From NCBI GenBank assembly GCA_034226945.1, contig CP120460.1:248001-312000 (forward strand): DNA of 64,000 nt. Reading direction: 5' to 3'. Shown piece by piece: positions 1 to 64,000 of the stretch. The stretch is from Picochlorum sp. SENEW3. Lineage: Eukaryota. How positions within the stretch are numbered: the first letter of the stretch is position 1; each line of letters begins with the position of its first letter. A program made the position numbers and the translations under genes. The notes under the pieces are model-generated. The model ran no database searches. It worked only from the letters and a program-made list of their open reading frames with translations, and was not told the origin of the DNA.

Positions 1-4
1 ATAT

Positions 5-526
5 ATGTATCCACGACCTGCAGTGACAGTGGATGCTGCTCTGGTAACGGACGACCCTGTGAGTCCCCACATTTTGTTGATCAAACGCAAGAATGATCCT
101 TTTGCTGGCAAATGGGCTTTGCCTGGTGGATTCGTGGACGAGAATGAGCCTTTGTGGTCCGCAGCATATCGAGAGTTAGAAGAAGAAACAAGTATTCCTA
201 AAAGTGCGCTTAAAACCCCATTGCGGCAGGTGGAAACCTTTGGCAATCCTGGGAGAGATCCTCGAGGCTGGACTGTGACTGTGGTGTTTGGAGCAGTCGT
301 GGATACTTCGGTCAGAGAGCTATCAAAGGCAGCCGATGATGCAGCTGAAGCTGAGTGGTTTGACTGCACAGGTGGTACGCTTCCGGATATGGCGTTTGAT
401 CACGATCTTGTGGTGCGTCGTGTTCTTGAAGCAGTGAGAGACTGGAAAGACACTCCAAAGGATTTGGCGCATTCACTGGATAGATGCATGCCTCATTTTA
501 CTGGTGGGGTGAAAAATCCAGAATAA
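5..526 (+). CDS. Nudix hydrolase (may be 5'-truncated by window edge)
   Basis: Nudix box GGFVDENEPLWSAAYRELEEETS; YPRPAVTVD, RDPRGW and AFDH motifs of the ADP-ribose pyrophosphatase-like subgroup. Confidence 0.9.
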   Translation: MYPRPAVTVDAALVTDDPVSPHILLIKRKNDPFAGKWALPGGFVDENEPLWSAAYRELEEETSIPKSALKTPLRQVETFGNPGRDPRGWTVTVVFGAVVDTSVRELSKAADDAAEAEWFDCTGGTLPDMAFDHDLVVRRVLEAVRDWKDTPKDLAHSLDRCMPHFTGGVKNPE

Positions 527-557
527 TAATTGTATGTAATTATGATGAAATAATGTT

Positions 558-2692
558 CTACTCTGCGTCGCTTTCCGAGACCTGTAAGACGGCCATGAAG
601 GCTTCCTGTGGTACCTCCACCTTGCCAAACTGCTTCATTCTCTTTTTTCCTTTTGCCTGTTTCTTGAGTAATTTCTTCTTTCTTGAAATATCACCGCCAT
701 AACATTTTGCCAGGACATCTTTACGCATGGCAGGTATAGCTTCTGATGCAATGACTCTGGATCCAACAGCAGCCTGAATGGGTACTTTGAACTGTTGACG
801 AGGGATGAGCTCCTTCAACTTCTTCACCAGGGCTTTACCCATGGCATACGCGCGATCTCGGTGTACAATCGAAGCGAGTGGGTCGATTGGTTCGCCATTA
901 ATTTTAATCTCCAAGAGGACAAGATCATTCTTTTTGTATCCCGTCACGGAATACTCCATACTAGCATAGCCTCTTGACCTTGACTTGAGCACATCGAAAA
1001 AGTCAGTCACAACCTCTGCAAGAGGCATGGAATACACGAGTGTTGTCCTTGTTTCGGTCAAATACGTCATATCAATATATTCACCCCTTCTTGATTGTGC
1101 AAGTTCCATAATGGCTCCAACAAATTCTTTGGGTGTAATGATTTCCATTCTAACGTATGGTTCTGAGACATTCTCGCGCTTTGAAGCTTCTGGAAGTTTT
1201 GATGGGCAATCAACAACATGCTCTTCATGGTCTGTTGTCTCACATTTAAACACAACTGTTGGCGCTGTAGTAATAAGATCCAAATCGTACTCTCTCTCCA
1301 AGCGCTCTTGAACAATTTCCATATGCAATAAACCTAAAAAGCCACAGCGAAATCCAAATCCCATGGCAGATGAAACCTCTGGTTCAAACTGCAGCGCAGA
1401 GTCATTCAGCTGCAATTTAAGCAACGCCTCACGCAAATCCGGATATTGCTGAGCATCAGTCGGGAACAATCCACAGAAAACCATCGGAAGAACTTCTGTG
1501 TATCCTGGAAGCACCTCATCTGCTGGATTCTTCACATTTGTAATTGTATCACCAACCCTTGCATCCGACACCTGTTTGATGGAGGCTGATAAATATCCGA
1601 CCTCCCCACAGTACAACTCATGTACCGGTATAGCTTTTGGAGATAACACACCCAGCTCTGTAATCTCATACTCACATTCTGTATTCATAAACCTGACCAC
1701 ATCCCCCTTTCTCACAGCACCATCTGTCACTCGAAACTGAACAACAACACCCTTGTAGGGATCATAATACGAGTCGAAAATTAAAGATCGATGCTTCTCT
1801 TCTCGCGTATCCACTGGAGGAGGAATTCTTTCTACAACAGCTTCCAATATATCTTCAATACCCAATCCCTGCTTGGCTGATGCCATGATGGCATTTGAGC
1901 AGTCCAAGCCAATTACCTCTTCGATTTCTCTCTTCACTCGTTCTGGATCAGCACCAGGAAGGTCAATTTTATTCAACACTGGAATAATTTCGAGATCATT
2001 CTCCAACGCGAGATACACATTTGCCAACGTCTGAGCCTCAACTCCCTGTGATGCGTCCACAACAAGCAAACATCCTTCACACGCAGCCAACGATCGCGAC
2101 ACCTCGTACGAGAAATCAACATGCCCAGGCGTATCGATCAAATTCAGCGCATATAACCCCCCATCCTTGGCCTCATACTTCATCCTCGCCGTATTCAATT
2201 TGATTGTAATACCACGCTCCCTTTCCAGATCCATACCATCCAGATACTGAGCTTGCATATCCCTATTCTCCACAGTATCAGTCTTAATCAAGAGCTGATC
2301 GGCTAATGTACTCTTCCCATGATCTATATGAGCAATGATTGAGAAATTCCGAATGTTCTCCGGAGGCACCTGCATCAACAGCAACCACACCTGTGTAAAC
2401 GTTTGACTACAACACCCATCCATTCAACATCCCAGCATACCTTGACCACTTTGCCCCCTTCATACGACTTTTTTGTATCAATATCAGTGTATGAAGACAC
2501 AAATGTTCTCATATCTGGGCGAATCAGACGCATAGGAACCCACGAGCGAAGATTCTGACTCATGTGTCTCTGCCCTTCTCGTCCAATCCTGCATGGTCTC
2601 ACGACCCGCTGAAAGCTATTGTGAGGTTCTGCAATTGCATGCGTTCTGTTCCCATCGCAATGGCCCGGTCGAATCTGCGTTTTGGAAAGCAT
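558..2692 (-). CDS. lepA: Translation factor GUF1/LepA (EF-4), probably plastid-targeted; intron 2370-2440
   Basis: [32 protein letters not shown]-terminal [20 protein letters not shown]...TGCAG intron joins exon 1 (2692-2441) in phase 0 to VPPENIRNF. Confidence 0.95.
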
Positions 2693-3019
2693 GATACGAC
2701 ACGACGCCCACTACCACAGATGATACTGATCCAGGCAGTGCGCTTTCTTCTTCCAAATTTAGTTTTAATTCATAGATTGCAGTCACAATGCGAGTTGTAC
2801 GCCGTGATACATGTAGAGGCATTGCATTCGCCAAGCGGATGGGCTACTGCCGTATATAAAACATTATGAACAATTCCTTCCAGGACCCCATGCCAAGGAT
2901 TCTTCTTCTTTCCGAGACTCAGCCATGTGTCCTCAAAAAATTCTTCCATATATATAGATCTATCTATTCGGATACAGGATGCAATAGTGGGAGTATGTGA
3001 TGGCAATGCAGGAATATAT

Positions 3020-4366
3020 ATGGCAAGCAGTATGAAGACACACTCCTGTCCTGCTGCTCTGTTGTTGTATGGGTCCCATGCACTGTCCACGGCTGGGGAG
3101 AGGGCGTTTGAGTTCTTGATTGGGCTCATTCTGATCAAAGTGTACAATGACTCTCTTTTCATGGTGGCCTTGTTTGGCTTGCTTGATTCTTTGGTGGTGT
3201 CCCTTGCATCATCCCACCTTGGCATTCTTGTTGATTCACTGGACAGGTTGAAGGGGACATGCTTCATGTATCTGGGGCAGAATGTTGGTATATTTGTCGC
3301 CTCGATTGGGTTTTATATTCTTCTGTCTCGGTCAGAGCATGACTCTGTGGGGGATTATTATATGGTTGTATCTATGAGTATCATGGCTGCATGCCTGTCG
3401 AGTCTTGGTGCCATGGGGGCAACAATTAGTGTCGAAAGGGGATGGACAAAAGCATTGTGTGGAGAAGATATCTCCATGCTCTCCAGTGTGAATGCAATCA
3501 TGAAGAGGATTGATCTTGTATCACTTATTGCCAGTCCTATTTTGGTGGGGATACTGATTGAATCCCAGGGATATCTCACCTGTCTTGTATGTCTCTGTGG
3601 GTTCAATGTAGGGTCATTCATTCTTGAATGTTATTTCTTACAGCGTGCAATGATCTATGAGGAGAATTTGCGTCGAGCCTCGCCGTCACAAGAAAGGCCT
3701 GCAGAGACGCAAGCATCATCCATGGCTGCTGGGCTGACATTGTATCTCAAGCAGGACTGTGTGTGGTATGCAGCATCGCTTGCTCTTGTGTATCTCACGG
3801 TCATGTCTTTTGGGACTATTATGACTGGATATCTTGCATGGAGAGGTCTAGGAGAATCTGTATTATCTATATTTAGAGGAATAGGGGCTGCACTGGGGGT
3901 TGGTGCCACTGTGTTTTTTCCCTTTGCGAGTACCAGATGGGGATTGCCGAAAAGTGCTCTTTTTGCCATTTGTGGCCAATGTATTTGTATTATATTAGCT
4001 GTTTTGCCCATTGTGTGGGTTGGTGATCAGTTCGGCAAGGCCGCAGAGATGTCACTGCTACTCTTTTTATCCCTGTCCAGGTTCTTCTTGTGGTTGTTTG
4101 ATCTCTCTGTGAATCAAATTATGCAGCTCGAGAGTTCCAAAGACAGTGTAGGAGCCATATTTGGTATACAAAATGCGTTTCAGAGTGGTTTTCAAACAGT
4201 AGCGTACGTCATGACGATGGTCTTTTCGAATCCACATCATTTTGAGGTACTGATGTTAGGGTCGACCCTAGTTGTTGTTGTGGCAAGCATCGCCACCTTT
4301 GTCGGGCACAGGAAACACAATCATGAAAACGAAGAAGAATCTGTTGAATTAATGCAACATAAGTAA
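3020..4366 (+). CDS. FPN1: Ferroportin/IREG (SLC40) metal exporter
   Basis: LYGSHALSTAGERAFEF, ISVERGW, VNAIMKRIDL, YLTVMSFG, LSRFFLWLFDLSVNQIMQ motifs; multiple TM helices; first plausible ATG 3020. Confidence 0.9.
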   Translation: MASSMKTHSCPAALLLYGSHALSTAGERAFEFLIGLILIKVYNDSLFMVALFGLLDSLVVSLASSHLGILVDSLDRLKGTCFMYLGQNVGIFVASIGFYILLSRSEHDSVGDYYMVVSMSIMAACLSSLGAMGATISVERGWTKALCGEDISMLSSVNAIMKRIDLVSLIASPILVGILIESQGYLTCLVCLCGFNVGSFILECYFLQRAMIYEENLRRASPSQERPAETQASSMAAGLTLYLKQDCVWYAASLALVYLTVMSFGTIMTGYLAWRGLGESVLSIFRGIGAALGVGATVFFPFASTRWGLPKSALFAICGQCICIILAVLPIVWVGDQFGKAAEMSLLLFLSLSRFFLWLFDLSVNQIMQLESSKDSVGAIFGIQNAFQSGFQTVAYVMTMVFSNPHHFEVLMLGSTLVVVVASIATFVGHRKHNHENEEESVELMQHK

Positions 4367-4376
4367 TACATGCGGA

Positions 4377-5957
4377 TCAGTCATCAGACGTTGTATTGCT
4401 GCCAAACAATCGTGCTTCCCGTTCAGCCCTTTTTTGTCGGCGTTCCTCTTTCAATGCATCGCGCCTTTCAAACCATTCCTCACTCTTTCGCACGACATAT
4501 TCGGCCATAGTTTCATCATAATGTACAAGAGAAAGCTGCTCATGCCACTGCTCCCAATCTTCATGCTGGAGTTGTTCATTCAGTCCTGGATACAAGATGC
4601 GTGAGACAAATTCTCGCTGTCGCTCCACACCACCGTCCAGGAGAATCAGCGAATCGCCAGATGCGCGTTGTGTAGGAGATGGCTTCCCATCATAACTCTT
4701 CCGAAATTTGCCAAAGTCCGCATCGCGCAAGACGAGCGTACCAGGAGGAGCGCGTGGTAGATTCATCCTCACAGGTGGGGCAACGGCAGCCCTCAGGAGT
4801 TCTGGAGGAATAATTCCTAATCCAACCATGACTGCTCCCGCAACCATATGGCGTATTTGATGGAGCATGAACGACCCACCGCATACAGCAAGTTTGACGC
4901 ACGGCACACCACCATGCTCTACAAGTTCAACCAACCCATTGCTTGACGTGCAGTCCTCTACATATCGATAATGCGATCGCACTATCGGGTCATTATCATC
5001 TCTCTCGTCTTTCCATTCGAATGCAATCCTTCCTTTAGCTCTCTCGGAGGTATCATGCACAGCATCATGGTCTTCAGTATCTTCTCTGGTATCATCATCA
5101 TCATCACCATCATCACTACTGCTTGTAACACTGCTCTGCTGCCCAGAGTGCCTCTTCTGTCGATACAATCGCCGCTTTGTAAAATTATGAAATGCGTGAT
5201 ACCCTTCATATGACCTCCATGCATCTCCCAACCGATCTATAACATCATCAATGCTCCCAGCAGTCTCCCTCTTGGCCAAGCTAAGGAACGACACTGGTAT
5301 ATAGTATTCATAATACCGCCGAATACACTCTCGGCGCGCATCAAAACTCTTCACCACACGCTGCACTGAGAACACCATAACATCTTCTGGCAAATGCGCA
5401 TTAATACCAGACACAATTGATGCACCATCAGGCTCTGATTCAAACACCTCTGGATCACATTCCAACTTGAGAGAGATGACTGTAGACAAACTATGCACCC
5501 GTTTATCAGTCCGACTGGACCTACACCACCCAATTTTACCTAAAGACCCCCTATTAGACTCTAAAATACCACCCGATTTGTAGATTGCGTCCTCCAAAAC
5601 ATCCTCTACAGTCAACGATGGGACCTGTGCTGCCCACTCAGCACCCCGCTGTGATGGCTGAATCTGAAGCCCTCTATACCGAGTCCCTTCATACCCAACA
5701 AACAATGCAACTTTTCTCTTCCCTAGACGCTTCTCCTTCACGCTCTCTGCTTCCCCCTGCATCGACAGGGCCGAGCAAGAAAAAATGCACGTCTTGTTGG
5801 CATGTCGACTTGTCGAATACTCAAGTCCTATGGGAGGCAGAATGCCTTTAGCAGTAGATCGACATTTAATACAAGAAATCAGCGCAGATGTCATATTCAT
5901 TCGAATTGCCGAATGCCCTCCAAAAGTGACCGAGTAGCAAAATTGTATTCGGGACAT
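4377..5957 (-). CDS. tRNA pseudouridine synthase, TruA/Pus1 family
   Basis: KRKVALFVGYEGTRYRGLQ, SSRTDKRVHS (catalytic Asp), HAFHNFT, GSFMLHQIRHMV; start may lie further downstream. Confidence 0.92.
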   Translation of the reverse strand: MSRIQFCYSVTFGGHSAIRMNMTSALISCIKCRSTAKGILPPIGLEYSTSRHANKTCIFSCSALSMQGEAESVKEKRLGKRKVALFVGYEGTRYRGLQIQPSQRGAEWAAQVPSLTVEDVLEDAIYKSGGILESNRGSLGKIGWCRSSRTDKRVHSLSTVISLKLECDPEVFESEPDGASIVSGINAHLPEDVMVFSVQRVVKSFDARRECIRRYYEYYIPVSFLSLAKRETAGSIDDVIDRLGDAWRSYEGYHAFHNFTKRRLYRQKRHSGQQSSVTSSSDDGDDDDDTREDTEDHDAVHDTSERAKGRIAFEWKDERDDNDPIVRSHYRYVEDCTSSNGLVELVEHGGVPCVKLAVCGGSFMLHQIRHMVAGAVMVGLGIIPPELLRAAVAPPVRMNLPRAPPGTLVLRDADFGKFRKSYDGKPSPTQRASGDSLILLDGGVERQREFVSRILYPGLNEQLQHEDWEQWHEQLSLVHYDETMAEYVVRKSEEWFERRDALKEERRQKRAEREARLFGSNTTSDD

Positions 5958-5994
5958 GCAATTACACCAACTCGATCGATCAGCTCATATATAA

Positions 5995-6792
5995 TTAACT
6001 TAATACTTTAAAACTCTTTTGGATGCGTTTTAAATTATCCTGGCCTCTTCTCCATTGCCTAGAATTCGACGTGGTTGAGAGAATGATTAACCTGTTGCCA
6101 ACAGCAGTGGCAGAGACTAAATGATGTGGTTTGACATACCATCGATAATACGTCAACCCATCCACCACCTCCGTCTCCGTCTCCATGACATCGTCATCTA
6201 TCAGTGGTGATCCATACAGCTCGGGAGCGAAACCAGCAATAATCTTATCTGGAGGACCAATATTTTCAATGGTCACATTGGCATTGTACCCCACATCCAT
6301 GAACCTCAAAACGGGTGCGACGACGACCTGCAAGCTTCCTTCATCTAGGTTTTCAAATCTCAAATCAATCTCTGTACCACCCAAATCCGCTATACTCACG
6401 GGCTTCTCCTCCCATCCTTGTGGCACTGTGAATCTGTATTTTGGCAGCTCTGACCATCCAACACCATGAGATCCAGCCTTTCCTTCTGGTCTCGTGTACG
6501 TGAATCTTCCCTCTGCATCCGGTCCAGTGATTCCGGGAATTCGACCCGCCGTCATCCCTTGAACGGCATCAGAAAAGGCCATCCTTCGTGCATGCATGGA
6601 GCCTTGTCCACCACTGATTGCAAGCTGTTCTACGACAGCCTGATACGCCAACGATACAGCAGGAACACTTAGTACTGCATCTCGAAGCACATGCCTTCTC
6701 TGAACGACAGGTCGACATGTCACGTCACGTGTCCTTGTTTGGCAAGGAGTGCTTTCTCCACCACAACGAAGATTGCCAGTCGGATTCTGCAT
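5995..6792 (-). CDS. PPD4: PsbP-domain protein 4 (thylakoid lumen)
   Basis: AGRIPG, HGVGWS, PVSIADLGGTEIDLRF, VAPVLRF and SATAVGNRL match plant PPD4; RR motif plus hydrophobic segment in transit peptide. Confidence 0.85.
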   Translation of the reverse strand: MQNPTGNLRCGGESTPCQTRTRDVTCRPVVQRRHVLRDAVLSVPAVSLAYQAVVEQLAISGGQGSMHARRMAFSDAVQGMTAGRIPGITGPDAEGRFTYTRPEGKAGSHGVGWSELPKYRFTVPQGWEEKPVSIADLGGTEIDLRFENLDEGSLQVVVAPVLRFMDVGYNANVTIENIGPPDKIIAGFAPELYGSPLIDDDVMETETEVVDGLTYYRWYVKPHHLVSATAVGNRLIILSTTSNSRQWRRGQDNLKRIQKSFKVLS

Positions 6793-7058
6793 TACACGAC
6801 AGCTATGTTTCGTGATCAATGAATATGTATTGAGATGTACCGACTTAATCAATCATAAAATAATGAAATGTTCATGTCGACAAACGACAGAGAATTACTG
6901 ATGAGTTCATTCTTTGCTTTTCTAATTGCTTCACTACGGAATTAAATACATTCTGCACTTCATTGATCGGTCCGAGAATCAGTTGACCAAGAAAACTGGA
7001 CAGATCAAGGAGGTGTCCCCTTCTCATTCGCAAACCAGAATTATTTCAAATTTCAATC

Positions 7059-7682
7059 ATGTCTGATATTGTGTCACTTTCTGATCAAGATTCAAGCCCA
7101 ATTGGGATTGCCAAGGCAGTGCTTGGTGATATGCCGTTCTCGTACGAGGCTATTCACAATCGGACAGGTCTCTCACGATCTGCTTGTGCGCATGCTGTTC
7201 TATCCGCGTGCACGAATATTCCTGAAGGATATGATTCCGGAAAGGCAGGCGAAAAATTATTAGAAAGACTTCTCGGTGAAGTCACCCCGTCAGACGTCGA
7301 GGGTCGTTCCATCGAAGGTCCCTCTGCTTATATTGAAAAATTTCGAAAGCATGCAGACAGTCAGGGGGTAAAGGGGTTCCCTCGTATCACCTGCTATGTC
7401 GTGGAAGATGGCATTGAGTATGCTATAGGGATACTCTTTTACGTGTATATGCTGTTTCAGGATGAAGATTTCATGTTGTCCTACAGGAAAACGGAATTTG
7501 AATCTGATGGAAGAACCATCTCCTATACAGATGCTGAATTAGGAGACTTTGTGCAAGAAGAATGTGCTGCTTACAAGGCAGGTTATCGGTGCAACCGAGA
7601 GATGGAGATGCTGGAAGAGGACATGGGTCTCCAAGGAGAGTCTCTGATGAAGTTCAGAGCAATGTATGAGAGAAGAGAGTAG
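7059..7682 (+). CDS. Hypothetical 207-aa protein (orphan), full-length copy
   Basis: Uninterrupted ATG ORF; reading frame preserved in the duplicate at 13495; no recognised motif. Confidence 0.65.
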   Translation: MSDIVSLSDQDSSPIGIAKAVLGDMPFSYEAIHNRTGLSRSACAHAVLSACTNIPEGYDSGKAGEKLLERLLGEVTPSDVEGRSIEGPSAYIEKFRKHADSQGVKGFPRITCYVVEDGIEYAIGILFYVYMLFQDEDFMLSYRKTEFESDGRTISYTDAELGDFVQEECAAYKAGYRCNREMEMLEEDMGLQGESLMKFRAMYERRE

Positions 7683-7856
7683 ATTCGATAGTCTCTCGTA
7701 CTACTAAGAAGATAGGCAAGCATCCCGAAACGCACTAGCAATTTATGTCTAAGTCTGTAAATGCACTTGCCTTTCTTCCTCACAAACAATCGAATTTGAA
7801 GCAACATGCTGATCAAGCAACATCATTCTCGTATTTCTCATACAAAAGCCAGTGGC

Positions 7857-7944
7857 TACACTCGGCCGTCCTGCAGATGTACACAACTACAGTGATTGGT
7901 CCGAGAATCGTTGACCAAGAAAGAAAACTGCATTGGACAGATCA
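7857..7944 (+). promoter_or_regulatory. About 90-bp upstream module shared by two unrelated genes (also 13356-13443, 14082-14172, partial 6960-7007)
   Basis: TACACTCGGCCGTCCTG(C/T)AGATGT...GGTCCGAGAATC...GTTGACCAAGAAA...TGGACAGATCA lies 52-115 bp before each ATG; regulatory role is inferred. Confidence 0.5.
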
Positions 7945-8039
7945 GGCACGTGTGCCGTGTTCTTGTCGAAACATCAATCAACGGCACCGACAAAGTAAAA
8001 AAGAGATCTAAAACACACAGCAGACATCCAAACAATACG

Positions 8040-8582
8040 ATGCACAAGGCTTTGATCATGTCGTGTATGGCAATGGCTGTCTATGCGTTAGCCACATTAT
8101 CACTTGTAAACGCTCGAACCCTTCAGGTGAGTATAGTTCCATCCAGATCGATGCGTTAATAGTCTGATCTGTGGCTTCGATTCCATGATATGCATGATGT
8201 ACCTTTCTGCAGCAATTCGGGTGCTCAGCGTCTCCTGGGCCTCAACCTGAAGAATGCGCCTGGGAATGGTACGTGAGGTTGTTATCCTAGAAGATCCAAG
8301 ACTCTATAGCATGTGTGACAAGGCATTGTGTGTAGGAGACGGGATGAAATCGAGTGCAAAGGTCTTGCCAATGGAACCAAGCTCGAGTGTGAGACTGAGA
8401 GTGATGGAAGATACATTGAGTGCGAGTTTGAACAGTCGAGGCAATTCGAGATCAAATTTAGATGCGATGTAGACATTGATTGCCAAATCCAGTGTCAGAA
8501 TTCGACGCTCGCTAATATCCCCGAGTCATACCGAGGACAGGTGGAGTCTATTTTGAATGCCTGGGTGCCATATGATGATTGA
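8040..8582 (+). CDS. Small secreted 8-Cys protein, paralog 1 (129 aa; exons 8040-8126, 8213-8268, 8336-8582)
   Basis: Signal peptide MHKALIMSCMAMAVYALATLSLVNA-RTLQ; GTGAGT..CTGCAG and GTACGT..TGTAG introns in phases 0 and 2; same structure in both paralogs. Confidence 0.85.
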
Positions 8583-8908
8583 TCAAGAACATCTCATGCA
8601 TATCCTGAATGTAACGTTTGCACATTCAACAGTATTAAGTTGGATACTATGTATGCAATAAAATGTAATCATCCATAAACTCTTGCTCCTTAGGAGTGAA
8701 ACATTATCCTTTGCACGAATGTCCATGTTTTGATACCTGCATCAATAGTATCATCTTAATATGCCCAAAATTAGGATTGTCCAAGAAATTGCACACCGTG
8801 CGGCATCTTTTCAACAAATCCATGCAGAATGAGATCTTTCAATACAATTTGAGAGGTAATTAAAAGTACGAGGTACACATACAAACGGTTTTGAAGACAC
8901 ACAAGAAT

Positions 8909-9438
8909 ATGAAAAAGGCATTCACTGTTTCTTGGCTGGCAGCCTTTGTCCACGCGTTGTGCACCGATGCTCTTGTGAATGCCCGAACTCTTCAGGTTTG
9001 TTGGTATTCATCGGCAGATAGACTAACGAGGTTTGTTCATGAGATGTGCCTTTGATTTTGCAGCAAACAGGGAGGTGCTCAACGTCTCCTGGACCTCGTC
9101 CGGAAGAATGCGCCTGGGAATGGTAGGTTTCTTGACCCAATGTGAATGATACACATGCCGAGACGTACCATTATCATTTGAGCATGTGTAGGGAGCGAGA
9201 TGACATTGAGTGCCGAGATCTCGCCAATGGTGCAAAGCTCGAGTGCTGGACTGAAGATGGGAGAACCACAAGATGCTACTTTGAGCAGGGAGGCATGCCA
9301 GATATCAATTTCACATGTGACATAGATGCCGACTGTCAAATTCAATGCCAAAAATCTGTGCTGCCCAATATCCCTGGTGATGCCCGAGGCCAGGTCGAAT
9401 CCATTCTGAACTCCTGGGTGCCAACATATGATGATTAA
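8909..9438 (+). CDS. Small secreted 8-Cys protein, paralog 2 (exons 8909-8995, 9064-9122, 9192-9438)
   Basis: MKKAFTVSWLAAFVHALCTDALVNARTLQ|QTGRCSTSPGPRPEECAWEW|ERDDIEC...GQVESILNSWVPTYDD; same intron positions and all 8 Cys as paralog 1. Confidence 0.85.
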
Positions 9439-9490
9439 ATTTGGCCTCTCCCGCATGGAGTTCCATGCACCATGTTAACAGTCAAAAAGA

Positions 9491-10000
9491 TCAATTCAAT
9501 GTATACAATGCCATGTAACTGTGCATCAAGTTTTTGAAAACACAAACTTCAGAACATCTACCTCGTTTCCCTACAACGCGGTAGAGCTTGTACAGGTCAA
9601 TCTCCTGTCCGACAAACACGGGCTTTTTCCAACTCTTGCAGCATCTGGTGGATTCCTGGAATGCGTTGAACATTGCCCAAAATTGCCTGGCCTCTGTGAC
9701 AGTAACTTTCCATTGCAGCTCATGAAAAGATTGAATTTTCGTCTTGAATTTTAATCCAATCTGATCAGGGGCATGCGGCGCCTCCCAGCGGGATGGCGGG
9801 ACTATCTTGGCCATCCCAATGAGTTCTCCCTGGCGACTGATGGAAGCAAGGTATCCGAGAGGGTCACACCATTCTGCCTCTATAGGCCTGAACACAGGGA
9901 TTTGAAAACATTCTATACACCGTCGTAACTCTTTATTACCCCCCATAGTATCTGTACAAGGGCTCTGTTTGTCGTTCAGGAAGGCCTCAAGACAAGCCAC
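9491..10000 (-). pseudogene. Fragment of KDM5/JARID1-type histone demethylase (JmjN + partial ARID, no JmjC)
   Basis: JmjN: PVFRPIEAEWCDPLGYLASI...GMAKIVPP..W; ARID: PVFVGQEIDLYKLYRVVGKRG; ORF stops and no JmjC exon is visible downstream. Confidence 0.7.
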
Positions 10001-10675
10001 CTTTTCAGAAACTGGCCCAGTTTCACCAGTGGTGCACGTTCTTGCACCGAGCGACTCTCATTATAGTGTATATATTGCCTTCTATGATACCTATATAAAA
10101 TTTAACTCTACTATTTTACTACTATTCGTACCAGCAAGCCCGGATATTCATTTGTGCTTTCAAGAAGAGAGCAAAAACACAATGTCCCTGCAGGGACAGG
10201 GCTGTCGATCAATGAGTGATTCATGCTCACTGGAATCAACTCACTTGAACTAGACGTTCGATGTTGATTCGCTTTTTCCAAGAACATACTTCTGGATATC
10301 GATCAGAAGGAAGAAATCACCCATACATTGTTCTTGTCATCCTTCAGGAAGGTGTCATTTCTATTGATTTGTGATGAGAGTACAATGATACGTTCTCATT
10401 CGATACGATACATTCTAGCTCCAGCGATGTGTGATCATGATATTGGCCATGATGAACGTTGTGACCAAAGAACAAATGGTACTCAAAACACAAGCTTTGA
10501 TGTATGGCCTGGCGAGTTGTTTCCACTATGTGGGTAGGTTTACTCATGACGGATTACTCCTGCAAGTCTCTTTCACAGATGCATCAAATCTATTGCAAGT
10601 GGCAGGAATATGTGAAACCAAATGATTATTCATCTCTTACACGCAATATAATTCAATAGTATGAATGATTAATTG

Positions 10676-11323
10676 CTATGCGATTTCCCTTTTCAAATAT
10701 CCGACTGCTTTTGCATCCAGAGCAATATCAGTTGGGAGATCAATGGCGGAGAACTCTGGCTTGTTCTGCACGTACAACCCAGAGTTGTTCAGCATAAGCT
10801 CGTACCCCCCGACAGTCATAAAGGAAACGGTTTCTTCGTTTGGTGAGACAGTTAAAGTTCCAATCTCCAATGCAGTCCGCGTTGTCGTGCCCCAGATTCG
10901 GATCTCATTTGCTGACATACAGTAAGAAGCAGTATCGTTACTGTAGCTTTTCAGGGGAACCTCAAATTTCAAGGAAGAGGACGCAAGAGCCATGCCATCC
11001 TCTTTCGACGCAATGAAACCTTCTTGTGTTTGAACTTTCTGAGTGTACTCCACAAGGCCATAAATTGCTCCCCCCATTGTGCCGAGTACAATGAGAATCA
11101 TCACGAACAGACCGATGGCAATTTTGCGGAGCATCAAAACATCCCTGTGGCGACCATGCTCCGCAAGAAATGCAGTAATGAGCTCATTCGAGGTGATGGA
11201 TCCGTCTTGATCGACATCAGCTGACTGAATACGCGATACCAGGGATGGGCTCAATGATTTGATCCTCAGCAGGTCCTCCACCCTGATCTCGCGTGCCTTT
11301 TCCTCTGTCTTGTCGAGACTCAT
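10676..11323 (-). CDS. EF-hand/transmembrane protein, family member 1 (215 aa, no C-terminal cargo)
   Basis: EF loop DVDQDGSITSNE, TM IAIGLFVMILIVLGTMGGAIYGLV, then beta-rich domain; aligns with 11789 and 56156 proteins. Confidence 0.8.
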   Translation of the reverse strand: MSLDKTEEKAREIRVEDLLRIKSLSPSLVSRIQSADVDQDGSITSNELITAFLAEHGRHRDVLMLRKIAIGLFVMILIVLGTMGGAIYGLVEYTQKVQTQEGFIASKEDGMALASSSLKFEVPLKSYSNDTASYCMSANEIRIWGTTTRTALEIGTLTVSPNEETVSFMTVGGYELMLNNSGLYVQNKPEFSAIDLPTDIALDAKAVGYLKREIA

Positions 11324-11592
11324 ATGTGAAATTTCCGTTTGTAGCAGTTTGATCGTTTCTTGTAGAATCTGTCAGAAACGAATTTTCCCGAGTTCAACTG
11401 ATGAGATGAGCGTGCAAACCTGGCTTCGTACGTCGCGTGTCACCCTACCCTCTGTAGTAGAGTCAGGCAGGCTCCTTTGCAACCCTTCTTGGGTAACCAA
11501 TCGCAAATATTTTATCTTTTTTGTATATACAGCAGAAAATTTTCTCACTCGTCTTGGCGTACGCCTTTCTTTGCGAACAATGCTGTAGATCC

Positions 11593-11659
11593 GGTCCAGC
11601 TATAGCTGGGCCTACGGTACCCCGGCCGCGGTACCGGTCTCTGATGTGAATCCGGATTC
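11593..11659. promoter_or_regulatory. Palindrome cluster in divergent promoter
   Basis: CCAGCTATAGCTGG (11596-11609), CGGTACC-C-CGGCCG-C-GGTACCG (11615-11636), GAATCCGGATTC (11648-11659); function inferred from position. Confidence 0.5.
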
Positions 11660-11788
11660 GGTTTTACCCCTCCCGTGATTGGATAGGTTTCCTCCAACAT
11701 AAAAGGATGCAAAGATATTGACAACAAAAGTGTTATTGTAATAAGTTTTAAAATTCAGAAGGCGTTTGAAATATTGTCACAACACAGC

Positions 11789-12865
11789 ATGAGTGAAAAT
11801 TCAGCATACATACCCCTGTCTGAGCTACGGGAGCTCAAGACCCTAACCCGTTCGCAAATCACCCGTTTGGAGGGACTCGATAGTGATGGGAAAGGACTTT
11901 TGAAGGCTGAAGATATTCTTCAAGTATTGGAAAATGATCATAAGAAAGAATCTCAGAAAGCATTCTTCAACAGGTTGATCCTTCTCCTTCTGGTGAGTGG
12001 GGTGATCCTCATTGGTGCTTTGTGTGGCATTACCTATGGCATTGTGGCTACAACAAATGAACTTAATGTCGACAATGATGACCATGTTCTGAAAACAAGT
12101 GCAAATGGGGATATAGCTGGACTAGGGGCCGTTGTGAGTACTGAGTCAGCTGAGTCAGTTTTGTCATCCACGAAGCCCTGGGGGATCTCAAGAGTCAATT
12201 TCGTGAGAGAAGACACCGAGGAATATGGATTTATTGCAATTAATGCGATACAGGTGATTGAGAATGGTACTGCTCTTGTTCGAAGCGTTCTTGGTGAAGA
12301 ATTAATTCTGGATGAGTCTGGTGTTCTGGTGGCATACGGTGAGACAAGTGGCCGCAAGCTTTTGATTTTCGGCGCAATCGGAAATGCATTCCAGAGTTTC
12401 GTAGAAGTAGTGATCGAACCACTTGCAAAGACTGTAAGTGACGCATTTAAAGATGTATTCGGTATCTCCCTGTTTGAGTTGCTTGCTGTCTTGGATGGAG
12501 CTAATACTGCTGTAGCCGAGGTAACAAGAGAGGGCCTTCTGGATATGATAGATTTTATCTCTCCCAAGATGGGCAGCTGCGTCAGAAAATTCGAACCAAC
12601 TAATTTGGACTGCTACACATTTTTCCCTTGTTTCGATTTTCTCAGACGGAATTTTCAAGGTCAAGTAAATGCTTGTGCAGGCAGAGGAGACAAGGAAATT
12701 TGCTTGACCACTGCAATTGGGGGTATGATGAATCAGAACGAGGGCGACATTCTCAACTTTATTCGTGGACTCGTTCCAGCCCTCGAAGATTGTGCCGTCA
12801 AGGGGGACTTTACTGCATGTGTGGAAACCTTCTCATGTCTGTCCCAGGGGAGAAAACTGCTCTAG
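11789..12865 (+). CDS. EF-hand/transmembrane protein, family member 2 (358 aa) with GRKLL motif and 8-Cys helical C-terminal domain
   Basis: Degenerate EF loop DSDGKGLLKAED, TM LILLLLVSGVILIGALCGITYGIV, GRKLL at 12350-12364 and again at the C-terminus. Confidence 0.8.
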   Translation: MSENSAYIPLSELRELKTLTRSQITRLEGLDSDGKGLLKAEDILQVLENDHKKESQKAFFNRLILLLLVSGVILIGALCGITYGIVATTNELNVDNDDHVLKTSANGDIAGLGAVVSTESAESVLSSTKPWGISRVNFVREDTEEYGFIAINAIQVIENGTALVRSVLGEELILDESGVLVAYGETSGRKLLIFGAIGNAFQSFVEVVIEPLAKTVSDAFKDVFGISLFELLAVLDGANTAVAEVTREGLLDMIDFISPKMGSCVRKFEPTNLDCYTFFPCFDFLRRNFQGQVNACAGRGDKEICLTTAIGGMMNQNEGDILNFIRGLVPALEDCAVKGDFTACVETFSCLSQGRKLL

Positions 12866-13494
12866 CTTGAACTCAATGTAATGGAATCAAGTTTCTTGCA
12901 AAGATAACTCGAAGCACAGCATTGACAGCGTTAGCGAGTTGAATTCTTTTCAAATCAGACTATGTAGAGACTTTCTTCCAAAAAGAGAAGATCTGTGATC
13001 CTTTTTGGTGCACTCGTAGCTTCCAAGCATGTAATTGTATCATTGTATGGTCACATGCATGGTCACCACATCATGATGAGGAAGTTTTATACAGTTCCCG
13101 TGATTTACGTTACATGTATGTACCATTTCATCAATGAAATACACCTACATCACCTCAAGCTATGAAACAGCGTGACGGCCTCGGTCGTTCGTTGCGCATT
13201 GCTGGCATGGCATTTTGCCCGTGCACCAGCCTCATCCCAATCACATGTCGAGATTTTCCTGCTCCATTACGTTGGCGTGGTGTACATACCATGCTAAGAC
13301 TATCACAATGCTGTACAGCATACATGTATGAGCATCATCTGAACATGGCATGCAATACACTCGGCCGTCCTGTAGATGTGCAAATCTACGTCATTGATCG
13401 GTCCGAGAATCAGTTGACCAAGAAAACTGCATTGGACAGATCAAGGAGGTGTCCCCTTCTCATTCGCAAACCAGAATTATTTCAAATTTCAATC

Positions 13495-13938
13495 ATGTCT
13501 GATATTGTGTCACTTTCTGATCAAGATTCAAGCCCAATTGGGATTGCCAAGGCAGTGCTTGGTGATATGCCGTTCTCGTACGAGGCTATTCACAATCGGA
13601 CAGGTCTCTCACGATCTGCTTGTGCCCATGCTGTTCTCTCCGCGTGTACGAATATTCCTGACGGATATGATTGCGGAAAGGCAGGCGAAAAATTATTAGA
13701 AAGACTCCTCGGTGAAGTCACCCCGTCAGACGTCGAGGGTCGTTCCATCGAAGGTCCTTCTGCTTATATTCAAAAATTTCGAAAGTATGCAGAGAGTCAG
13801 GGGGTAAAGGGGTTCCCTCGTATCACCTGCTATGTCGTGGAAGATGGCATTGAGTATGCTATAGGGATACTCTTTTACGCGTATATGCTGTTTCAGGATG
13901 AAGATTTCATGTTGTCCTACAGGAAAACGGAATTATAA
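13495..13938 (+). pseudogene. 3'-truncated copy of the 207-aa orphan gene
   Basis: Near-identical to 7059 protein up to SYRKTE, then TTA TAA; about 235 bp of copy A replaced by a short AT-rich filler. Confidence 0.7.
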
Positions 13939-14286
13939 ATTACAATGCAGTATAAAAATACTAGCAATTTATGTCTAAGTCTGTAAATGCACTTGCCTTT
14001 CTTCCTCGCAAACAATCGAATTTGAAGCAACATGCTGATCAAGCAACATCATTCTCGTATTTCTCATAGAAAGCCAGTGGCTACACTCGGCCGTCCTGCA
14101 GATGTACACAACTACATCATTGATTGGTCCGAGAATCGTTGACCAAGAAAGAAAACTGCATTGGACAGATCAGGCACGTGTGCCGTGTTCTTGTCGAAAC
14201 GTCAATCAACGGCAACGTCAAAGTAGAAAAGAGATCTAAAACACACAGCAGACATCTAAACAATTCGATACAGTTTTGAAGAGACG

Positions 14287-14829
14287 ATGCACAAGGCTTT
14301 GATCATGTCGTTTATAGCAGTGGCTGTCTATGCGTTAGCCACATTATCACTTGTAAACGCTCGAACCCTTCAGGTGAGTATAGTTCCATCCAGATCGATG
14401 CGTTAATAGTCTGATCTGTGGCTTCGATTCCATGATATGCATGATGTACCTTTCTGCAGCAATTCGGGTGCTCAGCGTCTCCTGGGCCTCAACCTGAAGA
14501 ATGCGCCTGGGAATGGTACGTGAGGTTGTTATCCTAGAAGATCCAAGACTCTATAGCATGTGTGACAAGGCATTGTGTGTAGGAGACGGGATGAAATCGA
14601 GTGCAAAGGTCTTGCCAATGGAACCAAGCTCGAGTGTGAGACTGAGAGTGATGGAAGATACATTGAGTGCGAGTTTGAACAGTCGAGGCAATTCGAGATC
14701 AAATTTAGATGCGATGTAGACATTGATTGCCAAATCCAGTGTCAGAATTCGACGCTCGCTAATATCCCCGAGTCATACCGAGGACAGGTGGAGTCTATTT
14801 TGAATGCCTGGGTGCCATATGATGATTGA
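14287..14829 (+). CDS. Small secreted 8-Cys protein, paralog 3 (exons 14287-14373, 14460-14515, 14583-14829)
   Basis: Duplicate of 8040-8582; mature region reads identical, signal peptide differs (SFIAV vs SCMAM). Confidence 0.85.
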
Positions 14830-15357
14830 TCAAGAACATCTCATGCATATCCTCTGGGCCGTTTACACATCCAATACTATGGATACTTTGCATGCAATGT
14901 AACAATGCATTTCTTTCCCACCAAGAGCCAAACCTCTTCTCTTTCTGGGGCACATGTCTGTGGAGTCTTTCATCCAGAACAGACCCCATGTCGACATGCT
15001 CGGGACGATCTTTCTCCTCCCCTGAATGCTTCACGACTCAAGATGCATCGATTGTGCGCTGCATTTGCTTCAACGGAGGAGACACCAGTGATGGGACATG
15101 CTCGGCAGATCGTACAGCGGCCGGGTTACGCCCGCTCCTTTCGAAGCCAGCGGGTGTACGGTTCGCACGTACATCTTGTTAATCGATCACCACGCGGGCA
15201 TATCAAGCCATGCATGGCCCAATTAAACTGTATTTTTATTGCGTATTATTTATTTATATACATATCGATTGCCTATCTCGCTGTTTGCGAGACGCAGATA
15301 CAAAGAACTCGACCACGTACCCTTCCCTTGCCAAAGACCATACTATTCATCCGATAG

Positions 15358-16548
15358 ATGGCGGTTCCAATTGATCAAGGCGCAGAGGAGAAGATAATCA
15401 TCGTTGAAGATTTCATGGATGCTAAAGCAGCAGCAGAAGAAGAAGGAACGCGTAAGATGAAATTCAAGGCAACAGTATCTGAGGCTTGGGCCAACATGAT
15501 GTACACCTTGTGGCCCCCGGTCTGGAAGAAGAAGACACTCGCACGAGAATGGGAAACTCTCCGTTCAGAGTGGAGGTTTGTATCATCTGCTGTTTGTTAT
15601 ATTGCGCCTCCGCTGCACATTCTCTGGTTGGTCAAGATTCCATTGCTTATCATCATTGCAGAAGTGCTTGGACTGTATTTTGCACCTATTGGCGTGTTGA
15701 GATTTATCGATAATGATCAAGGCGTATACACGACGGCATTTGGAATATGCTCTTTTGCCCTTTCACTTTTGTTGGCATCAAGGGTCAACAATGTAATTAC
15801 ACGATTCAATCTTGGTCGTTCGGGCTTTGGCAAATTGGGCAACGTGTGCGTCATCATTGTTCAGATAATGCTAACATGCTGCGATGATGAAGAAATGCTG
15901 CAAGATATAGCGAGATGGTGTGTCATATACCACAATGCGATTCGAAAATACCTGGAAGGGAATTTGAAGCTCTGTGACGATCCCAAGGATTACAATGCAT
16001 ATTTGCACGAGGATGAAATCAAACTGATACATGATACACACAAAATGAGACAGCTGGCGCCCTTGAAGATTCGCCAGCTGATTGCAAAGGCTGCACCGCC
16101 ATTGGAAATATACATTGCACTCAACAGCCAACTGGAAATGGCTCAGGTTGGATCTGGAGACTGTGTAAGGATTTACAGCCAATCTCTTCCGTACCCCTTT
16201 ACAATACTAACGACTGGGTTCATTCAGTTATGGTTGTATCTTTTGCCTCTCGCGTTGAAGAATACAGAATTGCAGCTGCAGGTCGCCTTGCCTGCCAGTA
16301 TTTTCACCACCCTGCTGTTGCTAGGTGTTGATGCTGCTGCTGTCCATCTTGAGAATCCGTTCAAATATATGCCGTTGCAAGATCTGTGCGACTCTACACA
16401 AAGAGACGTATATCGAGCATTGGATGAACACAAGTTGTTGCTGGAATCTGCCGCAAGGAATGCCGGAAAACCGCCTCCTCCTGGTGCATTGAAAGCAGCC
16501 AAGGGACCAAAGGGGCGATCTATCCCAAAAGCAAAAGGGACTTCTTGA
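15358..16548 (+). CDS. Bestrophin-like (UPF0187/VCCN/BST) anion channel, divergent
   Basis: FALSLLLASRVN..TRFNLGRSGFG, CVRIYSQSLPYPF, LWLYLLPLAL, LLLGVDAAAVHLENPF. Confidence 0.8.
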   Translation: MAVPIDQGAEEKIIIVEDFMDAKAAAEEEGTRKMKFKATVSEAWANMMYTLWPPVWKKKTLAREWETLRSEWRFVSSAVCYIAPPLHILWLVKIPLLIIIAEVLGLYFAPIGVLRFIDNDQGVYTTAFGICSFALSLLLASRVNNVITRFNLGRSGFGKLGNVCVIIVQIMLTCCDDEEMLQDIARWCVIYHNAIRKYLEGNLKLCDDPKDYNAYLHEDEIKLIHDTHKMRQLAPLKIRQLIAKAAPPLEIYIALNSQLEMAQVGSGDCVRIYSQSLPYPFTILTTGFIQLWLYLLPLALKNTELQLQVALPASIFTTLLLLGVDAAAVHLENPFKYMPLQDLCDSTQRDVYRALDEHKLLLESAARNAGKPPPPGALKAAKGPKGRSIPKAKGTS

Positions 16549-16659
16549 TGTAGTATTTAATACAATTATTATGAAATATAGTCTTGAATCATTGTAGCAG
16601 TAGCGTATGTAAGAAATTCTTGAGGAACATGTACGTGTAGAGTGGCAAAAATGAATGGA

Positions 16660-17913
16660 TCATATATTGATGAGAATGGCTAGGGACAACAAAATAGCAC
16701 CAAAACCACACCATGTCTGTCCATGCGCCCAAGACGTCGCCTCATTCCTCGTATCATCACTACCATCGGCACTGTTTGAGGATGCATTCTTCAATAATCC
16801 ATGGATGCCTGCATTGGCTTTGACCCAAGCACGTGCTTCCTCCTGGCCAAGATTGAACAAATCATCCAGTCGATCAGGATATGGAATATATGCCATACAT
16901 TGCCATTCAAAACAGCTATAATTCAATGGAATATACTTTCCTGGATAAATATCAGCTTCACCAGGAGGCATGAATGTCGAGGGCCCTGCAGGACATGATG
17001 TAGGCAAGTCTCCAGTGCTCGTGAAATTGGCCCACGCTGGAGGTGGTGGGCCCTTTGCTGACTGATTGAATGTCCCCCCAGCCACCTCGAGGCATTGTGA
17101 CACCAATTCTCCCGCTACAGCAGCATCCACGTTATCCTGTGTCGTACACACAGGTCCAGCTTCAGTCGTGTTTGGATAATACACTTGAATTGTCAAACAT
17201 GATGTCTCATTCCCTCCACACAAATCAGACAGAGTTGTACTATACCCTCCATCCACGGTCGCCATACCATCATTCACAAAATACGGTACTGACATGGAAG
17301 AGCATGATAGGAAAGAACTGCTGATCAAATCCCTCAAAATGGCCTCATCTGTTGAATGATTTGCAACAATGGTAGACGTCAATGTATTCATCGTTGGATC
17401 ATTGGGATCTACCTCTGTGAAAGCGATACCCACGTGGGAACACTTTTCAGCAATAGAATTGATCGAAGAGGGGTCATACAAGGTCGAAAACCCCTCGTAC
17501 TCGATAGAGCCCAGCTGCCCATTGCATGGAAACACACCACTCTTGGGATCCCACGATTCATAACAATCCACGAGAGCACCCTTCAACAACTGGTACTGGT
17601 CCATAGGACGCACCCCAGCACATGTCAACATTGCCGTAACCGCACCACCGCTCAAACCAGCCCCTGGCATGGACTCTGGCTGAACCACACCCTCCTCCAC
17701 GAGAGCCTCCATAGCTCCCAAGTACCACGGCAGCAACAGCGCACTGCACGATATCAACGTATGTAATCATTCAAAATGTGATTATTATAACATACTATGC
17801 ATCCAAGTGTGTGTATCGAACCTCCCAGCCACAGCATATCGCTCCAGTTGGCCACTCGCAGTCCCCAACAAGATACCCCACAGGACAGCCCCGACAGCCA
17901 GATGCCTCTGCAT
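16660..17913 (-). CDS. Patatin-like lipid acyl hydrolase with signal peptide and hydrophobic C-tail; intron 17744-17821
   Basis: GLSGG (GxSxG) nucleophile, VDGGY, LLLPWYLG; exon 1 MQRHLAVGAVLWGILLGTASG joins in phase 2 (donor GTTCGA is weak). Confidence 0.75.
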
Positions 17914-18626
17914 AAAGAATCCTGAATATGTGCAAGTATTAAATTAGATATACTCGGTATGGATTTTAGATGCACGTGATGTACCTCCCTTCCTGCCGCG
18001 TGCCGATTTCGTACAATCAGATGGCGCCTTGATTCTTTGAGTACGTACTCAATATGGTATACCATATTCTCCCGATGAACGCACGGCGTCGTGCGGCACT
18101 CCCTGCATGGAGCCTTATCGCTGACGAGGGGGGTCGCCATGCACTATATAGTGCCATCTACGGACTCGCATGGTATGACGACACTGATGGAACGCTTCTA
18201 ATGTCTCTGGAGAAGACGTGGGAGTTATGTCGACGACCTTGTGGGTACCCTTTCCACCGAAAGGGTTTTTAATGATGCATGATTGGAATTAAATACAATA
18301 TGGTATCACACCATCGATGGTACTATCAATCAAAAATTAGATGGACCGAGACTGACGATCCCCATCGATGGGCAATGATAGAGTATGTAGGCTACTGTTC
18401 GTAAACTTCTTATTTTTTCTACTGAGTTTGTTCTACAGAAATTATCCACACGAGTGGATATAGGCCTTGCGTGTGTTGCTACTCAGCATGTCAGACAATT
18501 GTACGATGGAGTTGTCCTTCCAGTGACAACCTTGCCTTGAAACTCCCAGATTGGGGCATCAAATCTTCTTTTCCAGAGAATAAGGTTGCTGGGAATCTGA
18601 CTTCCTGTTCTGGAAGAGGAGGAGAT

Positions 18627-20390
18627 ATGCAAACGCAAGGTGGAACCAAGACTCCCACGGCCGAGTCTCCTGAACACAGGGATGCGCATGGGATACCGTT
18701 TGAGAATCATGAGATTACCGCTGCAAATGATGAATTAGAGGAAGCGATGCAGCGGGCTGCAGAGGCTGCGTTGAACGGGTCCGAGGTCCCAAGCGCGGCA
18801 ACACAGGGTACAGAGCCTCAGCAGATTCCCGACTCGCAAGGTGCCGGGGTAGAGTCGTTTACCGAATGGATGCAGCAGAGTGATTCTCTGCCTTCCTTAG
18901 ATGGACTGCATCGCCAGAGTAGGTATGCAAGCAGTAAGAATATCCGCAAAAGCATTGAAGTGACGCGGCCATCTATGAACAGGACCTCAATGTATGAAGA
19001 GATGGGGCCTGCGACAATCATTCGTGATGCTGATGGGCAAGAATTTCTTATTCAGCCTGTCAGGGAGTCGTTAGATATTCAAATGAGTACACAGTATTCT
19101 GGCAGTAGTCAGCAATACCGGTCTCTATCAAAAGGAAGAGCAGCAGCAGCAGCATTGGCACCCGTTGCGAATCGACTGGACGATTTGGATGACTTTGAGA
19201 GCCCCTTTGCGAATTCGACAGGTTTGGAAGCAGCGTTGGATCAGATGGCACTTCCGTCTGACGAGACGAGAGAAACAGCAATGACAGCTCTCACAGGACG
19301 GCTGTCAGGATCCGATCAGAGTCGTTATCCATCTAGTAGTTCAGCTGGCACGGTCGGACAAATGTACTTGCACAGTATACGTTCATCATGTCCTGTGAAT
19401 GTCGAATATAGAGAGACTCTATTCGATCAAAGCAAGTGGACTCATCCATCAAAGAGGAAAGACACACTGTCTTCATCAGCGGGATTGTCAGGTGATCTAG
19501 GACTTCGAAAGAATCGCGTCTCAAACTCTTCACAATTACAAGATAATGAATCTTCTGAGGTGGACTCGTGGGAGATTCGCATGGGCGAGCTCGACTTTGG
19601 CAAGCGAGTGGGTATTGGAGCATATGGCGAAGTCTTCCAAGGGTTGTATAAACACACTGATGTCGCGATCAAAGTGCTCTTGGAGCAAGATTTGCCAGCT
19701 AAAATTATACAGAACTTCAAAAAAGAAGTATTTATTTTGAAAAAATTGCGACATCCAAATATCGTGCAGTTCATGGGGGCATGCACACAGCCATCCAGCC
19801 TATGCATTGTGTCAGAGTACATGACAAAGGGTTCTCTCTTCAAAATCCTGCACAGTAATAATGAAAAGGAGCGGGTACATCTCACACTTGGACAAAAATT
19901 GAAGATGGCATGTGATGTGGCTGTTGGTATGCATTATCTTCATACCTCTTCCCCGCCCATCATTCATGGTGACTTGAAGTCACCCAATCTTCTCTTGGAC
20001 GCAAACTATACCGTCAAAGTGTGCGATTTTGGCCTATCCAGAATAAAGACAGCAACCAAACTGTCAGTTGGCTCAAAAATGGGCACGCCGGAATGGACAG
20101 CCCCGGAAGTTCTCCAGAGCAGTACCAGTTCGGAAGCATCAGATGTGTACTCCTTTGGTGTGGTGCTCTGGGAGATTTTTACCGGACAGGTTCCCTGGGA
20201 GGACGTCAACGCCATGCAAGTCGTTCTCTTGGTTGGTTTCCACAACAAGCGACTGGAAATTCCAACAAACATTCCTCAAGCCATTCAAGACTTGATACAC
20301 GAGTGCTTTGGCCCTGCAGATGAGAGGCCCTCATTTGCCAACATTATACCTCGGCTCAGACAAGAAATTCATCGACAACGTTGTAACTGA
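18627..20390 (+). CDS. Raf-like MAPKKK Ser/Thr kinase (CTR1/EDR1-related)
   Basis: GIGAYGEV, VAIK, LRHPNIVQFMGAC, HGDLKSPNLL, DFG, GTPEWTAPEV, DVYSFGVVLWE. Confidence 0.93.
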   Translation: MQTQGGTKTPTAESPEHRDAHGIPFENHEITAANDELEEAMQRAAEAALNGSEVPSAATQGTEPQQIPDSQGAGVESFTEWMQQSDSLPSLDGLHRQSRYASSKNIRKSIEVTRPSMNRTSMYEEMGPATIIRDADGQEFLIQPVRESLDIQMSTQYSGSSQQYRSLSKGRAAAAALAPVANRLDDLDDFESPFANSTGLEAALDQMALPSDETRETAMTALTGRLSGSDQSRYPSSSSAGTVGQMYLHSIRSSCPVNVEYRETLFDQSKWTHPSKRKDTLSSSAGLSGDLGLRKNRVSNSSQLQDNESSEVDSWEIRMGELDFGKRVGIGAYGEVFQGLYKHTDVAIKVLLEQDLPAKIIQNFKKEVFILKKLRHPNIVQFMGACTQPSSLCIVSEYMTKGSLFKILHSNNEKERVHLTLGQKLKMACDVAVGMHYLHTSSPPIIHGDLKSPNLLLDANYTVKVCDFGLSRIKTATKLSVGSKMGTPEWTAPEVLQSSTSSEASDVYSFGVVLWEIFTGQVPWEDVNAMQVVLLVGFHNKRLEIPTNIPQAIQDLIHECFGPADERPSFANIIPRLRQEIHRQRCN

Positions 20391-20521
20391 ATAAAGATTC
20401 GGATAGGAAGAACAGACAGATAGCATATCGATTCATATATTACATTCTTTGGCATGACAAAAAACAGTATTGTAAATTAGAGACGATGATGGAAGAGAGC
20501 CATCCTGAAGCTATGCATTGA

Positions 20522-20857
20522 CTACTGCTGCTGCTGCTGCTGTTTCTGCTGCATCCGCAGCTTGTATTCTTTATACTGACACAACTCATACGCATGTCTC
20601 TCATCCTCGCACTTCCAAGGAAGATAATAGTTCTTCCTACGACACACATTCAGCGGAATCAGCAAATCAACACACATATCTCTATACGCTAGTGGAACCT
20701 TGGCATCGTGAACCTCCTTCTGCACACACACATAGAAACCGCAATCCATCACATCAGATACCATACTTCACGATTATATTACATTACATAGTTAAAGAAG
20801 GAAACAAACCTCTGTGGCTTTGACACGAGTCGGGGAATCAAGAGAATTGTCGACCAT
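20522..20857 (-). CDS. NDUFB7: Complex I subunit NDUFB7 (B18); intron 20720-20809
   Basis: VPLAYRDMCVDLLIPLNVCRRKNYYLPWKCEDERHAYELCQY twin CX9C; exon 1 MVDNSLDSPTRVKATE joins in phase 0. Confidence 0.92.
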
Positions 20858-21145
20858 TCCAGCGACAAAGACAGAGACCTTGTTTTATAATGCGACTCTT
20901 TCAATCTCTTGGTTCAGATGGATGTTAAGTTTCAAATAAAGATTGCTTAGGACGAATCGTCGCCAACAACAAGAAGGATCAACACATGAGCCTACGAATT
21001 GGTTCCAGAAATTCTGTATCCCATCAAATACAAGCATTGACCGAAGCATTGTCTCATGCATGTTTGTGTGGAAAAGCGCTCAAGTCGCATCAGACAAGCA
21101 GAAAAAGCCGTGTGAGTACCAACCAAAACCAATTCTAGTAACAGT

Positions 21146-21547
21146 ATGGCACAGCAGACATCTTCTTTGAGTGCCATCCTGAGACGGTACTGTGGGCCAC
21201 AATCGTCCTCCTGGAAGACGCTGTTTACCAATACTGCGTCTTCTCCTCAGGAGATGAGATCATCATCATTGGCTGATGTATTGAAAGATTATAATAGCAG
21301 TGTCGTTAGAGATGTATATGATACAGTGGTGATGTGGATGGCGGTGCCAAAGAGAAAAGTGACACCGAGCAGAAAGGGAAATAGAAGTGCTACCAAGTTC
21401 ACGAGGCGTGTTCCTGTGGTGTCACAGTGCAGTAAATGTTCACGAGTGTTTCCACCTCATGTGATGCCGTCATCGTGTTCAGAAGACGAGTGCCCTGCAT
21501 TTCCACATGGGCAAGGAGAAAGAGGAGAGCAACAACCCACCCCATGA
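21146..21547 (+). CDS. MRPL32: Mitochondrial ribosomal protein bL32m precursor
   Basis: Long presequence then MAVPKRKVTPSRKGNR and CSKC...PH zinc-ribbon-like motif. Confidence 0.85.
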   Translation: MAQQTSSLSAILRRYCGPQSSSWKTLFTNTASSPQEMRSSSLADVLKDYNSSVVRDVYDTVVMWMAVPKRKVTPSRKGNRSATKFTRRVPVVSQCSKCSRVFPPHVMPSSCSEDECPAFPHGQGERGEQQPTP

Positions 21548-21613
21548 TATGGATACATGTTTATTTAATACCAGAGTTGTCATTATTATTATTATCATTA
21601 TGAGTCACATCAT

Positions 21614-22342
21614 CTATATATTATTTTCATTTGCCGATGATGCCAAATACGCACAGAATGCATCGAGATGTGCTGCAGCCTCTCGTGAGGAGACAAGCTC
21701 AACATCATCATCATGGTCATCCTTGTCCAACAGAATGCCTTCGCAGACTTGCCGTGCTTCTTGCGCCCACGCCTTTCGAGACTGTACTAGTTCTGGCCAC
21801 CATGGATACGTTGCGCATTGTAAAGGTCTTGCGCCGTACACCGTGCAGTGATTCGTCTCTTGATCTAGAAAGATGCATGCATCCGAGTCCTCTGCATTCT
21901 TGAGCATGTACCATCCATCTGTGCGAGGTGGACCCGTGCAGTATGTGTCTATGAAAACATCCTCATCTACATCTCCAAGAAGCTTTGCTATGGCTGATAG
22001 TTCCGCCCTATTTAACCAAACATGACCGCTTCCTGTGCAGCATTCGCCACACTCTGTGCATGAGAATGCCAGTCCTCTGACAAGATCCTCAGAGGATGTG
22101 TTCCTGCGTGATGCATGGCAGAGACACAACGAGCACATTTTTTTATTCCGATGGAAATGAACCCTCTGTTGATAGTGATTATGGGATGTGTTTGTTACTC
22201 CTGCGCGTGGAATCGTGGCCTTGTGTCGAGTTGCAACAACAACACTGTGCATATGGCTGTGCACACTAGAAGTCGTCTGCTGCTCCCGTCGAGAGGTCCT
22301 GAGCATGTCTCTTCCATGCATTCCTATCAACGACAACATCAT
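21614..22342 (-). CDS. YkgJ-family CxxCxxCC cysteine-cluster protein
   Basis: FSCTECGECCTG, CIFLD, CTVYGARPLQCATYPWWP, CEG; start uncertain. Confidence 0.85.
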   Translation of the reverse strand: MMLSLIGMHGRDMLRTSRREQQTTSSVHSHMHSVVVATRHKATIPRAGVTNTSHNHYQQRVHFHRNKKMCSLCLCHASRRNTSSEDLVRGLAFSCTECGECCTGSGHVWLNRAELSAIAKLLGDVDEDVFIDTYCTGPPRTDGWYMLKNAEDSDACIFLDQETNHCTVYGARPLQCATYPWWPELVQSRKAWAQEARQVCEGILLDKDDHDDDVELVSSREAAAHLDAFCAYLASSANENNI

Positions 22343-22544
22343 GATACATTATTGAAAAGAAATGTATGACCCCATGATGATGCTATCTTGGATTTTCTTT
22401 CCGGAAGAAAAGCTTTTCTTTTGCTTTATTACGACACACGTGCGTGTGTTCTTTTCAAGGAACCCCACATGCTGTCGCATATCTGATGCAATAAAATTAT
22501 AGATTGCATTGTTATCAAGAAGAGCAGTGTCTCCTATCCAGTAC

Positions 22545-22704
22545 ATGGAGACTCCAGGGACGCAGCACCCTGTCTTTTTCTCGACACCAGACTCTGCTTT
22601 GGAAGGAGACGGGTTCAAGGATACTGACGGTGCGTTGGCATGAAACATAATTTTAGAATACTAGCATTATACTAGTATCACCCATTGGCGTATGCAGATC
22701 CTAT

Positions 22705-22735
<31 letters not shown>

Positions 22736-22955
22736 AGAGTTGGCGGGACGAGAACTGAGACTGAAGAAGGTGCGTCGATTTCAGAGTAGGCTTGCTTTTT
22801 CTCTTTATGAAGAACTTCTTTCTCAATGGTTTTCTTTAATAATGCCACCCTGTGTAGCTATTGTAAAGGCGAAATTGACCAATTTGCGGAGCAAGTTGAC
22901 AGACGTGGAGAGGGACAACTGGATGTATGAAAAGCCACGGTATATGCATCAGTAG
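22545..22955 (+). CDS. 84-aa microprotein resembling plant SAMBA / APC16 (exons 22545-22629, 22698-22769, 22858-22955)
   Basis: Two GTGCGT..YAG introns, both phase 1, give one continuous ORF ending LRSKLTDVERDNWMYEKPR; poly-Q from (CAG)n. Confidence 0.6.
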
Positions 22956-22966
22956 GATATAGAGTC

Positions 22967-23989
22967 ATGTCTGGAACAAAGGATACTTTTTTGGTTGATA
23001 TATCGCAGGAGATGAATGTGCTGGAGAGTAAGGAATGGGAGGATGTTGATGTCATCATGCTTCGGAAAGGACGGAAACCGCATGCTGTCCATATTGATGT
23101 GGATATGGCGAAGCAGGACGTCCTGAATGTGTTTTTAGATAGAATGAATGATGGAGAGGTGAGTGAGAGAATGTTGCGGCTGACGGAGGAGATTATTCTG
23201 CGGATAAATTCAGCAGATTATTCTGCATGGGCATGGAGGTGGACGTGTTTTTTGGCTCTCTTTGAGGAGGCAAAGCGACAAGGCAATACGCAGCGGCAGT
23301 CCGAGCTGGTGCTGTTTGAGAAACAGATGATGAAGACTGTTGTGACGGGAAATCCCAAGAATTATCAAGTGTGGAATTATAGGAGGAAGATGATGGAGCT
23401 TCAAGGGGCTGCATGTGTGAAGGAGGAGATGGAGTTTACCCGTGGGTGTTTGGAGTTTGATGCGAAAAATTATCATGTATGGGCTCATAGACAGGCTGTT
23501 TTGAAATTGTGGCCGACAGAGGATTCGTTGCGAGGTGAGATTATGTTTACAGTGGAGTGCCTGGAGAGGGATGTGATGAATAACTCTGCATGGAACCAAC
23601 GGATGTGGCTCCTTCATCTGTGTGAGAGTGTTCAACAGCTCGCGCATTTGATGCCTCGATCTACTGAAATCGAGTTGGCCATGTCATGTATAGAGGGCTG
23701 TGTGGAGAATGAAGCTGCATGGGCGCATTTGAAGCATCTAGGTTTATATGATGCAGTATCACAGGATCAGTTGGATGGGTTTTTGGAATGTAGTGCGTCA
23801 CTGATGACGCAGCATGAAACATCCATTCAGCCAGCAATAGCAGTATATGAGTTTTACAAGGTCATGCTTGAGCATGGAGAGAGTTCATCGGATGAAAAAA
23901 CGTATTCTAGAGCAAAAGTCATGATGGAAACATTGTCACATAAATTGCGTTTGTTAGACCCATTAGGGGCGCATCGATATTCAATCTGA
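22967..23989 (+). CDS. FTA: Protein farnesyl/geranylgeranyl-transferase-I alpha subunit
   Basis: PPTA repeats NSADYSAWAWR, NPKNYQVWNYR, DAKNYHVWAHR, DVMNNSAWNQR, ENEAAWAHL. Confidence 0.88.
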   Translation: MSGTKDTFLVDISQEMNVLESKEWEDVDVIMLRKGRKPHAVHIDVDMAKQDVLNVFLDRMNDGEVSERMLRLTEEIILRINSADYSAWAWRWTCFLALFEEAKRQGNTQRQSELVLFEKQMMKTVVTGNPKNYQVWNYRRKMMELQGAACVKEEMEFTRGCLEFDAKNYHVWAHRQAVLKLWPTEDSLRGEIMFTVECLERDVMNNSAWNQRMWLLHLCESVQQLAHLMPRSTEIELAMSCIEGCVENEAAWAHLKHLGLYDAVSQDQLDGFLECSASLMTQHETSIQPAIAVYEFYKVMLEHGESSSDEKTYSRAKVMMETLSHKLRLLDPLGAHRYSI

Positions 23990-23993
23990 CGTT

Positions 23994-25538
23994 TTATAGT
24001 ATTCGAACGAGATAATTACTCAAATATTCTCCTTCTGGATAGTTGGGATTGATTGGATGATCCCCACCTGCACCTCGTTTGTGTAAAATTGTAGCTGAAA
24101 CACCAGCTCTCCGAGCTGCTGACAAAATTACCTTTGTGAACTGTCCATGCGATTGCGTCATGGCGCCTGAGCAGCTACACGTCATTAACAATCCTCCTGG
24201 TTTGACAAGCTTCATTGCTTTGGTATTGAGCGACTCATACTTTCTTCTGGCACTGGTAAGAGACTTTCTGGTGGGTGCAAGCTTTGGAGGGTCTAATATG
24301 ACAATATCCCACTGCTTTTTCTGATCTATCGACTCATTCATGAATTTTGATGCATCATTTTTGACAAATGTGCATGTATTATTAAATCCATTCAGCGTCG
24401 CGTTGCGTTGTGCCAGGCCAATGGCAGCCTGTGAGCTGTCAATGCCAGTGACAGATGCTGCACCACCGCGTGCTGCTTGAATAGAAAATCCCCCAGAATA
24501 ACAACATATATCCAACACATCTTTTCCTTTGCTAATTTGTGAAATAAAAGACCTATTATCGCGCTGATCGACATAAAAGCCAGTCTTTTGACCACGAGGT
24601 GCAACATGAAATTTTGCCCCAAACTCTTCCACAATTGCTTCTTCTTCTTGTTGTTGTTGGACGTTTGCTGCGTCATTGCCTTGCTCAGTCGTCGAATCAT
24701 TTTCACATAGTGCATCCAGCTCTTCTGGAGTCATTCCCTCCATTTCTAGCATCTCCCGAGACGGTCGCCAGACCACGCGATCAACATGTGGGAGAGACTG
24801 CAGAATATGTTCCATTATACTAGGCTTCCTCCTCTCAATCCAAATGGCGGACGAACTCACCACTGCAACCCTATCAAATACATCCACGATCAATCCAGAT
24901 ATATAATCCCCTTCGCTATTAATCAGACGGTACGCAGTGGTCCTTCCCATTCCATCATCATCCCTGCAGGGCAATGACAGCGCTTGTCGCAGCATCATGG
25001 CATGATCAATTCTTGTACGAATGATACGCTGCACAAGCTCTTCTGCATCTATATTATCTATAGATAAATATTCCGGCAATACGCCTCTATCAAATGCTTC
25101 CACGATTCGCACAGCATACAATGACTCTGGGTTGATGACCCCCAATGCAATCACCCTTCTGTCTCCATTACATAGTAACACGGCATCCCCAGCCTTTGGT
25201 GGAGGACGCCCAATAACACAATCTATAGCCCCAGTATATACAATCACAGCCCTATTCTCACCCTGAAAGAGTTTATTCTTGCCCCCCTTGAGAACAACCC
25301 TTGGAAGGGTCTCAGCCAGGCAAGGCTGACTTGGTGGGGATGGAGTGGTTGCACTGCATTGCACCCTCTGACGGCCTGAAATACTATCTAATTGTATTCT
25401 ACCATGAATCAATCGTGTAGAAGAGCATCTGGTACTCCATCCACGCTGAGCAAAGTTTCCTGGCATGGAATGCAGTTTGGCCAATGCATGTGGTTCCATG
25501 ATCATCACGGAGACGGGCATTGCTGCCCTTGATGTCAT
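23994..25538 (-). CDS. RlmI/YccW-like SAM-dependent rRNA methyltransferase with PUA domain, organellar
   Basis: YRLINSEGDYISGLIVD, GQKTGFYVDQRDNR, VLDICCYSGGF, DIVILDPP, LMTCSCS, DHP. Confidence 0.9.
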   Translation of the reverse strand: MTSRAAMPVSVMIMEPHALAKLHSMPGNFAQRGWSTRCSSTRLIHGRIQLDSISGRQRVQCSATTPSPPSQPCLAETLPRVVLKGGKNKLFQGENRAVIVYTGAIDCVIGRPPPKAGDAVLLCNGDRRVIALGVINPESLYAVRIVEAFDRGVLPEYLSIDNIDAEELVQRIIRTRIDHAMMLRQALSLPCRDDDGMGRTTAYRLINSEGDYISGLIVDVFDRVAVVSSSAIWIERRKPSIMEHILQSLPHVDRVVWRPSREMLEMEGMTPEELDALCENDSTTEQGNDAANVQQQQEEEAIVEEFGAKFHVAPRGQKTGFYVDQRDNRSFISQISKGKDVLDICCYSGGFSIQAARGGAASVTGIDSSQAAIGLAQRNATLNGFNNTCTFVKNDASKFMNESIDQKKQWDIVILDPPKLAPTRKSLTSARRKYESLNTKAMKLVKPGGLLMTCSCSGAMTQSHGQFTKVILSAARRAGVSATILHKRGAGGDHPINPNYPEGEYLSNYLVRIL

Positions 25539-25762
25539 GTTATTTAAATTTTAAAATATTTTTAGGTACACGAAGAGCGCAAGGCCAAGGTATGAGGCAT
25601 GCTGGCCCTGTGCAGTACGATACCTATTGTCTCCCATGAAACGTGCCATTCAATGGGAGATTGTTTATGGCACTAGATTGCTCATGAGCACCGTCGATTG
25701 GCGAGGTCCAATACAGAGCTATTTTTTCCTTTCTCTCTGATGAATTTGCTCTATTCAAACAT

Positions 25763-27019
25763 ATGACTATTATTGATAGAGAAAATAGTCTTATTGTCGA
25801 CTCTGAAGGCAGTGTCCGCCCTTTACGGGTCGGGGGAGCGTCATGCTCGTCGTCCTTGAACTGTTTCCAGGATGTATTTGGGTTGAAGACAATTGCCAGA
25901 GACTTGTTTCTGCCAGCTGGGTACCCTGCGTCGGTCACGCCCGACTATCTAACCTTTCAAATATACGATAGTATTCAAGGGTTGTCCTCGTATATACGGG
26001 GGATGCTGTCCAATCAATCCATTCTGCTAGGGTTGGGCTTTGGCAACAAGGATGCCAGCATTGTCGCTGCCACGTTATCAATCGCTGCCAGGGAGACTAT
26101 TGCGACAATTTCTAGTCTATACGTATGCTCTAAAAGCTCTTCTTTTGATTCTCACTCGAAGCAATGGAGACTAGCAGCAGATATATGCAACGACATTGCT
26201 CTCACGCTGCAGATTTGCGCACCATTCTTTGACAAGCACAAATTCTTAATCATGTATTTGCTGGGTGCAGTATGCCAAGCTGTGACAGGCGTCGCTGGCT
26301 CCTCCACGCGTATGGCTTTAACTCAGCACTTTGCACTCCAACAGAACGCTGCCAATGTGGCTGCCTGCGAGTCTGCACAAGAAACAGCGATAACAGCAAT
26401 TGGCTTGCTGCTTGGTCTGCTGCTGGCCAGATTGTCAGAATCGTCAATTCCTCAGGCTGCAATTGTCTGCTTCATTGTTCTTACATATATACATATACAT
26501 GCAAATATCAAGGCAATGCGGTGCCTGCGTATCACTCGGTTGAATAGATTTCGGTTGGGTATTCTTTTTCATGCATGGCTGCAGAAGGAGCAGCAGATAC
26601 TTGTACCAGAGCAGGTGGCACGACTGGAACCTTTGCTGCCAGGGATACCTTTTCTGGATACAGGACCTTTTTCAAACATTGATATTATGATTGCTCCGAG
26701 TTTAGACAGTGTACAGAGGCGCGATCCAGCTGCTATCAAGAGGCTTGTTGATGTGTTTGATGATGCTCAAGCCATGCATTGTATTGTTCAGTCCACGATG
26801 AAACGACATAGAATCTACGTCTTTCTGACAGACAGAGGCATATCAGGAGAAGATGTCATCAGAGCGTACCTCGACGGATTGTGTATGGGCATGAGTGCAC
26901 CAGTGAGCCAGAGAATGGTTGCTCGCTTCATTGAGGCTTTGAAACAGTCCCCATGGACCATGGATCCTGTATTGCTCAACCAGGGTTCTTCGAGGATCTC
27001 ATTAAAAAAGAAGGAATGA
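25763..27019 (+). CDS. RUS (root UVB sensitive)/DUF647 family protein
   Basis: FLPAGYPASVTPDYL, KQWRLAADICND, TRMALTQHFA, SAQET, LNRFR. Confidence 0.9.
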   Translation: MTIIDRENSLIVDSEGSVRPLRVGGASCSSSLNCFQDVFGLKTIARDLFLPAGYPASVTPDYLTFQIYDSIQGLSSYIRGMLSNQSILLGLGFGNKDASIVAATLSIAARETIATISSLYVCSKSSSFDSHSKQWRLAADICNDIALTLQICAPFFDKHKFLIMYLLGAVCQAVTGVAGSSTRMALTQHFALQQNAANVAACESAQETAITAIGLLLGLLLARLSESSIPQAAIVCFIVLTYIHIHANIKAMRCLRITRLNRFRLGILFHAWLQKEQQILVPEQVARLEPLLPGIPFLDTGPFSNIDIMIAPSLDSVQRRDPAAIKRLVDVFDDAQAMHCIVQSTMKRHRIYVFLTDRGISGEDVIRAYLDGLCMGMSAPVSQRMVARFIEALKQSPWTMDPVLLNQGSSRISLKKKE

Positions 27020-27358
27020 TTCTTGCATAAGATCACATCGATAGATGCCTGGAGTCTCTCTCAGTAGTCTCTCTCAAATGGTTTCAGCCACCATATCTGA
27101 TCTGATCATCTGTGTGACGGTTCCGGGTACGGGCACGTGACCAAAAGACACGCGCCTTGCACACGCGAGAGCACGGACGATACTTTTTACAAGCCGGCGT
27201 ACTGTTTCGATCTGGAAACTATTTATTTATTTATATTTGTATGTATGCATGCCTGAATACCAATCGTCTCCTGAGAGGCTATTTTCCTGAATTGAACACC
27301 CAACGTTTTGCTCACACGAGGCAGCTGCACGAGTTGTCTTTGAACACTTGGAGGCATC

Positions 27359-28477
27359 ATGGCAGACGCGAATGAGACCTCCATCGATGCCATGGCATAC
27401 CCTTCGGGCGAAGAGAACAATGTTGGAATAGCATTTGCAATGGTTTGTATCGCTGGAGCGGCATCCATGGTTGGTTTCCTTGCAGTCATCTTCTTGAAGC
27501 AATCCAACACTGTCTGGCTGAGCATCGGGCTTGCATTTGCGGCTGGATTAATGATATTTGTATCCCTCGTAGAAATTTTAGTAGAAGGTTGTATTGGGTC
27601 GTTTGAAGCGGCTGGATACTCGGAGGGTGCGTCTATACGATATGCCATGCTGCTATTCTATGCTGGGTGCACACTGGTCTTTGTCTTTGACAAGGTTAGC
27701 AAGATGGCGTCGCCATATGCAAACCTGTCGATGCAGATGGCGAGTCGTAGCTTTAAAAGAATTAAAAGAAGTTTCAAAGGCAAGAAGGGAGATGTTGAAT
27801 CATCTGCTGATGAGAAGGATATTGAGTGTCCACCTAGTGATGACACTGCCGAGCAGGAAGAGGATGATGAGGACACTGGCATTCCTGTGGATCAAGACCC
27901 GAACAATGTCGGATGTGATGTCATTCCCAAAGACTTCAATAGTCTCCCCCCGATAGAGCTCGACCTGAAGCGGGAAGATAAGGATCTGACCCACACGGAT
28001 GATGCCGAGTTAAAAAAGCGAAAGATATTGCGGCGGATGAGCCTGTTGGTTGCTGTGAGCATGGCGGTTCATAACTTTCCAGAAGGCATGGCTGTACTCT
28101 TGGGAGCATTGAAAGATTCAAAGTTCGGTGCAACGATTGCAATTGCCATATCTGTTCATAATATTCCTGAAGGCTTTTGTATCGCCATGCCAGTGTACTA
28201 TGCAACAGGCTCAAGACTGAAAGCATTTTTCTGGACGTTGATCCCAAGCTTGGCAGAACCACTTGGCGGTATGATAGCATATTTTGCCTTCCGAGATGCA
28301 GGCGATTTGGCATTTGCAATTGCATTCGGTCTTGTTGCTGGGATCATGGTGTACATATCCGTCATGGAGCTTCTCCCTGCGGCATTTTCGTTTGATCCAA
28401 ATAATAAATACGTGACGGTATCTTGTCTGGCAGGTATGGGTGTCATGGCGTTTTCATTCATCCTCCTGTCTATTTGA
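27359..28477 (+). CDS. ZIP-family (ZupT/ZTP29-like) Zn/Fe transporter
   Basis: FAAGLMIFVSLVEI, HNFPEG, HNIPEG, LAEPLG, VAGIMVYISVMELLP. Confidence 0.93.
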   Translation: MADANETSIDAMAYPSGEENNVGIAFAMVCIAGAASMVGFLAVIFLKQSNTVWLSIGLAFAAGLMIFVSLVEILVEGCIGSFEAAGYSEGASIRYAMLLFYAGCTLVFVFDKVSKMASPYANLSMQMASRSFKRIKRSFKGKKGDVESSADEKDIECPPSDDTAEQEEDDEDTGIPVDQDPNNVGCDVIPKDFNSLPPIELDLKREDKDLTHTDDAELKKRKILRRMSLLVAVSMAVHNFPEGMAVLLGALKDSKFGATIAIAISVHNIPEGFCIAMPVYYATGSRLKAFFWTLIPSLAEPLGGMIAYFAFRDAGDLAFAIAFGLVAGIMVYISVMELLPAAFSFDPNNKYVTVSCLAGMGVMAFSFILLSI

Positions 28478-28913
28478 GAGCAGCAAGTGTTTTGGCTCTG
28501 GCCATGGTTGTGTATCGTGTCGATTTGAAATACCTGTTGCATTATTACTACGTGAGTACTGTGCGTATTCCATCCTTTGAGTGAAAAGATACTGCTATTG
28601 TTCAATTACATACCTTGTAAAATCCAATGTCTACGCTTGAGCATGTATCAAAAGATGATTGTTGAGATGCATAATAATGGTGGGTGTGGTACAAGCCATA
28701 ATCATGTGAACTCGCCCCATGGAAAGAGTGGTTTGATGGGGGAATCCGAATGAGGGGCAGACATTGAATGCGTTCCATTGATCCAGATCTTGCTCTCTAG
28801 ATCTTGGTTTCCATACCAATGTGCGAGTACAGTCAGATAATATCACGTACATTTTTTTAGAGACGGTGTGGAACGAATAAATAAAGGAACTCTAGAATCG
28901 ACGGAGGAGCGCC

Positions 28914-29855
28914 ATGGCTAGCAGAATGTGTGTGGCCAGCAGAGCCAGCAGGACAACAGGAGGACCGTTACCACGCTCATTTGTGAGAATGAGTGGGCGA
29001 ATTCGCTCTAACAGAGCACAAAATGCATCCAGAATATCTGCAGAAAAGGGTTCATTGACATATACCTCGTACGAGGGGAATAGTTGGGCTGCCAAATTTC
29101 AAAACACTGGAGCCACAATGCTGGTGGATCCATGGTTGGTGGGAAATCTGACATTTGGCGGTCTGGATTTTATTTACTCTGGATCCAAGCGGGTTACGAC
29201 TCCAGAGAAGGTTAACTTGGACGAGATTGCCAAGACCACTGATTTTGTGCTGTTGACCATGAGCATTGATGATCATGCTCACAAGCCAACATTGCAGGCG
29301 CTTGTTCAGAAGAATGCAAATATTCCGATCGTTGCATCTCCTTCAGCGGCCAAAGTTAGCAGAGATATTGGATTTAAACGTGTCTATGAGTTAGATCACG
29401 ATGAAAAGGTAACTCTTTTAGATGGAAAGATTACAGTTCAGGCTACAGAAGGTGCTCTGGTTGGGCCTCCGTGGAGCAAGAGAGAAAATGGGTTTGTCAT
29501 CTCAGAAAAGGATGGAATTTCAGTCTATTATGAACCTCATGCAGATTACAATGTTGATTCTGTTCGCAAGATCGGGGCGTGTGATATTGTTGTGAGCCCT
29601 CCTTGTACCCAATCATTGCTGGGCTATGACTTGGTCAAGGGAACCAGCGAGAACATCCCATTGCTCCAACTTCTCAAACCAAAAGCTGTGATCGCCTTGA
29701 TGAATGCAGAGTTTGATGGAAGCGGACCCTTGGCGGCACTTATTTCTGAAACAGGTGGACCATCATTGTTGGAAAGCCAGATTAGAGATTCTCCAACAGT
29801 AGATGCACATGTGTTTGTCCCAAAGGCTGGAGAACCTCTCACAGTGGATGTGTAA
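28914..29855 (+). CDS. Metallo-beta-lactamase-fold protein, probably plastid
   Basis: YTSYEGNSW, LVDPWLVG, SIDDHAH, GPPWSKRENG, YYEPH; Arg/Ser-rich transit peptide. Confidence 0.82.
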   Translation: MASRMCVASRASRTTGGPLPRSFVRMSGRIRSNRAQNASRISAEKGSLTYTSYEGNSWAAKFQNTGATMLVDPWLVGNLTFGGLDFIYSGSKRVTTPEKVNLDEIAKTTDFVLLTMSIDDHAHKPTLQALVQKNANIPIVASPSAAKVSRDIGFKRVYELDHDEKVTLLDGKITVQATEGALVGPPWSKRENGFVISEKDGISVYYEPHADYNVDSVRKIGACDIVVSPPCTQSLLGYDLVKGTSENIPLLQLLKPKAVIALMNAEFDGSGPLAALISETGGPSLLESQIRDSPTVDAHVFVPKAGEPLTVDV

Positions 29856-29886
29856 CATATATTCCGATCGTATAACATGTTCATAC

Positions 29887-31417
29887 TTACAAGTGTTGCA
29901 TAATACCATCAGATACCATGGTTGCGTCCTTTGCTGCCCTCACATTATGTGCTCTGATGATATTAGCTCCTCTCATCGCACTGATTGCAGAGATGGCACA
30001 CGTTGCCCAATCTCGCTCCATTGGAGGCCCAGATTCCCTTTCTATTAGCGTACCCAAGAACTTCTTCCTTGAAGGACCAAGAAGAATGGGCAAGTTTTTG
30101 TATGGCTCTGCAATGCAGGATCTCAGTCGAGGCAAGTGGGCTACAAGATCTACATTCCCTTCGTGATTCTTGGCAAACCCGATACCAGGATCTAGTACGA
30201 TTCTCCACGATTCAATGCCTTCTTCTACAGCAGCACGGCATGACGCCTCTAGGGCAGCGGCAACATCTTCACACACATTGGTATACTGTACATTTTCCGA
30301 ATTTTGCATCGTCTTGGGCGTCCCACGCATATGCATCAATATATAGGTGACATCCATGTCAGCAACTGCACGAAACATTCTGGGATCTGCTGTGCCCCCA
30401 GAAACATCATTCACAATATTTGCTCCTGCTGCCACCGCTTTATCAGCAACGTCGCTGTAAAACGTATCAATTGATATCGGGACACTAAGAAGCGAAGGTT
30501 CTGACCGAATGGCTTTGATCACGGGCTCCACTCGTTTCCATTCCTCATCTGGATCAATCTGAGTGGCACCTGGCCGGGTTGATTGCCCCCCAATATCTAT
30601 AATATCTGCTCCATCGCTGACCATATCAAATGCAGCAGAAATAGCATGATCAACATTGACATGCTGCCCCCCATCACTAAAACTATCTGGTGTCACATTG
30701 AGAATTCCCATGACGCTGGTCTGATGACTCCAACTCCATGTATCCATTGGCCCCAATGGAAGCACGCATGATAGCTGTGCATCTTTCGAATATCTTTTGA
30801 GCGCTCTCTCTCCCCCTTGATCATTCCACAAGTTCTTTGCTGCTATTAAAGCTTTATCGAGTCCGCGTGGAACTGCATCCCCCACTGAGGGTGTCAGGTC
30901 AGCAAGTGGGGCTTTGACAAAATCTCTCTCCTGCCACCGAGGGTGAGGCACAATCAGCTGGCCATCGCCCTCAAGTACTTGCTCTTCTTCATAGAAGATA
31001 ATATCTAAATCTATCGGTCGAGGCCCCCATCGAATCTGGTCAGCACCGAAAGATCTTCCTAAATCCTTCTCAATTGTCTTGAGAGCAGACAAGAGGGACA
31101 AAGGAGACAATGTTGTTTTGACTTCTGCCGCTGCGTTGAGAAACGCGGGTTGGTCTGTTACATATTGAGGAGCACTTTCATACAACCGAGACACTTTTTC
31201 AACGGTTATCTGCTCCCCATACTCTGCCTGAAGACGCTTCAGTGCAGTAGCAAGGTTCTTCGTCCTATCACCCTGCACGTTAATGGCGATGAATAGGGAT
31301 CTCATGGATACAAATCTACTGTAATATTTCAATATAGGTCATTTTGAAGACCTGTGTATCGGTCTGTTCCTACAAACGTACCAAATTGCTTCCGAGAGCT
31401 ATTGCAACTCGATTCAT
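29887..31417 (-). CDS. Bifunctional HPPK-DHPS (folK-folP); intron 31273-31381
   Basis: Exon 1 MNRVAIALGSNL|GDR; DQPAFLN, WGPRPIDLDI; VMGILNVTPDSFSDGG, DIGGQSTRPG, DPGIGFAK, SRK, IIRAHNV. Confidence 0.95.
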
Positions 31418-31687
31418 GTCGCCGACATGGAAATTTCTCAGATTGTTTCAATTACCTCCCTCAAATCAATACCGAATTTTTGAAATATCAATCGATGTAG
31501 AGATCGGTGGAATTCACGTACAAGACCATCCAGCAACCTGCACTGTTAAAGGCAGACGGGTGGGTGGCGCCTTGCAAGACAATTGCCTGAACTGCAAATG
31601 CATCATATCTGACTCCATGCTCTACTGCCTGTAGCATGCAGCTAGTTGACAGAAACGTAACGAAATAAGTATTTTTAGTGGCGAAAA

Positions 31688-34615
31688 ATGGGTCTTGAGT
31701 GCCTAACGTTGTCGACAGTGCCGCCCAGCCTTTCTTCAAGGCCACAAAGAGAGACATGCCGGCAATTTCGTGCTCTCATATGCAAGGCCAATACTCCGAA
31801 AGATAAGAATGCAGCGATTAAAAATAATTCAACAAAGAAGGTTTTGAGGAAAAACCCAGCCATTTATAAAAAGCCGACGGGTTTAGAGGAGCATATTGTT
31901 CCCTCAGGGAGAACTTTGAAGAAACCAGAAGTTTTGGCCCCCACTGGAGGATGGCCCCAGTTGATGTCTGCATGTGAGAATGGTGCTGATGCAGTGTATT
32001 TTGGGGTCAGCAGTTTTAACGCGCGGGCACGGGCAGAGAATTTTGATCCGGATGAATTGCCAGCTGTCATGGAGTATTTGCATACTAGAGGCTTAAAAGG
32101 ATATCTGGTACTGAATGTGCTGATATTTGATGACGAACTTGCTGATATGGTTATTAATGCTCAGAAAGCAGCTGCGTCTGGTGTTGATGCTGTCATTGTG
32201 CAGGACTTGGGGGCGGTGGAGCTCATTAAAAAGGGTGCCCCTGGTCTACCGATTCATGGCTCAACGCAAATGACTGTGACCAGTGCTGAAGGCTTGAAAT
32301 TTGCATCAAATCTTGGTATGCATCGTGTTGTTGTAGGAAGAGAGCTATCTATTGAAGAAATCACAGAGATGTCTGATCAAACCTGGGATCGCAATGTAGA
32401 AATTGAAGCCTTTGTTCATGGAGCCATGTGTGTTTCCTACTCAGGGCAATGTTTTTCCTCAGAGGCGTGGGGTGGTAGGTCTGCGAATAGAGGCCAATGT
32501 GCGCAAGCATGTCGACTTCCGTATGGTTTGATTGTAGATGGTGAACTCAAAGATCTCGCTGATCAAAAATATCTCTTGAGTCCACAGGATTTGGCTGCAG
32601 CAGATCTAATGCCAGAGCTGATACGTGCTGGAATTGTATCATTAAAGATTGAAGGAAGGCTTAAGAGTCCAGAATATGTTGCAATAACTTGTCAAGTCTA
32701 CAGGGAGGCAGTTGATAAAGCGTGGCGTGCAATCCAAGATGGAAATACCGACGAAGAACTCAGACTTGTGGATGATGACATGTGGCATGATCTGCAAACA
32801 ACGTTTGCACGAGGACAAGATGCAACCCACTCCGGCTTGACTCATGGATTTCTGAAGGGACCAAAACACCAGACTCTCGTTCGAGGAAGAAATCCTCGAC
32901 ACAGAGGTGTATATGCAGGAGAAATCCTTGGGACGGATGCGGCAAAACAGAGATTTACATTGCATGTAAATACTCAACTGAAGCGAGGAGATGGACTTGT
33001 CATTGATCAAGGCATGCCTGAGTCAGATGAAGTAGGTGGGGCGATTTTTCGTATGTTTACTAAAAAGAGCAACATGTCAGTTGACATTGCACATCCTGGG
33101 GACACAGTGGACATTGTCTTGGGCCCATCTCCGGTTGATCTCTCAACCACACGCGCAGGTGATCTCGTGTGGAAAAATAAAGATCCAGCATTGATGTCTC
33201 GCTTGAGAGCATCATATACCTCAGTGTCATCTGGATCTCGGAGACGAAAGCCATTAAACGTTTCAGTCCTATTCCATGGCATTGGCAAGCCTTTAGAAAT
33301 CCAAATTAAAGATGGCGATTTGCAACACAGTGCATATACGCAGAATAGCGTAGAGAAAGCATCAAAGCGTCCAGTAACCCATGACATGATTGAAAAAGCA
33401 ATTGGAGTCCATCTTGGAGACGAAGGTTCATTTGTCATGGAGACATGCCAGTGTCTTCATTTTGATGATGATGACATCTTCATCAGCATGAAGGATATCA
33501 AAGATGCCAGACGCAGAGCACTGGCCCCATTCCTTCTGCACGCCACCAATACCATGCCAGATGTATCACAGTTTCCAGATGCTCATCAGCTTGTGGAATA
33601 CGAACGCGAGCAAATTGCATCAAAGGACATGGCAGCAGTTCATAATGGCATGAAGAGCCCACGTTTACGTATCTTGTGTAGAACACCGGCCCAAGTAAAT
33701 GCAGCTCTTGAGGTAGACTGGCTAGAGGAAGTGATCCTGGACTTTCTTGAAGTCAAGGGCTTGCAGCAGAGTTGCAAGAAAGTGAAGCATGCTGGAAAGA
33801 GGGTTATTGTGGCAACACCTCGAATCATGAAGCCAGAAGAAAAGTATTTATGGATTTTCTACGTTACATTAGGCGCCGACGCACTATTAATCAGGAGCGC
33901 TGGTCTATTGCACCATTTCATGACTCTTGGAGGACCAGGGGCACAGGTACCAGATGCCAACAATGCTCCAATACCAGCACTGGAGGGCGACTTCAGCCTG
34001 AATGCCACAAACATCATCACTGCAGATCTATTACTCAACTCTGGTTTGGAATCATTAGCATTGACATATGACTGCAACTCGGCACAAATTTCTGGTATCC
34101 TAGAAGGCATGCAGAATCGCAGCCAGCAGATGGAAATCATTCTTCATTCCAATCTCCCAATTTTCCATACAGAGCACTGCATATTTGCCCGCTATCTCTC
34201 GGATGGAAATAGTTACAAAGATTGCGGAAGGCCCTGTGAGCATCATACAATTCATATCAGAGACCCAACATCAGGAAGAGACCATCTTGTGGAGGCAGAC
34301 ATGGGATGTCGAAATACAGTTTTCGAGGGCTCTGCTCAATCTGGACTGAACTACATTCAAGACTTTTCCCGGCATGGTGCAGGGATATATAGGATAGAGC
34401 TCGTCGACCAGCCACCCCATATCGTCAAAAGTGTTCTTCAGGGGTACAAGGATATCTTGTCCAAACCAGGAGGACACCACACATTCACAGATTGGATCCA
34501 TACAATACCTGATGCCAATGGAAGATGCAACGGCGCATCCTCAGGATCTTTTGAAGTGAAGAAAGAACAGTCAAAGGATTCCATGAAAAAGACTGCAGCC
34601 TCCCAGAGAACATAA
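31688..34615 (+). CDS. Peptidase-U32 family protein, long RlhA/YdcP-like form (RNA hydroxylase), organelle-targeted
   Basis: PEVLAP, GADAVYFG, EAFVHGAMCVSYSGQC...SANRGQCAQACRLPY, SLKIEGRLK, second degenerate U32 domain. Confidence 0.88.
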   Translation: MGLECLTLSTVPPSLSSRPQRETCRQFRALICKANTPKDKNAAIKNNSTKKVLRKNPAIYKKPTGLEEHIVPSGRTLKKPEVLAPTGGWPQLMSACENGADAVYFGVSSFNARARAENFDPDELPAVMEYLHTRGLKGYLVLNVLIFDDELADMVINAQKAAASGVDAVIVQDLGAVELIKKGAPGLPIHGSTQMTVTSAEGLKFASNLGMHRVVVGRELSIEEITEMSDQTWDRNVEIEAFVHGAMCVSYSGQCFSSEAWGGRSANRGQCAQACRLPYGLIVDGELKDLADQKYLLSPQDLAAADLMPELIRAGIVSLKIEGRLKSPEYVAITCQVYREAVDKAWRAIQDGNTDEELRLVDDDMWHDLQTTFARGQDATHSGLTHGFLKGPKHQTLVRGRNPRHRGVYAGEILGTDAAKQRFTLHVNTQLKRGDGLVIDQGMPESDEVGGAIFRMFTKKSNMSVDIAHPGDTVDIVLGPSPVDLSTTRAGDLVWKNKDPALMSRLRASYTSVSSGSRRRKPLNVSVLFHGIGKPLEIQIKDGDLQHSAYTQNSVEKASKRPVTHDMIEKAIGVHLGDEGSFVMETCQCLHFDDDDIFISMKDIKDARRRALAPFLLHATNTMPDVSQFPDAHQLVEYEREQIASKDMAAVHNGMKSPRLRILCRTPAQVNAALEVDWLEEVILDFLEVKGLQQSCKKVKHAGKRVIVATPRIMKPEEKYLWIFYVTLGADALLIRSAGLLHHFMTLGGPGAQVPDANNAPIPALEGDFSLNATNIITADLLLNSGLESLALTYDCNSAQISGILEGMQNRSQQMEIILHSNLPIFHTEHCIFARYLSDGNSYKDCGRPCEHHTIHIRDPTSGRDHLVEADMGCRNTVFEGSAQSGLNYIQDFSRHGAGIYRIELVDQPPHIVKSVLQGYKDILSKPGGHHTFTDWIHTIPDANGRCNGASSGSFEVKKEQSKDSMKKTAASQRT

Positions 34616-34621
34616 TAGACA

Positions 34622-35010
34622 TCACTTGTATCCATACTTTTTCTTGTCATAATGCATATCAACTCGAGCACTTCCAAGATTGATAATCTTCGGGCACCCA
34701 TCCCTATCCTTCTCCAAACTCGTACACTCTTTACAGTAGTATGCGTCAGCCACCCCTATGTTCCCACACACGACGCATCGACCAGCATACGAGCCATAGT
34801 TACACTCGTCACAAATCCTCACCAGCGTCGCAGGTTTGACAAAACTATCACAAATAACGCAGCGGCCATCACCTGAATATATAGAGAAATATTAATGCCA
34901 TGTCACACACATGCATACTCAAACGAACACGTACAACGCTCGCATAAGCGACCAATAGCAATGCCAGGCTGCTTTCGACACATGATCAAGTCTTGGTGAT
35001 GTTTCGCCAT
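34622..35010 (-). CDS. PHF5A: Splicing factor PHF5A/Rds3; intron 34873-34934
   Basis: [35 protein letters not shown]...[10 protein letters not shown]...[21 protein letters not shown]. Confidence 0.96.
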
Positions 35011-35091
35011 TGCAGTTCCTCTTCTGTCAACTACAATAAATTATACATGTACTTATAAAATTATTTAATGCCACAGGCACGGTAATTCGGT

Positions 35092-36216
35092 TCAACATGC
35101 GTCTTCCGACTGCATCTGCATCTCACAGATCTGCCTGCAGATCTGCACTGCCATGAATTCAAAGGTATACACGTGCAAGTCTTTCACAGATATCTGTATT
35201 TCAGTGTCATCATCACGCCCCTCTTCTTGAAGAATCCTTCCTGCCGATACATGGGCAACCCCAGAGTCTTGATACCCCCGGAGATCAAGAGTATGCCGAG
35301 TCACAGGGTGCTTGTCAGCACCCTGCAGTATGTTTAGTTTCTGAAGTTTGTTGACCAGGTGATGTGCTACATTGTCTTCCGTTGCTTTATACATCTGATC
35401 AAACGTCACATAGCCACTAAAAACTTGAGTACCAATTCCTGGCGAGCTTTTCCGGTGCCCAGATGACTCCATCTGGTGCCTGCTGCTGACACCCCATGAA
35501 TGCTGGACATCAGCTCCAAGCACGCATGCAAAGCACATATCTCTACCAAAGACGATACTTGAATCCAATGTATCTTCAAGATTTAAAAACACTATATCTG
35601 GGTATGCACTGGATTCTCTAAAGACTGCCTCTGTTGGCAGAACAAAATGCGCAGTTGTTGTTCTTGACACCTCTCCAGAGGGACAAGACAACATTGTTCC
35701 GGAGGGCTCAGTATCAGAGCATTTCATCACTGATTGGATACGTGAGTCGAGATGTTTCACAGTATCAACCAAAGCAGAGAATCGAAATGTCGTGTGCATG
35801 ATGATGTACATCATGACTGACGCCTTCCAATCAATCACATCATCTGCGTTTGAAAACTCATCCAACAACGCCGATGGATCCTTCTTCCGCCGCCGAGTCA
35901 TAACCCTTTTCCTTCTTGTATCGAGTAAAAAGACCAAATCATCCTTCTGTACCGCACTGCTATGCAATGCCGTCGGCATTTCAAACACCAGTATTTTGAA
36001 AGCAGTCTGCCACTGTGTCTCAGGCCAGGGTTCCGAGACACAAGACGCCTGGGATGCATCTACAGTGATATCTGGCTCTAAATGTATCATCATAATCTGC
36101 CGTGAGACCTCTGCAAGCGTCGCATACCAAAGGTCACTCTTGGGGACGCTCTCGTCGTGCTTTTTCTCCTCCTCTAAAGGAGAATTCTCCCGACATGACA
36201 ATGCTCGCGATTCCAT
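35092..36216 (-). CDS. Divergent DUF2045/KIAA0930-like protein
   Basis: IDWKASVMMYIIMH, YPDIVF, FSGYVTFDQM, LRG..SGVAHVS resemble DUF2045 blocks. Confidence 0.55.
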   Translation of the reverse strand: MESRALSCRENSPLEEEKKHDESVPKSDLWYATLAEVSRQIMMIHLEPDITVDASQASCVSEPWPETQWQTAFKILVFEMPTALHSSAVQKDDLVFLLDTRRKRVMTRRRKKDPSALLDEFSNADDVIDWKASVMMYIIMHTTFRFSALVDTVKHLDSRIQSVMKCSDTEPSGTMLSCPSGEVSRTTTAHFVLPTEAVFRESSAYPDIVFLNLEDTLDSSIVFGRDMCFACVLGADVQHSWGVSSRHQMESSGHRKSSPGIGTQVFSGYVTFDQMYKATEDNVAHHLVNKLQKLNILQGADKHPVTRHTLDLRGYQDSGVAHVSAGRILQEEGRDDDTEIQISVKDLHVYTFEFMAVQICRQICEMQMQSEDAC

Positions 36217-36621
36217 TGCTCAATACCATGATGGGGCGGTATCAAGGTGAATATTTTGATATTTATGAACAATGTTGCACCTCGGAGGTACTGGAAATCA
36301 CATGGAGACGCCTCTCCCTATACCCATCCATGCGAGAAAGAAACCCCAGATTTAGGCTGAAACCATAACTAAATGATTAAAAAAAGATTCATGGCTTCTC
36401 CGAGAGTCATAGTAGACGCATGTCCACGCACATTGTCCATATCCATATCAAAATAGTTGATTGGAGTTCTGTATTCACCCATCGGAAAAGCATCCATGCT
36501 TTTTGTCTTCTGCTGAAGGACAAGCTGGTCTATGGTTGCTCCAATACGCTGTAATACTCTCGTATATTCATTCATTGCATCAGCTTTTCATAGTAATAAA
36601 ACGAGTAAAGGATTTAGGGCC

Positions 36622-39600
36622 ATGAGACAGATCAATGCGAGGAGATCAATGGCAAGCGTGAGTAAAACACACGTGTGGTCTTCTTTCGGCCGTCGAAGAC
36701 CAGTTCTGCCTGCCACCTTTGATGGGCACCTTGCAGCTCTACGGAAATCACCACATCCTGTAAAATGTGGTTCATGTGTGGTTCGAGCAGGTGCGTGGTT
36801 GTTGTTTTCTTGCGAGCCTGTGTGGTGGTGCTCAAGAACCAAAGAGAGAGTGTGTGTGTTGCAGTGTCTTCATCGTCGTCAGCTGAGGGTGCTGTTCAGG
36901 TGGAGTTGCCCAAGAACTTTGATCCAATGGAGTCAGAGCAGAGATTGTACGACTGGTGGGAAGCGCATGGGTATTTCCGACCAAATGAAGAGGCAGTGGG
37001 TGAGCCATTTACTATATCAATGCCACCTCCTAATGTGACAGGGAAGCTTCATATGGGGCATGCCATGTTTGTGACGTTGCAAGATATCATGGTGAGGTAT
37101 CAGAGGATGCGTGGTCGACCGACGTTTTGGGTTCCTGGAACGGATCATGCTGGGATTGCCACGCAGATGGTTGTTGAGAGGATGTTGAGTGAGCAGGGGA
37201 CGAGTCGACGGGAGATGGGTCGCGAGGCGTTTGAAGAAAAGGTGTGGGAGTGGAAGAATCAGTATGGTGGGTATATTACGCAGCAGTTGAGGAGGTTGGG
37301 GGCCTCGTGTGACTGGAGTAAGGAGCGCTTTACGTTGGATGATGGTCTTTGTGGTGCGTGGTGTTTTTTTTACTTACGTCGTTGCATCAGCAACTGCCTG
37401 AGAACCTTGCTGACAATTTTATAATATTTCATGATATATGGTGTAGATGCTGTTGCGGAGGCGTTTGTGAACCTGCATGAGAAGGGGCTTGTGTATAAAG
37501 GGTCTTATTTAGTGAATTGGGCACCTGGGTTGCAGACTGCTGTGTCAGACCTTGAGGTCGAGTATTCTGAGGAGAATGGAACGCTGTATTACTTCAAATA
37601 TCCAATTGATGGATCTGATGAAACTGTGCCAATTGCAACGACGCGTCCAGAGACGATTTTGGGTGATACAGCATTGGCAGTGCATCCAGAGGATGCTCGG
37701 TTTGCCCACTTGATTGGAAAGCGGGCAGTGGTACCGTTGTCTGGTGGTCGAACAATCCCAATCATAGCTGATACATATGTAGATATGGAGTTTGGTACTG
37801 GTGCATTGAAGATTACTCCAGGGCATGATATTAATGATTATGAGTTGGGGAAGAGGCATGATTTGGAGATTATCAATATCATGAATAATGATGGTACTCT
37901 CAACGCTGCTGCTGGGAAGTATGAAAACATGGATAGATTTGAAGTGAGGAAAGCATTCTGGAAGGACCTTAAAGCAGAGGGTCTCACAGAGAAGGAAGAG
38001 CCGCATGTTCAAAGGGTACCACGGTCGCAGAGAGGAGGAGAGGTTGTGGAGCCCTTGGTTCGAGAGCAGTGGTTTGTCAAGATGGAAGGGCTTGCTAAGC
38101 CAGCTTTGAAGGCTGTAGAAACTGGCGAGACAAAAATCATCCCAGAACGATTCGAAAAAATTTACAGAATGTGGCTTGAAGATATCAAGGACTGGTGTGT
38201 CTCGCGACAGCTCTGGTGGGGACATCGTATTCCTGTGTGGTACGTCTTCGATAGCGAAGAGTCCGCTGAAGCATCTCAAGGAATCTCTGATAGATACATA
38301 GTGGCGAGAAATGAGAGTGATGCAAAGGCCAAGGCTGTACAAGAGTATGGCGATGGTGTAGTTTTGAGACAAGAAGTAGATGTTTTAGATACATGGTTCT
38401 CATCAGCATTGTGGCCATTTAGTACGCTAGGATGGCCTGATGAAGCGTCACATGATCTGATGAAATACTACCCGACATCTGTGATGGAAACAGGGCATGA
38501 TATTCTCTTCTTCTGGGTTGCTAGAATGATGATGATGGGAATAGAGTTCACAGGCAAAGCACCATTCCATACGATTTATTTGCACGGGCTTGTTAGGGAT
38601 GAGAAAGGACGTAAAATGTCAAAGTCCTTGGGAAACGTCGTCGATCCCGTGGAAACGATCGAAAAGTATGGGGCTGATGCACTCAGATACACTCTTGCTA
38701 CAGGGACATCTCCAGGACAAGATTTGAATTTGTCCTTGGATCGCGTGAATGGATCTAGAAACTTCACCAATAAGATTTGGAATGTAGCCAAATTTGTTCT
38801 GTTTGCGTTGGAGCAGGCGAATATTGGGGTGGGCAGCCAGGAATGGACTGACCTATCACATGCGTCATTTGAGACGGAGCAATGCTTGCAAGGCATGGAT
38901 TTGCCTGAACGTTGGATTATTTCTCGCATGCACGAGACTGTGATCCAGAGCACAAAAGCTCATGAGAAGCTCGATCTGGGTGAGGCCGGCAGGATTCTGT
39001 ACGAATTCATCTGGTCTGACTTTGCTGATTGGTATGTTGAAACAGCAAAATCACGGCTTTATGGAGTTGATCCAGCAGCAGCAAACACAGCTCGCCAGGT
39101 TCTTGTGTATATCCTGCAAAATATATTAAAAATGACGCATCCATATATGCCATTCATTAGCGAAGAAATCTGGAGCGCTATTCCACAGAATGAAGGTGCT
39201 CTGATTGCATCTTCATGGCCATCCACCCAAGGTTACATTGACTCTGAAGCCCTTGACTCCTTTTCTGCTTTCCAATCAACAATCAGATCTGTTAGAAATG
39301 CCCGTGCTGAGTACGAAGTTGAGCCCGGGAAGAAGATTGAAGCATCAATCGTGACAAGTTCACCTGAGCTTTGCACATACTTTACTCAGGAGAAGAAGTC
39401 TCTAGCTTTATTAGCCAAACTTGACAGCGATAAATTAATCATAGCGGAAGGAGTAGTGACGAAGGAAAGTCATACAGATTCGAAACAGATCGAACTTGTC
39501 GTGAAGGAAGGTTTGGAAATCATTTTGCCTCTTGCTGGACTATTTGACCCAGCAAAAGAAGTCGACAGGCTTCAAAAGCAAGCAGACAAAATCTCCAAGG

Positions 39601-39755
39601 AATTAGAAGGATTAGAGAAGAGATTATCAAATAAGAGTTTCGTTGACAAAGCGCCTGAGCACGTGGTTGCTGACGTACAAGCATCTGCAAAAGAACTTTC
39701 AGACCAGCTTGCCGTCATCAATGAAAAAATTGAAAATTTCAGAAATTTGTCTTGA
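36622..39755 (+). CDS. valS: Valyl-tRNA synthetase, organellar (introns 36791-36864, 37354-37446)
   Basis: [55 protein letters not shown]-terminal coiled coil; both introns phase-consistent. Confidence 0.96.
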
Positions 39756-39781
39756 ATTCACAACGTGAAACATTAATTAAT

Positions 39782-41233
39782 TCAAAGGTCTAAAACGTTG
39801 ATAACTGTGTTCACATCTTTATCGCCTCTTCCACTGCAGTTGAGCACAATACGAGTTCCTGGTGCCACTGTTGGGCAGAGTTTATCCAGATATGCCAAGG
39901 CATGAGATGTCTCCAAGGCTGGGATAATCCCTTCCAACCTTGACAACTGCTGAAACGCATCAAGAGCTTCAGTATCAGTCACAGAGTGATACTCTGCACG
40001 TCCAATATCCCTCAAGAAAGAATGCTCTGGTCCTACTCCTGGATAATCCAACCCAGCAGAGATGGAATGAGGATCCACAACCTGCCCCTCATCATCCTGA
40101 ATCAAATACGAATAGGATCCATGCAATACCCCAGGCTTTCCCTTGGTCAACGTAGCAGCATGCTTTGGTGTATTCACACCCTCTCCTCCTGCCTCTACTC
40201 CGATAATACGCACATCCTTGTCATCAATAAATTCATCAAACAACCCCATGGCATTGGAGCCCCCACCAACACAGGCCACAAGAACATCTGGCTTTCCTCC
40301 CCACTTCTCCATCGCCTGCTGACGAGTCTCCTTTCCAATACACGCATGGAAATCACGCACCATCATGGGATACGGATGAGGACCAGCAACTGAACCCAGA
40401 ATATAATGCGTGGTCTCCACATTCGTGACCCAGTCACGAATAGCCTCAGATGTTGCATCCTTCAATGTTGCTGTTCCAGCATGAACAGGTCTGACCTCAG
40501 CCCCCAACAATCTCATACGAAACACGTTCAGTGACTGCCTCTCCATATCTTTAGCTCCCATGTAAATAATGCACTCCAACCCTTCCCTGGCACACACAGT
40601 TGCTGTCGCCACACCATGCTGACCAGCTCCAGTCTCTGCAATAATCCTCTTTTTCCCCATCCTCTTACACAAGAGTGCCTGTCCCAAAGAGTTGTTGATC
40701 TTATGAGCCCCAGTATGGTTCAAATCCTCCCTCTTCAAGTAAATCTCTGGACGAGTTCCATCTGCCCTCTTGTAATGCTCTGACAAATTTTCGGCATGAT
40801 ACAATGGCGACGCACGACCAACATAGTCCTTCAACACCGCATCCAACTCGGCCTGCACACACACAATCAGTCGATGACTTGTATTTGTCATCTCTTGGAT
40901 CCATGCACATGGACAACAACATACCTTGAACTCCTCATCGGCCATAGCATCCGCGTACGCCTTTTCCAGGTCCTCGAGAGCAGCAATAAGAGTTTCTGGG
41001 ACATATTTACCACCGAATTTACCATAACGACCGGAAGCGTCTGGTCTACTTGGCATCTTATCGGTAGCTGCTGCCGCAGCAGAAACCATTCGATTGGCAT
41101 CCATTCGTACTACCAATGGATGAATTCTATCAACACGGTTCACAAATTGTGGTCTGGATGTATGAGAAGACCTCGCGTGAGAAATGTGCAACGTCGCAGC
41201 TGCTTGCTGAGAACTCAAAAGATGAGCAGTCAT
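39782..41233 (-). CDS. trpB: Tryptophan synthase beta chain, plastid (in-frame intron 40853-40924)
   Basis: [69 protein letters not shown]. Confidence 0.97.
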
Positions 41234-41484
41234 TTCTGGCAATGCAGAACTACTACAGGTATATTTATATTAAAAATGAATTAATACACGTATTTAATGG
41301 CCATGCGGGTGATATTGTAAAGATTTTGGTCCCAAGACATGGCTACCCATCATCTGCTGATGATCTGAGGCTGAGAGGCTTTCGAAAGAGAATTCTCTCA
41401 TGTCTCTGCTTGATACCTACGACAGCCTATATACTGATGGCATCCTGAAGATACTAATAATAATCCTCCTCCTCCTTCTTCTCC

Positions 41485-42642
41485 TCAGCTGACTGAATAA
41501 ATAACGATTGGTTTCCCTCGAGTTCGACAGACTGGGCACATGGTCCGTGCAGAACCTCGTGTACTACACCCGGGACACACACATAAATGACCACATCCAG
41601 CATAGGCCAATGTACACCGTTTATCAAGACAGATGACACAAACTCCTGCCATTGATGTATCATCTTCCGCTCCTGATGATGTGGCATCTTCTTCATCATG
41701 TTGTGACAAGTTCTGCTCCGCAGCATGTGCTCTCTTCTTCTTCTTCAGTGCCTCCCTGAATCTCTTCACAAACGCTCGCTCATGCAACATTTTTCTACAC
41801 CGTCTATAACACGTTACCAACAACATTGTTGAACCCGCCGCGATGAAATACAAAGAGGCCGTACGGGTAGACGCAGCCGCTCCTCTATACACATCAATAA
41901 TATCTGGAAAAGATGATGATGATAGAATAAACATCTTCTTATTCCTGCTCGGCGCCTTCAGTGCAATCATATTCCCATCTCCTCCTCGTATCGCTCCTTC
42001 GAAATACTTTGGATGATCCACCACACGACAGAGCTCCCCCACAGCAGTCACAAGCTGCCCCGTCGGCAACACCCGTTCAACCTGCCTTGTACCCAAAGAC
42101 CGATGACCACTCACATGAGCCACAACATGCTGCATAATCGATTCCTCCACAGGATGAAATATCTCCCCAGATTTGACAAAATAACTTCCACGAGCATGCG
42201 ATCCATCCAACACGGGAACCATGACCAAATCCTCTGCCATGGCGCCATGCCCACCCTGCTGCTGCCCAAAGACGGCATCAGCCGGTTGAACTATTGCCCA
42301 GGGTTTCTCCCGTACCACCGTCCGAAGAGGTTCTGTACCTGACAACCATACATCAGATGCCCGAGACTCTGTCTTTTTTTCCTCCCGAAGCTCCACAATG
42401 GCCCCTTGTTGGTCTGAGAGAGCACAGGGTACAGGCTCTTTGCACCAAACCCTGCCAGTGATTGCGACGAGAAGGGGTACCAGCGGTATCAGTTGTTCTA
42501 TATCTTTAAAACTAGAGATGGGTGTGACGTGAGTCTCCAACTCACGCACCGTGTGTCGTTTCGACACTGCCATGTGGTACAGCAGAGAGCCAATTCCAAC
42601 CAGCGAGGCCCCCGCCGTGGTTAAAAACGCATCCAACCCCAT
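41485..42642 (-). CDS. SP1/MUL1-type organellar E3 ligase (TM-GIDE-TM-RING)
   Basis: Two TM helices flanking ERVLPTGQLVTAVGE; C-terminal CVIC..CGHLCVCPGC..CPVCR. Confidence 0.88.
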   Translation of the reverse strand: MGLDAFLTTAGASLVGIGSLLYHMAVSKRHTVRELETHVTPISSFKDIEQLIPLVPLLVAITGRVWCKEPVPCALSDQQGAIVELREEKKTESRASDVWLSGTEPLRTVVREKPWAIVQPADAVFGQQQGGHGAMAEDLVMVPVLDGSHARGSYFVKSGEIFHPVEESIMQHVVAHVSGHRSLGTRQVERVLPTGQLVTAVGELCRVVDHPKYFEGAIRGGDGNMIALKAPSRNKKMFILSSSSFPDIIDVYRGAAASTRTASLYFIAAGSTMLLVTCYRRCRKMLHERAFVKRFREALKKKKRAHAAEQNLSQHDEEDATSSGAEDDTSMAGVCVICLDKRCTLAYAGCGHLCVCPGCSTRGSARTMCPVCRTRGKPIVIYSVS

Positions 42643-42692
42643 CCATATACTTTTATTACCTGTAAGTAAATTACATAATAAAAAATAGATAC

Positions 42693-43592
42693 CTATTCCA
42701 CAATCTCCTCGTCAATCTTTGGGGCCAGATAAAACGAGAGAGAAATCCCCTGCTTGGGATCTGTATACCGTACTTTTAAAGGAAATTCCCCACACATTTC
42801 CAATACCACATCCTCGGATATATCGCTTGCTTTCGTGAATTCTACAAGAAACCGTGTGGAGAAGGATAGCGTAAGGGAAGCATCAACCAACGGACCATGC
42901 CGTTCTACGTTGACAGTGCTACCAGCAAACACCTGTCGCCCTCCCAGCTCTTGTGAATAGGTTGAACTAAACGACACCCCACGCCTCCGATCAGAGAGAT
43001 TATGAACTGCGATATCAATTGTCTCGGATACGTCGCAGAAATTTTCGCACAATTTCCGAAACACCTCACTCTCGAGCGTGATTTCATACCTCGTACTCCC
43101 AGGAGGGTACTGAGGTATGCCTACTGTTTCTTCATGCACCTGCACGCACTTCATTTCAAATTCTCGCACTGTATCCGTTCTACTCCTATCCATGGTACTA
43201 ATATGAACATATGGATCCCCTTGATTGTATGACAGGCGGCATTCGTCCTCCTCATGAGCAAAGTTGAGCACCTTGGCAAGGTAGTTCAAGTTCACCCCAA
43301 GATGGACCTCACGCCCCATCTTGCGCCAATCAATACGAAAATGATCAAAACTAGGATATTGAAGAGCAAGAGAAACCAAGGACACATGGCTACAATCCAT
43401 AATCTCCATCGTCACCCTCTCTGGCTGTTTTGAAACCACCAGGTTGGCCTCTGTAACCAAGTATTGCACAGACTCCACCACCTGCGCATCGCGAATGTCA
43501 TCAATAGGAGGATATAGTAATTCATATTCATTTTTTAGCACCATGATGGCGATGATGGTGATAGGAATACCATTTTTTAGTGTTAGATGCAT
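42693..43592 (-). CDS. Divergent PCNA-like sliding clamp (probable in-frame intron 43482-43541)
   Basis: MDCSHVSLVSL, FDHFR, LGVNL..LAKVL, FEMK, FTKA, LSFYLAPKI match PCNA blocks; alternative ATG at 43652. Confidence 0.85.
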   Translation of the reverse strand: MHLTLKNGIPITIIAIMVLKNEYELLYPPIDDIRDAQVVESVQYLVTEANLVVSKQPERVTMEIMDCSHVSLVSLALQYPSFDHFRIDWRKMGREVHLGVNLNYLAKVLNFAHEEDECRLSYNQGDPYVHISTMDRSRTDTVREFEMKCVQVHEETVGIPQYPPGSTRYEITLESEVFRKLCENFCDVSETIDIAVHNLSDRRRGVSFSSTYSQELGGRQVFAGSTVNVERHGPLVDASLTLSFSTRFLVEFTKASDISEDVVLEMCGEFPLKVRYTDPKQGISLSFYLAPKIDEEIVE

Positions 43593-44056
43593 GGTTTCCT
43601 CCTCGCGTGTGGCAGTTGGACACGAGAAGAATTCACGAAAGCATACGTACATATTTCAGCAATCCAGCCCTTCTGAATACTATTTCTACGTCACTATGAG
43701 CTACCATGATGTATAGATATATAGATGCTACAAAATATATACGCACATCTCTGTGTGCGGAGGGAGTTTTGAGCAACGGTCGATCGATCGAGATCTCGAG
43801 ATCTAGACTCAATTCGTACTAATTACGAAACTTTCTTCACCACACTAGAGGAATCGGGCCTCCAAGCTGATCAAGAGGCGACCTGGTCAGGGAGTCTTGA
43901 TGTAAATGAAACATATTTATTTATATTGATTTGAATACTACCGTGGGTATCCAATCGGATGATACTTGCAGACGACACTCCTCTCAGCCATGCATTAATT
44001 ACATGTAATTAATTCACCACTAGCTGTTGAAAAGGAAGAAGCAAGAAAGATATCAG

Positions 44057-46115
44057 ATGGGTGCTGTTATTCAGAGTGTGTTGCGGTGTCGTGGGGTATT
44101 GTGGAATACATCTTTTTCGAAAAAGTTGTCTCTGAAGGGATGGAGATGGGTGTCTAGTAGTAGTATGAGGATGACAACAACAGGCATGGACTGGAGGTTT
44201 TGTGGGCAGGGATTGTTGTTGGGTGGTAAAGAACGGAGAAGTAATAGGGTGGTGATGTCTCATATGCGTGGTGGGTTTCATGCGGGGGTGATGGCTGGGT
44301 CGGATAGGGAGGATGCGTATGAAGAAGTGGAGGAGGAGGAGGTGGTGCTGCCAGAGACGTGTCCTGGGTGTGGGGTGAAGATTCAGATTGAGGATCCGGA
44401 TGCGCCAGGGTGCGTGATGCTGTGTTTTGTTTTCTTTTCATGCAGATTATAAATCCAGTATGTATGGATTACATCATACGTATGGGTGGTGATACTGATA
44501 CTCGTGTGACCATCTCTTGTGATGCAATATGTTATGTAGGTATTGTCGTGTTCCAAAGAGAATCATGGATATTTTGACCGGCCAGGTGGAGCAAGAAGAA
44601 GAAGGCATTGCCATGGACGACAGCGACGACTTTGAAGAAGAAATAGAGGGTGACGAAATTCTACTGGAAGGCGATGATGAGGCGTGGATGAAGGATGCAA
44701 AGAATAATCCAGACTTTGTCAGAGTCACGCTGGAGGATGGCGACCTTGGTAGTGATGATGTGGAAGAATTCAATGATATGATTGATTCGCTGAATATGAT
44801 GGAGATGAATGTGCCACAGCAGAAAGGGTCAAAGCAAAAGGGGCGAGAGCCACGGCCTATTGTGTTTGAGGATGACAATGATGCTGATGACATCTTTGCT
44901 GATTTGGTCTGCGAGCGGTGTTATTCGCTCAAGCATTATGGAAAGATCAAGTCGAGTGAGGCAGAAGTGTCACTTCCAGAATTTGATCTTGCAGAATCGG
45001 TAGGACGAGTGATTCGATCTCGCCAGTTTAGGAGGGCTGTTGTTCTCATTGTTGTTGACCTTGCTGACTTTGATGGATCATTGCCTCGACTCGCCATTCG
45101 ATCTCTGCTGCAGTCGAATGATACAGAAAATCTTTCTAATGCGACCCCTTCAGATTTTAAACTTGTTATAGCGGCGAATAAATCTGATTTGATTCCTAGA
45201 GAAGCTACCTCGACCCGTCTTGAAAAATGGGTGAGACGGAGGATTGCAGATGGAGGACTTCCACGGCCTTCTTCTGTCCATATAGTCAGTAGCCATACAA
45301 ATAGTGGTGTCAAGTCGCTGTTGATTGATCTCCAAAAGTCCGTAGGGAGTAAGGGGGATGTATGGGTTGTTGGTGCACAAAATGCTGGCAAGAGTAGTTT
45401 GATCAATGCAATGAGGAAGGGTGCTGGGCTCAAACCTAGTAATGTTACTGAAGCCCCGATTCCAGGGACAACGTTGGATATTGTGCCCATTCGTGGTATT
45501 GTTCCGAAAGGATGTGAGATGCTTGATACCCCTGGTGTGAGGCATGAGTATCAACTCACAGCTCGATTGAGTGCTGAGGAGGTGAGGATGCTCTTGCCAA
45601 AGAGATCTTTGAAGCCGAAAACGTACAGGATTGGTGAGGGACAGACCATTCATTTAGGAGGTATTGGAAGGATTGATGTCTGCTCTGTTCCTGGGGCGAC
45701 ATTATATGTGACCATATGGGCGAGTGATGAAGTTCGATGCCATCTCGGAAAGACTGTCAATGCAGATAGTTTGTTGGCAACACACCTTGGCAAGGATCTT
45801 GTGCCACCTGTTATTCGTAGCGAAGATGATGTGTCGCGAGTAGAATCCATGCCTGCATTGACACCGACGGATGTGGAAGTGAATGGAGATGAGTGGAAGA
45901 GCAGCTCGGTTGATGTCTGTATTGCAGGACTTGGATGGGCTGGGATTGGTGTCCGGGGCAAATCTCAGTTGAAAGTTTGGGCTCCTCCTGGAGTAGCTAT
46001 AACGACCCGTGCAGCAATCATCCCTGACATGGCAAAGGAGTTTTGCAAGCCAGGTTTTGATGCTGCTTCCAGGCCAAAAGTTGTGAAAAAGGGCAAGAGG
46101 AAGAGGAAGAAATAG
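44057..46115 (+). CDS. Circularly permuted YqeH/NOA1/BPG2-type GTPase (intron 44410-44539)
   Basis: CPGCG...CERC zinc motif, VDLADFDGS, NKSD before GAQNAGKSS, PGTT, DTPG. Confidence 0.92.
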
Positions 46116-46157
46116 ACACCATCAAGTGCACGCAGCAATGTAATATTACACGTATAC

Positions 46158-48380
46158 CTAATGCTTTTTGAAAGATCCCCACTTGCTCATGCCTGAATCT
46201 TTACTCGTTTTCTTTGATGCTCGAAGTCCATTCAAAGCTTGCACCCTTGTAGAGATCATGGACACAGATGGTGCCGGCATATTTTGAGCACCCACTTCAG
46301 GAGTTTGTGCCATATCGGAATCAGATTCCCTCTGCTTCTTCCTGTTGTTTTGATTGTTCTTCTGGCGCATTGAGCTCCGCGTCACACGTTTCGAGCCTCG
46401 AGGAGTGCCATTGTCAATGGCGTCAGACATCCCCTCATCATCACTGGACTCTCCAGTGGATGCACTATGGTTCTCAATGTCATCTGTTTGCTGAGTCCTT
46501 CTAGTCCTTTGCTTCGGTTTCTTATTAGTATTCGGATCAGGCAAACTACTGTTTATTTTGTCCTTGGCAGCATTCACTACACGTGATGCAACAATCTTTT
46601 CCCTGCGGAAACCTGCTGCAGATAATAGTGCTTTCAGAATCATTTCAGATTCCTGATTTTCCTGAACATCCTTTGAAACATCCTTGGTCCGCCTCTCAGC
46701 ATCTTGCTGAGTCTCTTTGAGTGCATTCTTCACAGTTTCAACCAAGGCTGACTTTTCATCTTTTTGAACATATTCATTCAAGGCATGCCCAAGCTCCTGC
46801 TCTGGAAGTATTCGAAGTTCATCTTTCAAATGCTCCCCAATCAAATCTTCTATCCGAGTTTCAGCATCCGCTGGTGTCACTGGCTGCAACATGGCACCAT
46901 TCGCTGCTGCTCTTCTGCGAACAGCAGCCTTTTGCCACAGCAACACATCCTGCGGATTGGCCACTTTATCCACAAATTGCTGTGCAAATGTCTGCGTATT
47001 TATCGTACTGAATCCTGAATAGTCTACTCGGCATCGTATCAATGGCAAATCTGGACCATTGGACGATGCTTCTCTCGCTGCTAAAGAAATCATTTGGTCA
47101 ACCTTGTCGGCTAGAAAATCAACCACAGAGTCTGGATTTCCTGGGTTGACAGAAGTCTGATGTGACAGGGTTACCGAATCAAAGACAAACGGCCTCACCG
47201 TTTCCAATGGAATCTTGACAGTCCGCCACTTCTTTTGTCGAATTTCCAAGAGAAACACGTGCTTCTTTTTCGATTCCCCTTCACTCAGAGCTGTCGCAAC
47301 AGAGGAGCCTGGCTGCAGCACCGAGAAAGCACCACCTGACGCTGCAGAACTCTGCACAATATTATTAAATAGCACTCGTGTACAATTATGTTCTCCATAC
47401 AAAGCAAAAAAAAGAAAGCATCATCCCCCACGCACCTGTACTTCGGCGATGCATTCGTGCTCATGTCCCCAAATCACAACATCCAAAAACTTTGGCAAAT
47501 GACTCTCCCTCACAATATTCTTCGCCCCTTGCGCATGAGGTACTCTATTCTGATGCAACACAAAAACATTGACCCAGTCTTCTACATCTGCTATGGGATT
47601 TGATAGAGGCCTTGCCCATTCCACCCCGTTTGGCGTGTTGAACAGACGACACATGCGCTCATCTCTAATATTCCCAAGCCCGTACAAGGCAAGCTTTGTG
47701 TTCCCTTTACGTATCAATATAGGGCTAATCTTCACCCCGCCCGATCCTGAACCACTAATAGTTGTTTTTCCGAAATAATTGACTAGATTCGCGCTGGCGA
47801 GAATATCGACAGCAGACATATTATCTACTGAAGATGGGTCGTCATGGTTGCCATGAATAGTAAACACAGGGAGCCCAATGTTGAAATTGGGATTCTCGTA
47901 ATTCACTCGCCTGCAATGACAGAATCGTAAGCACACCTATCCATTGTGCCAGCCACACAGTAAAGAAAAAGATGAAACTCTCTAAACGCACCCAGTGGTA
48001 AAATTGACCTTTTGATCAGAGAGAATTTCAAACAAAATATCTCCATCCCCCAAACAATGCTTTGACAAGATATCGACAGCCTTGACCACGCTATTCCTCG
48101 AAGGCTTGTTCTCATGGAACAAATCACCACCTAGAAGGACAAAATCGACGCTATGCTGCTTCGCAATCTGAAATATTTCATCAAATGTGTCAAAACTGTC
48201 GTTGCCCCTGACTGGGTCACTTTCCCACACACCCTGCGAAAAGCGACATATGCGTCAAGAAGGCCAAGCATAATCTTTAATAAACAACAGAGAGTGCCTA
48301 TCGATGGTATCAGACCAAGGAAAACAGAGTCGTACAAGGTGGTTGTCAGTGGCCACGAGAATTCTCAGGGTATCCTCCAT
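46158..48380 (-). CDS. MRE11: MRE11 double-strand-break repair nuclease (exons 48380-48336, 48233-47992, 47910-47436, 47351-46158)
   Basis: LVATDNHLG, GGDLFHENKPS, IHGNHDDP, GNIRDER, VLHQNR, WGHEHEC, QPGSSVATAL, VANP; all introns phase-consistent. Confidence 0.96.
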
Positions 48381-48685
48381 GAATTCTATCAACAAGGCAT
48401 GGTACCCATTAAGTATACAAGAAATGTATTTAAATATATGTTTCAAGAAGAATAAGCTGGTGTCATTTGATTTTGGCTCCCCATGTGAGGGGAGCAAGAT
48501 TCAAATGTTCCTAGGAATGGCCATCTAAAAATGCACAAGGCGCCTTCTGCATTGGTAATGCGCATTGCAGAAAACTCAGCAGATGGATCCATCTGCTGGA
48601 AACCCAAATAGACTCTATATAGTAAATCAGATACTGCACTTAAGGAAGAGGGGGGCAGTGCCGGAGGAGGAGCCATGCTGACAAG

Positions 48686-49555
48686 ATGGACCGCTGTTTC
48701 CAACAACGTTCGTGGGAAGACAGCACCAAGATCCAATCAAATGTGTCGCTCTTTCTGTCAAGTCTTCTCTTTCCACTACTCTATATAACTCCATTGTATA
48801 TTGTGTCGCGGGGGAGGGCGAGACATGAGGCGGATGTGATTTGGAAAAGGATATCCGTGTCATGTTTCTGGGTACCCTTCTTCAGTTGTGCCTTGGTGGA
48901 CCAGGCACGGCGTACATCACCATTCTTGTCAGTCGACTCTCCGTGTCATGATTTGATTAGACTTCTAGGATTTGGAGAGTTTTCAATACAAAAGATAGTA
49001 AACGCAGCATGGATTGGTGCACTGCCTGTCCTTGTCTTGTTTTCTGGTTCCCTGGTAAACCTGATACTTGAAATGTACCATGGGCGTCCTGTAATGTCTC
49101 GGCGGAGACCTGTTGAATGGATTCGTGACATATTTGTAGCTCCATTCACGGAAGAAATTTGCTTTCGGAGTGCTCTCATGTCGTTTCTCTGGCTTGGAGG
49201 GATGAACATGTCCACAAGTATATGGTTTTCTCCAATGGTGTTTGGGTTATCACATGTCCACCATTTGCACGATATGGTATATTATCGGAATATCGCATGG
49301 ACATATGCCATTATGAATGTTCTGTTTCAGTTTCTATATACAACGGTATTCGGCTGGTATGCAGCAATGTTGTTTGCCAAGACTGGTCAGCTCATGGCTC
49401 CTTTGGCAGCACATGCTGTGTGCAATTTCTTTGGTGTTCCCCGTTTTGGAGAGTTACGCCAGATGAGTCCGCAAAACTACGCGCGATGTATCATCGTGTG
49501 TCATATGCTTGGTGTGTGTGGGTTTGTCGTGGCATGTTACATGGTAATACAATGA
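48686..49555 (+). CDS. RCE1: CAAX prenyl protease 2 (RCE1/FACE2)
   Basis: APFTEEICFR, FGLSHVHH, FQFLYTTVFGWYA, HAVCNFFGVP; polytopic membrane protein. Confidence 0.9.
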   Translation: MDRCFQQRSWEDSTKIQSNVSLFLSSLLFPLLYITPLYIVSRGRARHEADVIWKRISVSCFWVPFFSCALVDQARRTSPFLSVDSPCHDLIRLLGFGEFSIQKIVNAAWIGALPVLVLFSGSLVNLILEMYHGRPVMSRRRPVEWIRDIFVAPFTEEICFRSALMSFLWLGGMNMSTSIWFSPMVFGLSHVHHLHDMVYYRNIAWTYAIMNVLFQFLYTTVFGWYAAMLFAKTGQLMAPLAAHAVCNFFGVPRFGELRQMSPQNYARCIIVCHMLGVCGFVVACYMVIQ

Positions 49556-49604
49556 ATTTTCCATCAGAAGATGCCATTCTTCATATGATGTGATGATGAC
49601 ACAT

Positions 49605-51524
49605 CTATTCCTCATCGCCATCATCACTATCGTCGTCAAGGAACCAGCCCTCGTTACGAAGCCATTGTTCTATATCCTCGTCGCTATCGCTCTCGAGACC
49701 CTCGGGAAACAAGTATTCCTTGAGCAAGACTGGCGCTTCTATAGTATTTGAACCAGCTTGATACAGCAAAGGCCATTGGTCGCCTTGTTGCAACGTTCTA
49801 GATGCTCTGTACGCACTTCCTTTATCCCAAGACTTGTTTGATTTTGCCCGGGATACAGTCTGTCGTAGTATAGTACCTCTATTATCGCCAAGGTGGGCCC
49901 CATCCTGATCAAGCACCGTGCACAGGTCCAAGACAACATGTCCTTTTCGTTTTCGAGTCCTCAGTATTCTAGAATGAGGAATCTTCAATTCCACATTGGT
50001 AGTAGATAGACCTTTAAGAATCTCGACATCGTGTTGAAGACGTGCATCATGCTCTACATCACTCTTGTGTGCAGCAACCGTATGCTCCATCTGTGCTATA
50101 GCATGATTAGCATCATCATGACGAGGAGCATCGATCGCAAACAAATCCGGACGCCCTTCTCTAAACCCTCGTTTCAGAATTACATACGAAAACTTTTCTG
50201 CAAACGTGTCTCTCGGTGCCTTTCCCGTCAAGCTCTTCACTGCAATCCGTTGTTCCTCAGTCCTTGTGTGCCGTTGAGTGAAATGGCACCATGACTTTGT
50301 CCCACGAAGTGGGCATGCGCCATCATGAGGACACGGTGCAACAACATGAAATGGAATGCCAAGTTTCCTCGAAACCTTGAGCACATACGCACGACTATCA
50401 TCTATGATGGAAAATCCATGTGGCGTGCCTGGCTCTATCAACACAATATATTGCTGACTAGACTGAATCAATTTATTCAGCACGTGGTGCCTCTCTACGC
50501 TATCATTCAATTCATTCAAACTATACGCCGCGATACATATATCATGCTTGGCCAGAGCACCTTTATTCCTCGGAAAATACGGCCTCCACCGAATATCCAT
50601 CCTTCCAGATGGTGTTGCCACCCTCTGCTGCTGATGCTCATTTCTGTCTATTGGAATAACCATACTAGTACCATTAGTATCCTGCGCACACATATCCAGT
50701 ATTTCATACCCTAGATTCGCCATCGAATGCGAATTCTCTATCGCCGTCACCCGGATATTGGACGATGGCCAGATATGCCGAGCAGCCCATGCAGCAGTTC
50801 CTGGACCAGCACCAAAATCCAACATACTCTCCGGCACCCATACGTCGCCATCATCATTCCCCCGTGACATTTCCAATCGCTGCAATACATGCTTAATAGC
50901 CGCATACGTCGACGGCAACCTCGCAGACGCATAGGCCAAAGCCCCAAGCCCATTATACAATTTCAATCCACTCAGCTTTTCAAGCTGTCTTTTATACACT
51001 GACTGCTCCGCACTCGCCTTTAGTATCTGATACTCTGGCCTCGATGTAAGTAGATCTGACATTGCCTCTTCATCCACAACCTCATCCGCCCGAAACTCCC
51101 CAAGAGTCAAGGCCCTCAACGCCTGCTTCTCCTGCTGTCGCCTGGCCCCTCTCAAAACCGTCGGAGACACCTGTCGATCATACAAATTCGGCTGAATCCC
51201 ACCCCGATGCTTACTTAACGATCTCATTTTAATACTCTCAACAACCTTCTTCCCCAATTGCCGCAATCTCTTTGGGTGACTCGTCTTTTCTTTTTGCAAT
51301 GCAGATACGGCATGTTGCAGAGGCACTGGAATAGTCACGACAGGCGGCACTCTCTGGAGCAAACCATCCGTTCGATACGGCACAATATGTGATTCATCCA
51401 TAAGACGTTCCACCACCTCTGTGGTGCTCCCATCGTTGGAAGCCGAGAGACCCCTGGTGGGCAGAGACCACCTAGAGGGGGAGACTCGAAGAAAAAGAGC
51501 AGCAACGCGAGTCTCACGCCTCAT
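49605..51524 (-). CDS. RSM22: RSM22/METTL17 mitoribosome assembly methyltransferase-like protein
   Basis: AYASARLP, LDFGAGPGT, IEPGTPHGF, HVVAPCPHDGACP..WCHFTQR, EKFSY, GHVVLDLC. Confidence 0.9.
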   Translation of the reverse strand: MRRETRVAALFLRVSPSRWSLPTRGLSASNDGSTTEVVERLMDESHIVPYRTDGLLQRVPPVVTIPVPLQHAVSALQKEKTSHPKRLRQLGKKVVESIKMRSLSKHRGGIQPNLYDRQVSPTVLRGARRQQEKQALRALTLGEFRADEVVDEEAMSDLLTSRPEYQILKASAEQSVYKRQLEKLSGLKLYNGLGALAYASARLPSTYAAIKHVLQRLEMSRGNDDGDVWVPESMLDFGAGPGTAAWAARHIWPSSNIRVTAIENSHSMANLGYEILDMCAQDTNGTSMVIPIDRNEHQQQRVATPSGRMDIRWRPYFPRNKGALAKHDICIAAYSLNELNDSVERHHVLNKLIQSSQQYIVLIEPGTPHGFSIIDDSRAYVLKVSRKLGIPFHVVAPCPHDGACPLRGTKSWCHFTQRHTRTEEQRIAVKSLTGKAPRDTFAEKFSYVILKRGFREGRPDLFAIDAPRHDDANHAIAQMEHTVAAHKSDVEHDARLQHDVEILKGLSTTNVELKIPHSRILRTRKRKGHVVLDLCTVLDQDGAHLGDNRGTILRQTVSRAKSNKSWDKGSAYRASRTLQQGDQWPLLYQAGSNTIEAPVLLKEYLFPEGLESDSDEDIEQWLRNEGWFLDDDSDDGDEE

Positions 51525-51629
51525 CTCCTCCTCCTCCTCCTTTTACGCAAATCTGGAATAATAATATGAAAACATGTTTTGTTACAACAATATACAGAGA
51601 GAAGAAATACGACGACAGTATGCAATCAG

Positions 51630-52622
51630 TTACTCCTTTGAAGCAGCAGCAGCAGCAGCAGCCTCTTTGGTCATGGCCACGATGGCCTCTTTAATCTGCT
51701 TCCTGTCTTGAACAACAGTGGGGAATCCCAATCGACAATTGAACACCTCGCCATCCTTGACACATTTCATATCAATTCCATATCTATCCAAGGACATCAT
51801 CGACGCTGTATCGACAGAAATACCCGCATAATGCTCCACCATGGCAATGGACGCATCCCCATGATCGGCATTCATATGCCCACAAACTGGGCCGCTGTAC
51901 TGTGCAATAGCATCTGGCGATGCAGACAGATATGATGCAGGACTGACAGACCCAGCCATTCCAAACCCTCCAACCAGTCGTACATTCTCAATGGAATTGA
52001 GTGTGAACCAGGAAAAATCGCCAAAATCCACCCAGAATGAGTTGGGATGCTTTTCCAGGTAGATGGCACGCGCATGCTCTGCAGCATCTGGATCCACTTC
52101 TACAGCTGATCCGACGATATTCACTCGAGCATCTTGCATCCCTTGAAATCCTGTTTTGAGAATTGTCAGACTGCATTTAGGATTTTCCAATAAATCCCCC
52201 TTGTGACTCCCGAGGGAACTCAAACAGAATATGGGGTATCCAGATGCATCACAAGCATATTCTGCCACAGATCCAGAGGGATACCCAGACAATGTACCCC
52301 TCGAATTCGTCGATAACACCCCAAACATGCTATTTTGAACGATTGTCCTGGCCATCTCTGGCGCAGAGAGCTTCTCTACTGTTGCTTGGTACGCCTGAAG
52401 GGTTTCGTATTCGCTGGCCACACGGTCAGCATCTGTCGAAGACGACATGATTAGAGATGGTTTACTCGGATTCTTTCCACTACTACTTTTGGTATGCCTA
52501 ATACCATTACTAGGAAATCCTGGAGAAGGAATTGAATAGAAGGATGAGGTGGAGACGAGTGCCCACGTTCTCCAATGTTGGGTTGAATTCCTACGCAACG
52601 ATTTCACAACAACTGTCGACAT
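51630..52622 (-). CDS. Split-barrel heme-binding protein, HugZ/HOZ-GluTRBP family (with DUF2470)
   Basis: GVLST..GYPSGS, NPKCSL, FWVDFGDF, VGGFG, GHMNADH, LDRYG. Confidence 0.85.
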   Translation of the reverse strand: MSTVVVKSLRRNSTQHWRTWALVSTSSFYSIPSPGFPSNGIRHTKSSSGKNPSKPSLIMSSSTDADRVASEYETLQAYQATVEKLSAPEMARTIVQNSMFGVLSTNSRGTLSGYPSGSVAEYACDASGYPIFCLSSLGSHKGDLLENPKCSLTILKTGFQGMQDARVNIVGSAVEVDPDAAEHARAIYLEKHPNSFWVDFGDFSWFTLNSIENVRLVGGFGMAGSVSPASYLSASPDAIAQYSGPVCGHMNADHGDASIAMVEHYAGISVDTASMMSLDRYGIDMKCVKDGEVFNCRLGFPTVVQDRKQIKEAIVAMTKEAAAAAAASKE

Positions 52623-52709
52623 TCTATATTATTCAATATATTTTTAATATAAGAAATCAAGGAATAAATGAATACCTGATCTACATGGCTGATGATGAGA
52701 ATTCAAACA

Positions 52710-53843
52710 TCAGCTGACAGGTACATTGGGCAATGCACCATACTCACTCCACGATCCATCATAGACGGGCATCATTGGTTTCTCCATCTGCTGTGCAGCG
52801 AGGACGAGAATACACGCGGTGGTTCCACTTCCGCATGATGCGATAACGTTGCTGAAATCAGTAGTCTTTGGATCAATCCCAACAGATTGAAAGACCTGTT
52901 GGATTTCATCAGGGGATTTGAACCGCGCGCTAGGGGATTCTGTCAATACAGCATTCCAAGGGATATTCTTACTGTTTGGCATGTGTCCTTTGGCCAAACC
53001 CTTGCGAGGCTCTTCAGCTTCTCCTCGGAACCTTGCAGCAGGCCTGGCATCAACAACAATACTGTCTGTTCCATACACTGCACGTTCAAGGACATCGTCG
53101 ATGGATGCGACAAGGCGTGTATTCAATGAACATGATGGGTATGATGCATCTGGAGGTGCATTCCATGATGTTCCACGTTGCATGGCATCTTGGCATGCAC
53201 GCGTAGCCTGCTCTACATCATCTCTATTTGACACAGGTGTCATGTCCACCTCACCCTGCACATCCTCTTGCCATGCTGGTAATCCCCCATCTAACACATA
53301 TACATGTTCATGGCCAAACACCTTCCATGTCCACCACGCTCGAGGCGCACTGAATATTCCCTGCCGATCATACACAACAACGGTATCATCAGGGGATATA
53401 CCAAGTGCTGCTGCTGCTGCAGCAAACCCTTGCTCGGTAGGAAGCATATGAGGTAGATCGGTATCCTGCCGAGCTACTCCATCCAAATCAAAAAACTGAG
53501 CACCTGGTATCCTACCAATCGTTGAGAATTCTTCAATCGGATCCCGGCCCATGTGAGGCAAGTACCATGTGGCATCCAACACTTTACACTGATTCAAATG
53601 CTCTTTAAGCCATGATGCTGAACAAAGAGACGAACTATCTCTTGATGATGCACTACAATACGTGCGAGATGAGGCCATGCTCGTGGTTTGCATTATAGGA
53701 GAGGTGGAGCATAGACCAGACAATATGGGTCTCTCCCATAATGTCCTTGTATCCACATTGACTTCTGTCCTTGTCGCTGGTCGCACCATATACCTACTGT
53801 ATCCACTGATTCTATGGGCTATCGTACGACACAGTGGCGACAT
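52710..53843 (-). CDS. Thiosulfate/3-mercaptopyruvate sulfurtransferase (two-domain rhodanese)
   Basis: LDATWYLP, IPGAQFFD, LPHMLP, LDGGLPAW, DARPAARF, CGSGTTA, YDGSWSEY. Confidence 0.95.
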   Translation of the reverse strand: MSPLCRTIAHRISGYSRYMVRPATRTEVNVDTRTLWERPILSGLCSTSPIMQTTSMASSRTYCSASSRDSSSLCSASWLKEHLNQCKVLDATWYLPHMGRDPIEEFSTIGRIPGAQFFDLDGVARQDTDLPHMLPTEQGFAAAAAALGISPDDTVVVYDRQGIFSAPRAWWTWKVFGHEHVYVLDGGLPAWQEDVQGEVDMTPVSNRDDVEQATRACQDAMQRGTSWNAPPDASYPSCSLNTRLVASIDDVLERAVYGTDSIVVDARPAARFRGEAEEPRKGLAKGHMPNSKNIPWNAVLTESPSARFKSPDEIQQVFQSVGIDPKTTDFSNVIASCGSGTTACILVLAAQQMEKPMMPVYDGSWSEYGALPNVPVS

Positions 53844-54403
53844 CGTCTGTCTGTACCAAAGGAGATCTTCCTGGGGTTTTTATGAAAAGAAAAGAGCCTT
53901 CGTCTTCTCTTCCTTTGAAGCGATACCAATGCAAACGAAAAGAGCACGTATCAGTCGTAAATCTCCTTGATAACAAATAAGTTCTAGTTATGGATTATGA
54001 ATGACTCTATTTACTCGTAGGCACGCACGCAGCTCGTATTATTATTTCAATGCGCTCTATGCACATAGAACAACCAACTACTACTACTACTACTTCCGGT
54101 CGAGTCGACTGTTCGATCGATGAAAAGGTTTCATGCGAACAACAATGGCCCTTTGGCTGGGATCCCGAAACCATCTTTACCCACGGCGATGGTCTTGCTT
54201 CATAGTAGCACAATACTAATTACCGATTATTATTTATATACAAGGATAATTCATATTTTTGGTAGCACGAACAGATCTGTGTGAGTGAGAGATTGTGTTG
54301 CTTGAATACAGTGTGTAGGAAAAAAACTCAGTTCAACAAGCACATACATATTGTAGTATCGTTGTTTGTCAGAAAGGGTCACAGCATTAGACATCAAATC
54401 AGA

Positions 54404-55069
54404 ATGAAGCTTGCAGTTTTGAATTCATCAAAGGTATCGCATGGGCTTGTGGCTTCCAACCCATCATCATCATCCAGATCTGCTGCTCTGTGTGTGGGAG
54501 CACCAAAGACACGGGTATTGCATATTCCTCAGGCTGCGACAACAGGACATGATGTGCATCGAAGCCTCAGTAAGATACTTGAGGTATCGAAGCAGATGGC
54601 TGTTGCAGGGATTGCATCGGCAGCTATTCTGTGTGCTCCTCAACTCACAGGAGCTGCATTGGCAGATGCCTGTCCAACCATGGTCAAGGTGCCATCAGGG
54701 GATGCGTCTGGATTAGAATACTGCGATGTCAAGGTGGGAGAGGGTGATCCTCCGGTGAAGGGAACGTTCGTCAAGGTTCATTATGAAGGGCGATTGGATT
54801 CAGAAATTGCATCGGGGACGTTTGATAGTTCCTATGAACGGGGGAGACCACTTGGTTTTAGCGTCGGGACAGGGACAGTGATAAAAGGATGGGACCTTGG
54901 AATTTTAGGAGATGGGCAGACTATACCGGCGATGAAACCTGGAGGGAAGAGAAAGCTGGTGATTCCAAGTGAGCTTGGATATGGTCCACGGGGTGCCGGG
55001 GGTGTTATTCCTCCAAATGCGACTCTGTATTTTGATGTCGAGTATGTTGGTCGATTGGGTAAAAAATAA
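54404..55069 (+). CDS. Thylakoid-lumen FKBP peptidyl-prolyl isomerase (FKBP13/16-2-like)
   Basis: Bipartite transit peptide ending ALA; N-terminal Cys pair; VHYEGRL, FDSSYERG, VIKGWD, IPSELGYG, IPPNATLYFDVE. Confidence 0.92.
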   Translation: MKLAVLNSSKVSHGLVASNPSSSSRSAALCVGAPKTRVLHIPQAATTGHDVHRSLSKILEVSKQMAVAGIASAAILCAPQLTGAALADACPTMVKVPSGDASGLEYCDVKVGEGDPPVKGTFVKVHYEGRLDSEIASGTFDSSYERGRPLGFSVGTGTVIKGWDLGILGDGQTIPAMKPGGKRKLVIPSELGYGPRGAGGVIPPNATLYFDVEYVGRLGKK

Positions 55070-56155
55070 AGGCTATTTTTTTTCTTTTTGCGGGATCATC
55101 ATAGTGACGTTGGGCTTTTGTCATTCTACATTTTTACATGGTGATGTTGGGTTGGTGGGTTTCTGGATGGGAACTTTATGCATGAGATATCACGCCTTTG
55201 ATCTGGTTGTTGAATCAATTCTCTTCAATTTACGTGCATGTAAACTGAGATTATACTACAGACAACGCTTTTTTATTTTTATCGCCATGGTTTGCGCCAT
55301 ACAGTGCGATCTGGAGTTGTACATCAAGGCCTTGCTCGGCGCAACCTTCTGGCCAATCAGTCAGATAATAAGACCGTTGGCCCCGGTCATGGAATAGGAC
55401 CACGATTTCTATTTCTCAATAAGTGTGGTTTATGCCAATCAATCACATGACGTGCCAATTCATGATCATGGAATAGGGACAGAAATAGAAATCTATTTTG
55501 TCTCCTTGCATGGGGGGCTGCATGAGCTACTGCATTTGAACTAGACAGTGTTGATAGGCACTCCTCGATGGGATTAACGCAAGGAGACAGATATCTGGTG
55601 CCAAAATTGCATTCATAATGCATACCCATAAGCACTGCTATTCTCCGGGAAAAAAATTACTTCGAATAGTGTGTAATAGTTCAATACAATTGTAGGGAAA
55701 GATTTAGGCTTTCATTCAGGTGAAATTCTTTTTAGAAAAGGAAAAACGGTCCCAAGTTGTAGGTTTGTACAGCACAAGTACGTGTTTCCCCATCTGCCCT
55801 ATGTACACTGCAGTAGGCACACTTGCAGTTCGGTTTGATAACAATTATTGAGTATAGAATACTATTAAGGCCGCTTTTACTTGATTCCTAAGTTCCAGTC
55901 TATGACCCAATCTCAAATCGGGTCGGTGACGGCAAAAAAATATATTTCGAAAGAAAAAAGAAAATTGGTTCTACAAGCATGTAGATGGGTGTATTTATAG
56001 TCAAAAAGAGTGTTTTACAACAATATGAGTGGTGCATAACCTGTTCAGAATCTAATCTGACCTGGAGCATGCATGCATGTTTGATGTGGACGTAAGTCCC
56101 GTGTATGCAACCAAATTTGAGACCATCACCTGGCCAGGATCTATATATATCAGAT

Positions 56156-57148
56156 TCAATTGCAATATTTATCAGAACACCATTCTTCACAGGGGATCCC
56201 TTGGCTTCTACGTTCATCACAAATATATTTCATACAATTCGAGAACTTAACTTCGCACGTATCTGGAGCAGGCGCGGATCCACTGCAAAATTTATCAGAA
56301 CACTGCTTTTCACAGGAGATCCCATTTCTCACATAGTCATAATCACAATGATACTGCATACAATCCAGATACATGTCTTCCTGCATTGAGCTGGTGCACG
56401 AGTCTGGAACAGCAGGCGTTGATCTGGTTCCCACGCCATATCCTGTTTGCGTGCTGGCGCTCCTGAGCCTGCGACCAGGAGAAGCATCCTCAAGACCTGA
56501 GCCTGTTATGTCTAGAGAATCGACAATAGCATCTCTGAGGTACACGAGGCCAGTGGTGCCCACCTCAATAATGCTGCCATCCATGCTGACAATAATTGCT
56601 CTCTGCTCACCAGGAAACGACCGAACGCTGGCAACACGGTGTACCTCGTACCCGCCACCAGCCTGAGGCATGACCACGACTTCGAGCTGCTGTGCCAGAG
56701 GTACATCTGGGAAGCTTCCGGTGTGTCCATCATCATTTCTGTCTGTGCTGTTGTTTCCACTATACAGCTTTGACAAGTCCAGCAAGTTTGTAGCCTTACC
56801 TGTCGCCATTACCGTGCCAGTATTGGCACTCACCAGAACGCCATTATTGTCATCCACCTCGTCCGTCAGTTTGACAATCCCGTAAACCGCCCCAACCAGA
56901 GCAGCCACCAATATCAGGACCGCCACAACCAGGGCAATCAGGAAGTTGCGAAAGAGCCTGCGGTCGGCATGGGCCTTCTGCTCGCTCTGCACCAGCTGGA
57001 TCAGCTCTTGCATGCTCAAGTTCCCATCTTTATCGATATCCACTTCTTTAATTCTCTTCAGTACTGATGGGGATGCGATTTTAGCCAGGTCAGAAACGTC
57101 CACCACGTGCTCGGGTTCGCGTGCAGTTTGCTCTGCTGCTGTTGCCAT
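56156..57148 (-). CDS. EF-hand/transmembrane protein, family member 3 (330 aa) with GRRL motif and two 6-Cys repeats
   Basis: EF loop DIDKDGNLSMQE, TM FLIALVVAVLILVAALVGAVYGIV, GRRL at 56476-56465, tandem Cys repeats at the C-terminus. Confidence 0.85.
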   Translation of the reverse strand: MATAAEQTAREPEHVVDVSDLAKIASPSVLKRIKEVDIDKDGNLSMQELIQLVQSEQKAHADRRLFRNFLIALVVAVLILVAALVGAVYGIVKLTDEVDDNNGVLVSANTGTVMATGKATNLLDLSKLYSGNNSTDRNDDGHTGSFPDVPLAQQLEVVVMPQAGGGYEVHRVASVRSFPGEQRAIIVSMDGSIIEVGTTGLVYLRDAIVDSLDITGSGLEDASPGRRLRSASTQTGYGVGTRSTPAVPDSCTSSMQEDMYLDCMQYHCDYDYVRNGISCEKQCSDKFCSGSAPAPDTCEVKFSNCMKYICDERRSQGIPCEEWCSDKYCN

Positions 57149-57556
57149 GGGAAATCTTGCCTTAGATAAAGATAAACAATTTTACTCTCCAAATTTATAT
57201 ACCTTTTCCATAAACAGTAAAAATTATACAATTGTAATTATATAAGCAATACTTCTGGGAAACTGTAACAGCACAGATGATGCCTCAAGGCACTCTCTCA
57301 TTAAGTAATCAATCTACCAATTGGTAGGTCTTGCAAGAAGATTACATAATATAACCATGAACCAGAGTCTATACTCGAAGACTCATAAGATTATTTACCA
57401 TTCTACTACATAAACCATCGTTTAACACATTATAATCAAGGCCTGTGTTACCAGGATACCAACATAGTGCAGTCTCTACTACGGTGTGGACCATCAGCCG
57501 ACCGAACCTTCTCCATCCGTATTCAATCGACCTTCTGGCGGTCTTTGCAGGACGAG

Positions 57557-57792
57557 ATGCAAGATAAGGAGGCTGCATTAACGAAGGGGTGGTGGACGTG
57601 GAGTTGCTGCTGCATAGTGGGGCCATCCCACCCAACCTGTCAGACCGCATACGAGCAGCGGATGCCAATCAGGATGGGCGCCTCTCAGTGCTGGAGCTGG
57701 CCACCATGGTGGAGGTGATGCGCAGGGAGCAGAAGGCGGTTGAGGACCGCAAACTATTCCGCAACATCTTGTTGGTCCTTGTACGACTTTGA
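57557..57792 (+). pseudogene. Frameshifted, truncated EF-hand/TM family member 4
   Basis: ATG 57557 (MQDKEAALTKG) is out of frame with VVDVELL...DANQDGRLSVLE...DRKLFRNILLVL at a G-run near 57586-57589; stops inside the TM helix. Confidence 0.7.
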
Positions 57793-57936
57793 TGATCCAT
57801 TCAACGTTATGTTGATATTGTAATATGTGTACATCAAATAAGGTGCAACCAATACTGCGTTGCACTAGGGCAGTTGGGCAGGTAAAGTGGTGACGCTGTA
57901 TGTTATAACATAATTATAATTATCATCAGCACATCT

Positions 57937-57996
57937 AGATCCGGATCTGCTTCGAATTCGAACCAGAGGTCCAGACGTAATTACGTGACGGTCTGG
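57937..57996. promoter_or_regulatory. Palindrome cluster upstream of DUF285 gene
   Basis: AGATCCGGATCT, TTCGAATTCGAA, ACGTAATTACGT and CCAGAC..GTCTGG; function inferred from position. Confidence 0.5.
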
Positions 57997-58201
57997 TCGT
58001 AACGTAAGTGGATACTAGAGCAAGCTCGTTCGCGCAATACGCACGGATAGTTTTTATGATAATAAATAGTGCGATATATATTAAGACCAAAAAAAGAAAG
58101 ATCCTGCGAGAAATTCGGAATACCATAGTCAGACCCACACGAGTTCAAAATTGCATCCACCTGTTCTCGCTCATTCCATCCAAGGGGTACTGCCTACAAG
58201 G

Positions 58202-59574
58202 ATGGCTTCTACCATGCTTGCCATACTCGCCACAATTTGGCTACATCTCGTGATAGGAACATGTGCAAATACTAATGCTTCGGTATCAGCATCATATGCA
58301 GAGCGGGAGTCGACCCTCGGAGGAATGTGCTTTGAAAGCACCCTTACAAATGAAGCATCTCTCAGAAGTCTTCGGAGACAAGTTGTCAAATTCAATCAAA
58401 AGAAAAGGTAGCGTCTTCTTTTTCTCTTTTTCAACATCGTATCCCATTGGATGATTATCATCAATGTTTGACCATGGTCTATGTACCCCATGCTTGCAGT
58501 ATGTACAGAGATGGTGACATTATTGCCGTGTACACTCTAGACAGACCTGGGCATGGGAGTCTGGCTGGGTGTGCAGATGCGTGCCTTTTGAATTGGAGAT
58601 TGACAGCTGACACGACCCAAGCTCTAGATACAGATTGCTCTGTTGAAAGCCATTGTCCCATGGCGTCTGGTATACTTGTCGCAGATCGAAAGTGCGAAGC
58701 CTTCATGTTTAACCGACAGACAAGTGTGTGCACGTTGCTGTCAGCTGAGCGATCCATGCGGCTTACCCGCAGCAGCAATTTCTGGTCTGGCAAGCTTCTA
58801 TGTGATGATATGAGCAGTGTTGATGACTGGGCAGAAGGTGTTGTCAGCAGGCGCAGCCCTCCTCCGTCTGCACCTCCATCTTTGTTCTACCTTGATTCTA
58901 ATGGGGTGACTGTCAAATGTCCTGGCGCAGCTAATTTAGAGACAGGAATTGTTGATGGAGTACTATATACAAAGAGATCTAGGGCGGATATCTTCCCTAT
59001 GATTAATGACCCTGCGCAATGGGGTAGTCTTTCCACAACATGCACCTCAGGGATCTCTGATATGAGCGTTGGTGACGGTGACAGGAATTCAAGTGCAGCA
59101 GATTTTAACTCAGATATCAGTTCATGGGACACATCAGATGTCATCACAATGTCTGGCATGTTTTATGGTGCGAGGTTGTTCAACCAAGATATTGGCTCAT
59201 GGGACACGTCATCTGTCACAGACATGCTTGTCATGTTTGCTGGAGCAACGTCCTTCAACCAAGACCTCAACGATTGGGACACATCGTCTGTCACAAACAT
59301 GCTTGCCATGTTTGAATCCGCAGAAAGCTTTAATGGGAATATCAGGGATTGGAACACATCATCTGTCAAATCAATGGTCGCCATGTTTCAGAATGCAGTA
59401 GCCTTCAATCAAGATCTTCGCAACTGGGATGGATCTTCATTGGAGGAGGAATCATGCGCCGATTTTGCCACTGGGGCAACAGCCTGGCTGGCTGCATATG
59501 ATTGGAGCACAAATCCTCCAATATCACAAAGCATGGACACTGCAGGATGCGATGATGATGTTGTTCCGGCTTAA
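58202..59574 (+). CDS. Secreted PAN/apple-like + DUF285 (BspA-like 25-residue repeat) protein; intron 58408-58499
   Basis: Signal peptide [24 protein letters not shown]...CEAFMFN..SVCTL..WSG; four to five FNxDIxxWDTSSVTxMxxMF repeats; intron phase 2 consistent. Confidence 0.85.
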
Positions 59575-59893
59575 ATCATCAACATTAGAGCAGCCATTGA
59601 CCCAATATGATGGCTGGCAAGCTATATGAACATGTAGCATAACAAGTACAGTGAATATGCATGCATCCCATACATGGGCAGCACATTTCATGATGCTGCA
59701 ACAAGTACCCTAATAAATAAAGAATCCAGACAAACCCATTACCTACCACAGCGTCTTACTCTCATGCTGTTGTAATATCAAAAAGTACTACATATATAGA
59801 TGTCGTATCATTCATGACATCTCAATCCCTTGTTGTTTGTTCTCAGTAGTTGTTCAGGAGCGAAATCACTGTGGCAGAGAGCAATTGAGAGAA

Positions 59894-62242
59894 ATGGCAC
59901 CGTCTCTTGGTGAACAAGTGCTACAAGACGACCTACTGTTGCATAAAATATTACTGAATCTATCAAGTGTGCATGATTTGCGTACTATTCAAGGTTTAGT
60001 CAGTTTATACGCAGTCAAAATTCTTTCGAAAGACACGTTGAAGGAACATCTCGCTCGATTTGAAGGGGTTCAATACGGGGTTCATTATGAAGAATTTGAA
60101 AAAGTGGACAATTCAGTAATTCTGGAGATTGGGGAGACGGATCCCTTCGGGACGATCGGGTATCACGTGGGGTTGTACGAGTACTTGGAGCCTGGGGCAA
60201 GTCGACACGTGAAGCCCATGGTATCGTATATCAAAGATATACATCGGGAGCAAAAAATACCGTATCCAAAGGGTCGGGTGAGTTTGAATAAGCTAAAGAA
60301 GAAGCAGGATGTCCTGAGGGAATATGGGTTTCTCACGTATATTCCATTGTCAGTCTACAAGACTGTGAGGAAGGGTCTGACTGCGGAGAAATTACTGCGC
60401 TCTCGGTCTGTGAATAAGTTGATTGGTCAGGGAGAAGCATATCCGTGTTTTTACTCGGCGTTTGACTGCGGGTTGGAGGTGGATTTGGTCAAACCACTTG
60501 TCCCTGCGCTCTGTATTGGAAGGGAGCATATTGCTGAACAAGCCTTGGTGTCTGCATCCTTGGGTGGGCATGTTGATCTACTCAAATGTATACTCGACAT
60601 GGTTGATATCCATATAAATGACCCTGTGACCGATGCTGGGACAACTGTGTTGCATTTTGCTGCACAGGGTGGTCACCTTGATGTTGTGAGGTACTTGGTG
60701 GAAGAGGCGCATGCAGCAGTGAATGCTCCAACGTACATTTGGAAGACTCCATTTATAATTGCGGCAGAATATGGTCATATCGATATCATCAAATATCTGG
60801 CGCAATGTGATGGTGTGGATGTGGATGGACAGGATGATGATGGCATGACGGCATTCATGATGGCTATTGAGGGTGCCAGCAGAGGATCCAGGACGTCGTC
60901 GCATTGGACATCTGTGGTTCGATGTTTGATTGAAGAGGCTCATGTTGATATAAAAAAAAAGGATGTGGATCATATGACAGCCTTGATGCAGGCAGCGAGC
61001 TGGGGATTGCTGGGTATTGTGCGGTATCTGATTGGAACAGCCAAGGCTGTTGATATCAGCAATGTGAAAGATGAAGATCTAGATATGTTATGTCTGGTAG
61101 CATCTGCGAATAAGATTGCTGTGATGCGATATTTTGTTGAAGAGGTTGGTCTCGATGTCAATGCAGCATCGAGGAGTGATGTTGAGCATGGGCCATCTCT
61201 CGTCCCACTAGGACATCGTCCGCTGACACTTGCTGTCATGCATGGTCATGTACCGATGACAAAGTATCTTATAGAGACGGGTCGTGTGGATGTGAATGCG
61301 AAAAACCAAGATGGATACACCGCATTGATGACAGCTTGCCAAGGTTGTAACATGGAGATTATAAAATGTCTTGTGGAACAAGGCCATGCGGATGTGTCTG
61401 CGTCAGATTCTCACTCTGATACGTGTCTTACTATAGCAGCAAAGATGAATAAACTGAGTATAGTCAAATATTTAGTCGAAGTTGGTGGTGCAGATGTGTT
61501 GCAGGCGAATGAAGATGGCAAGCATGCACTGCAGATTGCATCAGACCTTGGGTCTATATTTATGGTCGAGTACTTGATTCATACCGCCAAATATGATGAT
61601 ATTCACTCTTCAGAAGAGATTGATAGGATCCACAGGAATGCGTATGACAATGAGAAACGAAGGGTGTTGGATAAAATGCTTTCAGCTGCACTACATCTTG
61701 ATGGGGCCATACCATACTCCTCAGAGGATTCGTACTTTTCTGAGGATGATGATGGTTATGATGATGATTATTACCCGGGAGGTGCCGGGTATTCAGATGA
61801 CGAGATTGATGTTACCGAGATGATGTATATGCCGGAGCAATTCTTCTTTGATGATTCGGACGATGATTGGAGAGCACAGCAGGCCATGATGAATAATCCC
61901 GACTATAGGAAATTTGTACAAGCGATGAACATGGCTTTGCTCGAAGACTACATGCACATGGCGGGAGATGAGGAACTTGGCCTTGGTCATTATACAGACC
62001 CTCCTATTACCTCCATTCCCTCCTCCTCCTCCTCCTCTCATAGAGGGCGTGGCAATGCGAGTAGTAGTACTAATACTAATCGAGGTGGCCGTGGAAGTAG
62101 AGGACGTGGTAATGCTAGTAGCAGTACTAATAATCGAGGCGGTAGAGGGCGTGGCAATAATAATAATAATCGAGGTAGGAGAGGACGCGGTGGACGCCGT
62201 GGTGGCGGTTCTCGCGGTCGAGGAGAGCACAATCGACAGTAA
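59894..62242 (+). CDS. Ankyrin-repeat protein with acidic region and RGG tail
   Basis: Repeated GTTVLHFAAQGGHLDVVRYLVE-type units; D/E-rich stretch; RG/RGG-rich C-terminus. Confidence 0.9.
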   Translation: MAPSLGEQVLQDDLLLHKILLNLSSVHDLRTIQGLVSLYAVKILSKDTLKEHLARFEGVQYGVHYEEFEKVDNSVILEIGETDPFGTIGYHVGLYEYLEPGASRHVKPMVSYIKDIHREQKIPYPKGRVSLNKLKKKQDVLREYGFLTYIPLSVYKTVRKGLTAEKLLRSRSVNKLIGQGEAYPCFYSAFDCGLEVDLVKPLVPALCIGREHIAEQALVSASLGGHVDLLKCILDMVDIHINDPVTDAGTTVLHFAAQGGHLDVVRYLVEEAHAAVNAPTYIWKTPFIIAAEYGHIDIIKYLAQCDGVDVDGQDDDGMTAFMMAIEGASRGSRTSSHWTSVVRCLIEEAHVDIKKKDVDHMTALMQAASWGLLGIVRYLIGTAKAVDISNVKDEDLDMLCLVASANKIAVMRYFVEEVGLDVNAASRSDVEHGPSLVPLGHRPLTLAVMHGHVPMTKYLIETGRVDVNAKNQDGYTALMTACQGCNMEIIKCLVEQGHADVSASDSHSDTCLTIAAKMNKLSIVKYLVEVGGADVLQANEDGKHALQIASDLGSIFMVEYLIHTAKYDDIHSSEEIDRIHRNAYDNEKRRVLDKMLSAALHLDGAIPYSSEDSYFSEDDDGYDDDYYPGGAGYSDDEIDVTEMMYMPEQFFFDDSDDDWRAQQAMMNNPDYRKFVQAMNMALLEDYMHMAGDEELGLGHYTDPPITSIPSSSSSSHRGRGNASSSTNTNRGGRGSRGRGNASSSTNNRGGRGRGNNNNNRGRRGRGGRRGGGSRGRGEHNRQ
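62042..62176 (+). repeat. Imperfect coding tandem repeat (RGRGN...NRG x3)
   Basis: AGAGG(G/A)CGTGG(C/T)AAT...AATCGAGG units repeated three times. Confidence 0.8.
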
Positions 62243-62456
62243 CAATATTTCATTAGTGTGCTGTGCTGCATAATAATACATTTCCTAAAGCTGTGCATGA
62301 ATGAATACATATCTACATACATACAGGCAATGAGTCGAGAAAAAGAGAAGAAGATTCGTGTTACACAGAGTTTTTCATGCAACAATTTTCATTGTGTACC
62401 AATCCTATATAAGTATCATGATGAAGATCTATTCTATACTATATATCAAAAACATG

Positions 62457-63821
62457 TCAAGAATGTACTACTAGTAATGATGACTCTTCGTCCTCGCCAT
62501 TGTCTGCAGACACATCGGTAGTAGTAGACAGGGTATCTGTTGGTTGCCTAAAATCTCTTGCATGAGGAGCTACGTACACCCCTACAGCATATGCCACCGC
62601 CCCAAGTAAAATCACAATCGTCGCAAGAGCCATGGTCATCCGCCAATTTCCAATACTACTCTGCACTAATCCCATAATCGGAGGCCCCGGCACATCCCCT
62701 AGAAGATGCATGGAAACCACCGACATGGACATGGCAAGTGACCGTAGGGGTGGAGGCACAGACCATAAGATGAGAGCATTACTGGGCGCCTGCGTGAAGA
62801 AGAGCAGAAACTCCCCCAAGCCAAATAATATACAAAACATGATGAACGATCCAGAGGTGATGAATGCAATAGCGATGCATATGGCTCCCCCACACAGGCC
62901 GCACGCCCCCAGTGCCATGCCATGCCTCAAGGAACTTCCAATCACATCCAGCACATGACCTCCTAAAAAGGTACCCAGAATTCCTGTCAGTACCGTCATA
63001 ATACTAAACGATACATCTGCCTTCTCAGACGATATATCAAATACGGATGTCGCTGCCTGCGGCCCATAGAATGCATACGACCCAATAATTGCTGTATAGC
63101 ATGTCATACCAATTGTCGTTAATACAAACATATTGTATTGAAACACATGCACCAGGTCGGCGACAAACCCAGCACGATGCTCCAACAGCGATGAAGAATC
63201 ATTCAATGATTTCTGTTTCAGTGCCATATTCGTCCGAAAGCAATACCATATGAATGGCAGCATCATCACAGCTTCCAACGCAAATGCCGCTCGCCAGCCA
63301 ACAAAACTCCCCACAAGACCTCCATAGAGAAATCCTAGCGCATACCCGACGGGAATACAGGCATAAAACACAGCCAACCATCTTGTTTTATGCTCTTTGG
63401 GCGCATAGTCATCTATAAAGGGCGAGGCGAGGGCCACAAACGAAGCCTCCCCCACACCAACAATCATCCGACACAGCAACAGACTCCAAAACCCAAACGA
63501 TACGGCACAGCCTAGAACAGATACAAACCATATACTCAGACCATACCCTATCAACTTCATCGAAGCAGATGTCTTGGATGCATGAGCAAATATAGGCGAT
63601 GATATAAGCAACCCAACCATAAACCCAGCAGGCAGTATCCCATCTCGGAACAGACTCAGCTCAAACTCCCGCTGTAAGCCATCCCCATTCACCCCATTAC
63701 TTGATATTGTTCCTCTATCTAAATAAATGAGTATATTTAAACAACAGAATATACCCAGGATGGCCCCTTTTGACTCCAGACGAGAAGAAGACGAAGAAGG
63801 ACTAGTAGAGGGAGAATCCAT
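62457..63821 (-). CDS. Spinster-like MFS transporter
   Basis: NILIYLDRGTISSNGVNG, AGFMVGLLISSPIF, RMIVGVGEASFVALASPFIDD, IPVGYALG, HLLGDVP. Confidence 0.92.
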   Translation of the reverse strand: MDSPSTSPSSSSSRLESKGAILGIFCCLNILIYLDRGTISSNGVNGDGLQREFELSLFRDGILPAGFMVGLLISSPIFAHASKTSASMKLIGYGLSIWFVSVLGCAVSFGFWSLLLCRMIVGVGEASFVALASPFIDDYAPKEHKTRWLAVFYACIPVGYALGFLYGGLVGSFVGWRAAFALEAVMMLPFIWYCFRTNMALKQKSLNDSSSLLEHRAGFVADLVHVFQYNMFVLTTIGMTCYTAIIGSYAFYGPQAATSVFDISSEKADVSFSIMTVLTGILGTFLGGHVLDVIGSSLRHGMALGACGLCGGAICIAIAFITSGSFIMFCILFGLGEFLLFFTQAPSNALILWSVPPPLRSLAMSMSVVSMHLLGDVPGPPIMGLVQSSIGNWRMTMALATIVILLGAVAYAVGVYVAPHARDFRQPTDTLSTTTDVSADNGEDEESSLLVVHS

Positions 63822-64000
63822 GGAGCTTCTTCTTGTGTATCTCGTCCATTGACAACAAGCCCTTTTTAATTCTTCTTTGTAAGCTGATCGTCGAATATAC
63901 TTGGAAATGATGTTTGTGGAATGCCCTGCAGCATTCCATATGAATAAGGATTTCGAATTCATTCGAATCAAGGAGTTTTCAGCTCCGTGCTGCGTGGGAC

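What the first reader, a model, noticed from the sequence alone, without database searches (positions are those of the whole stretch)
10676..12865. EF-hand/TM anchor + R(R/K)L site + swappable Cys-rich cargo: candidate undescribed precursor-protein system
Seen: four homologs in this window (10676-11323, 11789-12865, 56156-57148, remnant 57557-57792) share a short helix, one EF-hand loop and a basic helix. The three intact members continue with one TM helix ending YG(I/L)V and a beta-rich domain. Beyond that they differ completely: no extension (215 aa), GRKLL + 8-Cys helical domain (358 aa), or GRRL + two 6-Cys repeats (330 aa). None has a signal peptide. Known: RRLL/RKLL-type motifs are site-1 protease (subtilase) sites in plant pro-proteins such as pectin methylesterases. 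Inference: type II membrane precursors with a cytosolic Ca2+ sensor that display or release variable disulfide-rich effectors (signalling, recognition or defence), a conserved-carrier/polymorphic-cargo design.
Basis: partly seen in the sequence, partly recalled or inferred. Interest (0 to 1): 0.8.

Follow-up and report, generated by a model that had tools for sequence, protein, structure and literature searches.

The report
Diatom membrane-anchored precursors with swappable cargo
A large, unnamed diatom-type protein family joins a conserved calcium-loop, membrane-anchor and beta-domain carrier, through a conserved Arg-Arg-Leu-Leu site, to fast-changing cysteine-rich tails, and so looks like a precursor system for secreted peptides, though cleavage is not yet shown.

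Summary
Three intact ORFs (215, 358, 330 aa) and one dead fragment share a module: a single EF-hand loop, one membrane helix and a beta-rich domain.

A profile search found 657 cluster representatives at E<=1e-3 and 146 at E<=1e-10. None is named. Atlas neighbour clusters, where labelled, are mostly Bacillariophyta.

- Of 134 members with a complete module, 112 carry [RK][RK]{1,3}L just after it (consensus G-R-R-L-L). Shuffled tails give about 6.
- By BLASTP, the N-modules of 104 members form one cluster and their tails form 68.
- N-in/C-out topology is supported by four counts: more K+R on the N-side flank in 131 of 132; 4x more N-glycosylation sequons after the helix; 10x more Cys in the tails; and mostly secretory-type domains among the tails that carry a Pfam domain.
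- The beta domain folds confidently (pLDDT 82.5) but matches no solved fold (best Z 4.0).

Best reading: type II pro-proteins cut at the RRLL site in the secretory pathway, releasing variable cargo. The site resembles diatom RXL, S1P RRXL and Toxoplasma TEXEL sites. In design the family works like Bri2/BRICHOS precursors, but it is not a member of that family.

Cleavage, Ca2+ binding and biological role are all untested. Verdict: a real, undescribed family and a new variant of a known precursor design.

The parts
10676..11323 (-). P0001, 215 aa: carrier-only member. It has a canonical EF loop, a membrane helix and the beta domain, and ends at the position of the motif (...AVGYLKREIA).
   Evidence: Six relatives were found: one is 99% identical, and the five aligned are 60-89% identical. 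All are 214-219 aa, and the five aligned end ...G-x-L/Y-[RKEM]-[RS]-[QN]-[IVM], so the short form is conserved.
11183..11218 (-). P0001 EF-hand loop DVDQDGSITSNE (aa 36-47)
   Evidence: canonical pattern. Pfam EF-hand_5 E 0.003, below the cut-off.
11324..11788 (.). 465-bp spacer between the divergently oriented P0001 and P0002 genes (possible shared promoter)
   Evidence: Coordinates. Promoter function is inferred, not tested.
11789..12865 (+). P0002, 358 aa: degenerate EF loop (aa 31-42), membrane helix (about aa 63-87), beta domain, GRKLL, and a 166-aa helical tail with 8 Cys
   Evidence: Eight relatives at 55-86% identity.
12350..12364 (+). P0002 internal GRKLL motif (aa 188-192), the proposed processing site
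   Evidence: R-K-L-L is invariant in all 9 aligned sequences; the Gly before it is Asn in one.
12848..12862 (+). Second GRKLL, the last five residues of P0002
   Evidence...SCLSQGRKL[LF] ends 6 of the 9 aligned sequences, P0002 included. Unexplained.
56156..57148 (-). P0003, 330 aa: full member with carrier, GRRL and a tandem 6-Cys cargo
57005..57040 (-). P0003 EF-hand loop DIDKDGNLSMQE (aa 37-48)
   Evidence: The family profile matches calmodulin and calcineurin-B EF loops (best E 1.6e-7).
56873..56941 (-). P0003 membrane helix (about aa 70-92), continuous with the helix that leaves the EF loop
   Evidence: Kyte-Doolittle 3.3 at aa 70. (one helix spanning aa 46-97).
56519..56863 (-). P0003 conserved lumenal beta-rich domain (aa 96-210)
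   Evidence: pLDDT 82.5, pTM 0.65, seven strands. No solved fold found.
56465..56476 (-). P0003 GRRL motif (aa 225-228) in a low-confidence, probably flexible linker
   Evidence: Residues 211-243 have pLDDT below 50. Family logo.
56159..56464 (-). P0003 tail (aa 229-330): a TQTGYGV linker and two 6-Cys repeats
   Evidence: Modelled as helices 254-287, 298-314 and 320-329.
57568..57792 (+). Dead fragment of a fourth member: EF loop DANQDGRLSVLE and the start of the membrane helix. It has no ATG and is cut by two stops. It lies head-to-head with P0003.
   Evidence: The HMM finds no beta-domain remains in any forward frame of 57300-59700.

Best explanation
These genes encode single-pass type II (N-in, C-out) membrane pro-proteins of a large, unnamed eukaryotic family. 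Its Atlas neighbour clusters, where labelled, are mostly diatoms.

The proposed workings are as follows.
- A short cytosolic head holds exactly one EF-hand loop. Its exit helix runs straight into the signal-anchor helix.
- On the lumenal side sits a conserved beta-rich domain of about 110 aa with no recognisable fold. It probably acts as a pro-domain, that is, as a folding or sorting aid.
- Next comes a flexible linker that often carries an N-glycosylation sequon and the conserved motif G-R-[RK]-L-[LM].
- Last comes a fast-evolving cargo. It is usually a small disulfide-rich domain, sometimes several, and occasionally an enzyme, a Hint module or a DUF285 module.

I infer that a secretory-pathway protease cuts at the motif and frees the cargo for secretion or deposition outside the cell. 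The protease could be an S1P-like subtilase or a plasmepsin-V/ASP5-like aspartyl protease, that is, the still-unidentified diatom 'RXL' protease. The carrier would stay in the membrane. The EF-hand may couple trafficking or release to cytosolic Ca2+.

Shown here: the family, the architecture, the motif conservation, the tail diversity and the topology indicators. Inferred: cleavage, Ca2+ binding, the role of the beta domain and the biological role of the cargo.
For: Family size: 657 representatives at E<=1e-3, 146 at <=1e-10 and 46 at <=1e-30. Atlas neighbour clusters are all 'hypothetical' or 'EF-hand' proteins, mostly Bacillariophyta.

Motif: [RK][RK]{1,3}L lies within -5 to +60 aa of the module's end in 112 of 134 members. 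Shuffled tails give a mean of 5.8 and a maximum of 12. In the logo, position -2 is R in 111 of 112, -1 is R in 86 and K in 26, +1 is L in 67 and M in 16, and -3 is G in 55 and R in 42.

Linker: the motif region is poorly ordered in the models. Residues 211-243 have pLDDT below 50, and the last blocks of the domain model score 51-59.

Carrier versus cargo: the N-modules of 104 members form one BLASTP component and their tails form 68, of which 56 are singletons. Identity of carrier versus tail is 86 vs 40 (P0004), 67 vs 20 (P0010), 50 vs 2 (P0016), 97 vs 73 (P0024) and 73 vs 35 (P0029).

Topology: K+R in the N-side flank exceeds the C-side flank in 131 of 132 members (means 4.2 vs 1.2). Sequons run 0.22 per 100 aa before the helix and 0.88 after. 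An N-x-S/T sequon lies within 13 aa upstream of the motif in 47 of 112. Cys runs 0.51 per 100 aa up to the motif and 5.50 in the tails. Tail Cys counts are even in 72, odd in 18 and zero in 22.

Pfam on 109 members: 8 have a non-EF-hand Pfam domain, in each case C-terminal to the N-module. Seven of these are of secretory or extracellular type: DUF285, Inhibitor_I29, Hint in four, and Trypsin plus Peptidase_M43.

EF loop: canonical in 104 of 121 members, and never more than one per module.

Precedents read as passages: RXL removal in diatom biosilica proteins, with the protease unknown (PMC5525289, PMC5647440); RRXL cut by S1P in RALFs (PMC11371470); RRLxx cut after Leu by Golgi ASP5, including mid-protein sites (PMC4764566).

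Transcription hint: three contigs of an oligo-dT marine metatranscriptome match 10809-11343 with no differences. That stretch lies inside the P0001 gene. The same run gives no cover of the flanks or the spacer.
Against: - No cleavage product has been observed. Everything about processing rests on a motif.
- The motif is also kept where little or nothing follows it. P0020 has 9 aa after it, P0083 has 3 and P0153/P0154 have 14-15. It also forms the very C-terminus of the P0002 clade. It may therefore do something other than free cargo, or some of these are cut gene models.
- 22 of 134 members lack the strict motif.
- A second conserved RRL (DRRLFRN) sits on the cytosolic side of the helix, so RRL alone does not mark a cut.
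- One cargo, the ubiquitin of P0074, is typically cytosolic.
- EF-hands normally work in pairs, and only one is present. In the window's own proteins the Pfam EF-hand scores are below the cut-off, and P0002's loop is degenerate.
- The 134 and 104 counted sequences include close relatives of the window's proteins, so they are not independent.
- No topology or signal-peptide predictor was available.
Confidence: 0.6

Rival explanations
1. The proteins are uncleaved surface proteins: type II receptors or adhesins whose variable Cys-rich tips stay tethered. The G-R-R-L-L element would then be a sorting, ER-export or structural signal, not a cut site.
For: The topology evidence fits this reading as well. 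The motif persists in members with almost no tail, and at the extreme C-terminus of the P0002 clade. A pure release site would not need that.
Against: The motif lies in a low-confidence linker. It matches three known protease sites. Several members carry two or more motifs that bracket separate modules. Examples are P0157 (RRLL, Trypsin, RRML, M43), P0075, P0116, P0145 and P0171. That layout is typical of polyprotein processing.
Confidence: 0.2
2. The proteins are cell-wall (biosilica) building proteins. The cargo is delivered to the silica deposition vesicle or frustule, as with other RXL-bearing diatom proteins, and the EF-hand ties delivery to Ca2+. This concerns destination and is compatible with cleavage.
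For: A 2017 paper states that RXL sites had then been found only in biosilica-associated proteins (PMC5647440, passage). Sin1 is a membrane protein with RRL and 18 Cys (PMC5525289). P0003's tail is acidic and Cys-rich.
Against: [quoted passage not shown] No Pfam family beyond EF-hand was found in P0001-P0003. The tails are far more varied than a structural matrix family would suggest. Cargo includes proteases and Hint modules.
Confidence: 0.12
3. The pattern is an artefact: chance ORFs, mis-called gene models or generic EF-hand hits create an apparent 'family with variable tails'.
For: Many database members come from short contigs and may be truncated. Four of the 150 listed hits are multi-EF-hand proteins that match only the loop: P0120, P0146, P0159 and P0167. 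Hits in the range 1e-3 to 1e-10 were not inspected.
Against: The module spans about 190 positions beyond the loop, with scores up to 410 bits. The motif count is 112 of 134 against about 6 by chance. Even Cys counts in tails outnumber odd ones 72 to 18. Relatives of all three window genes keep length and architecture.
Confidence: 0.03
4. The topology is reversed: the EF-hand senses lumenal Ca2+, as in STIM, and the Cys-rich tail is cytosolic.
For: A single EF-hand next to a membrane helix recalls STIM. This comparison is recalled, not tested.
Against: The positive-inside count is 131 of 132. Sequons and Cys are concentrated after the helix. Most of the tails that carry a Pfam domain carry a secretory-type one.
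Confidence: 0.05

Closest known systems
Bri2/ITM2B and BRICHOS-domain precursors (including polychaete antimicrobial-peptide precursors)
   Same: Both are type II membrane proteins in which a long helix leads to a conserved lumenal domain. A convertase site then releases a small, disulfide-bearing C-terminal peptide in the Golgi (PMC10932164, passages). In BRICHOS-AMP precursors the peptide follows the conserved domain (PMC6265681, abstract in a search listing).
   Different: No BRICHOS Pfam match in 3 proteins at E<=1 or in 109 at E<=1e-4. The lumenal domain has no conserved Cys and matches no solved fold. The site is RRLL-type, not a furin-type site ending in Arg. The cytosolic head carries an EF-hand.
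Diatom RXL-domain biosilica proteins (silaffins, cingulins, silicanin-1, SAPs)
   Same: They share the organism group and the RXL/RRL motif, which is held to be a proteolytic processing site cut by an unknown protease. Some are membrane proteins with Cys-rich lumenal parts (PMC5525289, PMC5647440, passages).
   Different: Those proteins have an N-terminal signal peptide with the RXL about 30 aa behind it, and type I topology where they are membrane-bound. Here a signal anchor is used and the motif follows a conserved 110-aa domain. The cargo is C-terminal and hypervariable. No sequence similarity was seen in Pfam.
Plant S1P (SBT6.1) substrates: RALF pro-peptides
   Same: An RRXL site separates a pro-region from a small mature peptide with 4 Cys (PMC11371470, passages). 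The family consensus R-[RK]-L-[LM] fits RRXL. The +1 position is conserved (L or M in 83 of 112), which favours a four-residue site.
   Different: RALF precursors are soluble and have signal peptides. There is no EF-hand, no membrane anchor and no shared pro-domain. Whether the source organism has an S1P homologue could not be checked, because no genome is held. The wider S1P consensus and the RRLL/RKLL sites of pectin methylesterases are recalled, not seen in a call.
Toxoplasma TEXEL (RRLxx) substrates of Golgi aspartyl protease ASP5, and Plasmodium PEXEL
   Same: RRL is cut after Leu in the secretory pathway. The site may lie far from the N-terminus, as in MYR1 (PMC4764566, passages). Both groups belong to the SAR lineages; that placement is recalled.
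   Different: ASP5 did not cut peptides mutated at P1, P2 or P3 (same paper). Here 26 of 112 members have K at -1, P0002 (RKL) among them. TEXEL proteins have no shared carrier module.
Venom and defence peptide precursors (conotoxin type) and bacterial polymorphic toxin systems
   Same: Both have a conserved leader or delivery part and a hypervariable C-terminal part, set off by a short conserved motif. This comparison is recalled, not tested.
   Different: No toxin domain was found in any tail. No immunity-like neighbouring gene was looked for. This is a eukaryotic membrane-anchored carrier.

Membership tests
EF-hand (Pfam PF00036/PF13202) | Canonical 12-residue loop D-x-[DNS]-x-[DNSG]-G-x-[ILV]-x-x-x-[ED] | tested here: met
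   P0001 has DVDQDGSITSNE and P0003 has DIDKDGNLSMQE. The pattern is present in 104 of 121 members. P0002 does not meet it (K at position 5).
EF-hand (Pfam PF00036/PF13202) | Score above Pfam's gathering cut-off | tested here: not met
   The window's proteins score 15.4-19.1 bits against cut-offs of 25.4-25.9, and P0002 has no hit. Two relatives pass: P0036 at 26.4 and P0060 at 27.5. The family profile matches calmodulin and calcineurin-B loops at 1.6e-7 and weaker.
EF-hand (Pfam PF00036/PF13202) | EF-hands occur as a pair within one chain | tested here: not met
   None of the 104 members with a canonical loop has a second one in the module. Pairing by dimerisation is possible but not shown.
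Diatom RXL-domain biosilica proteins | N-terminal signal peptide followed within about 30 aa by RXL | tested here: not met
   The first hydrophobic segment starts at aa 62-70. The motif lies at aa 188-228, after a folded domain.
Diatom RXL-domain biosilica proteins | R-X-L tripeptide used as a processing site | tested here: inconclusive
   The sequence motif is present in 112 of 134 members. Processing was not tested.
Diatom RXL-domain biosilica proteins | Association with biosilica or the silica deposition vesicle | not testable with these tools
   This needs localisation or biosilica proteomics.
S1P/SBT6.1 substrates (RRXL pro-peptides) | RRXL-type site between the pro-region and the mature part | tested here: met
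   The consensus is R-[RK]-L-[LM]. P0002 has RKLL and P0003 has RRLR.
S1P/SBT6.1 substrates (RRXL pro-peptides) | Cleavage by an S1P-like subtilase | not testable with these tools
   No genome is held in which to look for the protease. There is no biochemical evidence.
TEXEL/ASP5 substrates | Strict RRL at P3-P1 | tested here: inconclusive
   RRL is present in 86 of 112 members, P0003 included. The other 26, P0002 included, have K at -1.
BRICHOS precursors | BRICHOS domain (Pfam) in the lumenal part | tested here: not met
   No BRICHOS hit at E<=1 in P0001-P0003 or at E<=1e-4 in 109 members.
BRICHOS precursors | BRICHOS fold | tested here: inconclusive
   The best VIA-align match of any kind has Z 4.0. 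Foldseek finds nothing at E<=1e-3. A missing match does not exclude a fold.
BRICHOS precursors | Type II anchor, conserved lumenal domain and a cleavable C-terminal peptide | tested here: inconclusive
   The architecture and topology indicators are met. Cleavage was not tested.
Polymorphic toxin-like systems | Recognisable toxin domain in the variable C-terminus and an adjacent immunity gene | tested here: not met
   No toxin family was found in 109 members; 101 have no Pfam domain in the tail. Immunity genes were not searched for.

The most novel reading that the evidence does not exclude
The module is a general, Ca2+-responsive 'leader cassette' for regulated secretion, commonest in diatoms. 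A signal-anchor pro-domain takes the place of a signal peptide. The cell can hang almost any extracellular cargo on it: rapidly diversifying disulfide-rich mini-proteins for recognition, allelopathy or defence, and also proteases, Hint-processed signals and DUF285 repeats. The cell then frees the cargo at RRLL.

On this reading the family would be the largest substrate class of the long-sought diatom RXL protease.

Carrier-only members such as P0001 have an intact EF loop. They may pair with cargo-bearing members whose loop has decayed, such as P0002, which is encoded head-to-head with P0001. Together they would form a complete two-EF-hand sensor.
Probability: 0.3. Interest if true: 0.85.

Novelty: new variant of a known kind. 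Interest (0 to 1): 0.66.

Why it matters
Little is known about secreted peptides and regulated secretion in diatoms, and the protease that cuts RXL sites in cell-wall proteins is still unidentified (PMC5525289, passage).

This family has hundreds of sequence clusters, one shared carrier, one sharply conserved site and interchangeable cargo. It gives that question a direct handle in three ways:
- a defined substrate for finding the protease;
- a catalogue of candidate secreted mini-proteins that evolve much faster than their carrier;
- a possible link between cytosolic Ca2+ signals and secretion.

The carrier might also serve as a secretion or display tag in diatom biotechnology.

Tried and rejected
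- Whole-genome search: no genome is held for this window. Copy number, protease homologues and synteny could therefore not be checked.
- The listing of cluster members: not answered because the database is switched off. No source names or taxa were obtained for homologues. Taxonomic range rests on the Atlas summary alone.
- Metagenome locus scan: only 2 short loci were found (1867 and 3323 bases). Each holds one family member and no second copy. The head-to-head arrangement could not be tested elsewhere.
- Complex prediction of a P0003 (aa 1-230) homodimer: no verdict (score 0.01, controls not run). This counts neither for nor against dimerisation.
- Foldseek on the full-length model and on the domain model: nothing at E<=1e-3. 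VIA-align wide on the domain model: best Z 4.0, over 54 aligned residues.
- Atlas search with P0002's tail: no usable hit.
- NCBIfam: only a sub-threshold XopAW (calcium-binding effector) hit at E 0.13, 12 bits against a cut-off of 120. Rejected.
- Pfam DUF7248, DUF5345, DUF7396 and Dockerin_1: all below cut-off and lying over the helix or the loop. Rejected.
- Idea that the remnant is exon 1 of the downstream DUF285 gene: the HMM finds no beta domain in any forward frame of 57300-59700, and the DUF285 reading frame does not complete a membrane helix. Judged unlikely but not excluded.
- Runs X1 and X2 were labelled 'RNA?' but are probably DNA of a relative. They were not used as expression evidence. 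P0002 had no cover in the RNA run X3, which says nothing either way.
- Earlier findings of this scan: three look-ups returned nothing.
- Literature: four searches found no paper describing this family. The library lacks most subscription journals.
Full report
WHAT IS THERE

The window is nuclear DNA of a photosynthetic eukaryote. Its GC content is about 45%. Neighbouring ORFs encode PsbP, ferroportin, PCNA, a valyl-tRNA synthetase and the like. No whole genome is held for it.

- P0001, 10676-11323(-), 215 aa.
- P0002, 11789-12865(+), 358 aa.
- P0003, 56156-57148(-), 330 aa.
- A fragment on the + strand whose homologous frame is open from 57568 to 57792.

The true frame has no ATG and ends in two stop codons inside the membrane helix. 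No beta-domain remains follow it in any forward frame. It is a dead copy.

Homology among the four is significant:
- P0001 against the P0003 locus: 8.6e-18.
- P0002 vs P0003: 1e-13 over aa 17-186.
- P0002 vs P0001: 3e-5.
- The fragment vs the family N-module HMM: 2.3e-17.

P0002's EF loop is degenerate. P0002 also ends in a second GRKLL.

A LARGE UNNAMED FAMILY

P0003 has 20 relatives, P0002 has 8 and P0001 has 6 in the 5.8-billion-protein collection. None has a meaningful name or a precomputed Pfam domain.

A profile of 22 sequences, scored against 1.84 billion cluster representatives, found 657 at E<=1e-3, 146 at <=1e-10 and 46 at <=1e-30. Four of the 150 listed hits are generic multi-EF-hand proteins that match only the loop. 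The weaker hits were not inspected.

The ESM Atlas places P0003 next to clusters of 60-310 members. All are 'hypothetical' or 'EF-hand' proteins. All are eukaryotic and mostly Bacillariophyta where a phylum is known. One Chlorophyta-labelled and one Haptophyta-labelled cluster appear at lower scores. Source names could not be fetched.

Four literature searches found no paper on such a family. The searchable library lacks most subscription journals.

THE CARRIER

Pfam sees only a sub-threshold EF-hand in P0001 and P0003, and nothing in P0002. NCBIfam sees nothing credible.

The family profile matches the EF loops of calmodulin and calcineurin B, and nothing else, among solved structures (best E 1.6e-7). 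A canonical 12-residue loop is present in 104 of 121 members. There is never more than one per module.

In the AlphaFold model of P0003 (22-row alignment, mean pLDDT 68.5), the helix that leaves the loop runs without a break through the membrane segment (helix 46-97).

I folded the lumenal part alone with a 111-row alignment. It gives a confident model (pLDDT 82.5, pTM 0.65) with seven strands.

Its best match among 48,161 solved chains has Z 4.0 over 54 residues. The tool notes that models without a clear Foldseek match typically reach a best Z of 7-8, so this is low. Foldseek finds nothing at E<=1e-3. I therefore found no known fold. That does not prove the fold is new.

THE MOTIF

I built an HMM of the module up to the motif and located the module's end in every fetched protein. 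Of 134 proteins whose match reaches the end of the beta domain, 112 have [RK][RK]{1,3}L within -5 to +60 residues of that end. In 200 shuffles of the same tails the mean was 5.8 and the maximum 12.

Aligned on the Leu, the positions read as follows:
- -2 is R in 111 of 112.
- -1 is R in 86 and K in 26.
- -3 is G in 55 and R in 42.
- +1 is L in 67 and M in 16.

An N-x-S/T sequon lies within 13 residues upstream of the Leu in 47 of 112. The motif sits in the least confident part of both models, as a site in a flexible linker would.

The 22 members without the strict motif include the following:
- P0013, which has the variant RRRVL.
- The carrier-only P0001 clade.
- Some long proteins, such as P0168 with a Hint tail.

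The 134 proteins include close relatives of the window's genes, so the counts are not independent events. Even so, the motif also holds among representatives that share only about 15-30% identity with P0003 in the lumenal domain.

THE CARGO

Among 104 members with at least 30 residues after the motif, BLASTP at E<=1e-3 joins all N-modules into one component. It splits the tails into 68 components, of which 56 are singletons. Short Cys-rich sequences are hard for BLAST, so 68 is an upper estimate.

Within clades, the tail always diverges faster than the carrier:

| Relative | Carrier identity (%) | Tail identity (%) |
|---|---|---|
| P0004 | 86 | 40 |
| P0010 | 67 | 20 |
| P0016 | 50 | 2 |
| P0024 | 97 | 73 |
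| P0029 | 73 | 35 |

A related DNA data set (runs X1 and X2) shows the same thing. Its contigs follow the window through P0002's carrier and then become unlike it at 12391 and 12488, soon after the motif at 12350-12364.

Tails range from 3 to more than 500 residues and hold 0 to 34 Cys.

Of 109 members scanned with Pfam, 101 have no domain in the tail. The other eight carry the following:
- DUF285 (P0073)
- ubiquitin (P0074)
- a cathepsin-propeptide I29 domain (P0131)
- Hint modules (P0145, P0151, P0160, P0168)
- Trypsin plus Peptidase_M43 (P0157)

Several members have two or more motifs that bracket separate modules (P0075, P0116, P0145, P0157, P0171). That resembles a polyprotein.

TOPOLOGY

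No predictor was available, so I counted indicators:
- The 15 residues before the helix hold more K+R than the 15 after it in 131 of 132 members (means 4.2 and 1.2).
- Sequons are four times denser after the helix (0.88 vs 0.22 per 100 aa).
- Cys is ten times denser in tails than in carriers (5.50 vs 0.51 per 100 aa).
- Tails with an even Cys count outnumber odd ones 72 to 18.

Seven of the eight Pfam-bearing cargoes are of extracellular or secretory type.

All of this points to N-in/C-out, that is, a signal-anchor (type II) protein. The ubiquitin cargo is the one discordant item. It may be a gene-calling fusion.

HOW IT MOST LIKELY WORKS

The architecture is that of a membrane-anchored pro-protein. 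I infer cleavage at the motif in the ER or Golgi, with release of the cargo. Three precedents were read as passages:
- Diatom biosilica proteins lose an 'RXL domain' to an unknown protease. Membrane proteins such as Sin1 (RRL) and the SAPs also carry the site (PMC5525289, PMC5647440).
- Plant RALF pro-peptides are cut at RRXL by S1P/SBT6.1 to free a four-Cys peptide (PMC11371470).
- Toxoplasma ASP5 cuts RRLxx after Leu in the Golgi, including sites deep inside proteins (PMC4764566).

The strong preference for L or M at +1 (83 of 112) suggests a four-residue site, R-[RK]-L-[LM]. That fits an S1P-type site better than a strict RRL↓ site. K at -1 in 26 members also argues against a strict ASP5-like specificity. 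The wider S1P consensus is recalled, not tested.

The closest design parallel is Bri2. It is a type II protein with a conserved lumenal BRICHOS domain, regarded as an intramolecular chaperone, followed by a convertase site that frees a 23-residue C-terminal peptide in the Golgi (PMC10932164). By analogy, the conserved beta domain here may help fold or sort the cargo.

Membership in the BRICHOS family was tested by Pfam and not met.

The single EF-hand fused to the anchor helix suggests Ca2+ control of trafficking or oligomerisation. That is conjecture.

WHAT DOES NOT FIT, OR IS UNEXPLAINED

1. The motif survives where almost nothing follows it (P0020, P0083, P0153, P0154). Some of these may be truncated gene models.

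2. In the P0002 clade, 6 of 9 aligned sequences end in ...SCLSQGRKL[LF]. If the internal site is cut after the second Leu, both the carrier and the cargo would end in the same -GRKLL. That hints that this C-terminus is itself recognised.

3. The P0001 clade is a conserved carrier-only form. All six relatives found are 214-219 aa, and the five aligned end just after a decayed basic pair.

4. Both loci in the window are head-to-head pairs with spacers of 465 and about 440 bp. In the intact pair, the carrier-only gene has a canonical EF loop and the cargo gene has a degenerate one.

5. P0038 (99% identical to P0001) and P0024 (86% identical to P0002) each list a longest contig of 4925 bases. P0174 and P0031 each list one of 4480 bases. 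This hints that the pair is linked in other organisms too. Contig length is all I could see.

6. A heterodimer that completes an EF-hand pair is an attractive idea. I did not test it.

EXPRESSION

Three contigs of an oligo-dT marine metatranscriptome match 10809-11343 without a difference. That stretch lies inside the P0001 gene, from within the ORF to 20 bases upstream of the ATG. The same run shows no cover of the flanks or the spacer. This is a hint of transcription, not proof. Nothing can be said for P0002 or P0003.

VERDICT

Those tests concerned type II topology, a conserved carrier with a conserved R(R/K)L site, and polymorphic and mostly disulfide-rich cargo.

Cleavage, Ca2+ sensing and the biological role of the cargo remain untested.

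I rate it a new variant of a known kind. The known kind is the membrane-anchored or pro-domain precursor with a hypervariable C-terminal peptide. What is new here:
- the carrier fold, for which no match was found;
- the EF-hand head;
- the breadth of cargo.

Noticed in passing
window 12848-12862 (+): P0002 ends in a second GRKLL. The ending ...SCLSQGRKL[LF] is shared by 6 of the 9 aligned sequences. P0095 elsewhere also ends in ...PGRRLR. A site at the very C-terminus cannot release cargo, so its role is unexplained.
   Followed up: partly
window 10676-12865 and 56156-57792: Both loci are head-to-head pairs of family members, with spacers of 465 and about 440 bp. In the intact pair, the carrier-only gene has a canonical EF loop and the cargo gene has a degenerate one. 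Relatives of the two genes list equal longest-contig lengths (4925 and 4925; 4480 and 4480), which hints at conserved linkage.
   Followed up: partly
window 58474-59574 (+): A DUF285 (BspA-like repeat) ORF of 366 aa, with no evident signal peptide, lies about 680 bp downstream of the dead fragment on the same strand. One family member elsewhere (P0073) carries DUF285 as its cargo. The HMM finds no linking beta domain between the two.
   Followed up: partly
window 56948-56962 (-), P0003 aa 63-67: A second conserved basic-Leu element, DR(R/K)LFRN, sits on the cytosolic side directly before the membrane helix. It supplies the positive-inside charge, and it shows that RRL alone is not evidence of a cut.
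   Followed up: no
window 11638-11643: In two runs of a related organism (X1, X2), four bases of the P0001/P0002 spacer are replaced by 39 other bases (tables 5 and 5c). This is an indel polymorphism in the putative shared promoter.
   Followed up: no
P0157, P0074 (database relatives): P0157 (1429 aa) strings Trypsin and Peptidase_M43 domains behind the module, each after its own RR(L/M)L site. P0074 carries a ubiquitin domain as its tail, which is odd for a lumenal cargo and may be a gene-calling fusion.
   Followed up: no
window 13162-13938 (+) and 16660-17712 (-): Two ORFs of 258 and 350 aa near the first locus have no Pfam match at E<=1e-5. They were not examined further.
   Followed up: no
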